Assembly (NCBI GenBank): GCA_963795855.1 | Contig: CAWCIZ010000001.1 | Coordinates: forward strand, 512,001 to 576,000 | Direction: 5' to 3' | Source: Vulcanimicrobiota bacterium | GTDB lineage: Bacteria; Vulcanimicrobiota; Vulcanimicrobiia; Vulcanimicrobiales; Vulcanimicrobiaceae | Length of the DNA: 64,000 nt | Shown here: positions 1 through 64,000 of the stretch, piece by piece | Numbering within the stretch: the first letter of the stretch is position 1 | Layout of the letters: each line of letters begins with the position of its first letter | Program-made: the position numbers and the translations under genes | Notes under the pieces: generated by a model | The model's input: only the letters and a program-made list of their open reading frames with translations | The model's database searches: none | What the model was told of the DNA's origin: nothing

Positions 1-2
1 CC

Positions 3-260
3 CAAAAAATAGTCACCGGCGTTGTCTACGAATTCAATGTACTGAAAGCGGGCAGCAGCGATCCGCTCGCGATTTTCTACGGCGGCGAAACCGGCAGTTT
101 TGGAGAAAACGTCGTCATCTCACCGGCGAGCCGGGAAAATCCATCATGGAGCACTAGTCTCGGCGAGACACGCGTCGGCTCCATCGCCTGTTTTATAGCA
201 TACGTGCGCTTCAGCGACGGCAGCGATTGGACTTCTCCGCTGGCTGTTGTCACGAAGTAG
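3..260 (+). CDS. hypothetical protein, 3' part (5'-truncated by window)
   Basis: Open frame from the window edge, QKIVTGVVYEFNV...ACFIAYVRFSDGSDWTSPLAVVTK, ending at TAG 258-260. Confidence 0.6.
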   Translation, partial: QKIVTGVVYEFNVLKAGSSDPLAIFYGGETGSFGENVVISPASRENPSWSTSLGETRVGSIACFIAYVRFSDGSDWTSPLAVVTK

Positions 261-264
261 AACT

Positions 265-745
265 GCGGAGTACGCCTGTAAGCCGGATTCTGTCCCCCGG
301 CGTGTCGCCGGAGTGACGGCCATCTCTCTTGGCCGCGCGTTGCCGCGAGGCTCGATGCGACGTAGCTCGTTCGGACGGGCAGTCCGCTCCCTCGCCGAAG
401 CGGTGGAGATATCGAGCGGTCTTGCTTCAGGTGGGGTTTACCCGAGCGCACGTCACCGTGCGGCTCCGTGAGCTCTTACCTCACGATTTCACCCTTACCC
501 CAAATTGCTAGCGCAATTTGGGACCCCCGTCAGTTTAACAGGCACTCCGGTGCAAGCACCTGCGTGCCCCCCACACGCAAAGCGCGTGGGTCCCCCAGCG
601 GTCCCAAAAAAACGTTTAGCATTTGGGGCGGTATGTTTCTGTGGCACTTTCCTTCGAGTTTCCCCGACAGGACGTTATCCTGCACCCTGCCCTGTGAAGC
701 CCGGACTTTCCTCGCCTTGCGGCGCGGCCGTCCGGCGTACTCCGC
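265..745 (-). ncRNA. rnpB: RNase P RNA, type A, with extended P12
   Basis: Minus strand carries GAGGAAAGTCCGGGC, AGTGCCACAGAAA, GGTAAACCCCAC and ACAGAATCCGGCTTAC conserved regions; the ends GCGGAGTACGCC / GGCGTACTCCGC pair as P1. Confidence 0.97.
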
Positions 746-751
746 GACGCG

Positions 752-760
752 AGTGTACCA
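752..760 (-). promoter_or_regulatory. extended -10 element for rnpB
   Basis: TGGTACACT (TGn-TAnnnT) about 6 nt upstream of the rnpB 5' end. Confidence 0.6.
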
Positions 761-819
761 CGCGGTGGCGTAAAAGCGAATGGCCCCGGATGCAACGCGG
801 CCATTCAATGTTCTGAATT

Positions 820-895
820 TGGTGGAGGCAAGGAGACTCGAACTCCTGACCCTTACGCTGCCAGCGTAATGCTCTACCAACTGAGCTATGCCCCC
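820..895 (-). tRNA. tRNA-Ala(GGC)
   Basis: GGGGGCATAGCTCAGTTGGTAGAGC...CTGGCAG...GTTCGAGTCTCCTTGCCTCCACCA; G3:U70 pair; encoded CCA. Confidence 0.97.
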
Positions 896-935
896 GAAGC
901 GACCCGCCATGCTTCCCGGCGGGTGCGCAACATCC

Positions 936-1009
936 TGGAGATGAGGGGATTCGAACCCCTGACTTCCTGCTTGCAAAGCAGGCGCTCTACCAACTGAGCT
1001 GACATCCCC
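936..1009 (-). tRNA. tRNA-Ala(TGC)
   Basis: GGGGATGTCAGCTCAGTTGGTAGAGC...TTTGCAA...GTTCGAATCCCCTCATCTCCA; no encoded CCA; one extra base between acceptor and D stems. Confidence 0.93.
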
Positions 1010-1144
1010 GTTTCTTCGACCGCCGCACGTTCGCAAGGTACCGGTTTCGCACCTGCAAACGTCGAACGGCCCAACGCTAAGATTCGCGTCATGCCTTGCG
1101 CGCCGCCCGCCAAAAAGCCGATACTAAAGATGGAGGCGAAGACG

Positions 1145-1987
1145 ATGATCCATGCGCTGCTTTTGGCCGCTCTGGGTGCCGTTCCGCCGTGTTGGGACGT
1201 CTTCGATGCTGCGCTGCGTCACAACGCAAACGGTGCGCATCCGCCGTACGTAACGTATAGCGAACGAATATCCGTAACTGAAGATCGCACTCCGCTCGTT
1301 TCGAGTATCGCGTATGTGGACTACCGCGACGACGGCGTTGCGCGCGTCATGGACGAGCGATTCAACTACGAACCATTCGTGACGCGTCATGCCGAACCGG
1401 GGCCGCCGGAATTGGGTCCGTATGGAACCAGGCGCGAAATGTGGCTGCCGGATGCCGGCGGCCTGCCGATCATCGCGCAGGTGCGAACGATGGGGGACGT
1501 GACGTGCACGATTGCCGATGAAGAGCCGTACAAGTCACACGAGACGTATCACTTGCATTTCAGCGGCGGACCGGCCACGCGGCCGTCGCTCAAAGACTTA
1601 TGGGTCGACACGAGAACGCGGGACATCTGGAAGCTCGAGATCACCGGTCCCGTCACGTTTTGGAGCGAAGGCAATCGCGATAACGAACTCGCGGAATTTC
1701 AAGTAGAGCTCGGCTATACCGGTCCATACCTGCTCGTGAATCATGTCGTGTGGGCGTACAGCCGCAGAGAGTATTCGCAGCGCGTCGACTATTTCGGCGA
1801 ATACACGTTCAGCGATTACGAATTTCCGGCGAAGATGCCGGCGTCGTTTTTCGGCAACGTGGCCGCAGCTTCCGATCTAGTTGCGAGCGGCCGTAAAAAA
1901 GCAGCCCCGCTTTCGCGGGGCTGCGGTATTGGTGGGCCATCCAAGGCTCGAACTTGGGACCTCATGCTTATCAAGCATGCGCTCTAA
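1145..1987 (+). CDS. hypothetical exported protein
   Basis: GGAGG RBS at 1132-1136; signal-like MIHALLLAALGA; the 3' end runs antisense into the tRNA-Ile terminator and gene, so the true stop may be earlier. Confidence 0.7.
   Translation: MIHALLLAALGAVPPCWDVFDAALRHNANGAHPPYVTYSERISVTEDRTPLVSSIAYVDYRDDGVARVMDERFNYEPFVTRHAEPGPPELGPYGTRREMWLPDAGGLPIIAQVRTMGDVTCTIADEEPYKSHETYHLHFSGGPATRPSLKDLWVDTRTRDIWKLEITGPVTFWSEGNRDNELAEFQVELGYTGPYLLVNHVVWAYSRREYSQRVDYFGEYTFSDYEFPAKMPASFFGNVAAASDLVASGRKKAAPLSRGCGIGGPSKARTWDLMLIKHAL
1895..1924 (-). terminator. intrinsic terminator after tRNA-Ile
   Basis: GCAGCCCCGC-GAAA-GCGGGGCTGC followed by T6 on the minus strand. Confidence 0.85.
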
Positions 1988-2006
1988 CCAACTGAGCTAA
2001 TGGCCC
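1930..2006 (-). tRNA. tRNA-Ile(GAT)
   Basis: GGGCCATTAGCTCAGTTGGTTAGAGC...TTGATAA...GTTCGAGCCTTGGATGGCCCACCA. Confidence 0.97.
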
Positions 2007-2060
2007 GAACAAGTCCTAATCTTACCACACGGTGCAAGGCGCCCCTGCCGGCTCGGCCGA

Positions 2061-2273
2061 CTAGATCATAGCGATGTACTTCTTGAGCGCTTCGTCGTCG
2101 TCTTTGAGCTGGGCGAGCATCATGTCGCGCAGCACGTTGGCTTCGCGCTCGAGTTCCGCGCGTTCTTCCATCTCTCGATCGAACGTCGCTTGTTGCGCCG
2201 TGACGGCATCGTCGGCAGCCGGTTTGGCAGCACGCGCGGGCGTACGCGCTGCCATTTTCGTGCGATCGATCAC
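2061..2273 (-). CDS. small helical protein (70 aa), paralogous to the C-terminus of 2270-2647
   Basis: GTG start overlaps the upstream TGA (GTGA coupling); FD..M.E..E..RE.N.LRD...AQ.K.DD...KK.I..I motif. Confidence 0.8.
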   Translation of the reverse strand: MIDRTKMAARTPARAAKPAADDAVTAQQATFDREMEERAELEREANVLRDMMLAQLKDDDEALKKYIAMI

Positions 2274-2647
2274 TCGGTAATCGACTCGATGAATTTCTTG
2301 GTAATGGCGTCGTCGGCTTTGCGCTGCGCCATCTGAACGTCGCGAAGCGTGTTCACCTCGCGCATCTGCTCCGACTTCTCGTCCATCATCTCGTCAAACG
2401 CCTCGGATTGCACTTGCATCTGCTCTTGGTGCTGAATTTGCTCGGTGTACATGTAGAGTTGGAAGGCTTCGTCGCCGGCGTTAATCGCTCCGAGGCCGCC
2501 GTTTCCCAGCGCACCGGTCAAGTTTCCGGCCGTCGTGCCGCCCATCACGCCTCCGGCGAGCGCGCCGATGCCGGCCAGCAGCGGATTTCCCGTCATCGCG
2601 TACGTCTGCGCACCCATACCCAGCGCGGAACCGATATTCATTTGCAT
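2270..2647 (-). CDS. Gly-rich N-terminus / helical C-terminus protein (125 aa), unknown function
   Basis: Clean ORF in operon; TGNPLLAGIGALAGGVMGG segment followed by a Q/E/M-rich helix. Confidence 0.85.
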   Translation of the reverse strand: MQMNIGSALGMGAQTYAMTGNPLLAGIGALAGGVMGGTTAGNLTGALGNGGLGAINAGDEAFQLYMYTEQIQHQEQMQVQSEAFDEMMDEKSEQMREVNTLRDVQMAQRKADDAITKKFIESITE

Positions 2648-2656
2648 GGTGCGCGC

Positions 2657-2908
2657 CTATGCAGCGATCAGATCCGCATACGACGAGAGCGCGTTCACGT
2701 TCTGCTGCGCCGTCGGATTTTCGGCGCTGAGTTCGTCGAGAAGAGGGCTGAACGTGGGCACCGGCGTCGTTCCGCCCGACTGTGCGGACGAATTCGATAG
2801 CAACGCCATCGCGCCGGCGCCGGCTGCAACGACCGGGTTTGCCGTTTCGGCAAGGGTGAGAAGGCCGGTCGTCACGCCTTTGACGATGCCTCCGAGACTC
2901 AGGTGCAT
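2657..2908 (-). CDS. small protein (83 aa), unknown function
   Basis: AAGGAG RBS before ATG 2908; MHLSLGGIVKGVTTG...VNALSSYADLIAA. Confidence 0.8.
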   Translation of the reverse strand: MHLSLGGIVKGVTTGLLTLAETANPVVAAGAGAMALLSNSSAQSGGTTPVPTFSPLLDELSAENPTAQQNVNALSSYADLIAA

Positions 2909-2957
2909 ACGGTAACTCCTTAAAGTGAGATGCGCAGCGCTATCACGCCCGGCCGCG

Positions 2958-3620
2958 CTAGTTGCTAGATCCGTCCTGCGCAAAAACGATCGATCCGAAG
3001 TCCGGACTATTGTCGCGCGGACGGTTCGGATACGACTGCGGCAGTTCGCTCGGGCAAAGTGCGGGCGCAGGCACCTGAAGCGATGCAAATGACGAGAGTG
3101 CATTGACTGAGGCTTGTTCGTCTTGGCTATCCGCCGACAGCGCCTGCGTCAAAGTTTCCGGCGTGTCGCCTTGGAGGTCGGCGTAATGGCGAAGGACCGA
3201 GTCGGCGTAGCCGAGTCGTCGCCCGTCTTGCCACGACGTGATGGTCCCCGAGGCGTTCGGGTCGCCGGCATTGTACGCCGAAAGCGCCCTATGAACGTCG
3301 CCGCCGTAGCGTTTGAGTAGACCCGAGATCATCCCGGCGGCGTAGTCCGCATTCGATTGCGGATCCATTGCTGCCGCAGTAGTGGCGAAGGAATGGTAGC
3401 GATCGTCGATTTGGAAGATGCCGCGGCCATGGCCGCCGTCTCCGACGACGTTGCGGCCGGCATTGCTTCCCGGACCGCCGGTTTCTTGGGCGGCTACTGC
3501 CGCCAGGAGGGCCGGGTCTACGTGATACTTCCCTGCCGCGCTGGCGATTTCGGGCGCAAAGGCCACCCCGTGGAGCGCGAGCGAGCGGGCGGTCTGCGGG
3601 ATGCTCGTGACGATACTCAT
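2958..3620 (-). CDS. lytic transglycosylase (SLT domain) with C-terminal extension
   Basis: VDPALLAAVAAQET (catalytic Glu), GIFQI, ALSAYNAG motifs; no obvious Sec signal. Confidence 0.9.
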   Translation of the reverse strand: MSIVTSIPQTARSLALHGVAFAPEIASAAGKYHVDPALLAAVAAQETGGPGSNAGRNVVGDGGHGRGIFQIDDRYHSFATTAAAMDPQSNADYAAGMISGLLKRYGGDVHRALSAYNAGDPNASGTITSWQDGRRLGYADSVLRHYADLQGDTPETLTQALSADSQDEQASVNALSSFASLQVPAPALCPSELPQSYPNRPRDNSPDFGSIVFAQDGSSN

Positions 3621-3650
3621 GGTGCGGTACCGTCACGACGACAACGCCGT

Positions 3651-3680
3651 TTGACAATCCGCTTCCGGGGGGTCTACAAT
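3651..3680 (+). promoter_or_regulatory. sigma70-type promoter for the yceD-rpmF-fab operon
   Basis: TTGACA-N18-TACAAT. Confidence 0.75.
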
Positions 3681-3729
3681 GTCTCGAGTTTAGAAGGCCC
3701 CCCAAAGCCGGGCGGCCTTCCTCTATGTT

Positions 3730-4206
3730 ATGGCTTCTTCGCACAAGGTCGATATCGGTGCTCTGCTCGCGGGTGGACGTCAGCGTCTCTCCGTCGATCA
3801 GCAAGTGGCTCTGGAGCCGTTCGAGGGAATCACCTTTCCCGAACCGGCGCGCGTGCATTTGGACATGCACTCCACCGGAGACATGCTCGAGATTGCCGGA
3901 ACGATCGATGTCGGGGTCCATAGCGAATGCAATAGATGTTTGGGCGAGGTCGATCGCGCGATGCACGTCGACGTCGACGAGCAGCTTTCGACGGATGGTG
4001 AGGCGCAAACCGATCCCTTCGCCGAGAGCAACGTTCTGACGGGTGACCGTTTGAACGTCGACGATCTAACAACGCAGTTGGTGTGCAGCGCCGTCCCGCT
4101 CGGCATGCTGTGCGCGGAAGACTGCAAGGGCATCTGTCCGGCTTGCGGCGAGAACAAAAACACGGGCGCGTGCACGTGCGCACCCGACGGGGACCAGCCC
4201 GCGTAA
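3730..4206 (+). CDS. yceD: DUF177/YceD family protein
   Basis: ECNRCL and LCAEDCKGICPACGENKN motifs; lies upstream of rpmF. Confidence 0.9.
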   Translation: MASSHKVDIGALLAGGRQRLSVDQQVALEPFEGITFPEPARVHLDMHSTGDMLEIAGTIDVGVHSECNRCLGEVDRAMHVDVDEQLSTDGEAQTDPFAESNVLTGDRLNVDDLTTQLVCSAVPLGMLCAEDCKGICPACGENKNTGACTCAPDGDQPA

Positions 4207-4228
4207 GGGCAAACGGAGAACGAAAACA

Positions 4229-4435
4229 GTGGCGAACCTGAAGTGGAAAACTCCGCGCAGCAAGACGCGCAGCCGTCGCGCGGCCAATTGGAAATTGAAC
4301 GCGGTGACGACGGTCGAGTGTCCGCAGTGTCACGCGCCCAAGCGCCCGCACTTCGTATGCGAGCATTGCGGAACGTATGCTGGCCGGCAGGTCATTGAGG
4401 TTAAGGACGAGCACGCCGGGCATTCACACGGCTAA
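4229..4435 (+). CDS. rpmF: 50S ribosomal protein L32
   Basis: KTPRSKTRSRRA...CPQC...PHFVCEHCGTY zinc-ribbon L32. Confidence 0.95.
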   Translation: MANLKWKTPRSKTRSRRAANWKLNAVTTVECPQCHAPKRPHFVCEHCGTYAGRQVIEVKDEHAGHSHG

Positions 4436-4438
4436 ACG

Positions 4439-5428
4439 TTGAATTCGACCGGCGTCAGGATCCTCGCCGTGGGGCATCACGCGCCGCCGGGGATTCTCAC
4501 CAATGAGGATCTGGAAAAGGTGCTCGACACCTCGGACGAGTGGATTACCACGCGCACCGGAATGAAGCGCCGTCACGTTTCCGCGCCGGAACAGGCGACC
4601 AGCGATCTCGCGATATACGCGGCGCGCGCCGCACTCGAAAGCGCCGGGCTTCAGCCTCCGGACATCGACTGTTACATCGTGGCCACCGTGACGCCGGACT
4701 TCCCGTTTCCCGCGACCGCGTGCATTTTGGCTTCGAAACTCGGCGCCGCCGGCAAAGCCGCGTTCGACATCGAGATCGCGTGCAGCGGCTTCATCTACGG
4801 CCTTACGGTTGCGTCGAGTTTGATTCGATCCGGCGTATACAAACGCGTGATGCTCGTCGGTGCGGAAACTCTGACGAAGATCGTCAACCGCATGGACCGT
4901 TCCACCGCCGTGCTTTTCGGCGACGGCGCCGGCGCGGTGATTCTCGAGGCGTCGGCCGTGGACTCGTTTCTCTCGAGCGAACTGGGCTCGGACGGAAGCC
5001 GGCCGGAAGTGTTGCGCGTGCCCGCGGGCGGATCGCGCAAGCCGCTCACGCCTTCGGGTTATGAAGCCGGCGAGCAATACATCTATATGGAAGGCCGCGA
5101 AGTCTTCAAATTCGCCGTGACGAAGATGATCGAAGCGACCGACAGCGCGCTCAAAAAAGCGAACTTGGACAAGAGCGACGTCGACTGGCTGATACCGCAT
5201 CAAGCCAATAAGCGGATCATCGATTCGGCGGCAAAATATCTGCAGATGCCGGAAGATAAAGTCGTCATCAATATTCACGAGTACGGCAATACGTCCGCCG
5301 CGTCAATCCCGATCGCGCTTTCGGAAGCGGTGCAGTCAGGGAAGATCAAGAACGGCGACGTGATCGTGTTCGTCGGTTTCGGCGGTGGTCTTTCGTGGGG
5401 CGCGGTCACTTGGAGATGGGCGGCATGA
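4439..5428 (+). CDS. fabH: beta-ketoacyl-ACP synthase III
   Basis: DTSDEWITTRTG, ACSGF, PHQAN, GNTSAASIP motifs. Confidence 0.97.
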   Translation: MNSTGVRILAVGHHAPPGILTNEDLEKVLDTSDEWITTRTGMKRRHVSAPEQATSDLAIYAARAALESAGLQPPDIDCYIVATVTPDFPFPATACILASKLGAAGKAAFDIEIACSGFIYGLTVASSLIRSGVYKRVMLVGAETLTKIVNRMDRSTAVLFGDGAGAVILEASAVDSFLSSELGSDGSRPEVLRVPAGGSRKPLTPSGYEAGEQYIYMEGREVFKFAVTKMIEATDSALKKANLDKSDVDWLIPHQANKRIIDSAAKYLQMPEDKVVINIHEYGNTSAASIPIALSEAVQSGKIKNGDVIVFVGFGGGLSWGAVTWRWAA

Positions 5429-6372
5429 TGCGCGTCGCCGCGATTTTTCCCGGCCAGGGCTCGCAAGTCGTTGGAATGGGCATCGATGCAGCGAACCGCT
5501 CGCGGGCCGCGCGCGGCGTGTTCGACCGCGCGAGCGACATTCTGGGGTACGACGTGCTCGAATTGCAGCGCAACGGTCCGGAAGAAAAACTGCGCGAGAC
5601 GGAGTTCAGTCAACCCGCTATTTTTACGACCAACGTTGCGCTGTACTACGCCGTCGGTGAGGTCCTGCGCCCGGTCGTGAGCGCGGGACACTCGTTCGGC
5701 GAGATCTGCAGTTTGACGATTGCGAACGCGCTCTCGTTCGACGAAGCGCTGCGCATCGTGGACGAGCGCGGTAAAGCGATGCAGTTTGCGGCGCAGCAGG
5801 CGCCGGGCGGTATGTCCGCAGTGCTCGGAATGGATGCGCCGGCGATTCGCGACGTCGTCGCGCGCGTGAAGGCGCAGACCGGCGCGCGCGTTCAGCTCGC
5901 GAACTTCAACTCGCCCGCACAGATCGTCATCAGCGGGGATTTCACTGCGGTGCAAGCCGCCGGCGATGCGCTGCTCGAAGCGGGCGCGAAACGGGTCGTG
6001 CCGCTCAATGTTTCGGGTGCGTGGCACAGCGAGCTGATGCTGCCGGCCGTGTCGCGGTTCGCGCAGGCTGTGACGGCGGCGCAATTCCGTATTCCGGAAT
6101 TCGACGTCGTGTCGAACGTGGACGCGCAAGCGTATCGCGACGTCGACGCGATCAAACGGAATCTCGTCAAATCGATTACCGATGAAGTGCGCTGGCACGA
6201 TTGCGCGCTGCAACTGCTTACGTACGATTTGGAGCTCGTCGTCGAATTCGGCGCTTCACCGGTTTTATCGCCGATGTTCAAACGCTTGCCCGGCGCGCCG
6301 CCGGTGATAAACGTGAGCGATTTTTCCGGCGTGGAAAAGCTGCGCGCCGTGCTCGACGTGATCGATGTTTAG
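5425..6372 (+). CDS. fabD: malonyl CoA-ACP transacylase
   Basis: FPGQGSQ, GHSFGE, VSGAWHS motifs. Confidence 0.96.
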   Translation: MMRVAAIFPGQGSQVVGMGIDAANRSRAARGVFDRASDILGYDVLELQRNGPEEKLRETEFSQPAIFTTNVALYYAVGEVLRPVVSAGHSFGEICSLTIANALSFDEALRIVDERGKAMQFAAQQAPGGMSAVLGMDAPAIRDVVARVKAQTGARVQLANFNSPAQIVISGDFTAVQAAGDALLEAGAKRVVPLNVSGAWHSELMLPAVSRFAQAVTAAQFRIPEFDVVSNVDAQAYRDVDAIKRNLVKSITDEVRWHDCALQLLTYDLELVVEFGASPVLSPMFKRLPGAPPVINVSDFSGVEKLRAVLDVIDV

Positions 6373-7108
6373 CGGGAAAACGGCGCTCATCACGGGCGCA
6401 AGCCGCGGCATCGGCCGCGCTATTGCCGTGGACCTGGTTAAGAACGGGGCCGGCGTCGCGCTGGTGGGACGCGATTCGGGCGCGCTCCAGGAAACCGTTT
6501 CCGCATGTACGGCGGCGCGCGCGGATGCAAAATGTCTGGTTTTAACCGGCGATGCCGCCGATCAAGCGGCCGTCGACGGATTCGTCGCGCAGACGGTGTC
6601 GGAGTTCGGGCGCGTGGATTTTGCGATCGCAAATGCGGGCCAGTCCATCGACGCACTTCTGCTGCGCCTCAAACCGGAAGCAATCGATCAAATGCTTTCG
6701 GTGAATCTAAAATCCGCCTTTTATTTGTGCGGTGCGGTTGCCCGGCCGATGATGAAGCAGCGCAGCGGCTCCATCGTGCTGATGTCGAGCATCGTCGGCG
6801 TGATGGGAAATGCCGGTCAGGCGGCCTACGCGGCATCCAAAGCCGGCCTGCTTGGGCTGGCCAAGTCGTTAGCGAAGGAATTGGGTTCGAGGAACATAAG
6901 AGTCAACGCCGTCGCGCCGGGGCTCATCGAAACGGCGATGACCGAAAAGATGCCGGACGAGGCGCGCGAGTATCTCCTCAAACAGGCGGCGCTCGGCCGG
7001 GCCGGAAAGCCGGAAGACGTCAGCGGAGTAGTCACTTTTCTCTGTTCGGAAGCTGCCGGGTACATTACGGGACAAACCCTAGTGGTCGACGGCGGCGTTT
7101 TAATGTAA
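6365..7108 (+). CDS. fabG: 3-oxoacyl-ACP reductase
   Basis: TGASRGIG, YAASK, NAVAPG, ITGQTLVVDGG motifs; fab context. Confidence 0.95.
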   Translation: MFSGKTALITGASRGIGRAIAVDLVKNGAGVALVGRDSGALQETVSACTAARADAKCLVLTGDAADQAAVDGFVAQTVSEFGRVDFAIANAGQSIDALLLRLKPEAIDQMLSVNLKSAFYLCGAVARPMMKQRSGSIVLMSSIVGVMGNAGQAAYAASKAGLLGLAKSLAKELGSRNIRVNAVAPGLIETAMTEKMPDEAREYLLKQAALGRAGKPEDVSGVVTFLCSEAAGYITGQTLVVDGGVLM

Positions 7109-7150
7109 CTGTCCCCGCCGCGCACGCGCGCAGGGGTGTGAAGGAGATGT

Positions 7151-7393
7151 ATGTCCACCACGTTCGATAAAGTCAAGAAGATCATCGTCGAGCAGCTCGG
7201 CGTTGACGAGTCGGAAGTGACGCCGGAAGCTTCGATCACGGATGATCTCGGCGCCGACTCACTCGACCAGGTCGAGCTCGTGATGGCCTTCGAGACGGAG
7301 TTCAACATCGATATTCCGGACGAAGAGGCGGAGAAAATCAAGACCGTCGGCGATGCGGTCAAGCGCGTCGAGGAAGCGACCGCAAAGGAATAA
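7151..7393 (+). CDS. acpP: acyl carrier protein
   Basis: DLGADSLD phosphopantetheine motif; AAGGAG RBS. Confidence 0.97.
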
Positions 7394-7688
7394 TCTGTGC
7401 GGCGCCCACGGGGAATGTCTAAGAAAGCAGAGGGTTTAGGCGCCGTGAGTTCTGGGGGCCCCAGCGCGAGTGGGGGGCGCGGAGCTCGGAGAAATCTGTG
7501 CGGCGCCCACGGGGAATGTCTAAGAAAGCAGAGGGTTTAGGCGCCGTGAGTTCTGGGGGCCCCAGCGCGAGTGGGGGGCGCGGAGCTCGGAGAAATCTGT
7601 GCGGCGCCCACGGGGAATGTCTAAGAAAGCAGAGGGTTTAGGCGCCGTGAGTTCTGGGGGCCCCAGCGCGAGCTGGGGGGCGCGGAGT
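7392..7688. repeat. tandem repeat, about 3 x 101 bp, self-complementary units
   Basis: Unit AATCTGTGCGGCGCCCACGGGG...GGAGCTCGGAGA starts at 7392, 7493 and 7594; copies almost identical. Confidence 0.97.
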
Positions 7689-7707
7689 TAGGCGGAGCGC
7701 CTTTTAA

Positions 7708-9039
7708 ATGTTCGATCAACTTTCGGATCGGTTGAACGCGATCTTCTCGCGTTTGACCGGTCGAGGACGGCTAAGCGAGAGTGACGTCAACGAAGTGATG
7801 CGCGAAGTGCGCATCGCTTTGCTTGAGGCCGACGTTTCGCTTTCCGCCGCCAAAGAATTCGTCAACCGCGTCAAGGAGAAGGCGGTTGGAGCGGACGTCA
7901 TGGCCTCGCTTTCGCCCGCGCAGACGATCGTCAAGATCGTACACGAAGAACTCGTCGACTTGCTGGGCGGCGCGGAAGCTCGTCTGCAGTTTTCCGACGC
8001 GCCTCCCTCGATTATCATGCTCGTCGGTCTGCAGGGTTCCGGTAAGACCACGCATGCCGGCAAGCTCGCGCTGCGTTTGAAAGAGCAAGGCCGCCGCAGC
8101 ATGCTCGTCGCCGCGGACGTCTACCGCCCGGCCGCGATCGCGCAATTGCAGACTTTGGGCAAACAAATCGATCTGCCGGTTTTCGAGCAAGGTCAGGGCG
8201 ATCCGGTGAAGATCGCGCGCAACGGCGTCGCTGAAGCCAAACGTCTGGGCATCTCCACGGTGATCGTCGACACGGCGGGCCGACTCCAAATCGACGAAGA
8301 TCTCATGGCCGAACTCGAGCGCATCAAAGCGGCGTTGAATCCAAAAGAAGTGTTGTTCGTTGCCGACGCGATGACGGGACAGGAAGCCACGAACGTCGCC
8401 AAGGGCTTCAACGATCGGCTCGGCGTCACGGGCGTTATTCTCACGAAGCTCGACGGCGATACGCGCGGCGGCGCGGCGCTCTCGATACATAAGGTGACGG
8501 GCGCGCCGATCAAATTCATCGGCGTCGGCGAAAAACTCTCCGCGCTCGAACCCTTCCATCCCGACCGGCTCGCGTCGCGCATTCTCGGAATGGGCGACGT
8601 CCTCACGCTCATCGAACGAACGCAAAACCTGTACTCCGCGGAGCAGGCCAAAGAACTCGAGCAGAAGATGCTAAAACAGCGCTTCACGCTCGACGACTTC
8701 TTGGATCAGATGCGTCAAATCCGCAAGATGGGGTCGATGACGGACATCCTGAAGATGATTCCCGGCGTCTCGCGAGCGCTGCCGAAAGATTTTGAAATTC
8801 CTGATGCCGACGTCAAGCGCATCGAAGCGATCATCTGCTCGATGACGCGCCGCGAGCGGCAGAATCCGGACGTACTGAACGGTTCTCGCCGCAAGCGCAT
8901 CGCGCAAGGGAGTGGGACGCAAGTGGCCGACGTGAACCGTCTGGTCAAGCGTTTCGAAGAAGCCCGCAAGATGATGAAGCAGATGGGCTTCGGCGGCAAA
9001 AGACGCCCGCGCATTCCGCTCGGAATCCGCGGCCGATAA
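7708..9039 (+). CDS. ffh: signal recognition particle protein
   Basis: GLQGSGKTT, DTAGR, TKLDGDTRGGAALS, M domain (SRRKRIAQGSG). Confidence 0.98.
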   Translation: MFDQLSDRLNAIFSRLTGRGRLSESDVNEVMREVRIALLEADVSLSAAKEFVNRVKEKAVGADVMASLSPAQTIVKIVHEELVDLLGGAEARLQFSDAPPSIIMLVGLQGSGKTTHAGKLALRLKEQGRRSMLVAADVYRPAAIAQLQTLGKQIDLPVFEQGQGDPVKIARNGVAEAKRLGISTVIVDTAGRLQIDEDLMAELERIKAALNPKEVLFVADAMTGQEATNVAKGFNDRLGVTGVILTKLDGDTRGGAALSIHKVTGAPIKFIGVGEKLSALEPFHPDRLASRILGMGDVLTLIERTQNLYSAEQAKELEQKMLKQRFTLDDFLDQMRQIRKMGSMTDILKMIPGVSRALPKDFEIPDADVKRIEAIICSMTRRERQNPDVLNGSRRKRIAQGSGTQVADVNRLVKRFEEARKMMKQMGFGGKRRPRIPLGIRGR

Positions 9040-9075
9040 AGATTTAGCACAACACGAAGCTGATTTGGGGTTATC

Positions 9076-9372
9076 ATGGTTAAGATCAGGCTGCGCCGCA
9101 TGGGCGCAAAAAAACAACCGACGTATCGTTTTGTAGTGGCGGACGCCCGTTCGCCGCGCGACGGCCGTTTCATCGAAATTCTCGGTCATTACAATCCGCG
9201 CGTCGAACCGCGCGAAATCGTCGTGAACGAAGAGAAGGCCAAGGCGTGGCTCGCCAAAGGCGCGCAGCCGTCGGATACGGTGCGACGTCTTTTCGCGGAA
9301 AAAGGCATCATGGAGCGCGGAGCCATTCCCGAGACCAAGCGCAAACCGAAATCGCAGGAAGGCGCCGGATAA
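9076..9372 (+). CDS. rpsP: 30S ribosomal protein S16
   Basis: [41 protein letters not shown]. Confidence 0.98.
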
Positions 9373-9947
9373 TGAGCTCCTTCGATGACGAATTCGGCCT
9401 GTTCGGTGAAGGCGCCGAAGAGGGCGAACGTCGTTCGACGTTAGGCGCGCGCAAGATCGCCTCGAGCGAGACGATCATCGACGATATCGAGCCGGAAGAC
9501 GACGCGCCGCGTAAACGTACCGGAGAGCGCGGACCTCGCTTCGCCAAAGGCGGCGGCGGGAGGCCGCGTCAGGCCGGTGCGCATCGTGAGCCGGCCGATC
9601 CCGAAGCAGCGCGCGAACGTGCCGGACGTCTGCTGCAGTTCTTGGCGAAGAAGCTCGTCGCGAAACCCGACGTTGTGACGGTCGATTACTTTCCGCCGGA
9701 AAACGGCGAGAGCGCTGTAATCGAGCTCGTCGTGGATCCGGACGATATCGGAAAGGTGATCGGGCGAAACGGGCGCGTGGCGCAGGCGTTGCGCACCATC
9801 GTACGCGCGACTGCCGAAGGGCGCGTTTCCGTCGAAATCTTCGATTCGAGCGAACTCGAAGCGGAAGAAGGCGAATCGGAGGACGATGCCGAGCTCGAAT
9901 CAGCTCCCCGTCGGGCGCATCGCCGGACTTTTCGGAATACGCGGTGA
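9372..9947 (+). CDS. khpA: KH-domain RNA-binding protein with long N-terminal extension
   Basis: DDIGKVIGRNGRVAQALRTIV KH motif; lies between rpsP and rimM; ATG overlaps the rpsP TAA. Confidence 0.88.
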   Translation: MSSFDDEFGLFGEGAEEGERRSTLGARKIASSETIIDDIEPEDDAPRKRTGERGPRFAKGGGGRPRQAGAHREPADPEAARERAGRLLQFLAKKLVAKPDVVTVDYFPPENGESAVIELVVDPDDIGKVIGRNGRVAQALRTIVRATAEGRVSVEIFDSSELEAEEGESEDDAELESAPRRAHRRTFRNTR

Positions 9948-10407
9948 ACTCAAGTGCGACCCGACAAGTGCGGGTCGCACGCTTTTTTCGGCGGGCGAAC
10001 GCTTCCACTTGTGCCTCTCGAATGGGGCATGGGAAGACGCGGAAGTTACCGCAGTGCGAGAACACAAAGGCCGATTGTTGATCCGTCTGCAAGGGGTGCT
10101 TACCGCAACGGATGGCGAGCGGTATGCGGGCGCGACGTTCTATGCCGATCGTGAACGCATCGAATTGCAGAGCGGCGAGTACCTCGACGTCGATTTGGTT
10201 GGGTGCATGCTTTACGACCCGCAAGGAAAACCGCTGGGCAAAGTCACTGCCGTGGAGCACTATCCCAGTTCCGACATGCTTGTCGTAAACGGCAAGCTCG
10301 TGCCGATGGTCGCCGCATTCATGCAGTCGATCGATCTCGCCGACAAGCGCATTGTCACGGACCTGCCGCCGGGACTGCTGGACGACGAAAATGCCGACGA
10401 GGCTTAA
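9886..10407 (+). CDS. rimM: 16S rRNA processing protein RimM
   Basis: VGRIAGLFGIRGELK, GEYLDVDLVG, PRC-barrel C-terminus; gene context. Confidence 0.93.
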   Translation: MPSSNQLPVGRIAGLFGIRGELKCDPTSAGRTLFSAGERFHLCLSNGAWEDAEVTAVREHKGRLLIRLQGVLTATDGERYAGATFYADRERIELQSGEYLDVDLVGCMLYDPQGKPLGKVTAVEHYPSSDMLVVNGKLVPMVAAFMQSIDLADKRIVTDLPPGLLDDENADEA

Positions 10408-10416
10408 GGGGAGCGC

Positions 10417-11439
10417 CTAGGCGTTTTCCGGATGCGCTGCGGCATACGCCTGCACGGCGCTGCCGACTGCATCTTTCAGCGAACCGGACGTTGCCGTTTG
10501 CGTCGCCAGCTTCGCGCCCCAGCACGTGTACACGTCCAAATTGAACGTCCACTGGGTGCGCGAGCCGAGGCCGTGGTGCGTGGTCGCCGCGCTCAGCGTT
10601 CCCGTCGCGATCGTGTTGTTGCGGTTCGTGCCGCACAGCGCGTCGGCTTCTTTCGTGAGGTTCATGCCCGACGATGCGGTCATGTGCGCGTAGTAGCGTT
10701 GGTTCAGCGCCGCATACAACTGCGAGGTCGCGGAAGACAGATCGTTCGCCGGAACGGTTCCGTTCACGCGTGCGACGAGTACGCCTTTACTCGGTTTGAC
10801 GACTTTCGGCGCGGCCGCCGTCGATTTGCCCTTGTGTTTGAACAGGCCGGCTATGTCGGCGAGTCCCTTACCGATGTTCGCTTGATTGTTGGCCATCGGC
10901 GTTGCGGTCGCGGTTGCTTGCGCTTGTTCGTATTGCTCCTGCAGGCCGCGTTCTTGCGCGATGATACTGTCGTGAATCGCAATCGCTTGGGAGGATGCAT
11001 CGGCGAACGTTTGAATCTGCGCCGTCTGCCCGAACTCCATGGTTCCGCTTCGCGTCGAAACCACTTGCTCGACGAGTGAGACGCCGTTGCCGAGCGGCGT
11101 CATATAGCCGCTCACGTAGTAATCGGCGTTCACGCTTTTGGCGTATTTCAGGTAGTCGCTTTCCTTGACGGTGGACGGCGCGCCGATCGTGTCGATTCCG
11201 CCCGCCGCGTTCATCTGCTCGACGAAGAGATTCGCGGCTTTCTCGCCGTTGCCGGCCGCGATGTCGGTGCTCGTGCCGAACGGAAAGACGACGACGATCG
11301 GCAAGCTCTGCACCGGCGTTGCAGCGGGTACCGGAACCGGCGTTGCCGTCGGCTTGGGCGTTGGACGCGGCGGTGCGGCGCCGGTCAGCGCTACACTCAA
11401 ACAAAGCAAGAACACTGCGGAAAAGCGACGCACGAACAT
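10417..11439 (-). CDS. hypothetical secreted protein
   Basis: GAGAGG RBS; signal peptide MFVRRFSAVFLLCLSVALTGA; P/T-rich linker. Confidence 0.8.
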   Translation of the reverse strand: MFVRRFSAVFLLCLSVALTGAAPPRPTPKPTATPVPVPAATPVQSLPIVVVFPFGTSTDIAAGNGEKAANLFVEQMNAAGGIDTIGAPSTVKESDYLKYAKSVNADYYVSGYMTPLGNGVSLVEQVVSTRSGTMEFGQTAQIQTFADASSQAIAIHDSIIAQERGLQEQYEQAQATATATPMANNQANIGKGLADIAGLFKHKGKSTAAAPKVVKPSKGVLVARVNGTVPANDLSSATSQLYAALNQRYYAHMTASSGMNLTKEADALCGTNRNNTIATGTLSAATTHHGLGSRTQWTFNLDVYTCWGAKLATQTATSGSLKDAVGSAVQAYAAAHPENA

Positions 11440-11453
11440 CCTCTCGAAGCCGA

Positions 11454-12138
11454 TCATTGTAACCCACTTACAAACGCCGCGATCGCTGCGTTCGTTTCCG
11501 CGGGACGCTCGACCATCACGAAGTGGCCGGCGTCCCGGATCATTCGCGCCTGAGCGCCGCGAACCCGGCCGGCGAGCGCGGCCGCATGCTTGGCCGGCGC
11601 CAGCTTGTCCGCTTCTCCCGTAAGCGCGAGCACCGGCAGGCGTATCCGATCGACACGGTCCAGCGCATCGAAGGCATCGCAAGCGCGAAAATCGCGAACC
11701 GTTTGTGCTTGACCGACGGCCAGCATCATTCCGACTGCCGCGTCCACGCGGTCCCGGCGTCGCGTCGGCGAAAAAGTATGACGCGATCGTGCGCGCACCG
11801 CTCTCGAAGTCTCGTTCACACTCGTCGATGAATGCGGGCGCGACGCGCATACGAGCGCCGCCGCCCAGAAGCACCACGCCAACGAGCCATGACGGCGCGC
11901 GGAGCGCGAGATCGATCGCGATCGCCGCGCCCATCGAATGTCCGCAAACGACGAGCGGATGCGTATCGTGCTCCTCCGCAATCGAGCAAACGGCATCGGC
12001 AAATTCCGCTACGGAGGCGGCGGAGCCGGCCTGCAGATGTCCGGGCAAGTTCGGCGCGATCGATCCGCGAAATGCAGGCAGCTGCGCGTCGAACACTGCT
12101 CCGGTGCAGCCGGCGCCATGTACGAACAGCAGCGTCAC
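11454..12138 (-). CDS. alpha/beta hydrolase (frameshift near 11755)
   Basis: FVHGAG and GHSMG in one frame; GEADKL and AGHFVMVERP in another; GTG coupled to the upstream stop. Confidence 0.85.
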
Positions 12139-13010
12139 GACGCTGCTTTGCCTTCCGTTTCCAAGACCGCTCCTTCGGCGTCGCACACCGGATCGACGAG
12201 CGGTGCCACGCGTTCGGTGCCTTTGAGATGCGCCCAGCCCGCCGACAACTCGGCGCCGAACAAAAATATCACGCCGATCAGGTAGAACCATAGCAAAAGA
12301 ACGAGGGGAGCGGAAAGTGCGCCGTAGACGCGAGTGAAGTCGACGTGCACCGTGTAGAACGCGAACGCAAACTGTACCGCGGGCCACATCAGCGCGACGA
12401 AGGACGCGCCCGGTACCGCGAAGCGCCAGCGCACGCTCCGATTCGGGAGAAACGTGTACAGGAAGATCACGGTGACGAACACGAGTGCCATCGAGATGCC
12501 GTACGCGAGAAGTTCGGAGACGTTGCGCGGGTCGATCACATGCGCGTATGCGAACACGACTGAAACGGCTACCGGCATGCCGATTGCCAGAATCATGATG
12601 ATCCCCGTGATGGGCAGCATGACCAGCGAGAGCGCCATGTCGTGCAGCAGCGGCCGGCTCTTCGGCACCGCAAGGGCGCGATTGAGCGCGTACGCCAGGC
12701 CCATGAAGAGATTTTTGGCAGCCCATACGACGACGACGAACGCGATCGCGCTTGAGACGCCTCGCCCGTACACGTACGTGCGAAGATTCGCTGCCACGGT
12801 ATCGTGCAGCGCCGGCGCAAACGTGTCGAAAAAATTGAGGACTTGCTTATCGGCGTTCGGAAAGATCAGCGAGGCGGCGGTCAAGACCAGAACGAGCAGC
12901 GGGAAGATTGCAAACAGCGCGTTGAATGCGATGGCCTGTGACAAGAACGCGCAGCCGTCGCGGGAGAACCGCATGCCGGCTTCCCGAAATGCTAAGATGA
13001 GCCGCATCAC
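12135..13010 (-). CDS. YihY/BrkB family membrane protein
   Basis: AIAFNALFAIFPL, LNRAL, YGALSAPLVLLLWFYL, GAEL motifs. Confidence 0.9.
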   Translation of the reverse strand: MMRLILAFREAGMRFSRDGCAFLSQAIAFNALFAIFPLLVLVLTAASLIFPNADKQVLNFFDTFAPALHDTVAANLRTYVYGRGVSSAIAFVVVVWAAKNLFMGLAYALNRALAVPKSRPLLHDMALSLVMLPITGIIMILAIGMPVAVSVVFAYAHVIDPRNVSELLAYGISMALVFVTVIFLYTFLPNRSVRWRFAVPGASFVALMWPAVQFAFAFYTVHVDFTRVYGALSAPLVLLLWFYLIGVIFLFGAELSAGWAHLKGTERVAPLVDPVCDAEGAVLETEGKAAS

Positions 13011-13034
13011 CTGCGGTATTATCGCGGTCCGGAC

Positions 13035-13545
13035 GTGATTTTCCCACTAGCCGCGGCGGCCCTTACGGTCCTGCTCGACGGCGTCCCGCTGCGTTCGTAC
13101 AACAAGCCGTACATTGCAGGCGGCCATGTCATGGCGCCGCTGGAACCGTACGTAACCGCGCTTGCCGCAAGCATTGAATTCGACGGCCGCGCGCTGATCG
13201 TGCGGCGAGGCGATATCTTCGCGCAGCTGCCGATGAGCGCCGCGCCGGATCCCGAGCGTTACGAGTCGACGTACGTCGAATTCGCACCGCTCGCGCGAAC
13301 GCTGGGGCTTCGCGTACGCTTCGACGCGCGCACGCGAACGCTGTACGTTCACACGCCGCGCGCAGCGTTCGCGACGCCGACGCCGTTCAATCCGGCGGTG
13401 CCGCACGTGCTGCCGAGCGCGGTGTTCACGCCAACGCCTGCGGTAACGCGCGCGGCCGAAGGTCAGCGGGACGCCGCTCCCGCGCCGGACTCCGCTGCCT
13501 GCGCAATCGCCGCCAAGTCCCGCTCCCCGAGACCGCGTTCGCTAG
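13035..13545 (+). CDS. copper amine oxidase N-terminal-like (stalk) domain protein (probable frameshift near 13449)
   Basis: PYIAGGHVMAPL and YVEFAPLARTLGLRVRFDA; the Pro-rich tail continues in another frame (PKVSGTPLPRRTPLP) to TAG 13545. Confidence 0.6.
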
Positions 13546-14332
13546 CGGCGCGCAGCGCGCTTTCAACCGCAGCGATCACGGGCAGTTCGAGCTTTCCGGC
13601 GGAACGCAGCATCAACTCGGCATCCTTACGCGCCATGTCGAGCGTCCAAGTCGGTTCGTAATCGCCTTGCGCCATGCGCTTCCCGCGGCCGCCGATTTGC
13701 CCGCAGGGGTCGTACTGCTGGAAAAGGGTGTACGCGGTCTCGCGATCCACGCCGTTGGCCTGTGCGATCGAGAACATGTCGTTCATGCCGCCGACTACAG
13801 CCAGAATCATCGCGTTGCCCATCAGTTTGAAAACCGCTGCGAGATCGCTGCGTTCGCCTACATGCCACAGGGAGCCGGTCATGGGCTCGAGTGCGGGACG
13901 GACGCTTTCGAAGATGCTTTTGTCTCCCGAGGCCAGCATCAAGCCGGTCGCCGCCGCCGCGTTCGGCGGCCCCATGAACACCGGCGCGTGTTGAAACGGG
14001 ATGCCGCAGCCGGACAGGCGCCGGCGGCGCGGTTCGACGTTTTGAGGCAGAACAGTCGTGTGATCGATCACGGGAGTTCCGCGCGCGATGCCCTCGAGTG
14101 CAGCGTCCAGCGTCGAGTCGACCGACTCGTCGCTGCGCAAGCAGAGATGCACGCGCTGCGCACCGCGCGCCGCTTCAGCCGGCGAAGCAACGGCCCGTGC
14201 GCCGAAAGCCTCTAGCGCCTGCGCTTTTTCGAACGTGCGGTTCCAAACGCGTACGGTGATGCCGCGCCGCGAAAGAGCTCGAACGAAACCGGAGCCGAGC
14301 ATGCCGGCTCCGAAAAACGCGACCGTTTCCAT
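13463..14332 (-). CDS. NAD(P)-dependent oxidoreductase, 3-hydroxyisobutyrate dehydrogenase family
   Basis: METVAFFGAGMLG, VWNRT, HAPVFMGP, KLMGN motifs. Confidence 0.9.
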   Translation of the reverse strand: METVAFFGAGMLGSGFVRALSRRGITVRVWNRTFEKAQALEAFGARAVASPAEAARGAQRVHLCLRSDESVDSTLDAALEGIARGTPVIDHTTVLPQNVEPRRRRLSGCGIPFQHAPVFMGPPNAAAATGLMLASGDKSIFESVRPALEPMTGSLWHVGERSDLAAVFKLMGNAMILAVVGGMNDMFSIAQANGVDRETAYTLFQQYDPCGQIGGRGKRMAQGDYEPTWTLDMARKDAELMLRSAGKLELPVIAAVESALRAASERGLGERDLAAIAQAAESGAGAASR

Positions 14333-14334
14333 CT

Positions 14335-16047
14335 TTACGCCATACCCAGAACGCTCGCTGCGCGTTGCGCGACCTCGCGCAGAACGCCCGGATCGAATGG
14401 CGATCGCAACCCCGCCGTGCGAACCAGCGCCGGAAACGGAAGCGTTCCCCCACGCGCGCACAACGTGCGATAGTCCGAAACGGCGCCGTCGAAGTCGTCG
14501 AGCGACTTCGACCAAAACTGCAGCGCGCAGCACATCGCGAGCGTGTAGTCGATGTAGTAGAACGGCATTTGGTAGACGTGGCGCTGCAACTGCCAGAAGC
14601 CGCCGCGCTCCAAGTGTTCGATGCCGCCGTATCTGCGCCAGGGAAGATACGTCGCTTCGAGCTGCTTCCAGAACGAATTGCGTTCCTGCGGCGACGCATC
14701 CGGGTTCTCGTACACGAAATGCTGGAAGTGATCGACCGCCGCACCGTACGGCAGAAAAATGATCGACGACTTGAGGTGCTGCTGCCGGTACCGCTGCGCG
14801 TCTTCGCCGAAGAAGCGCTCGAGCTGCGGCCACGTCAAGAACTCCATCGACATCGAATGCACTTCGCATGCTTCGTACGTCGGCCACACGTAATCGGAGA
14901 CCGGCAAGTCTCGGCTCGAATAGTTCTGGAAAGCGTGGCCCATCTCGTGGACGAGCACGTTGACGTCGTGCGTCGTGCCGTTGAAGTTTGCAAAGATGTA
15001 AGGAAGGCCGTAGGTCGGAAAGCTCGTGCAGAAACCGCCGCCCGCTTTGCGATCGCGGGAACGCAGGTCGAGCAGGTCGCGATCGATCATCAGCGCTGCG
15101 AAGTCGCCGATTTCCGGGCCCAGTGCCTTGAACGCTTCGCGTGCGCGCCCCAGCATGCGGTCGTAATCCTGCGGCGGTTCGGGCGCGCCGTCGACGTCGA
15201 AGATCGCCTCGTCCCAAATCATGATCTCGTCAATCCCGAGATCGCGCGCTTGCTGCTCCCGAATGCGTTGCGCGAGCGGGACGATTTCGCGCACGATCTC
15301 TTCACGATAACGCGCGACGTCGGCCGCTCCGTAGTCGGTGCGCGTGAGACGGCGGTACGCCAGCTCCGTAAAGTTGTGATATTCGAGTTCGCGCGCCATC
15401 TCCGTGCGCACGTGAACGAGCGCGTCGTAAATGCGGTCGAGCTGCTCCCGATTGCGCGAGAAGAACTCCCACTTTACGATTGCAGCCTCTCGACGCACGT
15501 CGCGGTCGCGGTTTTCTGCGAACTTGCCCATCTTGGGCAGATTCAATTTTTCGCCGCGGAAGTCGAATTCGGCTTTGGCGAGCAGCTCGGTGTACTGGTC
15601 CTGAAGCTGCGCTTCTTTGACGGCGAACGGCTCGACGACGGGATCGTATGCGGTTACCTCGGTTTCCCACCGCGCGAACAGGTACTCGCCGAGCGTGCTT
15701 TCCAGCTCGCGCCGCAAAGGCGAGCCTAGAAACTTTTTCTTCACGGAGACTTCGAGGCCGGTGATCTTCGGACGCAACTCGTTGAGTGCGTCGGACTCCG
15801 CTTTGTATTGCGCGTTGCCCGTGTCTTGTTCGAAATGCAGATCGACGAGCGCGGACCAACTCATGAATTCGCGGCGCGCGTTTTCCCAGCGCTCGAGCAC
15901 GGAGAGCGCTTGGGCTACGCTGCTTGCGCGGTCCAGATCGGCGATGAGCTGATCGTAGAGGGCGCGCATGCCTTCGAAGTCGGGCGGCTGAGCGGTAACG
16001 TCGGCGAAGCGGCGGGCGGGTTTAAACGTCGGCGGTGCAGTCAGCAT
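14335..16047 (-). CDS. M3 family oligoendopeptidase
   Basis: HEMGH zinc motif, EVHSMSME, PFYYIDY. Confidence 0.93.
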   Translation of the reverse strand: MLTAPPTFKPARRFADVTAQPPDFEGMRALYDQLIADLDRASSVAQALSVLERWENARREFMSWSALVDLHFEQDTGNAQYKAESDALNELRPKITGLEVSVKKKFLGSPLRRELESTLGEYLFARWETEVTAYDPVVEPFAVKEAQLQDQYTELLAKAEFDFRGEKLNLPKMGKFAENRDRDVRREAAIVKWEFFSRNREQLDRIYDALVHVRTEMARELEYHNFTELAYRRLTRTDYGAADVARYREEIVREIVPLAQRIREQQARDLGIDEIMIWDEAIFDVDGAPEPPQDYDRMLGRAREAFKALGPEIGDFAALMIDRDLLDLRSRDRKAGGGFCTSFPTYGLPYIFANFNGTTHDVNVLVHEMGHAFQNYSSRDLPVSDYVWPTYEACEVHSMSMEFLTWPQLERFFGEDAQRYRQQHLKSSIIFLPYGAAVDHFQHFVYENPDASPQERNSFWKQLEATYLPWRRYGGIEHLERGGFWQLQRHVYQMPFYYIDYTLAMCCALQFWSKSLDDFDGAVSDYRTLCARGGTLPFPALVRTAGLRSPFDPGVLREVAQRAASVLGMA

Positions 16048-16119
16048 GCGCTACGCTACACCGCCGGCGCCGCCGCACCTGCGCTTGTGAACGTTACTTA
16101 CTTATGATAGCCTTGATGC

Positions 16120-16482
16120 GTGGGAGAACCGACAACGAGCAGTCACGCGGCACAGGCGCCGGCCGGGCACGCCGAACTGTGTCCGCGGTACCATCAGGCG
16201 GTGGAATTGATCGGCAAGCGCTGGACGGGCGCGATCGTTCGAACGCTGCTGAGCGGTCCGCGCCGCTTCAACGAATTGCTGGGAGCGATTCCGGGAATCT
16301 CCGACCGGCTGCTCACGGAACGGCTGCGCGAACTCGAAGCGGAAGGGATCGCGCGGCGTGAGGTGGTCCCCGAATCGCCGGTTCGCGTCATGTACGAACT
16401 CACGCAGTCCGGCACCGAGCTCGGGCCCGCGCTCGACGAAATTGCGCGGTGGGCTGAACGCTGGATCGAGCCGCCCGAGTAA
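16120..16482 (+). CDS. HxlR family winged-helix regulator
   Basis: CP...AVELIGKRW, RFNEL, LTERLRELE, VMYELT. Confidence 0.92.
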   Translation: MGEPTTSSHAAQAPAGHAELCPRYHQAVELIGKRWTGAIVRTLLSGPRRFNELLGAIPGISDRLLTERLRELEAEGIARREVVPESPVRVMYELTQSGTELGPALDEIARWAERWIEPPE

Positions 16483-16538
16483 CGTCGCGGTTCGCGGCGC
16501 GAAGGCTCCGCGCAGCGCATTTTTGAAAAGCCCGAAGC

Positions 16539-19500
16539 GTGAAAGCCTTGCTTGTTGCGCTCATCGCGCTTGCAGTCACCGGTTCGGCCGCTGCTGCAGC
16601 ACAATTCGGAGATCTCGCGTATCGCTGGGTTGGGCCGGCCGTGATGGGCGGCCGTCTCGACGCGGTTGCCGGTATTCCCGGAGACCCCAAGACGATTTAC
16701 CTGGGGCATGCCTCGGGCGGATTGTGGAAGTCGACCGACGGCGGCCTCACGTTCGAATCGTCGTTCGAAGCCGGAAGCAGCAGCGCAATCGGCGCGATCG
16801 CGATCGATCCGCGCAACCCGAACCGCGTCTACGTCGGCACGGGCGAGGGCTTTCCGCGAAACACCGCGGATTACGGCGACGGCATTTGGGCGAGCGACGA
16901 CGCGGGTAGGCGGTGGCGAACGCTTGGCCTCGCGGATAGCGGAAGCATCGCGAAACTCGCGATCGATCCGGCCGACTCGCGCATCGTCTTGGCCGCGGCG
17001 ATGGGTCACGAATTCGCGCCGGGCGGCGAGCGCGGAATCTACCGCAGCACGGACGCAGGCGCGCACTGGACGCGCGTGCTGTTCGTCAACGCGACGACGG
17101 GCGGCAGCGATCTCGCATTCGATCCGAAGCATCCCAGCGTCGTGTACGCAGGTACGTTCGATTACTTGCGGCGTCCGTGGACGCTGCGCAGCGGCGGTCC
17201 GGGAAGCGGGTTGTACAAATCCCGCGATGCCGGAAAAACGTGGGTGCGCCTAACCGACCCGCGCTTGCACAACGGTTTGCCCGACGGCCCGATCAATCGC
17301 GTCGGCGTGAGCGTGTGCCGCAGCAATCCAAGCGTCGTTTACGCGTTCGTTCCCGTCAAAAACGGCCTGCTGTATCGTTCTCTGGATGCCGGCGCGCACT
17401 GGCAGATGCGTAATGCGAGCCAAGGCGTCGATTTTCGGCCGTTTTACTTTTCGCAAGTGCGCTGCGATCCGTCGAATCCGCGAAAAGTGTACGCCATCGC
17501 AGGCGGTTTACTCGTTTCAACGGACGGCGGGAAAAAATTTCGCGACGCCGGCGGCGGCGGCGACAATCACGATCTCTGGATCGATCCGATCGATCCGCAG
17601 CGTCTGCTCAACGGCAGCGATATGGGCTTTCACTATTCACTGAACGGCGGCAAGACGTGGAGCTACGACGACGTCGTGCCGTTCGCGCAGGTGTACCGCG
17701 TCGGGTATGACTATGACACGCCGTATCACGTCATGGGCGGCCTGCAGGACCACGAAGTGTGGCGCGGTCCGAACGAACTGCTCAGCCAGCGCGACGGACC
17801 GAGCAACGGCGACTGGCTGAATATCTCGGATTGGGGTGACGGGCAGTACGCGATGGCGGATCCTCGCGACGCATCCGTCATCTACGAAGACACGCATTTC
17901 GGCGATCTTGGTTCGCGCGAATCTGCGAACGGGCGAGCGCCGCTACATTTCGCCGCAGCCGATCATCGGGTTCGGAACGGGCGCGGGAACGTATCCGTAC
18001 CGTTTCAATTGGAGCGCACCGCTGCTGATCTCGCACTTCAATCCCGACGTCATCTACTACGGCGCAAACGTGCTGTTCCGCTCGGCGGATCGAGGCACGT
18101 CGTGGCAGATCGCCGCTCCCGATCTGACGCATTGCGATCCGTCGCAGCTCGGCCGCAGCGGCGGACCGATCACTTTCGACAACACGAACGCGGAGTCGTA
18201 CTGCACCATCTACAGCATCGGTGAGGACGCGAAAGATTCGCGGACCATTTGGTACGGAACCGATAACGGGCACCTCGAGATTACGCGCGATGACGGAAGA
18301 ACCTGGAGCGACGTCATCCGGAACGTGGGCGTGCCGCTTCCGGCTCGCGTGGCGTCCATCTCGCCCTCCGGTGTCACACCGGGCACCGCCTATGCGGCGT
18401 TCGACCGCCACCAGTGGAACGACTACGCATCCTACGCGTACGTGACGCGCGACTATGGCGCGCATTGGCGGCAGATCTCCGGTGGATTAGAAAGTTACGT
18501 GCACGTCGTGCGCGAGGACGCGCGCAATCCCGCGCTCCTTTTCGCCGGAACCGAGCGGGGTGTCTTCATCTCGTTCGATAGCGGTGCGCACTGGACGGAT
18601 TTTCGTCTGGGTTTACCGCACGTCCCGGTGTACGATTTGCAGATCCACCCGCGCGACGACGATCTGATCCTCGGCACGCACGGGCGCGGCTTCTACGTCC
18701 TGGACGATTTAACGCCGCTGGAACATTGGGCGAACGCCGTCGGCGCGCAGCCGGCGCTCTTCGCGCCGATGCCTGCGATTCGCTTCACGGAAGCGTACTA
18801 TCACGAGCACGGGCGCGGCGCGTTCGTTTCGGAAAACAAACCATATGGCGCGCTGCTCACACTATATTTGCCGGCGGCGCCGAAGCCGTCATCGCCGAAC
18901 GGCAAGCCGGTCGTGCACGTGAGGATCGTCGATGCAACCGGCGCGCAGATCGCGTCATTCGATCCCAAAGTGCATGCCGGCGTAAACCGCTTCGCTTGGG
19001 ACCTGACCACGCAACTGCCGCAAGGTGCGCCCAGTGCGCAGGACCGGCGTCCGTACTACATTTTCTACCCGATGTCGATTGCTGGCCCCGAAGCGCTGCC
19101 CGGGACGTATACCGCGCACATCGACGTCTTCGGACGGCGCTTGTCGGCGCCGGTCGTCGTGGTGCAAGACCCGCACGATCCCGCGCCGGCGCAAGACTTG
19201 CGTGCGCAGTACGATGCGTTGCAGACGCTCGGCACGACGCAGGCGCACGTCGAGGCCTTGATCGCGCGCCTGCTGACGAAACCACGCTGTGCCGGCGCTG
19301 CCGGTTTGCTCGACCGGCTGCGCAACGACGAGCCGAGCGGGTATCGTTCGCCGGCTCGCCTCTCCGAACAGATCGCGTATTTGCGATACATCATTGAGCA
19401 ATACGCCGGTCCGCCCACCCAACCGCAGAATGCGCTCACGGCAAAATACGCCGCGCAAACCGCACAGATCGAAAAGGAGGCGGCGCAGGCGTGTCCGTAG
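16539..19500 (+). CDS. secreted BNR/Asp-box (VPS10-like) beta-propeller protein (frameshift near 17910)
   Basis: Signal peptide; repeated S.D.G..W boxes; GPAVMGGR, RFNWSAP, GTHGRG; two ORFs join if one base is removed. Confidence 0.88.
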
Positions 19501-21848
19501 CCGAGGGCCGCTACAGTACGCGGCAATCGCTGCTGCTCAATGCGTTTTGGGTGCCGCTGCACTTTCAAGACACGGCGTTGATCGCCATTTCCGTGCCCGC
19601 GGCGCTCCTGACGCTCGCTCCGGGAGATCACGTGCGCATCTTCGCGGTCGTTGCGGCGCTGGTTTCGTTCGTGTCGATGTTGGTGCCGCCGGTCGCCGGC
19701 GCCATTTCGGATGGAATGCGTTCGCGCGGCGTCCCGAGACGCGTGCCGATACTTGCAGGCGCCGCGCTCGACGTCGCGTGTCTGCTGATGATGGCGGAAG
19801 TGCACACGCTCGGATTGTTCATCACGTTCTTACTTCTGGCAACGGTCGGTGCCAACGTCAGTTTGGCGGCGTACCAGGCGCTGATTCCGGACGTGGTGCC
19901 GCAGCCGGCATGGGGAATGGTTTCGGGAGTCCGCAGCGTCGCGATGGTCGCGGGCACGGTAGTCGGCATCGGCGTCGCAGCGGGGACGTATCCCGCGAGC
20001 ACCTTCATCGGCATCGCGGTCGGCATCGGTCTGGGCGCGCTCACGCTTTTCGCGGTGAGCGAACATCGCATCCCAAATCAGCCTCAGGAGCACGCGCACA
20101 TCAGCGATTGGCACGACTTCACGGTCGTCTTCGCCGCACGCGCATTTTTGGCGTTCGGCCTCGCGCTCCTGATGACGTTCATCCTGTATTTTTTCCGCGA
20201 CATACTGCACGCCAGCAATCCGTCGGCGAACACGGGCATCGTCGCGGCGGCGTCTCTCCTCGGCGCGATCGGTTCCGGAGTATTTTTAGGATGGCTCTCC
20301 GATCGGGTGCCGCGGAAAGTCGTCGTCGCGCTCTGTGGCCTACCGATGGCGCTGGCGGCGGCCGGATTCGGACTGGTACCGCAGCAGCAGTGGATGTTCG
20401 TGTTCGCGGCGCTCTTCGGCGTCGGCTTCGGCGGCATCATGTCGACGGGATGGGCGCTCGCCATGGATTCGGTCCCGCAACTGCGCGACGTAGCGCGCGA
20501 TCTCGGCATTTGGGGGATCGCGCAGAACTTTCCGTCGGTCATCGCGCCGCTCGCCGGCGGATGGATTCTCGCAGCCTACGGCGGTTCGCTGGGCGGGTAC
20601 CGCGTGCTGTTTTTCACCGCTGCGGTCAGTTTCTTGTTGGGGTCGCTCGTCGTGCTCGGCGTGGGAAAACGGTCGTCCATTCCGTGGTGGGGCATACCGC
20701 TGCGCATTGCAGCCGCCATCTGCGTTTCTACGTACGTGCGTACGACGTATCGCATCCGGTCATGGGGATGGCTCCCACCGGGACGCGGCCCGACATTACT
20801 GATCTCGAATCATCAAATCGAACTCGATCTGATGGGCCCGATCAGCGCGCTTACGCTGCACGGCGCCTGGCACAAACCGGTGCTCGCGGCGTGCGCGAAA
20901 TTGATGTACGAGCCGGGCTTCATGGCGGTGCGGATTCCGTGGCTCTGGCGAAGTATGAAAAACGTCAACTTCGGCTGGCTCTTCGAAGGCATCGGGTTTC
21001 TCCCGCTCGAGAACGAGTTGCAGTCGCGATCGATCGCTCGGTGGGCGTGGGGCGCGCAGCGCCGGCACGGCGTGCTCGCACTCCAGGAACTCTTCAAACC
21101 GCGCACGCTCGAGGCGAGCGGCTTCCAGGGTTTGACGACGGAAGATCTTTTCTCCACGCGCTATTTCAAGAAAGCGCAAGTGACGTACGTGCGTCTCTCC
21201 GATCTCAACGTGCGCTACCGGAAAGAAGCGTTCGACGACATGAAGGCGGGCGTCGAGCGCGATCTGCAGCGCATCGAAGACGAACTTCGGCGCGGTGCGA
21301 CGTTCTACGTTACTCCGGAAGGTGAGTACACGAAAACGGGGCTTATGCTGCCGTTCCGCGGCATCTGGGAGCGAATGCTGCCGCACGTCGATCACGTCTA
21401 TCTTGCCGGGATTAGTTACGATCCGTTCGTGGGACGCCGCCTTTCGCAGTACTATCGCGTCGTCGAGGCGCGCGACAAGGCGACTGCAAAAGAAGAACTG
21501 AAGGCTTCGCGTCCGGTAACCACGAGCGCGCTGATGGCAGAGTGGCTCATCTCGCGCAGCGGATCGTTCACGCTGGAAGAAGCCGGGGCAGCGATTTCCG
21601 CCCGCGTTACCTCGCTGCCCCGCGAGTTGTTCGTCGAGCCGTCGCTGGCACGGGCGCCGGCGAAGATGACCGCGCGCGCGGTGCGCAGGTTGACCGAGCT
21701 CGGCATCCTTCAGCAGTCCGGCAATCGGTACACGCTCGGGGAGCGGCGCGTGCACCCGAGCTTCGAAGACGTCGAGGACATCGTGGCTTTTCAAGCACGC
21801 TTCCTAGGCGAAACGCTCGCCGGGCTGCAAGCGCGCGCGTCGGCTTAG
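19491..21848 (+). CDS. MFS transporter fused to an acyltransferase (PlsC/GPAT-like) domain
   Basis: About 12 hydrophobic segments with GAISD and GWLSDR MFS motifs, then NHQIELD (HX4D) and TPEG. Confidence 0.85.
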   Translation: MSVAEGRYSTRQSLLLNAFWVPLHFQDTALIAISVPAALLTLAPGDHVRIFAVVAALVSFVSMLVPPVAGAISDGMRSRGVPRRVPILAGAALDVACLLMMAEVHTLGLFITFLLLATVGANVSLAAYQALIPDVVPQPAWGMVSGVRSVAMVAGTVVGIGVAAGTYPASTFIGIAVGIGLGALTLFAVSEHRIPNQPQEHAHISDWHDFTVVFAARAFLAFGLALLMTFILYFFRDILHASNPSANTGIVAAASLLGAIGSGVFLGWLSDRVPRKVVVALCGLPMALAAAGFGLVPQQQWMFVFAALFGVGFGGIMSTGWALAMDSVPQLRDVARDLGIWGIAQNFPSVIAPLAGGWILAAYGGSLGGYRVLFFTAAVSFLLGSLVVLGVGKRSSIPWWGIPLRIAAAICVSTYVRTTYRIRSWGWLPPGRGPTLLISNHQIELDLMGPISALTLHGAWHKPVLAACAKLMYEPGFMAVRIPWLWRSMKNVNFGWLFEGIGFLPLENELQSRSIARWAWGAQRRHGVLALQELFKPRTLEASGFQGLTTEDLFSTRYFKKAQVTYVRLSDLNVRYRKEAFDDMKAGVERDLQRIEDELRRGATFYVTPEGEYTKTGLMLPFRGIWERMLPHVDHVYLAGISYDPFVGRRLSQYYRVVEARDKATAKEELKASRPVTTSALMAEWLISRSGSFTLEEAGAAISARVTSLPRELFVEPSLARAPAKMTARAVRRLTELGILQQSGNRYTLGERRVHPSFEDVEDIVAFQARFLGETLAGLQARASA

Positions 21849-21929
21849 GAACCAATCGGTAAGGACCATCGGCTCCGTGCGCCCTGCACGAGCGAGGGTA
21901 AGGTACAGCGTTGCCGGGAGGAGCACGCC

Positions 21930-22364
21930 GTGTCGCTTGGTTTCGATATCGGAGGCGCAATCCTCGTCGCATTGGCAGTAGCCGCGACGACGCTGTTTTT
22001 TGCTCGCAAACGCGAGCGGAAGTCTCAGGAGCCGGCGCGAGCAATCACAGGCGAAGCGCAGTTCACCCGTCCCGATCCGGGAACCGTCGAAGGGCTCGAG
22101 ATCCGCTACGGTTCGGACGCGCTCGTGCGTTCGGTGCGCGTCGGCGCGATGAACTGCGAACACAAGGAACTACTGCTCACGATGGACGCGGTCCAGTGGA
22201 ACAGTTTGCAGAACGCGCAAAAGCAAGAAGTGCTCGCCGCAGCGCGCAGCACGTGGGCCTCGAAGATGTGCGCGGCCGGCCCGGACATCGCCTACGTCGT
22301 CGTAAAGACCGACCAAGGGCGCATCGTCGGGCGCGCCGATCCGCATTCCGTTACGGTTCTGTAG
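21930..22364 (+). CDS. hypothetical membrane-anchored protein
   Basis: GGAG RBS, GTG start, N-terminal TM helix. Confidence 0.7.
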   Translation: MSLGFDIGGAILVALAVAATTLFFARKRERKSQEPARAITGEAQFTRPDPGTVEGLEIRYGSDALVRSVRVGAMNCEHKELLLTMDAVQWNSLQNAQKQEVLAAARSTWASKMCAAGPDIAYVVVKTDQGRIVGRADPHSVTVL

Positions 22365-23679
22365 TCAGCGGCACCGCCGCGCGGCGCGTCCACAGATAGT
22401 AGATCGGCGCGCCCGAAAGCAAGATCGCAAAACCGATCGCCGTTTCACGCGGCGCGGTATAGAACGCTTCAGCGACGACGGCAAAACTCACGGCGATAAA
22501 CGTGTACGTGGTCCACGGATCGCCCGGAACGGTTACGCCTTCCCGCGGTGCGCCGGCGTCTCGTCTCCGAAAGATCAGCAACCCGATCCCGCAAACCGCG
22601 AGGAAGAAGAAGTCCATGCTGACCACGTACTGCAATATTTGATCGTACCGTCCGGAAAGGGTGATGACGATCGTAACGACGCATTGCAGTGCCAGACCGT
22701 AAAGCGGCACCGCAGTCTTCGGATGCAGCCATGCGAACTGTTTGAAGAATAAGCCGTCCTGCGCCATCGCGTAGTAGATCCGCGGCGAAGTGAGAACGGA
22801 GTTGCTCAGAAATCCGAGCGTTGAAATCGAGATGCCGATTGCGACGATGCGTTCGCCCATCGGGCCTGCGAACAGACGCATCATGTCGCTGGCGGGGGTA
22901 GTGCTTGCCGCTAGACCCGCCGCCCCGAGCATGTGAAGCGCGGCGCCGGTAATGAGCACGTAAAGCGCGACGACGCCGAGCACGCCGAAAACCAACGCGC
23001 GCGGCAGCGATTTACGCGGCTCTTTCAATTCACCGTCGAGATATGCTGCGGTTTGCCATCCGTCGTAAGAGAACAGCACCGAGATGAGCGCCGCTCCGAA
23101 CAGTGCAAGCGCGGTGAACCGGCCGGGCGGCTGCGGCAACAGCGCGTGCGACGCGCCGTGCGGGCCGAAAAATCCGGCCACGACGATCGCGGCGATCGCT
23201 GCGGCTTTGAGCAGCGTCAAGATGTTTTGCGTCGTGCTGCCTTCGCGAACGCCCAGTCCGTTTATGGCGTTGAGAATGACGATCGCACCGATCGCGACGT
23301 ACGCGGGCGGAACGTGCCAGCCCGTGAGCGGTGTGAAATAGACGGCAAACGTTACCGCGCTCGCAGCCATCCCGCCCGTTTGCGTCACCAGCAGCGCGGT
23401 CCACCCGGACATGAAGGCCAGCATCGGGTGAAACGCATCCCGGAGATAGCCGTACATGCCGCGGACGTCGCAGCGCCGCCAAGCAAGTTCGGCGAAAACG
23501 AAGCCGCCCGCCAGTGCGATCGCTCCACCGGCCAGCCATGCACCCAAAATCAGCGGAGCAGTGCGCGCAGCCGCCGCCACGACTGCAGGCGTCATGAAAA
23601 TGCCCGAGCCGATGATTCCGCCCATGACGATTAGCGTGGCATCGAACGTTCCGAGTTTTCTGGCGAGTTTAGTGGCCAT
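22351..23679 (-). CDS. APC family amino acid permease
   Basis: GGIIGSGIF, FAEL, FSYDGW, RIYYAMAQDG. Confidence 0.93.
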   Translation of the reverse strand: MATKLARKLGTFDATLIVMGGIIGSGIFMTPAVVAAAARTAPLILGAWLAGGAIALAGGFVFAELAWRRCDVRGMYGYLRDAFHPMLAFMSGWTALLVTQTGGMAASAVTFAVYFTPLTGWHVPPAYVAIGAIVILNAINGLGVREGSTTQNILTLLKAAAIAAIVVAGFFGPHGASHALLPQPPGRFTALALFGAALISVLFSYDGWQTAAYLDGELKEPRKSLPRALVFGVLGVVALYVLITGAALHMLGAAGLAASTTPASDMMRLFAGPMGERIVAIGISISTLGFLSNSVLTSPRIYYAMAQDGLFFKQFAWLHPKTAVPLYGLALQCVVTIVITLSGRYDQILQYVVSMDFFFLAVCGIGLLIFRRRDAGAPREGVTVPGDPWTTYTFIAVSFAVVAEAFYTAPRETAIGFAILLSGAPIYYLWTRRAAVPLTTEP

Positions 23680-24790
23680 CGTGCGCGCTCATCATCCGCA
23701 CGTAATGCCGATCGAACGCGTGCAGCAAGCCTTCCTGCTGGCTGTACGGTCCCGGCGCATATGCACGCGACTCGATACCGAGTTGCGTGAGTTCGTTGAC
23801 GCGCCAGTCCTGCAAATTGGTCGTATCCCAGAAATCCACCGCGTCGGACGGATCGAACGACGGTTCTCGCATGGCGTGATCGTCGAAGAGCCATTCGCAA
23901 ACGATGCGCGTGTGCGCCGCATCGACCGGCGTGACGTAGTGCGCCATGACGTAGTCCGGATGCAGGCTGAGCAGCAGCGACGGAAATACCGTGTAGTAAT
24001 ACACCCGCGCGGCGTTTTCCGATCCTATTCCGGACAGGGGCGGGCGCTTGGTGCGTCCCGACGTCGTGAGACTCGTTTCCGCGGTTCGCAGCGTCGAATA
24101 TCCGCCGAGAAACGCGCCGTCGGTGAGGTCGTTGAGTCCGCTATCCGACGGGGAAAGGCGCTCGAGTTGCGGATGAATGACCGGACAGTGATAGCATTCG
24201 GAATAGTTCTGAAAGACGAGTTTCCAGTTGCAGGCAACGTCGTACGCGATGCGCTTTGCGGCGCGCAAACGGTCGATACTCCAGGCGTCGAATCTGCCGC
24301 GCAACGGAGCGAACGCGCTTTCGAACGGCTCATCCGGTTCGAGCGCGACGAAAAGAAAGCCGTAGAGTTCCCGAAGGTGCGCTTGCTGCAGCGGATACTC
24401 GCCGTAATCGAAACCGGGCGCGCCTTCCATGTTGCGCGCCGTCAGCAGCGATCCGTCGAGCGCATACGTCCACGCGTGATACGGGCATTGAATGCTGCCC
24501 TTGAACCGTCCGGCGTCCTCCGTGCACATGCGCGTTCCGCGGTGACGGCAGACGTTGTAGAACGCGTGCGCGGTGCCGGTTTGGTCGCGTGTGAGAATCA
24601 AACTTTCGCCGGCGACGCGGACGGTGATAAAGCATCCGGTATACGCGATCTGCTCTGCGCGTCCCGCGCATATCCACGACCGAGAAAAAATCTGCGCGCG
24701 CTCCCGTTCAAACGTGTCTGGGGAGCGGTACCAGTGCGCGTCAAGGGTGCGCGCCGCCGGCGGCGTTGAGACCTTCACGAAAGACCGCAT
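23669..24790 (-). CDS. Rieske non-heme oxygenase alpha subunit (GbcA/choline monooxygenase-like)
   Basis: CRHRG...CPYHAW Rieske motif; NWK...ECYHCPVIHP iron motif. Confidence 0.92.
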   Translation of the reverse strand: MRSFVKVSTPPAARTLDAHWYRSPDTFERERAQIFSRSWICAGRAEQIAYTGCFITVRVAGESLILTRDQTGTAHAFYNVCRHRGTRMCTEDAGRFKGSIQCPYHAWTYALDGSLLTARNMEGAPGFDYGEYPLQQAHLRELYGFLFVALEPDEPFESAFAPLRGRFDAWSIDRLRAAKRIAYDVACNWKLVFQNYSECYHCPVIHPQLERLSPSDSGLNDLTDGAFLGGYSTLRTAETSLTTSGRTKRPPLSGIGSENAARVYYYTVFPSLLLSLHPDYVMAHYVTPVDAAHTRIVCEWLFDDHAMREPSFDPSDAVDFWDTTNLQDWRVNELTQLGIESRAYAPGPYSQQEGLLHAFDRHYVRMMSAHDGH

Positions 24791-24826
24791 CCGGCTCTCT
24801 TCAGCCGCGCGCCCGCCACCTTCCTC

Positions 24827-25438
24827 TCAGTGCCGCAGCAACCCCGGAAACCGCTGACGAAGTTGTGCGAGTTTCGGCTTGTCGTTTATTACTACGTACG
24901 CATTGTCGGGATTGTGCGCTACGAAATCTTGGTGGTATTGTTCGGCGGGATAAAAGGCGGGAAGCGGCGCGACCTTCGTGACGATGGGCGAGGGGTACGT
25001 GTGTTCGGCCTCGAGCCGCGCGATATATGCTTTTGCCGCGTCACGCTGCGCAGGGGTGGTGAAGAAAATCTCCGAGCGGTATTGCGTTCCTTCGTCCGGA
25101 CCTTGCCGGTTGAGTTCCGTGGGATCGTGCGCGACGAGGAAATAGACGTCGAGGATCTGGCGGAACGTGATGCGCGCCGGATCGTAGGTGATTTGGACGG
25201 ATTCCGCATGTCCGGTGTCGCCCGTGCTCACGATGTCGTAATGTGCCGTCTGCTCGCGGCCGCCGGCATATCCGGCAACCACCGTATCGACGCCGCGCAG
25301 CTCTTCGAAAACCGCTTGCATTCCCCAAAAGCAGCCGCCGGCGAGAACCACGCGCTCCTTCGGCGCCGGAGCTGCCGCCAGCAGAGCGAGTATCGCAAGA
25401 GCCGGTGCCGCCAAACGAATGAAAGATTTCATGACCAT
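24827..25438 (-). CDS. msrA: peptide-methionine (S)-S-oxide reductase with signal peptide
   Basis: GGCFWG, GHAE, RQGPDEGTQYRS, FYPAEQYHQ; AGGAG RBS. Confidence 0.95.
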   Translation of the reverse strand: MVMKSFIRLAAPALAILALLAAAPAPKERVVLAGGCFWGMQAVFEELRGVDTVVAGYAGGREQTAHYDIVSTGDTGHAESVQITYDPARITFRQILDVYFLVAHDPTELNRQGPDEGTQYRSEIFFTTPAQRDAAKAYIARLEAEHTYPSPIVTKVAPLPAFYPAEQYHQDFVAHNPDNAYVVINDKPKLAQLRQRFPGLLRH

Positions 25439-25504
25439 ACTACGCTCCTGCGCCCTGGTTGGATGTACCCGGGAAGCTGCGGCGCAAGCGAGTACACACG
25501 GCGG

Positions 25505-26584
25505 ATGCATCTTTTCGAACCTTTGGAGATACGCGGCATCACGTTGCGTAACCGCATCGCTGTTTCGCCCATGTGCGAATACTCGAGCGAGGACGGCTTC
25601 GCGAATCGCTGGCATTTCGTGCATTTGGGCAGCCGCGCGGTCGGCGGGGCCGGATTGGTGTTTACGGAAGCGGCGGCGGTCTCGCCGGAAGGGCGAATAT
25701 CTCCGGCCGACCTCGGAATTTATCGCGACGAGCACGTCGGCAAATTGCGCGAGATCGTCGAGTTCATTCACGAACACGGCGCTGCTGCAGGCATCCAATT
25801 GGCGCATGCAGGGTTCAAAGCGAGCACTGCGGCCCCGTGGGATGGCGGCGAGCCGGTCGCGCCGAGCGCCGGCGGATGGACGCGCGTTCTGGCGCCGAGC
25901 GCGGTGCCGTTCAAACCGGGATGGATCGTGCCGCATGCACTGGAGGCTGCCGAGATCGCGACTGTCGTCGACCAATTTTCGGCTGCCGCGGCAAGAGCAA
26001 TCACGGCTGGGTTTCGCGTCATCGAAATTCATGCCGCGCACGGCTATCTGCTGCACGAGTTTCTTTCCCCAATCACAAATCGCCGCGACGACGCGTACGG
26101 CGGTTCGTTCGAAAATCGCACGCGCTTCCTGCGCGAGGTCGTGCAAGCCGTCCGTGGCCGCATTCCCTCCGCCGTTCCGCTCTTCGTACGAATCTCGGCG
26201 AGCGACTGGGTCGATGAAGGGTGGAACGTCGAAGATTCCGCCGCGCTCGCGCGCGAACTCAAACCGCTCGGCGTCGATCTCATCGATGCGTCGTCCGGCG
26301 GTATCGTTTCCAACGCGAAAATCGCGCTTGGACCGGGCTATCAAGTTCCTTTCGCCCGGCACATACGCGCAGAGGCGCAGATTCTAACCGGCGCGGTTGG
26401 ACTGATTACGCAAGCGCAGCAGGCAAACGAGATCGTCTCGTCCGGAAGCGCGGATATCGTGCTGCTCGCTCGCGAACTGCTGCGTCAGCCCTACTGGCCG
26501 CTGCTCGCGGCATCGGAGCTGGGCATCGATCCGCAGTATTGGCCGAAACAGTATCAGCGCGCGAAACCGCGCAGAGGAGCATAG
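25505..26584 (+). CDS. NADH:flavin oxidoreductase (old yellow enzyme, YqjM/NamA-like)
   Basis: NRIAVSPMCEYS, IQLAHAG, EIHAAHGYLLHEFLSP. Confidence 0.94.
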   Translation: MHLFEPLEIRGITLRNRIAVSPMCEYSSEDGFANRWHFVHLGSRAVGGAGLVFTEAAAVSPEGRISPADLGIYRDEHVGKLREIVEFIHEHGAAAGIQLAHAGFKASTAAPWDGGEPVAPSAGGWTRVLAPSAVPFKPGWIVPHALEAAEIATVVDQFSAAAARAITAGFRVIEIHAAHGYLLHEFLSPITNRRDDAYGGSFENRTRFLREVVQAVRGRIPSAVPLFVRISASDWVDEGWNVEDSAALARELKPLGVDLIDASSGGIVSNAKIALGPGYQVPFARHIRAEAQILTGAVGLITQAQQANEIVSSGSADIVLLARELLRQPYWPLLAASELGIDPQYWPKQYQRAKPRRGA

Positions 26585-26585
26585 A

Positions 26586-27251
26586 ATGATCGCAGCACTC
26601 ATCGCCGGCATTCTGCTCGGCGTGCAGACACCCGTGACGGCGACCGGCATTCCGCTCGACGCGCCTTGGAAAGTGACGATCTATCACCTCGCGCAAACGA
26701 CGTTCGTTCATCCCGCGTGGGGCTGGCAGCACTCAGAACGCAATTACGACGTAGCGATGCGGCTTGCAAAGGAGGATGGGTTGAAAATCGATACCGACGT
26801 GCTGTTCGCCGCTTCGTTTCTGCACGACATGGCGGCCTTCAAACCGTGCGCGGATACGAAAATGGAACACGGCGATTGCGCCGCGCTCGAGAGCGGGAGC
26901 ATTCTGCGCGATGCCGGATTTCCGATGGACAAGCTTCGCGCGGTTCAGGCTGCCGAGCGCGGGCACATGTACTATCGCCATCCGGGTCCCCTGCCGGAGG
27001 CGATCGTGCTGCACGATGCCGATTCGCTCGATTTTCTCGGTGACGTCGGCGCGGCGCGAATGATTTCGCTAACCGGTGAAAAGGCCGGCTCGTTCGCCGC
27101 GGCCGTAAAAACGCTGCGTTCGTTTCTAAAAGACATTCCTGCGGCGCTCGTCACGAACGCCGCGCGCCGAATCGGCGCGCAGCGCGCAGCGGAGCTGCGG
27201 TCGTTTCTCGACGCGCTCGACGGTGAAACGTTCGGCGAAAAGGCGATGTAG
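26586..27251 (+). CDS. HD domain protein with predicted signal peptide
   Basis: H...FLHD...HDADSLD; hydrophobic N-terminus. Confidence 0.85.
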   Translation: MIAALIAGILLGVQTPVTATGIPLDAPWKVTIYHLAQTTFVHPAWGWQHSERNYDVAMRLAKEDGLKIDTDVLFAASFLHDMAAFKPCADTKMEHGDCAALESGSILRDAGFPMDKLRAVQAAERGHMYYRHPGPLPEAIVLHDADSLDFLGDVGAARMISLTGEKAGSFAAAVKTLRSFLKDIPAALVTNAARRIGAQRAAELRSFLDALDGETFGEKAM

Positions 27252-27257
27252 CGCGCG

Positions 27258-27752
27258 CTACGGCGTGGCCGAGCTTTGCGGTTCGAACATCGGCCGCTGG
27301 GACGGCGATCCGATGGGAGTCGGAGTCGTATAATAAGGCGTCGGCATCGGCTGGTTCGTGGCATGCACCATCGGCTGATAAACGCCCGTGCCCGGAGGCG
27401 CGGTGTAGGTTGTGTAAATTGGGCGCCACTGCGTCGACCCGGCCTGATCGTGTTCGACATGCACGTCTTGCCACTGGTCAGGCTGCGCACTCCCATCGGG
27501 TGAGGGACTCGCTTCAGCCACCCCTGCCGCGGGCGTCGCAGTGCAATTTGGATCCGGCGACGGCGTCGACGAGAAGGTGTCGAGCGCGGGCGCGGGGGTT
27601 GGGCAGTTCGGCTGCACGCCCATCACGCGCGTGTGCGTACCGTTCACGCGCCAGCCGCCCGCGGAACCCGTGTCGTTACCCGAACCGCCTCCGCACGCTG
27701 CCAGCGACGCCGTTAGACAGAGCGCCGCGGCCGCGCCCGAAAGTCTTCGCAC
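27258..27752 (-). CDS. Pro/Thr-rich lipoprotein
   Basis: Lipobox LAAC after a hydrophobic leader. Confidence 0.7.
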   Translation of the reverse strand: MRRLSGAAAALCLTASLAACGGGSGNDTGSAGGWRVNGTHTRVMGVQPNCPTPAPALDTFSSTPSPDPNCTATPAAGVAEASPSPDGSAQPDQWQDVHVEHDQAGSTQWRPIYTTYTAPPGTGVYQPMVHATNQPMPTPYYTTPTPIGSPSQRPMFEPQSSATP

Positions 27753-27818
27753 TCGACAAGTGTATCGGGAAACGGGAAACGTTCCCCACCGACCGAAGGC
27801 CCTGAGCCATTAGTCCAT

Positions 27819-29000
27819 ATGACCGCACTCGCTTCGATTAGCCGCGCGCAGGCTCGGCGGATAGCGCTCGCGGCGCAGCGCTTTTCGTCGCGCGTGCCGG
27901 AAACGATCTCGCCGGCACGTTTGCGCCGCCTCATTGGTGACCTAGGTGCCATACAAATCGATTCCGTGAACGTGCTCGTACGTTCGCAGTATCTTCCGGC
28001 GTTCTCGCGTTTCGGTGCTTACGATCGTGCCCTGTTCGAGAGCGTTGCGTACAAGCGTCCGCGGCGGGTTTTCGAGTATTGGGGACACGAAGCGTCGTAC
28101 TTGCCGGTCGAAACGTTTCCGCTGATGCGATGGCGCATGGAGCGTTCGCGCGCGGGCACGGGAGTTTGGAAAAACGTCGCGCGCGTCGGCCGGGAACGGC
28201 GAGATCTCGTCGCGCAAGTGCGTGAAACGATCGCGGAGCGCGGTCCCATGTGCGCATCGGATTTCGAAACGCCGGCCGATGCGCGCAAAGCGGGACGCAG
28301 CGGCGGCTGGTGGAGCTGGGACGACACCAAGCGCGCGGTGGAGTACTTGTTTTGGTGCGGCGAAATTACGCCGGTAAAACGCCGCAGCAGTTTCGAACGC
28401 GAATACGATTTGACCGAGCGCGTCATTCAGCGGGACATTTACGATGCGCGAGTCGACGACGATTGCGCGCAGGCACGCTTGATGGAGATCGCGGCGCGCG
28501 CATGCGGCGTCGCCGTCGAAGCGGACTTGCGCGACTATTTCCGCTTGCCCGTCGCCGCGTCGAAAGCGGCGATAGCACAACTGATCGAACGCGGACGTCT
28601 GATTCCGGTAAACGTTGAAGGCTGGCGGCAGCAGGCATATCTGCACGCGGAGGCGCGAGTTCCGCGTGCCGTCGAAATCAGCGCGCTGCTCTCGCCGTTC
28701 GACTCGCTTGTTTGGAATCGTGACCGCGCGAAGCGCCTATTCGACTTTCACTATCGGATTGAAATCTACACGCCGGTGCACAAGCGGGTGCATGGGTACT
28801 ACGTTTTGCCGTATCTGCTCGATGAGGCGATCGCCGCTCGAGTTGATTTGAAGGCCGATAGGCGCGGCGGCACGTTGATGGTGCATGCGGTTCATTACGA
28901 ACCGCATGCGGATCGGCGAAAGGTGCGAGCGCGGCTGGTTGAGGATCTGGAAAAGATGAGGGGCTGGCTCGAACTCGATCGGGTGAAGATGCCGCGCTAG
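27819..29000 (+). CDS. YcaQ/AlkZ-like winged-helix DNA crosslink-repair glycosylase family
   Basis: QIDSVNVLVRS, EYWGHEA, LSPFDSL, YRIEIYTP, GYYVLP. Confidence 0.92.
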   Translation: MTALASISRAQARRIALAAQRFSSRVPETISPARLRRLIGDLGAIQIDSVNVLVRSQYLPAFSRFGAYDRALFESVAYKRPRRVFEYWGHEASYLPVETFPLMRWRMERSRAGTGVWKNVARVGRERRDLVAQVRETIAERGPMCASDFETPADARKAGRSGGWWSWDDTKRAVEYLFWCGEITPVKRRSSFEREYDLTERVIQRDIYDARVDDDCAQARLMEIAARACGVAVEADLRDYFRLPVAASKAAIAQLIERGRLIPVNVEGWRQQAYLHAEARVPRAVEISALLSPFDSLVWNRDRAKRLFDFHYRIEIYTPVHKRVHGYYVLPYLLDEAIAARVDLKADRRGGTLMVHAVHYEPHADRRKVRARLVEDLEKMRGWLELDRVKMPR

Positions 29001-29116
29001 GTGCTCATCCGGGGGCCCCAACCGGCGAAGATTACCGCTGGGCTAGCGGGCTGGAGGGCTACGGTCGGACGCCGGATTTCGGCTGGAGCCGGGGCGGAAA
29101 AGGGCTTGAATCGCAT
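28997..29116 (-). CDS. putative 39-aa small protein
   Basis: GAGGAG RBS 5 nt before ATG; MRFKPFSAPAPAEIRRPTVALQPASPAVIFAGWGPRMST. Confidence 0.45.
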   Translation of the reverse strand: MRFKPFSAPAPAEIRRPTVALQPASPAVIFAGWGPRMST

Positions 29117-29271
29117 GGGTTCTCCTCGCTCGGGGACTGGCTACAACTAATTTACTAGTAGTCTACGCCAATGTTTCAGCGAGGTCAACTAAAAAAATAG
29201 TTAGAACCAGCTCCGGCCTCTCCGGGGCCGGCCTACCCGCCGGGCCGGCGCCCTAAGGGATGCGAGATTCC

Positions 29272-29880
29272 CTAGTTCATCTGCGTCGCGTAGAATACGC
29301 CGTTCTGCCAGTAACCGTATGCGGTCACGTAACGGCCCGTTTCCACCCGGCCGGACGTGCGGTTGTCCAGCGCCGGCTGATCGTCGATCGTAATCGTTTG
29401 GCCGTAACCGTTGTTGTAACCGCCGTTGTTGTAACCGCCGTTGTTGTAGCCGCCGTTGTTGTAGCCGCCGTTGTTATAGCCGCCGTTGTTATAGCCGCCG
29501 TTTTGCCGGCGGATCGTCACTTGATTGCCGTTGACTGCAACGATCTGCCCGGTAATGACGGAATTTCCGCGCGCCTGACCGGCGCAATTGCCGTAACCAC
29601 CGTACTGACCGTTTTGTCCGTACTGGCGGTTTTGACCGTACTGACCGTTTTGCCCGTATTGTCCGTATCCGCCGTTGTTGTAGCGGCCGTTATCGTCGTT
29701 GTCGCTATCGTTGTCGCCGCGCTGGCGGCCGTACTGCCCCGGAGCGCACTGGTTGTTCTGCCGGCGATTTTGATGGTGATGTCCGTACTGATGTCCGGAA
29801 TTCTCTTGCGCGCCTGCGACGCTCCATGCGGAAGCGGCCGTCATGAGAGCGGCAAGCAGCGTTACTCCGACCTTGTTCAT
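29272..29880 (-). CDS. secreted G/Y/N/Q-rich repeat protein with OB-fold-like C-terminus
   Basis: Signal peptide MNKVGVTLLAALMTAASAWSVAGA; GQYGQN and GGYNN repeats. Confidence 0.85.
   Translation of the reverse strand: MNKVGVTLLAALMTAASAWSVAGAQENSGHQYGHHHQNRRQNNQCAPGQYGRQRGDNDSDNDDNGRYNNGGYGQYGQNGQYGQNRQYGQNGQYGGYGNCAGQARGNSVITGQIVAVNGNQVTIRRQNGGYNNGGYNNGGYNNGGYNNGGYNNGGYNNGYGQTITIDDQPALDNRTSGRVETGRYVTAYGYWQNGVFYATQMN
29410..29499 (-). repeat. 6 x 15-bp coding tandem repeat (GGYNN)
   Basis: + strand units gttgttgtaaccgcc x2, gttgttgtagccgcc x2, gttgttatagccgcc x2. Confidence 0.95.
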
Positions 29881-29907
29881 GTGAGGCACCCCTTTCGGTG
29901 CTCGGAT

Positions 29908-29934
29908 AACGTCGCCGCGGAACGGCGCAGTTCC
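29908..29934 (-). promoter_or_regulatory. possible ECF-sigma promoter
   Basis: GGAAC-N18-CGTT upstream of the 29880 start. Confidence 0.35.
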
Positions 29935-30022
29935 GAGAATTTCCTGAGAAAGGCTGGTCACATCGTTCGAGGGCGCGCGCGTTATGTGCGCATGCGGTAC
30001 CCAAGCGCTTGTCGAGCACGTC

Positions 30023-30519
30023 ATGATTGCGCCGCCTGCGCCGGCGCAAACGCCCCAAATCGCGCGGACCGGCACGCTGAGCCTGTACGTTCAGAACGTC
30101 GACAGGGCCATAAGCGACTTGTCGCGCGCCGCGCGAACCAACGGCGGCGACGTGTTTTCCTCGAACGTCGAGAACGGCGATTCGTCGTGACGGGCGACAT
30201 CACGGATTCGGATGCGCGGCTACGCAATCTGCGTCAAACCGAAGCGGACATTCGCCGCATCATGGACCGGTCCGGCAATATTTCGCAAATAATGGATGCG
30301 GAGAACCAGCTTTCGCGCGTGCGCGAGGAAATCGAAACGCTCGAGTCGGACATCAAGTGGATGCGCGGTCGCGTTGCGTACGCCAACATCTTTGTGAACC
30401 TCGCGGCAGAAGCGACGAACCCGGCGGTGCAGCCGACGGCGGCATCCCAACTCACGCGGCGCGCTCGTCTGGTTTGCTTCCACACGGCGACGCCGCCCGC
30501 CGCAGTAATCGTGCCGTGA
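30023..30519 (+). pseudogene. DUF4349-like remnant
   Basis: QIARTGTLSLYV...GGDVFSS then stop; DITDSDARLRNL...LSRVREEIE...RVAYANI in another frame; middle section and signal appear to be missing. Confidence 0.7.
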
Positions 30520-31352
30520 ACCAAGCGGAAAAAGGCGCGCGCTTTCGAGCGCTGCACGAGCGCGCGGGCGCGTTCGTCATCCCAAATCCGTGGGATGCGG
30601 GCACGGCGCGAATACTGACGGAGTTGGGCTTCGAAGCGCTTACGACGACGAGCGCCGGATTGGCGTTTTCGCTCGGCCGGCGCGACGGCTTCGGGCTCGT
30701 GACGCGGCACGAAACGCTTGCAAATGCGAAGGCGATCGTCGAGGCGACGGAGTTGCCCGTCGCTGCCGATTTGGAAAACGGTTTCGGCGACGAACCCGAG
30801 GCAGTTGCCGAAACGGTGCGTCTTGCAGCCGAAGTTGGCTTGGTAGGCGCATCGATCGAAGACACGACGGGCCACCCCTCGCGGCCGATTTACGCATTCA
30901 ATCATTCCGTCGAGCGAATCGCGGCGGCGGCAGAAGCCGCGCGTGCGCTGCCCGTTCCGTTCGTGCTGGTCGCCCGCGCGGAAAACTTTCTGCACGGACG
31001 GCGCGATCTCGACGATACGATTTGCCGGCTGCAAGCCTTTGAGCGGGCCGGCGCCGACGCGTTGTACGCACCGGGTCTGACGAACGCCGAACACATTCGA
31101 ACCGTCTGCCAAAGCGTCAGCAAACCGGTGAACGCGATTGTGGGCCTGCGCGGCGCTGCGTTTTCAGTGGAGGAACTCGCAGCACTCGGCGTACGGAGAA
31201 TCAGCGTCGGGTCCGCTCTGAGCCGAGCGGCCTTGGGCGCGTTCGTTCGTGCTGCGCGCGAGATGCGCGACCGCGGCACGTTCGAGTTCGCACTCGATGC
31301 GATTCCGTACGCCGATGCGCAGGAGTTGTTTCTACGGCCACCCCTTCATTGA
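30516..31352 (+). CDS. isocitrate lyase/PEP mutase family protein
   Basis: PNPWDAGTA, TTSAG, ADLENGFG, SIED, ARAE. Confidence 0.92.
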   Translation: MNQAEKGARFRALHERAGAFVIPNPWDAGTARILTELGFEALTTTSAGLAFSLGRRDGFGLVTRHETLANAKAIVEATELPVAADLENGFGDEPEAVAETVRLAAEVGLVGASIEDTTGHPSRPIYAFNHSVERIAAAAEAARALPVPFVLVARAENFLHGRRDLDDTICRLQAFERAGADALYAPGLTNAEHIRTVCQSVSKPVNAIVGLRGAAFSVEELAALGVRRISVGSALSRAALGAFVRAAREMRDRGTFEFALDAIPYADAQELFLRPPLH

Positions 31353-32804
31353 GGTTGCGAACGGCGGCAGTTTGAACGTCGCAGTGCACTTGTCGACGTC
31401 CAATCCCTTCGCGGAGCGTTGCCGGATGAATTGCAGCATGATCGCGTTGGTGCAAGCGGTGTCTGCTCCGTGACCGCCGCCTTTCACGAGCACCGCCTTG
31501 CCGTTCGGGAGGTAGCGCAGCGCCCGTTCTCCGTATTGCGGAGGCGTAGCGGGGTCGTCCGAGCCCAGAATCATCAGCACCGGCGCGGTGCTTCGAACGG
31601 CATCGTTGAAGGCGCGCGGCATCGCCGGCACGTTCCACGTCGCGCACGCCTGCCGCTGCGCCCGAATTCGCAAGTCGCCGGCGAACGAGTGCGCCCTGGC
31701 GTTGGCGACGTCGGCGGGCGAAAGAAACGGCATCCAATCCGCGCAGGTGTACGAGAGAAACGCGCCCATGTTGAGATCGCCGGCGAAGCCGAGCGAGACG
31801 GTTTGAATCATGTTTCCGAGCGGCGCGTAATCGCTGCGATACGCGCGCTCGATGATGTACGGTAAAAAGGCCGACGCGATCGGGACGTACAGCACATGCC
31901 GAACTTGATCGACGAAGACTTCCTTCGAAAGCGTTACCATTTGCGGGCGTTTCGTGACCGGATTTTGGACCGGTACGCGAAGCCCGGCGCCCACCCGCCG
32001 AAGCACCGCGGTAAAATGGTCGCGGAATTGCGGGAAGTTGCGTTTGCAAGCAGCGTCGGAGTTGCACTTGCCTATGAGATCGTCGAGCGCGCTCTGCGCC
32101 CCCATGGGCTCACCCGGCAGCGGTTGAAAATGCGGCGGCGAAACGCCGTCGAGTACGGCACTCTCGACGCTGTCCGGGTGCCTGCGCATATAGACGAGCG
32201 AAAGAAACGTACCATACGAGCCGCCGTCGAGGATCAGCCGCCGATAGCCGAGTGCGGCGCGCACGTCGTTGAGATCGTCGGCGGCGTTCTGCGTGTTGTA
32301 ATCTTTCAGGTCGTGAGATGCTACGCTTTTGGTCCGGCATTTCGCGACGAGTTTATTCGGGAAGAGCTCGCGAAAATAGGAGGCGGGATTGCCCGCCGGC
32401 GTAAAATCGCACGCAAACGGGTTTGATTTGCCCATGCCGCGATCGTCGACGAAAAGAAAGTCGTAGGAGTCGTGCAGCGACACACGCGCTTTGCCGAGAT
32501 AACCGTCGAGCAGAAAACCCGCGAAGTCCGTCGCTGACTCGCCTGGGCCTCCTGCGATTTCCGCGATGACGTCATGATGCGTTGGATGCTTCGCCTTGAG
32601 CAGGATGACGGAGAGTTCGATGACGCGGCCGGTGTTTGCGCCGCGATCCTCGTACACGCCGAACGTTCCGCACTGCGCGGGAACCTTGATCCTTCCTTGC
32701 GTGCATGGCGCGAGATGCAAGCCCAGTGCCGGCGCGGCTGAAACCGGATGTGTTAGCGCAACGGACACGAGGCCCGCTGCCGCGAGCATGATGCGTAAGC
32801 GCAT
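31332..32804 (-). CDS. secreted alpha/beta hydrolase (TAP-like aminopeptidase family)
   Basis: GGPG, DDRG, GGSYG, DPATP, GGH; signal peptide. Confidence 0.88.
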   Translation of the reverse strand: MRLRIMLAAAGLVSVALTHPVSAAPALGLHLAPCTQGRIKVPAQCGTFGVYEDRGANTGRVIELSVILLKAKHPTHHDVIAEIAGGPGESATDFAGFLLDGYLGKARVSLHDSYDFLFVDDRGMGKSNPFACDFTPAGNPASYFRELFPNKLVAKCRTKSVASHDLKDYNTQNAADDLNDVRAALGYRRLILDGGSYGTFLSLVYMRRHPDSVESAVLDGVSPPHFQPLPGEPMGAQSALDDLIGKCNSDAACKRNFPQFRDHFTAVLRRVGAGLRVPVQNPVTKRPQMVTLSKEVFVDQVRHVLYVPIASAFLPYIIERAYRSDYAPLGNMIQTVSLGFAGDLNMGAFLSYTCADWMPFLSPADVANARAHSFAGDLRIRAQRQACATWNVPAMPRAFNDAVRSTAPVLMILGSDDPATPPQYGERALRYLPNGKAVLVKGGGHGADTACTNAIMLQFIRQRSAKGLDVDKCTATFKLPPFATSMKGWP

Positions 32805-32810
32805 ATTGTC

Positions 32811-33386
32811 CTAATCCTTTCGGTGTCTGCGGATAATTTGATACAGACCGGCGCCGGTGCTCATCGATGGAATGAGGCCGACGATAAGCAACCATTCATA
32901 GAGCGGCAATCGCGATGAGTAGCCGAGGAACGTCGGAACGACGATCGCGGCAATGAAAAACAACGAACTCCAAAGCGCAAGGCGTATGCCGCCCGATCGT
33001 ACGGCGCTCGCGAGGATGGCGCCGAATAGCGCGGCGTTCAACCATTCAGCGGAGAAAAGAGCCCACATCGGACTGCGGGATCCGCCGAATGCCGCGAGCA
33101 GCAGATGCTGAATCGGCTCGACTGCGAGCAGCATGGCGACGAGCACCGCAAGCGCTACTGATGCCGTGACGAGTCCGGTGGCAATCGATCGATGCAGCCG
33201 CGAATAGGAGAGCAGCGATGGGATCGAACGAAGCGCTTGCGACCAATACCAGCGATTAGCGGCAGCTTCGCCCGCGCAGTGCGTGAGCCGCACGTATTCT
33301 TCGTGCAGATCGCCGGCGACGCTTTCATAATCATTCGGAGGCGCAGTTGCCGCAACGAGCGCTTGCGCAAGGACCGGTGGCGTCAT
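32811..33386 (-). CDS. PadR-associated membrane protein
   Basis: GDLHEEY...WYWSQ prefix motif followed by 4 TM segments; coupled to PadR gene. Confidence 0.75.
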   Translation of the reverse strand: MTPPVLAQALVAATAPPNDYESVAGDLHEEYVRLTHCAGEAAANRWYWSQALRSIPSLLSYSRLHRSIATGLVTASVALAVLVAMLLAVEPIQHLLLAAFGGSRSPMWALFSAEWLNAALFGAILASAVRSGGIRLALWSSLFFIAAIVVPTFLGYSSRLPLYEWLLIVGLIPSMSTGAGLYQIIRRHRKD

Positions 33387-33715
33387 GCGTTCATCCCGCG
33401 CAATGACAGACCGGCATGCAGACGTTCCATCGTCCGCCTCGCTGCTTTGAGCGCTTTGACGCCCGCCGCCTCTACTTTGAAATGACGCTTCGCTTTACCG
33501 CCGCGTTCTGCGGTCGGCTCGCCGATCCACGAGGAGACGAAACGTTTGCGTTCCAGTCGCTCGAGCGTCGCGTGCACCGCGCCGATCGCCGGCGATCTGC
33601 CCGTCGCGGATTCGATTTCGGCTCGAATCAGTGCGCCGTGCGCGCCGTCGCCGAGACGAAGCACCGCCAGCAATACGATATGCTCGAACTCGCCGAGATA
33701 ATCGCCTTTCGCCAT
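33383..33715 (-). CDS. PadR family regulator
   Basis: LGEFEHIVLLA, GAVHATLERLE, ERGGKAKRHF. Confidence 0.9.
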   Translation of the reverse strand: MAKGDYLGEFEHIVLLAVLRLGDGAHGALIRAEIESATGRSPAIGAVHATLERLERKRFVSSWIGEPTAERGGKAKRHFKVEAAGVKALKAARRTMERLHAGLSLRGMNA

Positions 33716-33749
33716 ATTCTCTGCATAATAGAAAATATGGATGCGAAAG

Positions 33750-34622
33750 TCAAGCCTCGCTGCGAGTCCAGTCTGGACCGAGAATGCGAGAAAGGGCGCG
33801 ATCCGCGAGGATCTTTCCACCCGTTTGGCAGCGCGCGCAATAATTGGTTTCGTTGTCCGCATACCGAATGCGGCGCACTTTGTCGCCGCACCGGGGGCAC
33901 GGCTTGCCGTACCGCCCGTGCACGGCCATCTCTTCCCGAAACGCGGTGACTTTCTCGGGAAAGCGGTCGGACTCCGAACGCAGACGATCGATCCACAACT
34001 GCAGCGTGGCGCGCGTCGCGTCAAACAAGTTCGCCCACTGCGCGTCCGTCATTTTTTGCGTGAGCAAGATTGGCGATAGTCGCGCTGCGTGCAAGGTTTC
34101 GTCGGAATAGGCGTTGCCAATTCCGTCGATGACGTGGGGGTCGGTGAGGGCGCGCTTGAGCGTATGGTTCTCGGCGCTGAGCGCGCGCCGGAATTGATCC
34201 AACGTGCAGGAGAAGACGTCGATACCGCCAGGATTCAACGACTGCAGCCCTTCCTCGCCGCTGACGACGTGCAGCGAGGCGCGATGCTTCGACCCCGCCT
34301 CCGTGAGCGTCAGCGTTCCATTTGGAAAATCGAATGCCGCGAGTGCGTTTCTTCCGCCCAGAGTCGCACCGCGCGATTTCCAGTGCAGCCGTCCGGCGAT
34401 CATGAGGTGCAGCACCAGCCACGCGTCGCCGTCCACGCCGATGGCGATGCGTTTGCCGATGCGCCGCAGGTGGCGCACGGTTCGGCCCTCGATGCTCGCG
34501 AGAGGCGGATCTGCCGTGCGCAACAGAAAGGGACTGCCGAGTCTAACGCGCTCGAGCGGTTGGCTCAGAATCCGGAGCTCGAGAGCGCTGAGATAGGCAA
34601 CGATGTCGGGCAGTTCAGGCAC
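33750..34622 (-). CDS. Fpg/Nei family DNA glycosylase
   Basis: PELPD start, HLMIAG, GIGNAY, CPRC...CARCQ zinc finger. Confidence 0.93.
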   Translation of the reverse strand: MPELPDIVAYLSALELRILSQPLERVRLGSPFLLRTADPPLASIEGRTVRHLRRIGKRIAIGVDGDAWLVLHLMIAGRLHWKSRGATLGGRNALAAFDFPNGTLTLTEAGSKHRASLHVVSGEEGLQSLNPGGIDVFSCTLDQFRRALSAENHTLKRALTDPHVIDGIGNAYSDETLHAARLSPILLTQKMTDAQWANLFDATRATLQLWIDRLRSESDRFPEKVTAFREEMAVHGRYGKPCPRCGDKVRRIRYADNETNYCARCQTGGKILADRALSRILGPDWTRSEA

Positions 34623-34753
34623 GTCGTAGGGTTGCCGGCAGGCACGGCGCGCGTCCTTTCCGCGAGGCGGCGCGGGTCGATTCTGAAGTGTACTTGCTTT
34701 TTGCAAGTGACGGGTTTATAATCCGCGCATAGCTCGTCACGAGGAGAAGAGTC

Positions 34754-35161
34754 ATGCAAACTGCTCTCACAGGTTACTCGCCCTCGAACGCAACTTTGTG
34801 GACGGCTCGCGCGATCGCCGCACTTGTCATCCTTTTCTGGCTATTCGACGCCGTCGGTCACATGCTCAAACCAGCGCCGGTAGTCGACGCATTTGCGCGT
34901 CAAGGGGTGGCGCTCGGTCTCTCCGCGCCAATCGGCGTTTTGCAGCTGCTGTTGTTGGCGGCATACCTGTTTCCGCGCACGCGTCTGCTCGGCGCCGTTC
35001 TAATGACCGGCTATCTAGGGGGAGCGACGGCGATCAATCTGCGCGCCGGCGATCCCGCGTTCGAAGTGCTTTTCCCGATCATCTTTGGGATCCTGATTTG
35101 GGGGCCGCCGTACCTACTCGATGAACGGTGTCGCGCGATCTTCCGTTTCGAACGCGCGTGA
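34754..35161 (+). CDS. DoxX family membrane protein
   Basis: PRTRLLGAVLMTGYLGGA; GAGGAG RBS. Confidence 0.88.
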   Translation: MQTALTGYSPSNATLWTARAIAALVILFWLFDAVGHMLKPAPVVDAFARQGVALGLSAPIGVLQLLLLAAYLFPRTRLLGAVLMTGYLGGATAINLRAGDPAFEVLFPIIFGILIWGPPYLLDERCRAIFRFERA

Positions 35162-35502
35162 GCGTCGACGAGTATATCGCGGCGCAGTCCGCTGACGTTC
35201 AAGGAGCGCTTGCGCGTGTGCGCGCCGCGATACGACGCGCGGCGCCCTCCGCGCAGGAAGTCATCTCGTACAATATGCCGACGTACAAGAAGGGCGGCGA
35301 GACGTTTCTGCAATTTGCGGCGTGGAAGGAACACTACGCGTTGTATCTCGCGACTGCTCCACTCGTGGAATCGTTCAAAGATGAGTTGAAAAACTGCAAG
35401 ATCGACAAGGGCACAATTCGGTTTTCTTTTTCCGATCCGGTACCTGAAGCACTCATCGAGCGCATCGTCAAGTTTCAGTTGAGCTCGCTAAAAGCCAGTT
35501 AG
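35158..35502 (+). CDS. DUF1801 (YdhG-like) protein
   Basis: VDEYIA, EVISYNMPTY, KGTIRF, LIERIVK. Confidence 0.88.
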   Translation: MSVDEYIAAQSADVQGALARVRAAIRRAAPSAQEVISYNMPTYKKGGETFLQFAAWKEHYALYLATAPLVESFKDELKNCKIDKGTIRFSFSDPVPEALIERIVKFQLSSLKAS

Positions 35503-37097
35503 CGCGGGACGACGTCCCAGTCTTCGCTATTGGAAAATTCAAACAGCATGTTGGGCTTCCACGCGCGTACAGCCGGGTTAGCCGCCGAATAATCGCCGCG
35601 ATAGACGAGGGGCACGAAAACGGACGCGTCAGCGAGCCGGCGCTGCATGGCATCGAAGACCGGTCGCCGCGCTTCGCGCTCCATCAGCAGTGATTGCTGT
35701 ACGAAAAGACGATCGTAGCCCGGATCGCAATAGCGCGCAGCGTTGGGACCGTTCGGTGCGACGCGATCGCACGTCCAGAACTCGCTCTGCTCCGGATCGC
35801 TTCCTCCATAAAATCCGGTGATCGCCAGGTTGAAGCGCCCGCCATAGTAGACGCCGTCCGGTACGGCGTAGAAAAGACTCGTCGGATACCCGCGAATCGT
35901 CGCATCGACGCCGATGCGGCCGAGATTCTCTTGAACTACGGTCGCGACGCGACGGCCTTCCTCGTTGGGCGCTTCGTACGCGACGTCGACGGTGAGCGTG
36001 CGTCCGGATTTCGCACGACCATTGCCCGCGCGTTTCCAGCCTGCCGCATCCAGTTCGCGACCTGCCGCGACGGGATCGTATGGTGGCGCCCGTACGGATG
36101 GGTCGTGCGCCCACAGGACCGGCGCGATTTCGGTCGTCGCGACGGGCCACAGGCCGCGGTAGACGGTACGTGCTATTTGAGCGCGATCGATTGCCTGAAG
36201 TAAAGCTCGGCGCACCTTTGGATCGTCGGTCGGAAATCGATGCATCTGGAAGAGCGCATATGCGATATGATTCTTGCCCGTTCGCGTCAATGTCGCTGCC
36301 AGCGTCGAGCGGCTTTGCACGACTTGATCGTTGGTCAGATAGTCGTCGACGTCTATCGCGTGCGTGCGAATGAGCATGAGTTCGGTATTTCTATCCGGGA
36401 CAATCTTGATGACGAGTTCGCGCAGGAGAGGCTTGCGCCATGCGTACGGATTCGGTTCGAGAACGATTTGCTCGCCGCGGTTCCAACGCATGACGCGGAA
36501 CGGTCCCGTGCCGTAAGGCCGGTCGTTCCATGCTGCTCGCGAAATGTTGGTGCTGGTAAACGCGTGCGCCGGAAGTATGCCGTAAATAAAGTCGCTTTCG
36601 GCGAAGAGCGCGGTCACGGCGGCGGCCCACGGACGACGCAAATGCAGGACGACGGTGTATGGATCCGGTGTGTCCAGACGCGCGATCTCGCGATACGGCT
36701 GGGCTTCCGTCACCGGGTTTCGCGGATCGAGAATCGCTCGGTACGTGAATGCGACGTCAGCGGACGTCAGCGGCGTGCCGTCTGCGAAACGGACGCCATG
36801 ACGCAGGCGATAGGTTACCATTCGGCCGCCGCGCGAAATGTCGCCGTTTGCTACGGTTGGTACGCGGGATGCAAGAACGGGAACGAGTTCGTTGCGTTGA
36901 TTCAGACCCAGCAGCGGCTCGGCATAGAGCTGCGTGATGTCGATATCAGGCTGGTCCAGCGCGAAGAGAGGATTGAGTGACGACGGATCGTTGGCTCGAA
37001 CGATGGTCATCTCGTGGGGTGTTCCCCAGCCGCGTGCGTTCGTTACGCGGCTACATGCCGCGCTCACCACGAGCAGAGCGAGGAGCAGCCACCGCAT
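35499..37097 (-). CDS. peptide/nickel ABC transporter substrate-binding lipoprotein (family 5)
   Basis: Lipobox SAAC; FADGTPLTSADVAFT, GTGPF, VRRALLQAIDR. Confidence 0.92.
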   Translation of the reverse strand: MRWLLLALLVVSAACSRVTNARGWGTPHEMTIVRANDPSSLNPLFALDQPDIDITQLYAEPLLGLNQRNELVPVLASRVPTVANGDISRGGRMVTYRLRHGVRFADGTPLTSADVAFTYRAILDPRNPVTEAQPYREIARLDTPDPYTVVLHLRRPWAAAVTALFAESDFIYGILPAHAFTSTNISRAAWNDRPYGTGPFRVMRWNRGEQIVLEPNPYAWRKPLLRELVIKIVPDRNTELMLIRTHAIDVDDYLTNDQVVQSRSTLAATLTRTGKNHIAYALFQMHRFPTDDPKVRRALLQAIDRAQIARTVYRGLWPVATTEIAPVLWAHDPSVRAPPYDPVAAGRELDAAGWKRAGNGRAKSGRTLTVDVAYEAPNEEGRRVATVVQENLGRIGVDATIRGYPTSLFYAVPDGVYYGGRFNLAITGFYGGSDPEQSEFWTCDRVAPNGPNAARYCDPGYDRLFVQQSLLMEREARRPVFDAMQRRLADASVFVPLVYRGDYSAANPAVRAWKPNMLFEFSNSEDWDVVPR

Positions 37098-37190
37098 CTA
37101 GTTCATAAAGGACGGATCGCCGTTCGCATTGGTTCTGCACTTCAATCGGCCGATAATGGAGTCCTCGAACCAAGGCGTCATAAGCTGCTT

Positions 37191-37403
37191 TTAGCGCCCA
37201 CCCGTCACGACAAACAGATACTTGCCCTCAACGGCTGGCAGAAGACTTCGGGTTAAACGTAGAGTCGCGCACCGTTTGTACGCGGCCTCGTACCCCCAGA
37301 TCGCTCCTTGCACGTTTGCGCACGATGTTTGTGGAACCTTGGAATCCGCATCCGCTCGCGTACCGCAGCAAACAATGAACATCGCGACCAGCGCTAGGAT
37401 CAC
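37191..37403 (-). CDS. possible small exported protein (may be frameshifted)
   Basis: Signal-like MILALVAMFIVCC; short; weak support. Confidence 0.3.
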   Translation of the reverse strand: MILALVAMFIVCCGTRADADSKVPQTSCANVQGAIWGYEAAYKRCATLRLTRSLLPAVEGKYLFVVTGGR

Positions 37404-37445
37404 GTCGCACGAATAGGAAATGACACATCAGATTCGTTCGCTGCT

Positions 37446-38144
37446 CTACTCTGCTCCGTTCAGCCAGTGAAACGCGCTTCGCACGTGCGGTTTCGCATTG
37501 TTCTGCAGGCAATCGCCGTGTGCAACAATGAGTTTGTCAAAATCCCAGGAGAGCAGTTTGCGAAGCGATTCCCGGCCGAATTGCCGGCGAGCGAAAGAGA
37601 ACCGGATGTCTCTTGGCACGCCTGCGCCGAGCACGCCCGCAATCTTCAATATCGCGTTACGCACCGGCCGTCCCCTCTCCGCACGGTAATTTTGGATGTA
37701 GTCCGTGAAAATCAGCGTGCGCGATTTGCGGTGGAAAAACTCGACTTCGTCAAGGAGGGCGTTGCCTCTGAAGACGACTTGATCGAGTTCTGCGGCCCAT
37801 GCTGCAGGCGGATCGTCGCCTAACACGCCGTCGAACGACGAGTCGCGAGACCCGCGCGCGGCGCTGGGTGGTCCCCAAGTCTCAGCGCCCGGAAAGGCCG
37901 ATTTCCAGTCACGCAGACGCCACACGTGAAGCGGGGTGGGCGCGACGAGATATCGCACGCATCCGATTCGCGTTACGGCTTCCATCTCGGTTGGCGATGC
38001 GCAAACCGGTGAGTTTATCCAAAGAGAGCCATCCGACAACTTAACGACAATCATGCGCGTCGGGAGCTTGAGGGGACCAAAGACGCTTACTGAAGGACCA
38101 TCGGCGGTCCAAATATCGGGCGCAAACTCTCGCAGCGGCTCCAT
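37446..38144 (-). CDS. DUF4336 family protein
   Basis: TRMIVVKLSDGSLWINSP, EVEFFHRKSRTLIFTD, AHG. Confidence 0.88.
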   Translation of the reverse strand: MEPLREFAPDIWTADGPSVSVFGPLKLPTRMIVVKLSDGSLWINSPVCASPTEMEAVTRIGCVRYLVAPTPLHVWRLRDWKSAFPGAETWGPPSAARGSRDSSFDGVLGDDPPAAWAAELDQVVFRGNALLDEVEFFHRKSRTLIFTDYIQNYRAERGRPVRNAILKIAGVLGAGVPRDIRFSFARRQFGRESLRKLLSWDFDKLIVAHGDCLQNNAKPHVRSAFHWLNGAE

Positions 38145-38207
38145 TTCGTAACCGTATGTTATCGCATCGTTCCGGTACGCCCTGTAAAGACTTACGGCGC
38201 TCGGGCT

Positions 38208-38753
38208 TTAATCCCAAAGCTCTCCGGCGGGCATGCGAGCGAATCCGAGCGGGTAGCATCCATTCGGATGACGATCCTTGAATCGCCGGCACACCATGGC
38301 AAGGTATTCGAAATTCTCCCAGATCTCCGGCTGCTGCTGGGTGTGGCGGCGATTTGTGATAAGCGGCGTCATGCGCAGCCACGCAGTGAGGATTATGCCG
38401 CCCCACATATCTGCCGTGAACTCTCCGTCTAGTACACCACGCTTAACATACATGCCGACGTTCTCAAAAAAGTTTGCGACCGTGCGGGCCGGCTCGTATT
38501 GTGCCGGCAGAGGAACGGAGGCGAGCTCGGCGCGGGCGGTCGGATCGTCATACAATTTCGGCAGGTCCCGGAAAACGTAGCGTACGGCATCACGGAAGTT
38601 GTCCGTTTCAAACGTCTCACGAATCTCGTTGAGCGCAACGATTTGATTTGCGCCTCGCATATGCCGCAACTGGAAAAGTGCGGCAGTCGCGGACGCGGCA
38701 ACGACGAGCAGCGTCAGAAAGGACGCGATCGCGCTCAACCATTCCGGCGTCAT
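38208..38753 (-). CDS. DUF4760-like membrane-anchored protein
   Basis: N-terminal TM, NFFENVG, WENFEYLA; GGAG RBS. Confidence 0.7.
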   Translation of the reverse strand: MTPEWLSAIASFLTLLVVAASATAALFQLRHMRGANQIVALNEIRETFETDNFRDAVRYVFRDLPKLYDDPTARAELASVPLPAQYEPARTVANFFENVGMYVKRGVLDGEFTADMWGGIILTAWLRMTPLITNRRHTQQQPEIWENFEYLAMVCRRFKDRHPNGCYPLGFARMPAGELWD

Positions 38754-38818
38754 CTCCAGGCCGATTCGCTAAACGGGACTGCGGCACCCCGTTGGCCCTT
38801 CAGGTAATTCCGGTATTG

Positions 38819-40194
38819 CTATGGCTGCTTTTTGACTCTTGTAAGCTGCCCATTTTGGAGGACCGTGATTGCCGTTACTTTTCCATTCGCATCACGGTTG
38901 AACGTGATGATTGCATGCTGGGATGCCCAGGAATAGCGTCCTCCCTTGAGATTGACGAGTTGCTCGGGCGGGGCCTGCGGGATCTCGAGGTAGAGTCGGC
39001 CATTGTATTTGAAAATAAAGATTGCGAAGTGGGCGAAGCCCGGAACATTCGCGATAGGATATGTGCCGTTATACGGCGACGGTGCTTTTTTCACGAGTGC
39101 CCACTCGATCGGTGCGCTGACGGTCGCCGGCATGAGGATGTGCTCCGCAAGTTGACCGAACTGCGCACTATTCGGAAGGTTCACGAGCAGTACCATAGCG
39201 TAATGTCTGCGCCGATCGAATACGAGCAGAGCGCTGTATCCGCCGGTGCCGCCGGCTTTGTGAACGAAACCGTGCTGCAGAGACGTTTCCCAGGCGAGTC
39301 CTACCGAATCTTCGTTGTCTTCCGGCGCCCGCGCTTGCTGCGCGAAGAACAGGGAACGGCCCAATGGTCCCGCTGGAGCAGTCATGTTCGCCCTCACATA
39401 CACTAGCATGTCGCGCAAGTCGGATTCGATTGAACCGGCCGGGCTTAAAGCGCCGAGATCCCACGGAACCTGCGGTCGACCATCGTACGTGTATGCCGGT
39501 ACGAGGCGACGTTTCGAGACTTGCGAGCCGATTACAACGGTGTCTTTCATCGCAAGCGGCTGAAGGATTCGCCGGTCGACGAGTGTAGCGTAACACTTGT
39601 GCGCACGACCGACGAGAAGTTGGCCCAGAAGCGCGAACCCAAAGTTTGAATATTCGTAACGCGTGCCCGGCGCACGCGTGAGACTATAATGCTGGAGGGC
39701 ACTGTACAACATCGCCAACGTATAACCGGCGTATGGGTTGGCTGGGAGTTTGGTCGAGGCGTTCGGCGGGTCCGTCGGCAGACCGGCTCGATGTTCCGCG
39801 AGGGAAGCCAGCGTTATCGGGATGCCGTTGTAGGTCGGAGCGACGATGCCGGCGGGCAGATACTTCTGGATTGGATCGTTTAGCCGAACGGCGCCGCTTT
39901 GAACCATCTGCGCCAACAGCGTCGCGGTGAACGTTTTTGTAACTGAGCCGATTTCAAACAGGCTGCGATCGTCGAGCTGAACTGAAGCTCCTCGGAGCCG
40001 CGGACGAAATAGGTGCGGATCGTGCCTCCGCTAATCATCCCGAGCGCGACCAATGCCTTCGGATGACCTTTTGCGTAAGCTGTCAGCGTTCGCCGAATCT
40101 CGTTAGGAGAAGCGAGCGCATTCGGTTTGGCGATTGCAGCCGAAGGCAGAAATGCGATTAGCGCAGCGGCAATAAGGCTTGAAACGCGCGGCAT
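38819..40194 (-). CDS. secreted serine hydrolase, beta-lactamase family (frameshift near 39980)
   Basis: FEIGSVTK (SxxK), YSN, HKAGGTGG; signal peptide in the upstream frame. Confidence 0.88.
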
Positions 40195-40458
40195 CCATCC
40201 CCCGGGTTCTTGTGGGCGCTAAGACAATTTCGACAAGTAGTACGCCTTGGTGTAAGGAAATTCCGCGCGCGGCAGCTTTCCCCAATGAAATCTGCGATGG
40301 ACGAAGTGCCGGCGTCACCTCCTGACGATCCCTAAAGCGTTCCTCAAGCATGGGTTTGCCGGTCAAGGCCCCCCGGAGAAGGAGCGAATGGCTAATATAG
40401 GCTAAATTAGACCTATTCGGTCTATGTGTGCCCTTCGCCCAAAAAGGGGGGGTGACCC

Positions 40459-40905
40459 GTGAATTTTCGAGCGACGCAATTGCCTAAGTGCGCTGGTCTA
40501 GCGCTCATAGTCTTCGCGGCATGCGCCGGGTGCAGCGGGACGAAGCTGCAACCCTGCTCGTTCGGTCCGCCGCCCGGACCGCTCGGACCCCCGATTTTTT
40601 ACATGCTAACGCCGTCGGACGGTGCAACGGGCGTGCCCGATAACCTTGGCCAGATCGTTTTTGAAGGATTTGGGCCCAACCGCTTAACCCTAACCGGAAG
40701 CACTCAAACGATTCCCCTGATGTTGGAACCGGCTCCCACGCCGACCCCGACACCACCAGATGCGTTACCGCAGTCTATCGCGGTGCTTTCAACGCCGCTT
40801 TCGCCTAGCACCACTTACACCGCCAGTTACATCAGCACGTTAAGTTATAGCGGCTGTACGCCGCAAACCTACACGATGAATGTTGGATCGTTTACGACGC
40901 AGTAA
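40459..40905 (+). CDS. lipoprotein, GSFTT C-terminal family
   Basis: Lipobox-like AAC/AGC; PSDGATGVPD, LSPSTTYT, VGSFTTQ. Confidence 0.75.
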   Translation: MNFRATQLPKCAGLALIVFAACAGCSGTKLQPCSFGPPPGPLGPPIFYMLTPSDGATGVPDNLGQIVFEGFGPNRLTLTGSTQTIPLMLEPAPTPTPTPPDALPQSIAVLSTPLSPSTTYTASYISTLSYSGCTPQTYTMNVGSFTTQ

Positions 40906-40924
40906 CGCGTGCAGCCTTAGTGAG

Positions 40925-41518
40925 CTATGCTTGACCGCTGCCGGCCGTCAAGTTAGGCGACTCGCCGATAGGCCGGCGCCGCGCCGCGCTCTGCGACAAC
41001 GCCGCTGCTTGCAACGCTGCGACCGCCAGCGGAAGGCCGATCAGTAATAAAATTGCACCGAACGCCGTCGGCTTCCACGTCATATCCATGACCATCGCCA
41101 CTGCCAGTGACAGGTTGATCATCTCCCCAGCGGCGGCCACGGGATCGAACAGCGCCGCGCGCACCTGCGGCGTGAACTCAGGCGATGCAATCAACAGCTC
41201 TTTCAGGTGGATGTTGCGCGGTTTGAGCACGGTCGCGCCGACGACGCCCATGAGGACCACCGCTGCGATCGCAACGTCGATCCATGCCGACGTAAAACTC
41301 CACGAAAGCTTGGTCAGAGCAAGTCCCGTAACCAGCAGCGCCAGCCCCGAAAACGGCATGACCTTGGTGAGGGAGCCGACGGTGCGAATCAACATTCCGG
41401 CGACGGGCACCGTCGGCGCCTTCGGAAGCATCGAACGCAACACAAAGATTGCGCCACCCATAAAAAACGCAAAAACAACCGCGAGTAAATGGGCGAGCAG
41501 AAGCGATTGATACAGCAC
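40925..41518 (-). CDS. DUF2269-like membrane protein
   Basis: GGAGG RBS, GTG start; LAHLLA, LLVTG, MTWKP. Confidence 0.7.
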   Translation of the reverse strand: MLYQSLLLAHLLAVVFAFFMGGAIFVLRSMLPKAPTVPVAGMLIRTVGSLTKVMPFSGLALLVTGLALTKLSWSFTSAWIDVAIAAVVLMGVVGATVLKPRNIHLKELLIASPEFTPQVRAALFDPVAAAGEMINLSLAVAMVMDMTWKPTAFGAILLLIGLPLAVAALQAAALSQSAARRRPIGESPNLTAGSGQA

Positions 41519-41637
41519 GCGGCAATTCCTCCGTTCGGCGATATTTCGGTCGCGAACGTGCTTGGTCCCGCTTAGCGACGACAGCGGACGGCTCATCCGG
41601 GGAGGAAGCGATTTTCGTTCCTTTGGGAACGTGAAGT

Positions 41638-42279
41638 CTACTTCGCGAGGACAATGTGCGTGGCTCGGTCCGTCGGTACATGCTCGACTGTCCGATATCC
41701 CAGAGTGCGGAGATCTAAGCCGCTAAAGAGCGATTCGCCTTGGCCAAGCGCAATTGGAGCAACGGCGAGATGAATTTCATCCACGTAACCGGCCTGAACG
41801 TATTGCCGCACGGTCTCGACACCGCCGCCAATCTTGACGTCTTTTGCACCTGCCGCTTCGCGCGCCTTTTGCAGCGCATCCTCAATGCCGCCGGAGATGA
41901 AATAAAATGTCGTTCCGCCTAGCATGTCGATTGGCGGCCGTGGATAATGTGTCAGTACGAAAGTTGGCGCATGATAAGGCGGATTTTCGCCCCACCAGCC
42001 TTTCCATCGATCGTCCGGCCATTCCCCACGAACAGGTCCGAACATGTTGCGACCCAGGATGAAGGCACCGAAACCTTCCATTGCGCGTCGGGCGAACTCG
42101 TCATCAAGGCCCGTTTCGCCGCCCTCTTTTCCATGCATCTGATGAAACGTCCGCGTTGGGAAAAACCACTGAAAGATTTCATCGCCTCGCAGACCAAGCG
42201 GATGATCTAAACTCTGATCGGTTCCCGCAGCGAAGCCGTCAAGGGAGACACCCAGCCCGGCCACTTTTACTTGAGTCAT
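41638..42279 (-). CDS. dihydrofolate reductase/RibD C-terminal family protein
   Basis: SLDGFAAG, GRNMFGP, WWGENPPYHAP, GG. Confidence 0.92.
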   Translation of the reverse strand: MTQVKVAGLGVSLDGFAAGTDQSLDHPLGLRGDEIFQWFFPTRTFHQMHGKEGGETGLDDEFARRAMEGFGAFILGRNMFGPVRGEWPDDRWKGWWGENPPYHAPTFVLTHYPRPPIDMLGGTTFYFISGGIEDALQKAREAAGAKDVKIGGGVETVRQYVQAGYVDEIHLAVAPIALGQGESLFSGLDLRTLGYRTVEHVPTDRATHIVLAK

Positions 42280-42665
42280 CTAATTTGTGAACGCCTTGAG
42301 ATCTTGGTCCGAAAACAACGGACGGATTTCGATCGATTCGCCATACTGAAATGGGCAATGCGAAAGGCGTTCGACGAGCTCTTCCTTCGAGCGCGCTTCG
42401 AGCAGCCAGAAGCCGGCAACCAACTCTTTCGTTTCGGTGAAGGGACCATCGGTGATCTGCGGCTTTGCCCCTGAGTAGTTGATGCGGGCGCCCGCGGAGG
42501 TCGGCTTCAGACCGCCCATCTCCAGGAGCATGCCGTCGTTGATGAGCGTTTGATTGAACGCCCCCATTTTTGCTATGCTCTCGCTGAAGTCATCGGGGAA
42601 ATTGCCGCCTTCGTAGCGCGCAGACTTCGTCCTTATTCGGTTTGACCATGACCAAGAATCGCATG
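42280..42665 (-). CDS. YciI family protein (frameshift near 42630)
   Basis: MRFLVMVK start with GAGGAG RBS; TDGPFTETKELVAGFW, IEIRP. Confidence 0.85.
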
Positions 42666-42963
42666 AGTCTCCTCTTCGTTGGGTGCTCTCTACCTAGCCG
42701 TCGAACGGAACGGCACGAAATCGACATCGCCGGGAAAATGGGCCACCAACTTCCGCCTTTAGCGGCATAATTCCTGGCCTCAATCGCGTCACTCCAGACG
42801 CGAACACTCTAGAGGCGCGCCACCTCAATCCTTTCAATTGATCGCGGCAGCCTACGCAACCGCTTGTCGTCATATTGTTGAAGTAACGCGGTCTTTGCGG
42901 CGCCTCCCTTGCCGACGAATAGCCGCCACGCTGGCATTCCGCCAATAGTTGGCGTTTCAGTGG

Positions 42964-43377
42964 CTAGTGATTGCCTGCCAATTGCATTCGGATGACGCCT
43001 TCGTTCCATTCGCCCCAGCGCTCGATGATCCGTCCGTCCGCACAACGCACGATCTCGATCCCCTCAAAAAATACGCTCTTTCCCGTAGGCCCGTGCCCAA
43101 AGAAAACATCGCTGTGCGTTCCGGTCGCATGCCATCGGATCGCACTAAACTGCTCGTGATCATCAATGACCAACGCATCGATTTCCGCGCAAAAATCTGG
43201 AAAGCAGCGATAAAGATCGGTTAATCCGGATTGAAAGTCCGTTCGCCCTGCAGCACGCGATGCGGAAGAGCGATCGACAAAACGTGGGTCGTGTAATTCG
43301 TCGAAGCATGAAGGGTCGCCGCCACGCCACAACGCCATCCAGCGCTGTGCAAGATGGCTGATCTCTTCTCGCGTCAT
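42964..43377 (-). CDS. SnoaL-like ester cyclase
   Basis: FPD, GTHSDVFFGHGPTGK, GRIIERW. Confidence 0.85.
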   Translation of the reverse strand: MTREEISHLAQRWMALWRGGDPSCFDELHDPRFVDRSSASRAAGRTDFQSGLTDLYRCFPDFCAEIDALVIDDHEQFSAIRWHATGTHSDVFFGHGPTGKSVFFEGIEIVRCADGRIIERWGEWNEGVIRMQLAGNH

Positions 43378-43641
43378 CCTTATAGCAGCGCGGCGTCCCT
43401 TCGAAATATTTTTGCCTGGCTTACTCATGCAAACCGCGCCCTCTTTACGCTTGCCGCGGCGACGCCTCCGTGCACAAGCGGCGCGCCGGCGTTTTCGATT
43501 TGTTTCTAATGGCGCTCCAGCATCCTAGTGTCCCGCCGCAGGTTTGGAATTCCAACCCCCCAGATTCTATATCACTTTCACGGCACGATGACTGACGGCC
43601 GTATTTGCTCGTGGTTACGCAGTACCGGTAATACCGCGGCG

Positions 43642-44745
43642 TCATCGTGTTACGTTTGGCGATGTTAATGACGCCGTTTCAATTTCGCCTTTGGATTGCT
43701 GCGACTTCAGGGATGCCATGTCGATCGAGAAGCGGTATTTCACATCGGATTTGAGCAAACGCTCGTAGGCGTTGTTGAGATCGTGAATCGCTATGACTTC
43801 GACGTCCGACGTGATGTTGTGCGCGCCGCAAAAATCGAGCATTTCCTGCGTTTCAGCGATACCGCCGATGTTCGATCCCGAGAGACTGCGCCGTCCAGGG
43901 ATGAGGCTAAACGCTGAAACGCTGAGCGGCTCCGGAGGGGCGCCCACCAAGGTGACGTTCCCGTTCGGCGCAAGGAGGTCTAGATACGCATCGATGTCGT
44001 GGCGTGCGGAGACGGTGTCCAGAATGAAGTCGAAGGTACCGGCGTGTTGTTGCATCTCGGTCTCATTGCGTGAGATCACGACTTCGTGCGCGCCAAGGCG
44101 TAGCGCGTCTTCCTGTTTGCTCGGCGAGGTGGTAAAGACGACAACGTGGGCTCCGAACGCGCGTGCAAACTTCACCCCCATGTGACCGAGACCGCCGAGC
44201 CCGACGATACCGACTTTCTTGCCTTGCCCAACGCCCCAATGACGCATCGGCGAGTACGTGGTGATTCCCGCGCACAAAAGTGGTGCAGCACCGGCCAAAT
44301 CGAGATTTGACGGAATGCGCAGCACAAAGCGTTCGTCGACGACGACGCTGTCGGAGTAGCCTCCGTACGTAACGCCGCCGAGGTGCCGGTCGGGAGAGTT
44401 GTACGTCAGAACCTGATTCGGACAATTGTTTTCGTAGCCGGCTTTGCATTGCTTGCAGGTTCCGTCGGAATCCACAAGGCAGCCTATGCCCACGAGATCA
44501 CCGCGCTTGAATTTCGTTACCGCCGTGCCGACGTTTGTGGCGCGTCCCACGATCTCGTGGCCGGGAACGATCGGGTAGACCGTGCCGCCCCATTCATCGC
44601 GCACCATATGCAGATCGGAATGGCAGATTCCGCAAAAGAGAATTTCAATCTGCACATCCGCCTGGGAAACATCCCGACGTGGTATGGTCGTCACCTCAAG
44701 CGGTGACGATCTGCTGTTCGCTGCGTATGCCTTTGCTTTATGCAT
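43642..44745 (-). CDS. Zn-dependent NAD(P) alcohol dehydrogenase (YahK/cinnamyl-type)
   Basis: CGICHSD, GHE, APLLCAGITTY, GLGGLG. Confidence 0.95.
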   Translation of the reverse strand: MHKAKAYAANSRSSPLEVTTIPRRDVSQADVQIEILFCGICHSDLHMVRDEWGGTVYPIVPGHEIVGRATNVGTAVTKFKRGDLVGIGCLVDSDGTCKQCKAGYENNCPNQVLTYNSPDRHLGGVTYGGYSDSVVVDERFVLRIPSNLDLAGAAPLLCAGITTYSPMRHWGVGQGKKVGIVGLGGLGHMGVKFARAFGAHVVVFTTSPSKQEDALRLGAHEVVISRNETEMQQHAGTFDFILDTVSARHDIDAYLDLLAPNGNVTLVGAPPEPLSVSAFSLIPGRRSLSGSNIGGIAETQEMLDFCGAHNITSDVEVIAIHDLNNAYERLLKSDVKYRFSIDMASLKSQQSKGEIETASLTSPNVTR

Positions 44746-44753
44746 TTTCCAGA

Positions 44754-45152
44754 CTATGCTCCTCTATATTGTTCGTCGCTAACTTTCTCGAGCCACGTAG
44801 CGGATTTGCCATCGAGTTTCTCGACGATCGCGATATGCGTCATTGCGGTCGTCGGCGCCGCACCGTGCCAATGCTTTTCGTCAGGCTCGATCCACACAAC
44901 GTCGCCGGGCCGAATCTCTTCGATCGTCGCACCCCATCGCTGAACCCGGCCGCAGCCGGCCGTAACAATTAGCGTCTGCCCAAGTGGATGGGTGTGCCAA
45001 TCGGTACGGGCGCTTGGCTCGAAGGTGACGTAGCCGGCCCATACGCGCGCCGGATCGACAGCGTCGATGAGGGGATCGATTCGGACTGAGCCCGTGAATG
45101 TTTGAGCGGGCCCCGCAGCGGACGCCTGAGAACCTGCGCGTTTAATGTCCAT
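44754..45152 (-). CDS. cupin domain protein
   Basis: [27 protein letters not shown]. Confidence 0.93.
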
Positions 45153-45224
45153 AAAACGAACCTTACTCCAACGCAGAGGCGCGAGGGAAGATGCGACTGA
45201 TAAGGGCCGCCCCGAATGGCGGCC

Positions 45225-45351
45225 GCTGGAATCGTTCGCAAGCGTCCCATCACACACGACAACGAGGTAAAAGACGAATCCGCGTGCCGTCGAGTACTTC
45301 AATGGTTCGATCTGCCAAGATCGCCGCATCGGTAATGAATGCGGCCTCACG
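45225..45351 (-). pseudogene. decayed fragment paralogous to the C-terminal part of 51723-53539
   Basis: [19 protein letters not shown] / [10 protein letters not shown] versus EAAYITDPQTLIARTVQVLEQHAEASFARL; broken by stops and shifts. Confidence 0.65.
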
Positions 45352-45434
45352 CTAAGCGTCACGTTTTCGTCAGGCTCATCGCCAGAAAATACACTATAAT
45401 TGGTTTCGGCATGGTTCCTCCACAACCACGCCCA

Positions 45435-45474
45435 TGACACAAGAGCCGGTTCAACCGAACCGGCTCTTGTGTCA
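45435..45474. repeat. perfect 18-bp inverted repeat
   Basis: TGACACAAGAGCCGGTTC-AACC-GAACCGGCTCTTGTGTCA. Confidence 0.9.
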
Positions 45475-45488
45475 GGTTTAGGTCAGGT
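45471..45488. promoter_or_regulatory. GTCAGGT-N4-GTCAGGT direct-repeat box (copy 1)
   Basis: GTCAGGTTTAGGTCAGGT; second copy at 51457. Confidence 0.55.
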
Positions 45489-45539
45489 GAGGGCGCGTTT
45501 GTGCTAGGTTTTGGGCGCACCGGCAGATAACCTGAGTCC

Positions 45540-47010
45540 ATGTCGCCAGACTTAATGCGCTCCCGCTTACGCGATCTGCGCAAACGCCGCGGGCGGTTCG
45601 GTTCTCCGGCAAACGCAGAGGCAGAAATTGCACGCCTTCTTTCGCGTTTGGTTCCCGGAAGTTTGGAACGAAAAGCCTTCCAACTTTCTGAGGTGAGTTG
45701 CCTGCCGTTCAAGGGCGTTGCCGACGCTTTGGGCGTATCGGAGCGGCACTTATATCGTATTCGTGTGAGGCTGTTCGAGCAATTGGCCTTGGAAGAGGAG
45801 GCGGTTTCCGTTCACACTGTGATTTCCGGAGAAGAACAGTGTATTGAACTGGCGCGTGTTCTAGTCTGCTACGGCCATCCTGCTCGCGCTTTCGAAATCA
45901 CCGACCGTTTGCTGGATACCGAAATGCCTGCCGCCCAGGCGGTCGAAGCACTGGCGACTCGCGCGAATGCGCTGAGCGGCCAGGAACGATACGATGATGC
46001 GCGAGCATCGCTTGAGGAAGCACGCTCGCTGCTCCATCGCCTTGACGATCGTGCAGCCGACAATGCTCGACGGCGTATTACTATGGCCGAGGCGTACGTG
46101 CCGTATCGAGACGGTTTATCCGACGTCGCGATCGATTTGAGCGAACGTGCCGTTCAGACCTACGTTCCGAAAGACCAACTCGAAGCGCGTGAGTATGCGC
46201 GCAATTTGATATTCTTGGCGATTCAGCACGAAGAGGCTCATAACCCAAGACGCGGATTGGAATGTTTGGCCAAGGCGTACGCCGTCCTTACCCGGTTGCC
46301 GGTTCCACCCTCAGCGGAGCTCGCGCAAATTTTGGTGCACCGCGCGTTGTTGCGGCTCTGCCGTTCCCGATGAAGCCGCGAACGCGCGCTGCGACGCTGA
46401 GGAAGCGCTGCGCATGGCTCAGTGGCACGGACTGCGTTACGAGGAAGTCTGGTCGCTGCTCGTTCTGGCGTGCCTCGCGGATATGGCCGGCAAGCCGCGC
46501 GCGGCGCTTCCAATGGTCGAGCGCGCGGTCGAACTTGCAGCCGCTTCACTCAGCGGAGATCCGTTCATCCGAACTCTTTTCATTACGGCTAGAATCGAAG
46601 GAGCGTGCGGGCTAGGTGAACGCGCTCTCGAGCGTTTGGAGCGCGCGCGTCCGTTAGCAGAAAACCATGGGCTTCTTCGCGGAATCCTCGAGGTGGCAGA
46701 GGCGCGTGCGCGGCGCCAACGCGGCGAGGTCCCCGAAACGATCACGTCGGCTACGCGCGCCATCGATGCGTTGGAGGGCCGCGCCAGAACCCATTATCTG
46801 GGCATTCCATACTTGGCGCGAGCGATTGCGCACGAAAAAATCGGAGTGCAAAACATCGACGACATCGATCGGGCGCTGTATTATCTGGACTGCGGCGGCT
46901 CGTTATTTGACAAAGCCCGCGCGCTCGAGTTGTCGTACACTGCCACGAAGAACCGCCGCCACCTCGAAGCGGCGCGCGAACTTCGGCTTACGGCGCGCGA
47001 CATCGCTTAA
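45540..47010 (+). CDS. putative regulator, N-terminal HTH plus TPR-like helical repeats (frameshift near 46355)
   Basis: FKGVADALGVSERHLYRIR HTH; A/L/E/R-rich helical repeats in two consecutive ORFs. Confidence 0.72.
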
Positions 47011-47099
47011 CGAGGGGCGCTCGACTGTCATTGCGGCTCGATGGCTGCTTGCGAGTGCGTGCGTAAATATGTTCTCCTGAAGCGCCGTCCTTTCAGCGT

Positions 47100-47534
47100 T
47101 TAGCGCGTCGTAAACGAACCCAGCGCAAACGTCTGATGACACGCCGTGTCCGTAACGTTGACCGTGTATGTGGTCGACGACGCGAGCGATGGAATTCCCG
47201 AAATAAAGGGCATGTCGCCACTTGGGACGGGCTCCGCCCCCGGCGGGTTCGTCGGGCTTGGCGAGGGTGGGAGCCAAGCCGGGCCGGTAACGGTAATGTT
47301 CCCCGCAGCGGTAAGCGCCGGTCCGGTGAACTGCGAGGACGGGTTTGACGGATAACCGACCCAGACGTCGAGATTGCCGTCCGGTTGTTCGGTGGACGAT
47401 GGCGCCGGATACAAAAGTGCCGGTCGCTGCACGTTTTGGCATGCGCCGGTCATGAGTGTTGTCGTGCCGGCTCCGCCGCATGCAGTTACTGCGGCCAGAC
47501 CGGCAATGGTGATTAGAATTATGCGTGCATTCAT
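47100..47534 (-). CDS. lipoprotein, GSFTT C-terminal family
   Basis: Lipobox VTAC; LLYP, LASSTTYT, LGSFTTR; lies downstream of the TonB receptor. Confidence 0.8.
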   Translation of the reverse strand: MNARIILITIAGLAAVTACGGAGTTTLMTGACQNVQRPALLYPAPSSTEQPDGNLDVWVGYPSNPSSQFTGPALTAAGNITVTGPAWLPPSPSPTNPPGAEPVPSGDMPFISGIPSLASSTTYTVNVTDTACHQTFALGSFTTR

Positions 47535-47593
47535 GTGAGCCCCAAGCAGGGCGGGCGGAGCGAACCATTATCTGGTGCGCTCCGCTTTGCGTT

Positions 47594-50500
47594 CTAGAGT
47601 CTTACCTGCGCCTGCAGATACAAGTTGAAGGGAAAGAATCCGCCGATCGTGTTGTTCGCTTTCGGCTGGTACGATTCGCAGCTGCCAGGGCTGAACCGTA
47701 ACGCCGTTAGCGGCCGTATCCGTCGGTGACGTGCCATTATACATGTTTGATACGTACGAGCCGCTGTATCCCAGAGAGGACGGCTGATAGCCACAGACCG
47801 TGCTGCTCGGTTTGTAGGCTGCCGTTGTCCACGGTTCGCTGGAGCCGCCGAAGCACGTATGCCATACGTTCGTCGCGGTTAGCATAAGCGAAATCTTTGG
47901 ACTGACGTCGTACGTAAGCTGCATGTTGAGTATCGCGTTGTTCGGTTCGGTGAACCGTCCGATGCTCGCAAACGTGCCGGTTTGCGGGTTTGGAATGTAC
48001 AAGAAGCCGAACTCCGGGGCAGCGCCGGCGCCGACGAACTGCGTGTAATCGCACGCCAGTGGATTTGTTTTCGGCGAAAGCGCCGTAATTCCGGTCGTGC
48101 CTTGATTGGCGGCGCAAGTGCGCGGATCCAAGCCGATCACGTCCAGGGGTGCGCCATATGGCGCGCCGGCTTGCAACTGTAAACTGGGTGTTATCGAGAA
48201 CTTCTGATGACGGTAATTCAACACCAAGTTCAGCACATACGGCGAGTTGTAATACACCGGATCGGTGTTGACTCCCGGCTCGAGCGTATACAGGCCTTGC
48301 GGATACCAGCCGTTTGGATCGAAGTGCGCTTGCGGGGCACTATTGTAGTAGGGATTCAGAATACTCGACGCCGCGCACGAGCCATCGGGTGTTCCTCCCG
48401 TCCCAGTATTCGGATCGAACGCAGTATAACATGGGGCGCCTCCACCCGACTTCGTGAGCGCGTTGTAATTGTCGATTGCGGTGTTCACCACCGTCCGCAC
48501 TTGATTTTGACCAAGGAGATCCTGGTACTGCACTTGCGATTGCGTCCACGTGAACGAGAGAAGCCCGGACAGTCCGTCTCGATTGAAATCGCCGACGTTA
48601 ACTTGCGTTTCGACGCCGTAATTGCGTGCTTTCCCCACGGGAACCTGAGTGACGAACCCCTGGCCGATAAGTTGCTGCTGCTCCCAGTTCGACGTCTGTT
48701 GGTAGAACGGCGAGATCTTGAACGAGAGCGCAGTTCCGTGGATGCGGTGCTCGAGGGAGAAGTCATATTGACCAGACGTCTGCACAGCAATCGGATGGAA
48801 CGGCGAGAAGAACCCCAAGTTCATGAAGCCGCCCCACAGATTCACGCCGCTGCCGCCGGCGTACAGGTAGTTGACCGCCGCGGAAAGCGGCGGCTCGGCA
48901 TAACGGCCTGCGGAAAAACGCAGGACCGTATCGGGACTCAGCGTGTAGGTGCCGGACAAGCGTGGTTCCCACGTCGCCGGAGCATACGTGGAGGGGTAAC
49001 TCAGCGTCCACAACGGCGCATTGATGCCGTTCTGCGCTTTGCCGTTGGGATGTACGTAGCCCGCGCTCAATCCATTCGGAAGGGCGGTCGCGCAGTCGCC
49101 GCTCGTGAGGATCGCCGCCGGCGGCGCCGGTTGCCCGGGCGCTAGCGGCGCGACAAGCGTCGACTGCGTTGCCGGGTTGAAGCAGGTGTAGTTCTGCACG
49201 ATTTGAGCGTAGAACGGATTTTGCGCCGTGTCGGCGTTCGGCATGTTGTACGCAAAGCGATCCCACCGAAGGCTCGCGTTGATATTCCAGCGGTCACTCG
49301 GCCGCCACTGATCTGCGATAGACGTCGAAATGAAGTTCGGCTTCACGATATTAAACGTGCCGGAAGTGTTGCCGTTCCACAACGTCGCCCAATATGCGCC
49401 TGCGTCCGCCGCGGGCGAACCGCCGGCGGCAAATCCCGTCGGTCCTTCTGCGGCCGTGCTCTTGTACGCGCTTGAACCGGCGCCCGCACATGGTGCTTCA
49501 CTGCCGCTCGAGGGATCCCAGCAATGGTACATACCTGAGGCATCACGCGAGATGTAGCCGATTGGCGACGTGCCGTTCAAATAGCCGGTGTTGTTGAAGC
49601 GCGTCACGCCGGCGCTGGTGTCGTTGACGGTGAACTGCAGCAGATGCTTATCCGTGATTTGGTTATAGTATTGAAATTCGCCGCCCACGGTGTGGGTGAT
49701 TAAGTCGTAATTCGGCGCCACGCCGGTCGCCGGATACTCATTTGGCGGGTTAGCCGCCCCTTCAATCGCGCCGGCTTGCGTCCAATCGGAATAAAACGTA
49801 TAGCCGTAAACGCGCGCGAAGGACCGGCTATCGAATGGATGCGTCCATTGCAGCTTTACCACACCGGTATCGTTGTGGTAGGCATCCTCGAGATCGTTTG
49901 GAATCGGCGCGCCTGGAGGACGGTTCGAAGGTGAATGCGGCTGGTAGTAATGTTCCGTCGGCAGCGCCGTGCCGTTTGGTGCGATGTTTGTGCCGAACGG
50001 CAGATTATACACGACGGCATCAGTGTATGTTAGGAAATTCGGCTGGCCGCCGGTAGCCGCGCAGCCCGCATCCTTTCCACTCAACCCGCAATATGGAAAA
50101 CCCGTTGCCGCGTTGGTGAAAGCGTTGAGGCCCATGTCGTTCGGCGAAGAGTACACGTGCGTGTCAAGAGCCGATGCGCTTCCCATGAGTTGGATGTCGT
50201 CGCGCTGCCCGTTCCGGCGCGGAATTCCGAAGTGCAGATTAGCGACGTTTTCCCGGTCGGCAATCGAATTAGTGGCTGCGAGCAAACCGGAGTACGGCGC
50301 TAGGCAAAACGGCGCAAGGGGGCTGGGCGAAACACCGGTCAGCGGGTCGCAAATCGCCTCAAGCCCGAAGCTCGTGAAGCTCGAGCGCAAGTATCCGTAC
50401 GTTGCGTAAGCAGACCCTGGAGACATGAGGCTTGCGCCGTTGCTTTGGTCGATATACCGGAAGGCTTGATTGTAGCCGCCGATGCCGACGTAATAGCTGA

Positions 50501-51356
50501 AATTACGGTTTGGAGTTGCGCCGCCGGCTTCAGCGCGCGCGGAATGGTAAAACGCTTCCGCTGCAACTCCGCCCGTAAGTAATCCATAGCCGGGATACGT
50601 TCCGGTTTTCATGACTTGGTTGATAAATCCCGACGTGCCGCTGGAGGAGATACTTGTCGGGCCGCCGCCCGTGTAAACCTGGAGTTCTTGCAGACCGAGA
50701 TTCGATGCGGTCGACGCGGTGTAGTTATCGAAGGCGCGATTTACCGGAATGCCGTCGTACTCAAAGCCCGTAAACCATGGATTGTTGCCGCGAACGACCA
50801 CGGCCTGATTCCAACCGGCTCCGCCTGTTCCAACCACCAGCCCCGGCACCGATGCAATCGCTGAGTAGGCGCTATCGAGATTTCCCCCGCCGCCCAACGC
50901 CGCGGATTTTTGCATCTGGGCTGTATCGACATTATAAATGTCGCCTCCTACGCTCGATTTTACGAGACTCGAGGCAGCTTGCGTGCGCACCGCGGCAATC
51001 GTTCTGAGCAGTTTCGGCATCGTTACGGACACCGTTTGCACTTGATCGGCGAAGACCGTAATGCCGGCGATCGATATATCCTGGTACTCGTCTTTGCTTG
51101 AGGAAATGCTGTACGTGTCGGGCGCTAATGATAGAAACGCGAAATGCCCGGCCGCGTCTGTCGACGATGACGTGACTTCGGAGGGCGAGCTTACCGTGAC
51201 ACGTGCATTAGCAATTGGCGTTCCGTCCGACGCGCGCACGTAGCCGTTGATTCCGCCCGTTGTGCCCGCCAGTGCCCAAGTTTCCTGGCTGAACATCGCG
51301 GTTAGAATCAACAAAGCAACGATGCAGCGGCGGAGGAACGATGCGTATGTCGTCAT
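47594..51356 (-). CDS. TonB-dependent receptor with carboxypeptidase-regulatory-like N-domain (frameshift near 47680)
   Basis: Signal peptide; GTPIANARVTV N-domain; plug region (SVPG...VRG...DGIPVN); beta-strand-rich body; OM-type C-terminus PFNLYLQAQVRL in the shifted frame. Confidence 0.88.
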
Positions 51357-51456
51357 GTGTCCTCTCTTACTAGCATTGCTGCGCCGTGAATCCGCGCGGT
51401 GCGCGGAAACCGGCTCATCGAATTCTAAGTCATTGGCGCGCGGTCGCACTTGCCAA

Positions 51457-51474
51457 GTCAGGTTTCTGTCAGGT
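51457..51474. promoter_or_regulatory. GTCAGGT-N4-GTCAGGT direct-repeat box (copy 2)
   Basis: GTCAGGTTTCTGTCAGGT about 100 bp upstream of the receptor ATG. Confidence 0.55.
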
Positions 51475-51524
51475 CGCACGTCCGACGCGCGTACTACGTA
51501 ATGCGCGTAAAGAGTGCCGGCGAT

Positions 51525-51555
51525 AAAAAAAAAGGGACGGTGTACGTCCCCTTTT
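51525..51555 (-). terminator. intrinsic terminator (possibly bidirectional)
   Basis: A9-GGGACG-GTGTA-CGTCCC-CTTTT. Confidence 0.75.
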
Positions 51556-51596
51556 CCTGGCTTATGCCTATTCCGGAACGTCGTGGCTTTTTGAAT

Positions 51597-51624
51597 AAAA
51601 AGGGCTACCCCGAGAGGCAGCCCT
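51597..51624 (-). terminator. intrinsic terminator
   Basis: Minus strand AGGGCTGCCT-CTCG-GGGTAGCCCT-TTTT. Confidence 0.7.
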
Positions 51625-51722
51625 AAAATCTCTCACGGCGAACTCCTCAGCATTTACTGGTAGGACCGCGCGTATTTGATTGCCGCGAATTTCTCCAATC
51701 CGGACGGCCGGCGCGCGTGTTT

Positions 51723-53539
51723 TCACAGCGGTGCTTCGTCAGTGAAACGTTTCAGCCGGCGTACCTGCTCGAGTTGCGTATTGATCGCCGCAAAGCCGTT
51801 CGCCATGGCAGCATGCATGGCCCGAACTTCCGTCGCCAAGCCGTTATCGCTTGCCGCCTGCTTTTGTGAAAGCACATCCAGAGACGCTGCGATGCCATGT
51901 GCTAGCTCCGCAATAGCCTGTGATTCGTCGGGCGCATACGTTTCTTCGGAGCGCTTTGGACCTAGTACCAGCGCCCCGACGAGCCGCCCCCGCGCAACCA
52001 TCGGGTACGCAAACTCTCCGCGTAGCTGCGTTTGCGTTCGATGCAAATCGAGAACTCGGTGCCAAGTACGCAGGGAAACAATTGCCGGATCGTTTTCACT
52101 CACGCTGCCGTACGAGCCGGCGCCGTCGTCCAGCGCAAGACGCGCAAACGACGCCTCCGCGTGCTGCTCGAGCACTTGCACCGTGCGCGCAATCAGCGTT
52201 TGCGGGTCAGTGATGTACGCGGCCTCGTGCGCAAAGCGGCGAATGGCCTGTTCGTCCTCATGGCGCTTACGGAAGAAGACGCGGTCCAGTACGTGTTCAA
52301 CGCGCGCGCTCACGACGTGAATCGAGAGTCCGAGTGCAAGCGCTACAGCCGCGCCGGCCACCAGGCTCGCCGTATGATTCATCTGCTGCAGCCACGAGCC
52401 GAGCGCCCATTCCACGAGCACGAACGCGCCAACGACGATGAATGACACGACGGAAAAGATCGCCACGCGGTTCAGTGCAAAACCGATATCGAGCAGGCGC
52501 CGGTTAAGCAGCGCGTACGTCATGCCGAGGGGTGCTAGGAACGAGCCGACGTTGTCGAATTCATAGGCAACTACCAGCGCCGTCCCCCGGGCCGACGTCG
52601 GAAAGATCCCGGCTGCCAAGAAACTGAACGCGCCGAAAAACAAATAGAGTCCGACGGATGCCGTTGACCATGCGATGCGGGCCCGCTCCTTTCCGCGCGC
52701 CGCCACGATTCCCGCGATTGCGCAGGCGATCGCCAAGAAATACGGTACTGCGGCCCACTCGAGGTGCCAGTCAGGCCCCAGCGTTTGCGCCTCCCAGGCT
52801 TTGCTGCCAGTCCAGAGCATGGCAAGGCGTGCAGCCTCGTACACTGCAACGGCGGCGCATAACGCATACGTTAGGCCCGAGAGTATCATGCGCATCGGCG
52901 AAGGCGGCCGCCCGAAGATCAGTGCGTATCTCACTAGCAAAGCGGGCTGAGCGACGGTCAACGCAGAGCCAATCATCGCACCTATTACGTCGGCGCTTGG
53001 TGATACTGTAAGCCAGACTTCCGGCTTGCAGACCGGCCGCAGCAGGAATGAGTGCGAGGAGCGTGCAGAGTATGCGCGCTTCAAGCGAACCTGCCCGCCG
53101 CCACGCGATCAAAAATGCAAAGCCGAGCAGCCAAAACGACGCCGCGGCCCACAATAATGTGTCCCAGCGCCACGCGGGCTTCTCGCCGCTGCGATACAGC
53201 ACCCGAATTGTGCGCGCACCATGAGTAACGATTACCGGAATCTGCTCGTGCGGATGTACGCCCGTGAACAATCGGTAGCGATCACCCGGAGAGAGATCGC
53301 GCACGTGAATCAAGTCGCCCGCTCGTAAACCGCTAACGTCGGCTGCGGCGCCCGGATCGATGGAAGCGATACGAGCCAACGCGGGGTTCGGCGTGATGCT
53401 CGACCTGAAATCCAAGCGCCGAAGACGCCTCGACGGACATAGTAAAGAGGCTATACGAATTGATTGCCGTGCTGAGAAAGCAGAGCATCAACAGGAGCGG
53501 CCGCCACAGGCGGGTCGAGCTGGGTGCGCCGGCCTCCAC
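51723..53539 (-). CDS. PDZ-like / multi-TM / GAF-like membrane sensor (frameshifts near 53410 and 53030)
   Basis: PGAAADVSGLRAGDLI PDZ signature; multiple TMs; YPMVARGRLVGALVLGPK...Y GAF-like end; no kinase or cyclase output seen. Confidence 0.72.
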
Positions 53540-53606
53540 GCCGAATACTTACGGCGCGGCTGCCGCCATTCCCTCAGAACTGGTGGGTCTGCGTCGCTTA
53601 ACCGAC

Positions 53607-53635
53607 AAAAAAGGCGGCGCGTTCTGCGCCGCCTT
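53607..53635 (-). terminator. intrinsic terminator after nrdJ
   Basis: AAGGCGGCGC-N5-GCGCCGCCTT plus T tract on the minus strand. Confidence 0.8.
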
Positions 53636-53657
53636 CGTACGTCGAGGGCGGGTACTT

Positions 53658-56600
53658 TTACGAGCACCCACTCGTCGCTCCGCACGAATCGCACTTTTCG
53701 CACGATCCGTTACGCACCATGGTAAGTTGCCCGCACTCGCTGCACGCGTTACCGGTGTAGCCTTTTGCACGCGCGGCCGTGACTTGTTCGGAACGCGGCA
53801 CGGTTGCCACGCCGGTGGAAGACGAGACGAGTGATGGATCTCGCCGTTCGTGTCGGCGCTCCTCCGCAACGACGTGCGGCGTCTCTTCCGGTTCGTGCGT
53901 ATGCGACCCGGGATGCAGATGCGTGCTCGTGGGATGCAGTTTCTCTTGCACCTTCGCCGGGACGTAACGCACTTCGCCGGTTTCCTCGGCAACGTACTCT
54001 TCCTCGACTTGAGGACCCATCGCGTCCATTTCCATGCTCGGCTGGACGTGTGCGAGCTCGTACCGCCCGAGATAGCTGACGGCGAGTTCGCGGAAGATGT
54101 AGTCGAGAATCGACGTCGCCATCTTTATGTGATTATGACCGACGACCGGACCATTCGGCTCGAACCTCGTGAAGGTGAACGCCTCGACGAACTCTTCGAG
54201 CGGCACGCCGTGCTGCAACCCCAGCGAAACCGCGATCGCGAAGTTGTTCATCAGCGAACGGAACGCCGCGCCTTCCTTGTGCATGTCGATGAATATCTCG
54301 CCGAGTTGGCCGCCTTCGTATTCGCCGGTGCGCAGGTAGACTTTGTGTCCGCCGACGATCGCTTTTTGCGTGTAGCCGCTGCGGCGTTCGGGCAGACGGC
54401 GGCGCTTGGCGATATAGCGGTAGACGATGCGTTCCGCAACCTGCAGCGGCGTTTGGAAAGGCGCGGGCGCGAGTGCGTCCTCTTCGGGCATCTCGCCCCC
54501 GAGATCGTACGTCGCGGCCAGCGGTTGAGAGAGCTTCGATCCGTCGCGATAGAGCGCGACGGCTTTAATCATGCGCTCCCACGAGTATTGGTACGCTTCC
54601 TTGACCTCGGCAATCGTCGCGTGCTGCGGCAAGTTGATCGTCTTTGAAATCGCACCGCTGACGAACGGCTGAGCCGCAGCCATCATGTCGATGTGCGCGA
54701 GCGGGCGGATGTAGCGAGAACCGTGTTTGCCGCACGGTGTCGCGCAGTCGAATACCGGCAGGTGCTCGTCTTTGAGATGCGGCGCGCCCTCGAGCGTCAT
54801 GCGTCCGCAAATGACGTCGGACGCTTCCTCGATTTGCTGCTGCGTGAAGCCGAGGCCGTCACGCAGAATCGAGAAGTTCCAGTCGCCGAGCTGTTCATCG
54901 GTGAAGCCGAGCTTCTCTTTGCAGAACTCCTCGGTGAGGATGTACTTATTGAACGCAAACTGAAGCTCGAACGCACTCGGCAGGGCAGCTTCGATGCGCG
55001 CTAAGCGCTGCATCGTCGAAGCCTTTGGCACGCAGCGTGGCGCGGTTGACGTGCGGCGTGCTCTCGAGCGTGCCGGTGCCCTTGGCGAACGTTTCGATTT
55101 CGCGGATCTGCTCTTCGTTATACCCGAGATGACGCAGCGCGTGCTCGACCGACTGATTGACGATCTTGAAGTAGCCCCCGCCGGCAAGTTTCTTGAATTT
55201 TACGAGTGCGAAATCCGGCTCGATACCGGTCGTGTCGCAATCCATAACTAGGCCGATGGTGTTGTGCGAAATGAAGCCGTTAGCGATGTACGTAACGTTC
55301 GCCGGCACCGACAGATCGTACGTGAGCTGTTCGCCGCCCTCTTCATTCGAGACGATAGTATCGTAGTAGAAATCTAGCGCCGAGGAGAGGCGCTCGTCGC
55401 CGGTGCGCTCCAGGACCTGCGTCGCGACGTTGCGCGAAAGCGCGCCGGGAGTGCGCTTATGACTGTTGTAGAGCGCGGCTTTCGAAACCGTACCCGATGC
55501 TACAAGCTCGCGGAACGCCGTTTCGCCGATATAAACGTTGTCGCGCTTGCGGGCGCCCATGAATCCCGCGCACTGCGCGAACTTGTACGTATACGAGATG
55601 TTCACCAGGCGCGTGCAATACGTCGCGGACTGGCCCCAGCCGGAGAGACCGATCTTCGTCGTCGTCGGCATGCCGAGAAGGAGAAGCAACGACTTGACCT
55701 CTTCCGAGAACTCGCGGCACGTTGTGGTCCAACTTGGCATGCCATTCGTAACGGTGCCGTCGGCCTCGAACAGACCTCGCACGAAAGCGCCGTATGTTGC
55801 TGGATCGTTTGTGGCAAGCACCGCGTCCGGAATGCGCGGCATATAGCCTTTCCCGCTGTGTTCGGCAGACGGCGGCAGTTTCTTGAAACCACAAGCGTCC
55901 CACCACTGAACTAGCGGCACGGAGTTGATTGCAACTTCGGTATAGCCGGTCTTGGCCGTTACCGTTGCATCAATGTTGAAGAGATGTTTGCTCAGCCGAC
56001 GCAGTCGGTCGACGACGTCTTCGTCTTGTGCGGCCACGCAAAAGCGCAGGCCCTTACTGTGGAACGACCCGTCGCCCATAAAATAACCAGTGAGTTCGGC
56101 GAGGTCGGGCGTCATGACGCGCGGGACGCGCGTCGAGTAATTGCCCGTCCAGTATTCTTCACCCAGCGGTGCGAGGCGAACGTTGTGCGGTTCGCCGACG
56201 AACGTTCCCATCGAGAGCGCGGCAACGTCGCCGGAGGAAACATCCGCCATGCGCTTCCATTCCATGTCGCCCGTCTGCTGATCGATCACTTTGATTCGGT
56301 GCGTCGGCGTGCCCTGAATCACGTAGCCGCTCCTTGTTTGAATGCGGCGCGTGTGCTCGATGCCGTTGATGAAAAACTTCGTCGCGCGCTGCTCACCTTC
56401 ATCGGTCAGCACGCGGAAGTCTGCATCTTGCCACTTCTCGCCATCGACATTGCCGAGGCGGTTCAGGCGCATCAGGCCGCGATCCGTGACCACGAGCGAA
56501 TTGCCGGTGAGGCATCCGGTCGGAGCGATCACGACCGTTTGCGCGTTGCGGAACCCGGCTACCTCGCCGATCGTAAGCGCCTCGTCCCACATTTTGCGCG

Positions 56601-58516
56601 CAAGCGCCCAGACGTTTTGGGTGAACAGCGTCGGCGCGTGCGTTACGGGTTTTACGGTCAGCGCTTCGTACTGGTCTTTGGCGGCATCATAGGCGGCCCG
56701 CCGATGATTGCGAATCACGCGAAGCATCGGTTGCGCGTTTGCCTCGAAGCGCGCGAACGGCCCAAGTTGCTGCGCCATTTCGGCGGACGTGCGGTACGCG
56801 GCGCCGGTCATGAGCGAAGTGATCGCTGCGGACCACCCGAACGATTCTTCCGAGTCGTACGGCAGCCCCAGGCGCATCAAGAGCGTGCCGAGGTTCGCAT
56901 ACCCCAAACCCAGCGTGCGATACCCGTGGTTTTTCGCCGCAATTTCCTTCGACGGCATTTGCCCCATTGCGACCGATATCTCGAGCGTCGTCGTCCAAAT
57001 CCGCGATGCTTCCGCGAAGCGCTTCTCGTCGAACGTGTCGTTGTCGTCGAGGAATTTGACGAGGTTCAAGCTGGCGAGGTTGCACGCCGTATCGTCGATG
57101 AACACGTACTCGCTGCATGGATTCGTGGCATTGATACGATCGTCGTTCGGGCACGTGTGCCATTCTTGAATCGTGTCGTCGTACTGTAGTCCCGGATCCG
57201 CGCATTGCCATGCTGCAACGGCGATCTGTTCCCATAGATCGCGCGCTTTGATGGTTTTAACGATGGCGCCCGTGGTGCGCGCGGTCAAATTCCAATCGGT
57301 ATCGTTATTGAGTGCGTCGAAAAACGCGTTGGACAAGCGGACGGAGTTGTTGGAATTCTGCCCGGAAACCGTGGCGTAGGCGTCGGAATCCCAATTCGTG
57401 TCGTACTGCTCGATCCGCAGCGACGTGTAGCCTTGGCGCGCGTAGTCGAGCGCAGTCTGCACCGCACCGGACGGAACGCCGCCGCTGAGCGCGGAGCGGA
57501 CCACCGTTTTGAGGTGCGGATTCAAATACGGATCGAACCGCGCGTTTTCGGCGATGCGGGTGTCGTGTGCGGCGCCGATGATCGCGTTCATGTGCTGCTC
57601 GAACATGCGCGAGCCGATCACGAGGTCCGCGACCTTGCGTTCTTCGCGAACCTTCCAATTCACGAACTCCTCGATGTCCGGATGATCGGCGTTGAGTACG
57701 ACCATCTTGGCGGCGCGACGCGTTGTGCCGCCGGACTTGATCGCGCCCGCAGCACGATCGAATACTTTAAGGAAAGACATGAGACCGGAGCTCGTGCCGC
57801 CGCCGCTGAGCTTTTTCGCCCGAGCCGCGAATCTTAGAAAAATTTGCGCCGCTGCCCGAACCGCCCTTGAAAATGCGCGCTTCTCGCACGACGCCGTCGA
57901 AAAGGCCGCCCTCGTTGACGAGGTCGTCTTCGACCGACAGGATGAAGCACGCGGAAACTTGCGGGTGTTCGTACGCGTTGGCGGAGCGCGTCAGCTCGCC
58001 GCTCTTCGGATCGACGAAGTAGTGACCTTGAGCCGGTCCCGCGATGCCGTACGCCCAATGCAAACCGGTATTGAACCACTGCGGGCTGTTCGGCGCGCCG
58101 ATTTGGCGCGCGAGCATCGCGCACATTTCGTCGTAATAGATTTGCGCGTCGTCTTGGCTGTCGAAGTAGCCGTTCTTGAAACCCCAGTACGTCCAGCACC
58201 CCGCAAGCCGGTTGAAAACCTGGCGCGAGTCGCGCTCCGCGCTGAAATCGGTATCGCCGGACGGCTCGGACCGCCACAACCACTCGGGAACGCCGTCCTC
58301 CGGAATGCGCTGAAGCTCCGTGGGCACGCCGGCCTTCCGGCAATACTTCTGCGCCAGCACGTCGACCGCGACCTGACTCCACCCCGCCGGAACCATGACG
58401 TCGTTGGCTTCGAAGATGACGGAGCCGTCGGGGTTGACGATGCGAGAGGTACGGGGTTCGAAGGTAAGACCGGCGTAGGGTTCGCCTGGGGCCGAGTAGG
58501 TGCGGCGGAATTTCAT
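53658..58516 (-). CDS. nrdJ: class II (adenosylcobalamin-dependent) ribonucleotide reductase, intein-containing (frameshifts near 57812 and 55003)
   Basis: [58 protein letters not shown]-terminal zinc ribbon. Confidence 0.95.
55261..56514 (-). mobile_element. intein (418 aa) with LAGLIDADG homing endonuclease in nrdJ
   Basis: [12 protein letters not shown] ... TPTHRI ... TYDLSV...[23 protein letters not shown] and [10 protein letters not shown] motifs. Confidence 0.96.
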
Positions 58517-58570
58517 CGAGGCTCCTTCCTCCGATGCGTGGAGGACCCGTTCACTTCGAGCAAAGCGTAT

Positions 58571-58584
58571 CGAACACCTGTTCG
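58571..58584. promoter_or_regulatory. LexA (Gram-positive type) SOS box
   Basis: CGAAC-ACCT-GTTCG about 55 bp upstream of the nrdJ ATG. Confidence 0.65.
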
Positions 58585-58610
58585 GTAGATTGGGTCTCTT
58601 GGTGGTAGAG

Positions 58611-58658
58611 TGCCCATAAATTGTACTACCGAGGCATGCCAGATACAAGATATGGTGG
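58611..58658. promoter_or_regulatory. tandem NrdR boxes
   Basis: TGCCCATAAATTGTAC (58611) and ATACAAGATATGGTGG (58643), offset 32 bp, resembling acaCwAtATaTwGtgt. Confidence 0.75.
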
Positions 58659-58802
58659 TCGGCACCTTGTGTGCAACGTGTCGACAACGCAAATTTCTTG
58701 TGTACGGCTGCGGCGGGTTTGGTGGAAAAGGTGCGTCCTGCGTGAAGGCGCTGTGGAAAGTTCCGAGGATAGCGGGGAAAAGTGGCCCAATCGCACCTGT
58801 GC

Positions 58803-59288
58803 ATGCTCGGACCCAATCGCTTTGCGCCCCGCCTCTACGACATTCCGCTCGCCGAGCTGTGGGAGATGGGCATCCGCGGCTTGATCGTCGATCTCGACAA
58901 CACGCTGCTCGGCTTTCGGGAGACCGAACTGGCCGCCGAACACCTTGCCTGGGTAGAAGACGCGCACGAGCGAGGCTTCGCCATGGTCATGGTTTCGAAT
59001 AATTTCAGCGAACGGGTGCGCGGCATTGCGGCCCAACTGCGGATCGAATGCATTCCAAATGCGCTAAAACCGCTGCCTTTCGGCTTCTGGCGCGCGATGC
59101 AGCATTTGAAACTTCCGCGCAAGCAGATCGCGGTCGTGGGCGACCAGCTCTTCACGGACGTGCTTGGCGCGAAATTCAGCGGCAACTTGTATACGATTTT
59201 GACCGAGCCGATCGAGAGCAAAGACTTCGCGATAACCCAGATGTTCCGGTTTTTCGAGCGGTTGATGCTTCCGGAGCGCCGGCGGTGA
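58803..59288 (+). CDS. YqeG family HAD IIIA phosphatase
   Basis: DLDNTL, VSNN, ALKP, VGDQLFTDVLG. Confidence 0.92.
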   Translation: MLGPNRFAPRLYDIPLAELWEMGIRGLIVDLDNTLLGFRETELAAEHLAWVEDAHERGFAMVMVSNNFSERVRGIAAQLRIECIPNALKPLPFGFWRAMQHLKLPRKQIAVVGDQLFTDVLGAKFSGNLYTILTEPIESKDFAITQMFRFFERLMLPERRR

Positions 59289-60028
59289 AGCTCGCGCTCA
59301 TCGGCGATCCGGTTTCGCACAGCCGCAGCCCGCGGATGCAGCGCGCGTTCATGGAAGAAGCGGGCATCGAAGACGGCAGTGACGTCGCGATTCGCGTGCC
59401 GAAAGGAAACGGCGTGGACGTCGTTCGGCGCATGCGGATGGACGGCTACACCGGCGTCAACGTCACGACGCCGCTCAAAGAAGAAGCGGTTCGCGCATGC
59501 GATGAAGTCACGCAGGAAGCGGAAGCGGTTCAGGCCGTCAACGTGATTTTCTTCGGGCGAAAGACGCTCGGTCACAACACCGACGGCATCGGCGCACGCG
59601 TGGCGCTCGAAACGATTCTAACGCAGCCGGTTGCGCTGGAACGCATCGGCGTTCTCGGCACCGGTCCGACGGCGCGCGCGATACTCGCGCAACTCGCCGA
59701 AACCGATGCGTACACGTACGTTTGGGGGCGCGATCGCGCGAAGGTCGAACAGATCTGCGAGCGGTTCGAAGCGAAACCGTGGCCGGACGATGGGCCGGAA
59801 ATCGTTATATCAACGCTTCCGTCGGGCGTTAAATTGCCGGCGCACCTGGTGCAGCAACTTCTCGCGGCCGATTGCGTCATGGATACGAATTACGGCGAGC
59901 GCGCGACGCTCGAGCGGCAAGTGCACCGCGAGATCGTGCAAGGGGATTTGATGCTGGAAGCGCAAGCGCGTGCGTCCTTCGATTTTTGGCTCGCGCACGC
60001 TCAGGCGCTGGTCGAGGAGCAGCTCTAG
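59285..60028 (+). CDS. aroE: shikimate dehydrogenase
   Basis: GDPVSHSRSP, NVTTPLK, AVN, NTDG, MLEAQA. Confidence 0.9.
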   Translation: MKLALIGDPVSHSRSPRMQRAFMEEAGIEDGSDVAIRVPKGNGVDVVRRMRMDGYTGVNVTTPLKEEAVRACDEVTQEAEAVQAVNVIFFGRKTLGHNTDGIGARVALETILTQPVALERIGVLGTGPTARAILAQLAETDAYTYVWGRDRAKVEQICERFEAKPWPDDGPEIVISTLPSGVKLPAHLVQQLLAADCVMDTNYGERATLERQVHREIVQGDLMLEAQARASFDFWLAHAQALVEEQL

Positions 60029-60813
60029 CCCGTTTTTGCGAGCCATCGCGCAACGTTGCGCGCGAAGTCTTTGAACATTTCGCTTGCGCCGCCGTCGTGA
60101 TCGCTCATGCTGCCGTCGGAGAAGTGATGCAGGCACGACGTCGCGACTGCGCGTCCGCACGTCCGTCCGTCGCTGCAGCGTTCGTCGTCGATCGCAATGG
60201 CGACGTTGGCAGCGGGTCCCGGTTCGCCGGCGGCCGATACCGCGATCACGCGCGCGAACGGCGCATACGGCGGCACGGAAATCGCCGTTTCGTGCGCGGC
60301 TGCGGGGAAGTACTCGATGACGCCGCTCGCCGAACGTTCCGTTCGCAGCAGTTCGTGAACCGGCTCGAGGGGGACGATGCGTTGATACTCGCCCTCGTCA
60401 TGGCGCAGGCGTTCAAGGACGGTCCGCAAGCCGCGACGGCGCAGTTGCCGGTTGTAACTGCGGAAGTGGTTCACCAGTCCGACGCTGCCGAGGTTCAGCA
60501 GCGAAACGCCGACGTTCTCGCGGTCCCGCGAGGTGAAGATGCCGCCGCCGGCTTCGCGGAATCTCAGGATGCCGCGCACGTCCGCGGGTGCGAGTCCGTT
60601 GCCGCGATCCGCGGCGAACAGCCAGAGTTCGTCAAAGTCGGAAGTATCGAGTGCCGATAGCACCGGATCGCTGCCGCCGGGTCCGGGCTCGCGGTTTCGC
60701 GCGACGACCGTGTGGCCTTCGGCGCGCAGCAGCGCGACCAGGGAGGAAAACCGGTCGATCTGCCATTCGCCGTCGCCTTCACGAAGCGTCGTCTGCACCA
60801 GGAGATTCGCCAT
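60025..60813 (-). CDS. conserved hypothetical protein
   Basis: Clean 262-aa ORF with typical codon usage; possibly a glutamine amidotransferase-like fold. Confidence 0.7.
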   Translation of the reverse strand: MANLLVQTTLREGDGEWQIDRFSSLVALLRAEGHTVVARNREPGPGGSDPVLSALDTSDFDELWLFAADRGNGLAPADVRGILRFREAGGGIFTSRDRENVGVSLLNLGSVGLVNHFRSYNRQLRRRGLRTVLERLRHDEGEYQRIVPLEPVHELLRTERSASGVIEYFPAAAHETAISVPPYAPFARVIAVSAAGEPGPAANVAIAIDDERCSDGRTCGRAVATSCLHHFSDGSMSDHDGGASEMFKDFARNVARWLAKTG

Positions 60814-60917
60814 GCACCAAGCCCTTTCGAACGTTACGGCTGCTCCGAACTGTTGTATGAACGTCAGTTTGCCGAGACGAGTTCGCGGACAAACGCCGGG
60901 CCGCTTAGCCGGCTATG

Positions 60918-60940
60918 AAAAAAAAGACCCGCGGGTCTTT
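60918..60940 (-). terminator. terminator after tRNA-Ser
   Basis: AAAGACCC-GC-GGGTCTTT with T tract on the minus strand. Confidence 0.7.
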
Positions 60941-60951
60941 CTTCATTCATT

Positions 60952-61039
60952 CGGAGAGGGGGAGATTCGAACTCCCGAGACGCTCAACACGTCTGCTCGC
61001 TTTCCAAGCGAGTGCATTCGACCACTCTGCCACCTCTCC
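60952..61039 (-). tRNA. tRNA-Ser(GGA)
   Basis: GGAGAGGTGGCAGAGTGGTCGAATGC...TTGGAAA...long variable arm...GTTCGAATCTCCCCCTCTCCG. Confidence 0.96.
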
Positions 61040-61043
61040 ACGG

Positions 61044-61865
61044 TCAGCCCGTCGATTGGACGGGGGTGGCGGAAATGCCTTGCGCGCCCTCGCGTCTTGC
61101 GAGAAGTGCTTCGAGTTCCGGCGCGGGCAGCGGGCGGCCGAAGTAATAGCCTTGGGCGAGTTGCGTGCCGCAGTCGCGCAAAAAATGCCATTGGGCATCG
61201 GTCTCCACGCCTTCGGCAATGACTTTGAGTCCGAGTGCGTGCGCCATCGCGATGATCGCGGAAACGATTGCGAGATCGTTCCCATCTTCCGGAATATCGC
61301 GCACGAACGACTTGTCGATCTTCAACACGTCGATTGGAAAGCGCTTAAGATAACTGAGCGATGAATAGCCGGTGCCGAAATCGTCGAGCGAAAGTCCGAT
61401 GCCGAGCGACTTCAGTTGGCGCATGACGCCGACGCTCTCTTCCGCGTTGTGCATCGCAATCGTTTCCGTAATCTCGAAATCCAGATCGGACGGATTGAAA
61501 CCGGTTGCGGCGATCGCCTCTTCCACCTGTTTCATCAAATTGAAGTGGAGAAATTGCCGGCCCGACAGATTCACCGCGAGGCGAAGACGCTTTTGAAAGA
61601 GCAGCTGCCAGCGCCGCACTTGCTCGGCGCCGGTACGCAGCGCCCACTGGCCCAGCTGAATGATGAACCCTGAAGTTTCCGCATGCGGAATGAACTGGTC
61701 GGGCATCGTGATCGAGTGGTCGCGCTGCGGCCACCGGCACAGCGCCTCGACGCCGACGATTTCGCCGTCGCTCAAATTCACGACCGGCTGATAATATAGC
61801 TCGAATTCCCCGTAGCTCAGCGCGTTCGCGAGGCGCTGATGCATCGGAACCAGGCGGTGACTCAC
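61044..61865 (-). CDS. stand-alone EAL domain c-di-GMP phosphodiesterase
   Basis: YQP, EALCRW, VNLS, EITE, DDFGTGYSSL, KIDKSF, EGVE, QGY. Confidence 0.95.
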   Translation of the reverse strand: MSHRLVPMHQRLANALSYGEFELYYQPVVNLSDGEIVGVEALCRWPQRDHSITMPDQFIPHAETSGFIIQLGQWALRTGAEQVRRWQLLFQKRLRLAVNLSGRQFLHFNLMKQVEEAIAATGFNPSDLDFEITETIAMHNAEESVGVMRQLKSLGIGLSLDDFGTGYSSLSYLKRFPIDVLKIDKSFVRDIPEDGNDLAIVSAIIAMAHALGLKVIAEGVETDAQWHFLRDCGTQLAQGYYFGRPLPAPELEALLARREGAQGISATPVQSTG

Positions 61866-61871
61866 AAGCGG

Positions 61872-62495
61872 TTACGTTGGATGTCCCGGGCCGGTCTGCC
61901 TACCAAGCGGTAGGAGGCTACTGTAAAAAGCGATGCGGGCTGCCTCCTCGGCAAGATCCGTGCTGAGAAAGGCCGCTTCGAGGGTCGGCCCGACCACCGA
62001 AACGCCGTGGCGTTCCATGAGCACCACGTCGCATCCGCGGCCGAACTGCTCGGCGGCCACCTGCGCGAGCTCGAGGGACCCGGGCGGCCTATACGGCGTC
62101 CACGCCACCTCGCCGAGCGTCTCGCGGGCGCCCACAGTGTCGCGTGCGAACACGCGTCCCAGCTTCGAGCAGACGACGCAGAACGTCGGATGCGTGTGAA
62201 TGACGGCGCGAACGTCGGGTCGGGCCCGGTACGCTGCAAGGTGTAGCGGCAGTTCGCTGCTAGGATGCTGCCCCAGCTCGCGCGCCGCGCCGTTCTCGGC
62301 GGTTCGAACGATGTCGTCCACCCCGAGCGCCCGCAGCGACATCATCGTCGGCGTGACGAGCACATCGCCATCCGCCAGACGAACGCTGACGTTGCCGCTG
62401 GAACCGGTTACGAGACGCCGCTGCCATAAAAGCGCGCTGTACTCGACGAGGGCCGCTCGCGCTTGCGGTTCGCTTAGATACCCGCCGGATGCCAA
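61872..62495 (-). CDS. class II aldolase/adducin family protein
   Basis: GNVS, PSSELPLH, HTHP, HG; start uncertain (TTG 62495). Confidence 0.88.
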   Translation of the reverse strand: MASGGYLSEPQARAALVEYSALLWQRRLVTGSSGNVSVRLADGDVLVTPTMMSLRALGVDDIVRTAENGAARELGQHPSSELPLHLAAYRARPDVRAVIHTHPTFCVVCSKLGRVFARDTVGARETLGEVAWTPYRPPGSLELAQVAAEQFGRGCDVVLMERHGVSVVGPTLEAAFLSTDLAEEAARIAFYSSLLPLGRQTGPGHPT

Positions 62496-63325
62496 ATCGT
62501 CTTGATTTCGCAGTACGCCGCAATGTCGTCCAAACTTTGCGCGGCCGCGGAGAACCAGTCGCGCTTCGAGCGCGCGGGCAGAACGCGCGTACGCTTCACG
62601 TTTTCCGCCGCGAAGGATTGCAATTCGGCGGTTTGCGGACCGTCGAGGAATGCGAGCGCATTCACATCCATGTGCTTGGCAAGCACGGGCGCGAGTTCGC
62701 TGCGCGTACCGGTGATGATGTTTGCTACGCCGGCCGGCAGATCGCTCGTAGCGAGCGCCTCCGCAAACACGATCGCGGTGCGCGGATCCGTTTGCGACGC
62801 GACCACCACGACGGCGTTGCCTGCAACGAGCGCAGGCAGCAGGACCGATACGAGAGCGAGCAACGACGGTTCGTCCGGGGCGAGCATGGCGACGACGCCC
62901 ATCGGCTCGGCGGTCGAGAAGTTGAAGTGCGGACCGGCGACGGGATTGCGCGTGGACAGCAATGCCGCGTACTTGTCGCACCACCCGGCGTACCACACGA
63001 CGCGATCGATCGCGGCGGCCACCTCGTCTTCGCTGCCGGTGCGCTCGACGAACTCCGCACGGCGGGCCTCCATCATCTCCGCCAATCGGTAGAGGACGAG
63101 ACCACGTGTGCCGGGCGCGGTTTTCCACCATTTCGATTGTGCGGTGCGCGCGGCTACGACGGCGTCGCGAACGTCTTTTCGCGAACCGCGCGCGATATTC
63201 GCTACGTACTCGCTGCCGTCCGAGATCGGATCGCTGCGCCCGGACTCCGAACGCACGAACGCGCCGTTGATGAAGAGCTTGTACATCTTACGAACCGCTA
63301 GGCGCGGCTGATCGGTTTTTCCCAC
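62474..63325 (-). CDS. short aldehyde dehydrogenase-family protein (NAD-binding-domain type)
   Basis: KMYKLFINGAFVRSESGR, EPMGVV, LPAGVANIITG, EIKTIWHP; about 283 aa. Confidence 0.85.
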   Translation of the reverse strand: MGKTDQPRLAVRKMYKLFINGAFVRSESGRSDPISDGSEYVANIARGSRKDVRDAVVAARTAQSKWWKTAPGTRGLVLYRLAEMMEARRAEFVERTGSEDEVAAAIDRVVWYAGWCDKYAALLSTRNPVAGPHFNFSTAEPMGVVAMLAPDEPSLLALVSVLLPALVAGNAVVVVASQTDPRTAIVFAEALATSDLPAGVANIITGTRSELAPVLAKHMDVNALAFLDGPQTAELQSFAAENVKRTRVLPARSKRDWFSAAAQSLDDIAAYCEIKTIWHPAGI

Positions 63326-63379
63326 GAAAATCGAGTCTACGACGCAAGAGGGCAGCGCCCCTGGGTTGAACCTCGCGCC

Positions 63380-64000
63380 ATGCCGGCCTCCATGCGCGTC
63401 GTCATCGCCGAACCGTTCGCCGAACTCGGTCAAGCGGTTTTTCACGAACACGGGATCGACGTCGTTTCGTGCGTCGGGCGTCCGCGCGCCGAACTGGTCG
63501 CAGCGCTGCACGACGCGGATGGACTCATCGTGCGTTCGGAAACGCGCGTCGATCGCGATCTGCTCGCGCATGCGCCGCGCATTCGCGTCGTCGGCCGCGC
63601 CGGCGTGGGCGTCGATGCCATCGACGTCGATGCGGCGACGGAAGCGGGAATCGTCGTCGTCAATACGCCTGCGGCGAACACGATTGCCGCGACGGAGCAC
63701 ACGTTCGCGCTGCTTTTCGCGCTGCTTCGCAACGTCGCTCCGGCAAACGCGTCGCTTCGCGACGGGCGGTGGGAGCGCACGCCGTTCATAGGAACCGAGG
63801 TGTACGGCAAGACGCTGGGGATCATCGGGCTCGGCCGAATCGGCGGCGGCGTAACGTCACGGGCCCGATCGTTCGGCATGGATGTCCTGGCGTACGATCC
63901 GTTCGTCCCGGACTCGCGCGCCGAAGCTCTGGGCGCAACGCTCGTCTCGTTCGATGAATTGCTCGAGCGTTCGGATATCGTAACGCTGCACGTGCCGCTC
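63380..64000 (+). CDS. serA: D-3-phosphoglycerate dehydrogenase (3'-truncated by window)
   Basis: LIVRSET, GRAGVGVD, NTP.ANT, GKTLGIIGLGRIG, YDP, TLHVPL. Confidence 0.92.
   Translation, partial: MPASMRVVIAEPFAELGQAVFHEHGIDVVSCVGRPRAELVAALHDADGLIVRSETRVDRDLLAHAPRIRVVGRAGVGVDAIDVDAATEAGIVVVNTPAANTIAATEHTFALLFALLRNVAPANASLRDGRWERTPFIGTEVYGKTLGIIGLGRIGGGVTSRARSFGMDVLAYDPFVPDSRAEALGATLVSFDELLERSDIVTLHVPL

Follow-up and report, generated by a model that had tools for sequence, protein, structure and literature searches.

What would two small genes do together that overlap by four nucleotides and encode proteins ending in much the same helix? The pair lies near the start of the window, by which we mean the whole stretch of 64,000 nucleotides that was analysed, and the earlier note on this DNA had taken it for a co-polymerising major and minor subunit, or a heterodimer, comparable to a needle and inner-rod pair. 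The question turns on the following features.

2270..2647, minus strand: 125-aa gene (P0001), with a variable, Gly-rich N-terminal part and a near-invariant C-terminal helix; candidate major subunit
2061..2273, minus strand: 70-aa paralogue (P0002), with a disordered Pro/Ala N-terminus and a single helix at residues 19-69; translationally coupled candidate for a minor subunit
2279..2401, minus strand: 41-codon motif in the 125-aa gene (residues 83-123), from the motif comparison
2064..2186, minus strand: 41-codon motif in the 70-aa gene (residues 30-70), from the same comparison
2270..2273, minus strand: GTGA stop/start overlap, seen in the sequence and kept in 60 of the 76 loci with both genes

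The identity that the note had counted by hand is exact, namely 20 of 41 residues without a gap between residues 83-123 of the longer protein and 30-70 of the shorter one, and at the DNA level 75 of the 123 positions of the two motif copies agree. Among 20,000 shuffles that preserved composition, with offsets of 10 at most, the highest count was 13, and when the profiles of the two families (built from 61 and 56 sequences) were compared, the probability was 99.2% and the E-value 9e-20 over 60 columns. Judged by their sequences, the two proteins are paralogues; a search of the window's genome (G000) found no third copy of the motif. The proposed coupling holds as well, the stop codon of the first gene overlapping the GTG of the second at 2270-2273, and both genes can be considered real because the 70-aa gene follows the 125-aa gene in 76 of 80 related loci. 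Conservation of the motif among homologues, on which the paralogy claim had been staked, is borne out: 297 of the 331 Vulcanimicrobiia genomes have the 125-aa gene, and the C-terminal helix of the family is near-invariant.

In the family alignments, the 125-aa proteins have a variable, Gly-rich N-terminal half and 45 near-invariant last residues, while the 70-aa proteins carry the same conserved helix behind a Pro/Ala-rich N-terminus of free length. AlphaFold predicts helices at residues 5-19, 22-35 and 43-124 of the 125-aa protein (pLDDT 73, pTM 0.26) and a single helix at 19-69 of the 70-aa protein (pLDDT 84, pTM 0.50). A Foldseek search with the 125-aa model gave no match, and VIA-align gave generic long helices only (Z up to 6.8). 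As to WXG100 proteins of the EsxA/EsxB kind, neither family alignment contains a W-x-G and no such Pfam match was obtained.

The pair belongs to an operon with a conserved order, in which a lytic transglycosylase gene is followed by an optional 83-aa gene, the 125-aa gene and the 70-aa gene, and a tRNA gene stands at its end.

2958..3620, minus strand: lytic transglycosylase (SLT domain), 220 aa, heading the operon; PF01464, E 3e-11; upstream in 77 of 80 loci
2657..2908, minus strand: 83-aa protein (P0003), optional gene; N-terminus similar to the 125-aa family, C-terminus to the transglycosylase tail
1930..2006, minus strand: tRNA-Ile directly downstream of the 70-aa gene, followed by a terminator-like hairpin at 1901-1924

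The N-terminus of the 83-aa protein matches the 125-aa family (A1 profile, E 0.014 within its own genome), and 13 of 25 positions are identical to residues 157-181 of the transglycosylase. A gene of this type is present in 19 of 80 loci, in four of them in the reading frame of the SLT gene. It would seem to be an old tandem duplication of the junction between the 125-aa gene and the transglycosylase; a trace of such a duplication was looked for at the DNA level, and none was found. Beyond the tRNA-Ile, the downstream flank holds an RNase P RNA (263-743, minus strand) among a group with three tRNA genes (820-895, 936-1009 and 1930-2006), together with a conserved-looking secreted protein that has no Pfam match (about 1145-1880, plus strand) and converges on the tRNA-Ile; the 298-aa open reading frame listed for it extends into that tRNA gene. 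A promoter-like two-box motif, CT(A/T)G(A/T)C ... CG(G/T)GA, occurs before the transglycosylase (3632-3659) and before the 83-aa gene (2942-2969, minus strand), and also before single-copy genes in family f3 of the class (L320-L341). With a crude matrix, the two sites of the operon rank 64th and 164th of 6,082. The motif is absent before the genes of the export cluster of G000 described below, and no promoter common to operon and cluster was found; G(G/A)TAACA failed as a guess at one, and a TTGACA/TACAAT site (3651-3680) is to be assigned to the divergent gene rather than to the operon.

Across the 80 loci the operon is flanked by housekeeping genes, no export gene lies within 10 kb of it, and in G000 operon and export cluster are on different contigs. 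Such tight linkage to an SLT gene and none to export genes is what one would expect if the two proteins formed a coiled-coil heterodimer with no part in type III export and worked alongside the transglycosylase to remodel the envelope, in dormancy or in another conditional developmental programme, its co-presence with the export cluster merely reflecting that both are core genes of the class. We regard this alternative as unlikely, and part of the argument against it comes from distribution. Namely, at the one f2 locus that we read, the 125-aa/70-aa pair is present and the transglycosylase absent, and at four f3 loci a 97-aa gene stands with neither a 70-aa partner nor a transglycosylase beside it.

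The named relatives of the pair are Vulcanimicrobiota/Eremiobacterota. The 125-aa protein matches 301 of 401 genomes of the phylum, a tally that, like the others, includes up to nine unpublished genomes, on none of which any single claim rests. By family the matches number 266 of 296 in f1, 5 of 5 in f2 and 26 of 30 in f3. The 69 genomes of other classes gave three weak matches, and a profile of the 125-aa family (A2) run against 36 of the other-class genomes found weak N-terminal matches only. In f3 the gene is a single copy of 97 aa (24 of 27 genomes). The pair would therefore be a lineage-specific duplication in the ancestor of f1 and f2, since f3 has a single copy and other classes have one to nine near-identical copies of a counterpart, and a heterodimer would consequently not be an ancient requirement.

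To which kind of protein, then, is the pair related? Neither protein has a significant match in sequence searches of Pfam, NCBIfam or the PDB. Apart from the clusters of the two proteins themselves, the named clusters that the ESM Atlas displays are all type III filament subunits: HrpA at 0.87 (174 of 256 features) and an HrpE-like cluster at 0.83 for the 125-aa protein, and HrpE-like at 0.90, HrpA at 0.86 and needle F at 0.85 for the 70-aa protein. These matches are leads only, because the scores are mostly below 0.9, the recognition values of 2116 and 2175 lie below the 2300 mark, and the two queries are paralogous. They nonetheless speak against the coiled-coil alternative, the Atlas neighbours being filament subunits throughout. 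Among the Pfam matches of 117 members of both families there is no filament family; PF09589 (HrpA pilin) misses these genes in 41 genomes, its HMM cut-off not being reached, and the HrpE-like family PF28047 was compared via the ESM Atlas only. Against 21 Erwiniaceae-type HrpA sequences, hhalign gave the 125-aa family 5.7% and a score of 19.4, above 200 of 200 shuffles (maxima 17.1 and 18.8), and gave nothing for the 70-aa family. Hrp pilins are described as small and almost wholly helical, with divergent N-termini and little similarity between families, and the rhizobial NopA and NopB as a major and a minor component of one pilus (PMC3973906). Both proteins studied here have the dimensions and build of such pilins, being small (70-125 aa) and helical with a conserved C-terminus and a variable N-terminus. 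A gene position inside a type III cluster, in turn, is seen only for the putative homologue of other classes and not for the pair itself. If the Hrp-like reading is right, the pair would work like a Hrp pilin, yet it belongs to no pilin family by the tests run.

The needle and inner-rod analogy fares worse. An SctF protomer is a helix-loop-helix hairpin, and inner-rod proteins have a variable Pro/Ala N-terminus. Both of our low-pTM monomer models (0.26 and 0.50) show one long C-terminal helix with no hairpin, and PF09392, PF17001 and PF09487, models that do recognise real inner rods, match neither the pair nor any of the 117 family members. What would favour true SctF needle and SctI inner-rod orthologues is the needle F cluster in the Atlas results of the 70-aa protein, a cluster in which the family is annotated on 25% of the members, and the Pro/Ala-rich N-terminus, which recalls inner-rod proteins. 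With the single helix, the missing matches and, as seen below, the flagellar character of the export genes on the other side, we consider such orthology very improbable. Of the reading in the earlier note, the part that endures is the type III filament subunit, supported by context, that is, by the Atlas neighbours, a reduced export cluster and a positional counterpart in other classes; the likeness to needle and inner rod is not supported, in view of the lack of SctF/SctI matches, the long helix of the models and the single copy of f3. By analogy, the pair would stand closer to a major/minor pair of Hrp pilins.

Through which machine could such subunits be exported? G000 has two FlhA genes, one in a full flagellar region and the other, FlhA2, ending a compact cluster on contig C3.

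G000:C3:817691-831882 (L035:5691-19882): reduced export cluster, flagellum-like, near-universal in the class, kept without flagellin

This cluster comprises flgB-like, flgC, fliE, fliF (with a fused FliG piece), fliH, fliI, a transglycosylase, one FlgE/F/G-type gene, fliM-like, fliN, fliP/Q/R, flhB and flhA; an aspartyl protease gene and metF stand between these genes, and flhB is split over two frames in the G000 assembly. The cluster has no flagellin, hook, hook-junction or L/P-ring gene. FlhA2 is matched at E below 1e-200 in about 239 of 296 f1 genomes (a hand count) and in 5 of 5 f2 genomes, in many of them as the sole FlhA. No flagellin exceeded the cut-off in any of five genomes tested, and relatives without flagellin retain the reduced cluster; FlgI was found in one of nine genomes, namely G000 with its second, flagellar cluster, and in none of the eight others. 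In a 24-row FlhA tree, built without Myxococcal or chlamydial rows, the FlhA2 copies of f1, f2 and f3 form a clade (100/100) that is sister (100/99) to one FlhA of other classes, and the two together neighbour the flagellar FlhA of the phylum (87/91), with the four SctV rows standing apart. On the same 24 rows, a joint clade of FlhA2 and SctV is not rejected (p-AU 0.154), and a tree in which the copies of the class alone join SctV is rejected at the borderline (0.044). The FlhA2 clade coexists with a true flagellar FlhA in G000, G055 and G002. As a side observation, stand-alone partial FHIPEP genes (FlhA cytoplasmic domain) are numerous in other classes (G050, G002, G010 and G006), with 19 matches in G050.

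Against the models, FlhA2 scores 633 bits for FlhA and 511 for SctV, both under the cut-off, and FlhA, FliP, FliF and FliN score above their Sct counterparts, with the ATPase about even. An injectisome core would be of Sct type and without rod genes, and here FlgC, FliE, a FliG piece and a FlgE/F/G domain are present; a motility flagellum would have flagellin and a P-ring, neither of which is encoded in the cluster. This weighs further against SctF and SctI orthologues, both because flagellar models outscore Sct models and because flgB/C and fliE fill the role of an inner rod. Secretins, untyped and outside the clusters that we read, number one or two in each of five genomes, and no dedicated outer-membrane channel was identified. 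As for the distance between subunit and export genes, the f3 cluster is itself scattered, and such separation is therefore not unusual in the class.

In other classes, the orthologous cluster runs from flgB to flhA and includes a whole FliG and FliK. In four of the five other-class genomes that we read (G002, G003, G006 and G010), a Gln-rich helical gene of 79-113 aa lies 0.5-6 kb downstream of flhA; in G050 a different small Gln-rich open reading frame is found there.

L279:8202-8441, L282:9174-9413, L284:263-604, L283:990-1232 (loci L290-L318): small, Gln/Met-rich flhA-adjacent family of other classes, 77-113 aa

Members of the family were found in 30 of the 38 genomes of other classes, one to nine matches in each (two of the matches weak), often in tandem and near-identical, as bulk subunits often are. 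Its C-terminus, K-x-x-D-K-x-x-x-K-W-x-x-x-I, aligns with the 41-aa motif, best with that of f3. When the A2 profile was run over the 1,269 open reading frames of seven regions, the top three scores were small frames downstream of flhA. Comparison of the motif families with this family by hhalign gave 2-5%, within or barely above local-shuffle maxima, and in an anchored score the median member ranked about 16th of 3,600 G000 frame ends, a rank that is largely compositional, typical members reaching p 0.07-0.10 against composition shuffles. In a gapless register test, chosen after the sequences had been seen, the flush C-terminal register was best in six of six comparisons (permutation p 0.001-0.009 with six anchor columns removed). 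It is quite likely, from these alignments, that the flhA-adjacent family and the 125-aa/70-aa family are homologues, and the register match is one more point against a coiled-coil pair unconnected with export. Longer proteins near the flhA-adjacent genes carry a similar stretch. Separately, G015, from a bacterial family that lacks the flhA-adjacent gene in this survey, has three tandem 100-117-aa paralogues (L259:454-1851) with a Gly-rich N-terminus and a Gln-rich helix, possibly analogous subunits.

Would a link to this machine make the proteins filament subunits? All contextual evidence for export applies equally if the 125-aa protein were a small translocator or pore former and the 70-aa protein its partner or a chaperone-like plug. 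The Gly-rich helices 5-19 and 22-35 could form the helix pair of a translocator, and 2-3 of 61 members have scattered weak Pfam matches, the models being those for glycine-zipper proteins, C19orf12 and SctB2. The Gly-rich part is, however, the least conserved, being short or absent in f3 and many f1 members, whereas selection acts on the polar C-terminal helix, and the many near-identical copies of the flhA-adjacent family are those expected of a bulk subunit. Such a translocator is, in our judgement, improbable.

If the operon serves the export cluster, what becomes of it where the cluster is lost? In at least 12 f1 genomes the export genes have been deleted in place, with the flanks joined and the interspersed metF kept. 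Among these, G089 retains cluster fragments only and a 70-aa pseudogene only. In G192 the 70-aa gene contains two stop codons and the 125-aa gene is split, in G195 the transglycosylase gene contains a stop, G210 has lost about 20 residues of the helix in frame, and G107 shows a frameshift on the 5' side; in G043, Pro replaces Leu at a near-invariant position. Element insertions in the operon are seen in G173 and G300, and in the remaining four of 12 (G081, G124, G182 and G304) the operon has no clear break. Breaks other than insertions were counted in the 70-aa gene and the SLT gene, which had played no part in choosing the controls; they occur in 3 of 12 cluster-deleted genomes and in 1 of 35 controls (Fisher p 0.046). 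The genomes compared include kin, the controls come from the top P0001 hits, and the lone broken control is frameshifted in neighbouring genes too. Given kinship, assembly errors and control choice, the test lends mild support to a dependence of the operon on the cluster. The four intact operons count against strict dependence or mean recent loss; they also favour the coiled-coil alternative, against which stands G089, reduced to cluster fragments and just a 70-aa pseudogene. Twenty regions examined for such deletions comprise eight with deletion in place, six with flhA2 present or cut by a contig end, and six that were uninformative and left out. Several apparent cases were rejected. Most truncated 125-aa genes, which had looked like decay after cluster loss, are element insertions, many with an intact FlhA2; G160 has flhA2 at a contig end; the broken 70-aa gene of G173 is an insertion; and G385 has a frameshift in an otherwise whole locus. 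In G043, about 2.3 kb with a transposase-like frame lie between yceD and the transglycosylase, in the promoter region of the operon (L209:1630-3940).

The insertions themselves make the motif a hotspot for serine-integrase elements.

2309..2320, minus strand: insertion position, codons 110-113 (K-A-D-D) of the 125-aa gene; uninterrupted in the window, interrupted in relatives

In 16 genomes the 125-aa gene is interrupted inside the shared motif, and in G173 the 70-aa gene is interrupted at the equivalent codon, with the same element arm, which makes at least 17 interrupted genomes of 301, the set examined being those with a truncated or fragmented match. Where both ends lie on one contig, the inserts measure about 0.7, 7, 13, 14 and 19 kb, and the four adjacent frames that were tested are large serine recombinases. 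In three genomes, G175, G224 and G300, it is the tail of the target gene that closes the integrase frame. The elements use three sites in the conserved helix-coding DNA, and C-termini are swapped between integrase and target in several genomes (L214-L225, L229-L239, L166 and L206-L208). Seven interrupted genomes have an intact FlhA2, and the insertions therefore do not track cluster loss. They do mean that the gene is dispensable in at least part of a population, as conditional surface or developmental genes are. Serine integrases are known to interrupt sporulation and competence genes, and their targets are reported to be enriched in competence genes (PMC10083194); that the 125-aa gene is such a target would suit a coiled-coil protein of a developmental programme as well.

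Weighing all this, we believe that the two proteins are on balance probably paralogous export substrates, namely Hrp-pilin-like filament subunits of a second, flagellum-derived, non-motile type III apparatus. The subunit gene would have left the export cluster in Vulcanimicrobiia, been duplicated in tandem in f1/f2 and joined the transglycosylase. The subunits would pass through the export gate and assemble on a short rod, packing by their conserved C-terminal helices with the variable N-termini facing outwards; the transglycosylase would open the peptidoglycan. The 125-aa protein would be the major subunit and the coupled 70-aa protein a minor one (junction, cap or adaptor); that both enter one and the same filament is a tentative addition. 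Candidate roles of the filament are secretion conduit, adhesion and cell contact.

As a possibility rather than an expectation, one may go further and see here a phylum-wide, undescribed third kind of type III machine, in which flagellar gate, C-ring and rod are combined with a Hrp-like pilin in place of hook and flagellin, the pair being its major and minor pilins, silenced by integrase elements in some strains, and the whole either a second, independent change of the flagellum into a secretion pilus or, as a clade with SctV is not rejected, a living intermediate on the way to the injectisome. The steps from flagellum to injectisome are inferred rather than seen (PMC3459982); flagellar rod genes beside a pilin-type filament, if confirmed, would offer a testable intermediate or a parallel invention. 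The one cultured member of the phylum is reported to have pili, assigned to type IV, and no flagellin (PMC9758169). Our literature search found no description of the family or the cluster; subscription papers and supplements, such as those with the TXSSCAN tables (PMC9259500) or Table S8 (PMC9758169), may mention the cluster. Our reading, if true, would moreover explain what a core gene family of abundant soil bacteria does, and it would provide a natural set of serine-integrase target sites.

How does this compare with known systems? With the Hrp pilins (HrpA of Erwinia and Pseudomonas, HrpE and HrpY) and with NopA/NopB, the pair has in common small helical proteins and divergent N-termini, and these are its nearest named Atlas clusters. 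It differs in lacking HMM-level membership and in its host, a free-living soil phylum, and, unlike in Hrp systems, the export machine is flagellum-like with rod genes, has no SctC or SctD in the cluster and has its subunit genes at a distance within the class. With the bacterial flagellum, the reduced cluster shares homologues of FlhA, FlhB, FliP/Q/R, FliI/H, FliF, FliN/M, FliE and FlgB/C, but most of the genomes tested are without flagellin or FlgI, and FlhA2 forms a clade of its own. The type III systems of Myxococcales are likewise reduced, and PMC3459982 describes them as a conserved, vertically inherited, incomplete cluster with neither a secretin nor a recognisable needle. They lack FlgB/C, FliE and FliG according to the same source, whereas the cluster described here keeps them and has a proposed candidate filament subunit. 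Finally, serine-integrase elements are reported to interrupt genes such as sigK (skin) and spsM (SPbeta), besides competence genes. The likeness lies in a large serine recombinase acting at a conserved site within coding sequence; the difference is that the target here is an unnamed gene pair, both paralogues of which are struck at the same codon by elements of one family.

Follow-up and report, generated by a model that had tools for sequence, protein, structure and literature searches.

A signal-less putative muramidase coupled by operon structure and gene fusion to a candidate new small-protein family in Eremiobacterota

Background

A dedicated wall-cutting enzyme is usually accounted for by an apparatus that needs it: flagellum, injectisome, conjugation system or phage. 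In phage-type holin/antiholin-endolysin cassettes, and likewise in type 10 secretion, the gene of a signal-less muralytic enzyme has neighbours coding for small proteins that act on membranes and end in a charged C-terminus. Among the enzymes serving type III secretion, EtgA is reportedly equipped with a Sec signal. In PMC10880428, EtgA, a GH23 enzyme of the EPEC type III system, is described as controlled by the binding of a small helical partner, EscI, and a designed fusion of the two is functional. For Bacillus subtilis, bioRxiv 10.1101/2021.01.13.426625 describes CwlQ, a lytic transglycosylase which lacks a signal and leaves the cell through the flagellar type III apparatus.

The operon reported here was found in a window of 64,000 nucleotides from a Vulcanimicrobiota bacterium, this being the whole stretch of DNA analysed. 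As in EtgA-EscI, an enzyme is associated with a small helical partner, here named p125; the fusion of the two was designed there and is natural here, and the 8urn fusion structure is found among the Foldseek matches, at rank 27. EtgA, however, is encoded within a type III locus, whereas the operon enzyme is signal-less and has no type III neighbourhood; p125, in addition, persists without type III gate genes, and no sequence similarity to EscI-type rods could be detected for it. With CwlQ the operon enzyme shares the absence of a signal and the need for a non-Sec exit, but no partners similar to p125 or p70, the last protein of the operon, accompany CwlQ. Among the titles and abstract openings listed for Eremiobacterota flagella and type III secretion, none describes the operon.

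Results and discussion

Gene organization

The genes are listed in Table 1. Four co-oriented genes had been described in the original prediction, and their lengths, strand and separation by 49, 9 and -4 nt, in the order enzyme, p83, p125, p70, are all as claimed; the last value corresponds to a 4 nt overlap between the p70 start and the p125 stop. For p83, AAGGAG is found immediately 5' of the ATG and, at locus L011, the p83 counterpart starts at the equivalent Met; an alternative reading of 148 aa, from position 3103, overlaps the enzyme gene.

Table 1. Genes of the operon, with positions numbered from the first nucleotide of the window.
Gene	Position	Strand	Product and remarks
GH23 enzyme	2958..3620	-	220 aa; putative muramidase / lytic transglycosylase
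p83	2657..2908	-	83 aa; variable chimeric gene
p125	2270..2647	-	125 aa; candidate founder of a new family
p70	2061..2273	-	70 aa; GTG start; predicted soluble paralogue of the p125 helix

The enzyme

The enzyme passes the cut-off of the Pfam SLT model (PF01464; E 3.3e-11, 43.2 bits against 21.3). A catalytic domain, approximately residues 20-150, is followed by a C-terminal tail (approximately 150-220), which carries a ...AE..Q.SVNALSSFASL... module. Goose-type lysozymes are the nearest solved relatives of the enzyme-family profile (E 4.5e-7), and g-type lysozymes also head the Foldseek matches of a fusion-protein model (E 2.8e-3, probability 1.00). Alignment of 16 enzyme homologues revealed 61 invariant columns, E46 included, with E46 (in AAQETGG), G(L/I)FQID and SAYNAG invariant or nearly so. 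We take E46 to be the catalytic Glu of the N-terminal E-S/T motif, and the other two to be the downstream GH23 motifs. The alignments and profiles establish the predicted product as a GH23 protein with a conserved candidate catalytic Glu, closest to goose-type lysozymes; it is probably catalytically intact, either as a hydrolase (lysozyme) or as a lytic transglycosylase.

Shared modules in the small proteins

Each protein had been claimed to share a different motif with the next, and all three pairs (enzyme-p83, p83-p125, p125-p70) score above chance by BLASTP or profile E-values. Between p125 and p70, BLASTP gives an E-value of 8e-6, with 21 of 44 residues identical, and the hhalign comparison of the two profiles gives a probability of 99.0% and an E-value of 3.5e-18 over 68 columns, which at the level of sequence establishes p70 as paralogous to the C-terminal helix of p125 (its final 68 residues). 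The N-terminus of p70 is variable and rich in Ala, Pro and Arg, while the alignment of 28 homologues ends with a conserved ...KK(W/Y)IA(L/M)I.

The p83 protein matches the enzyme tail (E 3e-4, 13/25 identical), the enzyme tails of relatives (2.9e-4 to 4.3e-12 at loci L008, L009, L010, L011 and L019) and p125 (E 4e-4), and its N-terminus matches the p125 part of the fusion protein P0265 more closely (E 5e-9, 18/35 identical). Two parts can be recognized, a Gly/Ala-rich N-terminal hairpin of p125 type and a C-terminal module copying the enzyme tail; p83 is, as judged from these matches, a chimera of the two. No match to p83 was found in Pfam, NCBIfam, PHROG or PADLOC, and the PADLOC defence models gave no match. 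The comparison of enzyme-family and p125-family profiles is not significant (probability 0.9%) and, for this reason, no single motif is common to all four proteins. A candidate of this kind, obtained by aligning VNALSS with VNTLRD, was dropped on the same ground.

The p125 family

Two halves are distinguished in p125. The N-terminal one (residues 1-57) is uncharged, contains 46% Gly+Ala and shows stacked small-xxx-small motifs and an invariant Pro; the C-terminal one (residues 58-125) is an acidic helix with a net charge of -9, nearly invariant across the family and conserved far above the neighbouring YceD. The AF2 monomer model (pLDDT 65.9) features one long helix (43-124), preceded by a pair of short ones that are rich in Gly (5-19 and 22-34). 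All 218 p125 homologues are unnamed or annotated as 'hypothetical'. Sequence searches revealed no relative of the family in Pfam, NCBIfam or PDB: a glycine-zipper region, that of C19orf12, gives a weak Pfam match (E 0.0073), and the alignments of p125 and of p70, used as profiles against PDB, returned chance-level matches alone, with E-values of 0.21 or worse. Foldseek returned no match for the p125 model, an uninformative result since the model amounts to a single long helix, predicted with modest confidence. For the small proteins no known family was found; by these searches, p125 is the founding member of a candidate new family of small proteins.

Distribution and gene fusions

The p125 gene was found in 218 of the 232 sampled genomes of one Eremiobacterota/Vulcanimicrobiota class, and in essentially none of 69 sampled genomes outside that class. 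Across one family (f1) the order yceD / enzyme - (variable gene) - p125 - p70 is kept, and at the 30 loci with p125 the enzyme adjoins in 28 and p70 in all; the p83 slot, instead, is variable, the gene being absent, swapped for an ORF of 105-133 aa with the same tail module or, at L019, replaced by a fusion of the enzyme to a p83-like protein. Enzyme, p83, p125 and p70 are a real, conserved and physically coupled gene set. The operon, always divergent beside ribosomal-protein operons (yceD-rpmF or rpmE), is vertically inherited and core in Eremiobacterota.

Recurrence of predicted enzyme-p125 gene fusions is established by P0140, P0265-P0268 and L081/G181, in which the p125 N-termini are of at least four types. 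Their layout consists of the enzyme, a glycine-rich stretch and a long helix, and the tail module is absent from every one found. Eleven long open frames around p125 were checked for fusion: L081 is the one clear case, in L080 enzyme and p125 are in frame with an unread base at the junction, and the other nine were rejected, being other frames.

The layout of these fusions, recalling the colicin- and pesticin-like architecture, could be that of a bacteriocin-like toxin acting on the walls of neighbours and released by lysis. The similarity to goose-type lysozymes, whose action in animals is antibacterial, and the absence of a signal peptide would fit. The helix, however, hardly varies instead of diversifying, the operon belongs to the vertically inherited core, and no conserved immunity candidate emerged, so that a toxin is considered very unlikely. 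The signal-bearing neighbour p298 was rejected as immunity protein, full-length matches being present in its own locus and in six others of 30; short conserved matches to its 'C-terminal' part, at other loci, overlap a tRNA-Ile gene. Neither T6SS nor phage sheath genes were found in the genome containing the window (86% complete), which also speaks against a toxin and on which basis delivery by a T6SS or contractile injector was rejected.

In an order-level relative (G055), p125 and p70 occur without an adjoining enzyme, and in four genomes of another family (f3) a 97-aa p125 stands alone next to rpmE (rpmE-prfA): p125 is older than its pairing with the enzyme. These arrangements, together with the constant ribosomal neighbourhood, the near-universal presence of p125 in the class and the extreme conservation of its helix, would suit a housekeeping coiled-coil scaffold made of p125 and p70, with an intracellular or envelope-organising function such as division or wall growth, to which one family later recruited a muramidase exported by an unrecognised route. 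Such a scaffold is considered improbable: Pfam, NCBIfam and PDB profile searches revealed no similarity of p125 to division or cytoskeletal families, heptad hydrophobicity in the helix is weak (0.42 occupancy), and it would be left unexplained how a signal-less, catalytically intact enzyme meets its substrate.

Relation to type III secretion

The original prediction viewed the small proteins as exported subunits, and the enzyme as a wall opener, of a secretion apparatus encoded elsewhere. In its present form, this explanation would make p125 and p70 needle- or Hrp-pilus-like substrates of flagellar-type export, and the enzyme a dedicated wall opener exported by a reduced flagellar machine. Like HrpA/HrpE and needle subunits, p125 and p70 are small and signal-less, with a variable or Gly-rich N-terminus and a conserved helix reaching the last residue. 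The nearest named ESM-Atlas clusters are HrpA_pilin (0.87, 174 shared features) and HrpE-like (0.83) for p125, and HrpE (0.90), HrpA-like (0.86) and T3SS_needle_F (0.85) for p70; these scores, none above 0.90, are leads only, and the two results are not independent because the queries are paralogues. Weak matches to Pfam SctB2 were obtained for 3 of 18 p125 homologues (best E 0.0043), and among NCBIfam models the enzyme scores best with IagB (NF011856; IagB/IpgF/EtgA type), at 30.8 bits, below the cut-off of 208. In most genomes of the family the flagellar operon present is reduced and lacks an obvious filament, a cultured relative has neither flagella nor a flagellin gene according to PMC9758169, and EtgA-EscI (PMC10880428) offers a precedent for an enzyme with a small helical partner.

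Co-occurrence with fli/sct export genes, set in advance as the test of the type III link, gave the opposite result. The p125 gene is kept in 12 of the 14 sampled genomes without FHIPEP (FlhA/SctV), compared to 206 of the 218 having it; all 12, distributed over five genera, also lack FliP, and FlhB is absent in the four of them tested. As 12 genomes are without FlhA or FliP, export of the operon enzyme cannot depend on flagellar type III. In three of the 12, closely examined, the operon is kept under purifying selection, with dN/dS values of 0.10-0.16 for the enzyme, 0.01-0.04 for p125 and 0.05-0.14 for p70. Moreover, the reduced flagellar-type operon of the genome has its own SLT, 28% identical to the operon enzyme, and type III genes adjoin the operon in none of 46 loci examined. 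The expected needle or Hrp relationship also failed to appear: the Pfam models PF09392, PF09589 and PF28047 gave no match with p70, p83 or p125 at E<=1, nor with 18 p125 homologues at E<=10, and a likeness by eye of the p125 C-terminus to that of a needle protein has no HMM support. Needle and Hrp subunits form a helix-turn-helix hairpin that polymerises; for p125 no such fold is solved or predicted, and its monomer model, at modest confidence, gives one long helix. Export linked to type III secretion is contradicted by the persistence of p125 and by the separate flagellar SLT, and p125 and p70 are unlikely to be substrates of such a machine.

Membrane character and possible function

No Sec signal is evident by inspection in any of the four proteins, in agreement with the original prediction. 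The best Kyte-Doolittle means over 19 residues are 0.99 for the enzyme (in the tail), 1.27 for p83, 1.32 for p125 and -0.05 for p70, and range between 0.86 and 1.37 in 18 p125 homologues. The usual transmembrane threshold for this measure is 1.6, and all four proteins fall below it.

The comparison with holin cassettes is to be read in this light. Here too a small protein with a charged C-terminus, p125, is encoded beside a signal-less muralytic enzyme, with possible regulation by a soluble or variant copy. On the other hand, holins have at least one transmembrane domain and none is evident in p125 by hydropathy, phage genes are absent nearby, its operon is core chromosomal, and enzyme-partner fusions are present, while we know of no holin-endolysin fusions. 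The typical holin C-terminus is basic, whereas that of p125 is acidic (-9). No described holin family in PHROGs or Pfam matches p125, and the PHROG search gave no confident match to holins, spanins or other families, but only families of unknown function at E-values between 0.02 and 0.15.

Our tentative explanation, to which a probability of roughly 0.35 is given, is a self-contained wall-opening module, in which p125 would carry or anchor the signal-less enzyme and p70 would pair with the p125 helix. p125 would be a membrane-associated carrier or anchor, bringing the enzyme to peptidoglycan without a type III machine; its weakly hydrophobic glycine-zipper hairpin may, in the manner of a holin, form oligomers at or within the cytoplasmic membrane. 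Transport of the enzyme together with p125 would be covalent in the fusions and otherwise mediated by the tail / p83 module, and the tail is missing exactly where enzyme and p125 are fused. By pairing with the p125 helix, p70 might serve as an antiholin-like regulator or as a co-assembly subunit.

Operon coupling, the fusions, persistence without type III genes, the lack of sheath genes for another injector in the 86% complete genome and the anatomy of p125 speak for a carrier. Against it, no segment reaches normal transmembrane hydropathy in 18 p125 homologues, a core operon that is kept universally is an odd place for a lethal holin, p125 predates its pairing with the enzyme (G055 and the four f3 genomes), and an in-frame TAG is found inside the enzyme gene of G195, a genome without type III genes. 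It is also conceivable, though doubtful, that p125 and p70 build an Eremiobacterota-specific glycine-zipper/long-helix envelope structure or export route, pilus- or channel-like, hitherto unknown and independent of type III secretion. By taking a muramidase of its own through both inner membrane and wall, it would represent a novel type of non-Sec delivery.

Conclusions

A signal-less putative GH23 enzyme is tied, by operon structure and repeated fusion, to a candidate new and extremely conserved family of small proteins, and the association is kept without type III gate genes. A cultured, non-pathogenic relative, Vulcanimicrobium alpinus, exists, and the carrier question is therefore directly testable. 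Should p125 carry the enzyme to the wall, bacteria would have a novel means of exporting a wall hydrolase in folded form from the cytoplasm. A gene that ranks among the most conserved of those specific to this lineage, in a soil phylum that is widespread but barely cultured, would then also have a function.

Organization of the operon and its flanks

The four genes are co-oriented, as originally noted, with gaps of 49, 9 and -4 nt in the order enzyme, p83, p125 and p70. Upstream and divergent lie yceD-rpmF-fabH-fabD-fabG-acpP, together with ffh; between acpP and ffh a tandem repeat gives rise to two identical small ORFs. The downstream side is occupied by tRNA-Ile(GAU), a secreted-looking ORF, tRNA-Ala(GGC), tRNA-Ala(UGC) and the RNase P RNA (class A, 250.8 bits), an RNA cluster from which rRNA genes are absent. 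The final 58 bases of the ORF overlap the tRNA-Ile gene, and its annotated end is therefore probably a read-through.

Coordinates of the features described (window positions, unless another sequence is named)
Feature	Position	Strand	Size or composition
enzyme	2958-3620	-	220 aa
p83	2657-2908	-	83 aa
p125	2270-2647	-	125 aa
p70	2061-2273	-	70 aa
RNase P RNA/tRNA cluster	263-1009 and 1930-2006	-	
Secreted-looking ORF	1091-1987		298 aa
Tandem repeat	7392-7687		101 bp unit, 2.9 copies, 99% identical
ORFs of the repeat	7397-7540 and 7498-7641		47 aa each
Reduced flagellar-type operon	contig 3, ~817.7-831.9 kb (L005 6692-19853, L002)		
Recombinase-like ORF locus (L064)	G177:C1:2817192-2820290		517 aa ORF
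Locus without adjacent enzyme gene (L021)	G241:C107:1903-3874		

Modular composition of the small proteins

A collection of 5.8 billion proteins contains 218 p125 homologues, none of them informatively named or assigned a Pfam domain; those named to taxon belong to Baltobacteraceae, Vulcanimicrobiaceae and Rubrimentiphilum, which assigns the organism to Eremiobacterota (Vulcanimicrobiota at NCBI). When 1.84 billion representatives were searched with a profile, 145 proteins were returned, and the 28 inspected were all fusions or small proteins of p125- or p70-like type. Residues 1-57, the N-terminal half of p125, bear no charge, are 46% Gly+Ala and include a single invariant Pro; the C-terminal half has a net charge of -9 and is nearly invariant family-wide. 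In the AlphaFold2 model (mean pLDDT 65.9), helices 5-19 and 22-34 are followed by a disordered glycine stretch and a long helix, 43-124.

The last 68 residues of p125 are matched by p70 (BLASTP E 8e-6; hhalign 99.0%, E 3.5e-18), which, on these alignments, is their paralogue, preceded by a variable Ala/Pro/Arg-rich N-terminus. Judged in the same way, p83 is a chimera: its N-terminus resembles the hairpin of p125-type proteins, matching the p125 portion of fusion cluster P0265 at E 5e-9, and its C-terminus is a copy of the enzyme tail, as indicated by direct comparison and by cross-genome matches. The chain of motifs noted at the outset, each protein sharing a different one with the next, is thus real and reflects shuffled modules; a motif common to all four proteins was unsupported when enzyme and p125 family profiles were compared.

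The enzyme and its fusions to p125

The enzyme matches the Pfam SLT domain (E 3.3e-11), and its closest solved relatives are goose-type lysozymes (E 4.5e-7, profile from 16 homologues). The same lysozymes were top-ranking (E 2.8e-3, probability 1.00) in a Foldseek search with a model of a natural enzyme-p125 fusion, ahead of other GH23 enzymes, the EscI-EtgA fusion being found at rank 27. Alignment of the 16 homologues shows no variation at the catalytic Glu (E46) or at 60 further columns. Merely ~15-20 hydrophilic, variable residues precede the catalytic fold, and no signal peptide was evident by hydropathy and alignment inspection; an intact, signal-less enzyme needs a route to its substrate. 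In one genome (G195, locus L010), the conserved Trp codon 3' of the FQIDDR motif reads as an in-frame TAG, which points to recent pseudogenization or else to a mistake in the assembly; this genome is without all type III gate genes tested.

The last 70 residues of the enzyme are a variable tail, in which a conserved acidic stretch is accompanied by a short helix motif, a proline-rich stretch and an aromatic motif. Fusions of enzyme and p125, 263-289 aa long (clusters P0140 and P0265-P0268; genome G181, locus L081) include at least four p125 N-terminal types, and so probably had more than one origin. The tail is absent from all of them, which would fit a role as non-covalent coupling device where the two proteins are separate.

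The p125 gene is also found interrupted. In L064 a long ORF, from its motifs a putative large serine recombinase, runs straight into the last 33 p125 codons; G203, G075 and protein P0182 show similar arrangements. The p125 halves, p70 included, are separated by 16-72 kb in G177 and G203, while G075 has an intact p125 and a partial second copy ~58 kb away. This looks like an integrative element targeting the highly conserved p125 3' end.

Distribution and gene order

p125 was found in 221 of 301 sampled genomes of the phylum: 192/206, 3/3 and 22/22 in families f1, f2 and f3 of one class, with just three matches (E 3.7e-4 to 9.3e-4) in all remaining families. In the best 30 f1 loci, own locus counted, p125 is accompanied by p70 in 30 (one clipped by a contig end), by the enzyme in 28 and by yceD in 26. 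The second gene varies. Among the loci listed, a p83-like ORF occurs in L007 and L011; five g4 loci have a 105-133 aa ORF with a different N-terminus and the same tail module; in L019 the gene is fused to the enzyme, and it is missing from several others (e.g. L008, L010, L012, L015, L016).

An f2 genome (G055) has p125-p70 beside yceD with no adjacent enzyme, and four f3 genomes have a lone 97 aa p125 adjoining rpmE-prfA-prmC; in all five, the best enzyme homologues (34-43% identity) lie elsewhere. On this distribution p125 is the old core, which p70 and the enzyme joined afterwards. A housekeeping scaffold to which the enzyme was recruited later is considered an unlikely explanation. In f1 genome G241, p125 directly follows yceD at ~250 nt, with no enzyme gene between; the enzyme appears lost or relocated.

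Six genomes are flagged as unpublished. G264 provides one of the 30 loci (L028) and a row in the p70-family alignment A2 and in alignment A3, G128 is among the genomes lacking FHIPEP (the FlhA/SctV domain) described below, and G246, G213, G233 and G248 contribute only to p125 and FHIPEP tallies; the conclusions are independent of any single one.

Relation to type III export

The operon products had been predicted to be exported by a secretion apparatus encoded elsewhere. The window's genome carries a canonical flagellar cluster (contig 2) and, on contig 3, a second flagellar-type operon in reduced form. The latter comprises flgC, fliE, fliF with a fliG-middle-domain stub, fliH and fliI; an SLT gene of its own (183 aa, Pfam E 3.5e-28), whose product shares just 28% identity with the window enzyme; genes for a retropepsin-like aspartyl protease, a hook-like protein and two FliN-like proteins; and fliP, an inserted MTHFR gene, fliQ, fliR, flhB (two overlapping ORFs) and flhA.

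FHIPEP was found in 287/301 genomes; in many f1 genomes the sole copy scores at the weaker level that characterizes the reduced operon. p125 is carried by 12 of the 14 genomes without it; within f1-f3 the figures are 206/218 with and 12/14 without. These 12 (G043, G081, G195, G210, G107, G173, G182, G184, G194, G192, G300, G128) are 91-100% complete and span five genera. FliP was detected in none, and FlhB was absent in G043, G081, G195 and G210; both were detected in control genome G061. Among three such genomes, dN/dS is 0.10-0.16 for the enzyme, 0.01-0.04 for p125 and 0.05-0.14 for p70, at dS of 0.44-1.29, resembling machine-keeping pairs, although machine loss may be more recent than these divergences and the G195 enzyme gene carries the in-frame TAG described above. 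Retention of p125, these ratios and the reduced operon's own SLT contradict obligate type III export. That the proteins are nevertheless type III substrates is improbable. HrpA, HrpE and needle proteins among ESM-Atlas neighbours, with weak SctB2 matches, are leads, and the operon's small proteins were unscored by Pfam models of the HrpA, HrpE and needle families. The cultured relative Vulcanimicrobium alpinus is described as diderm, without flagella or flagellin gene, and moving by type IV pili (PMC9758169).

A possible wall-opening module

Enzyme and p125 are tied by shared operon and gene fusion. In p125 a weakly hydrophobic, glycine-zipper-like hairpin is joined to a long acidic helix, of which p70 is a soluble duplicate. 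Hydropathy values of 0.86-1.37 lie below a confident membrane span, and no match to a holin family was found. A bacteriocin-like weapon, in which the enzyme would act as the toxic part, is the least probable reading considered. Tentatively, with a probability of about 0.35, the operon may be a self-contained wall-opening module: beyond the coupling of enzyme and p125, p125 would be associated with the cytoplasmic membrane and either carry the enzyme or admit it, and p70 would pair with the p125 helix.
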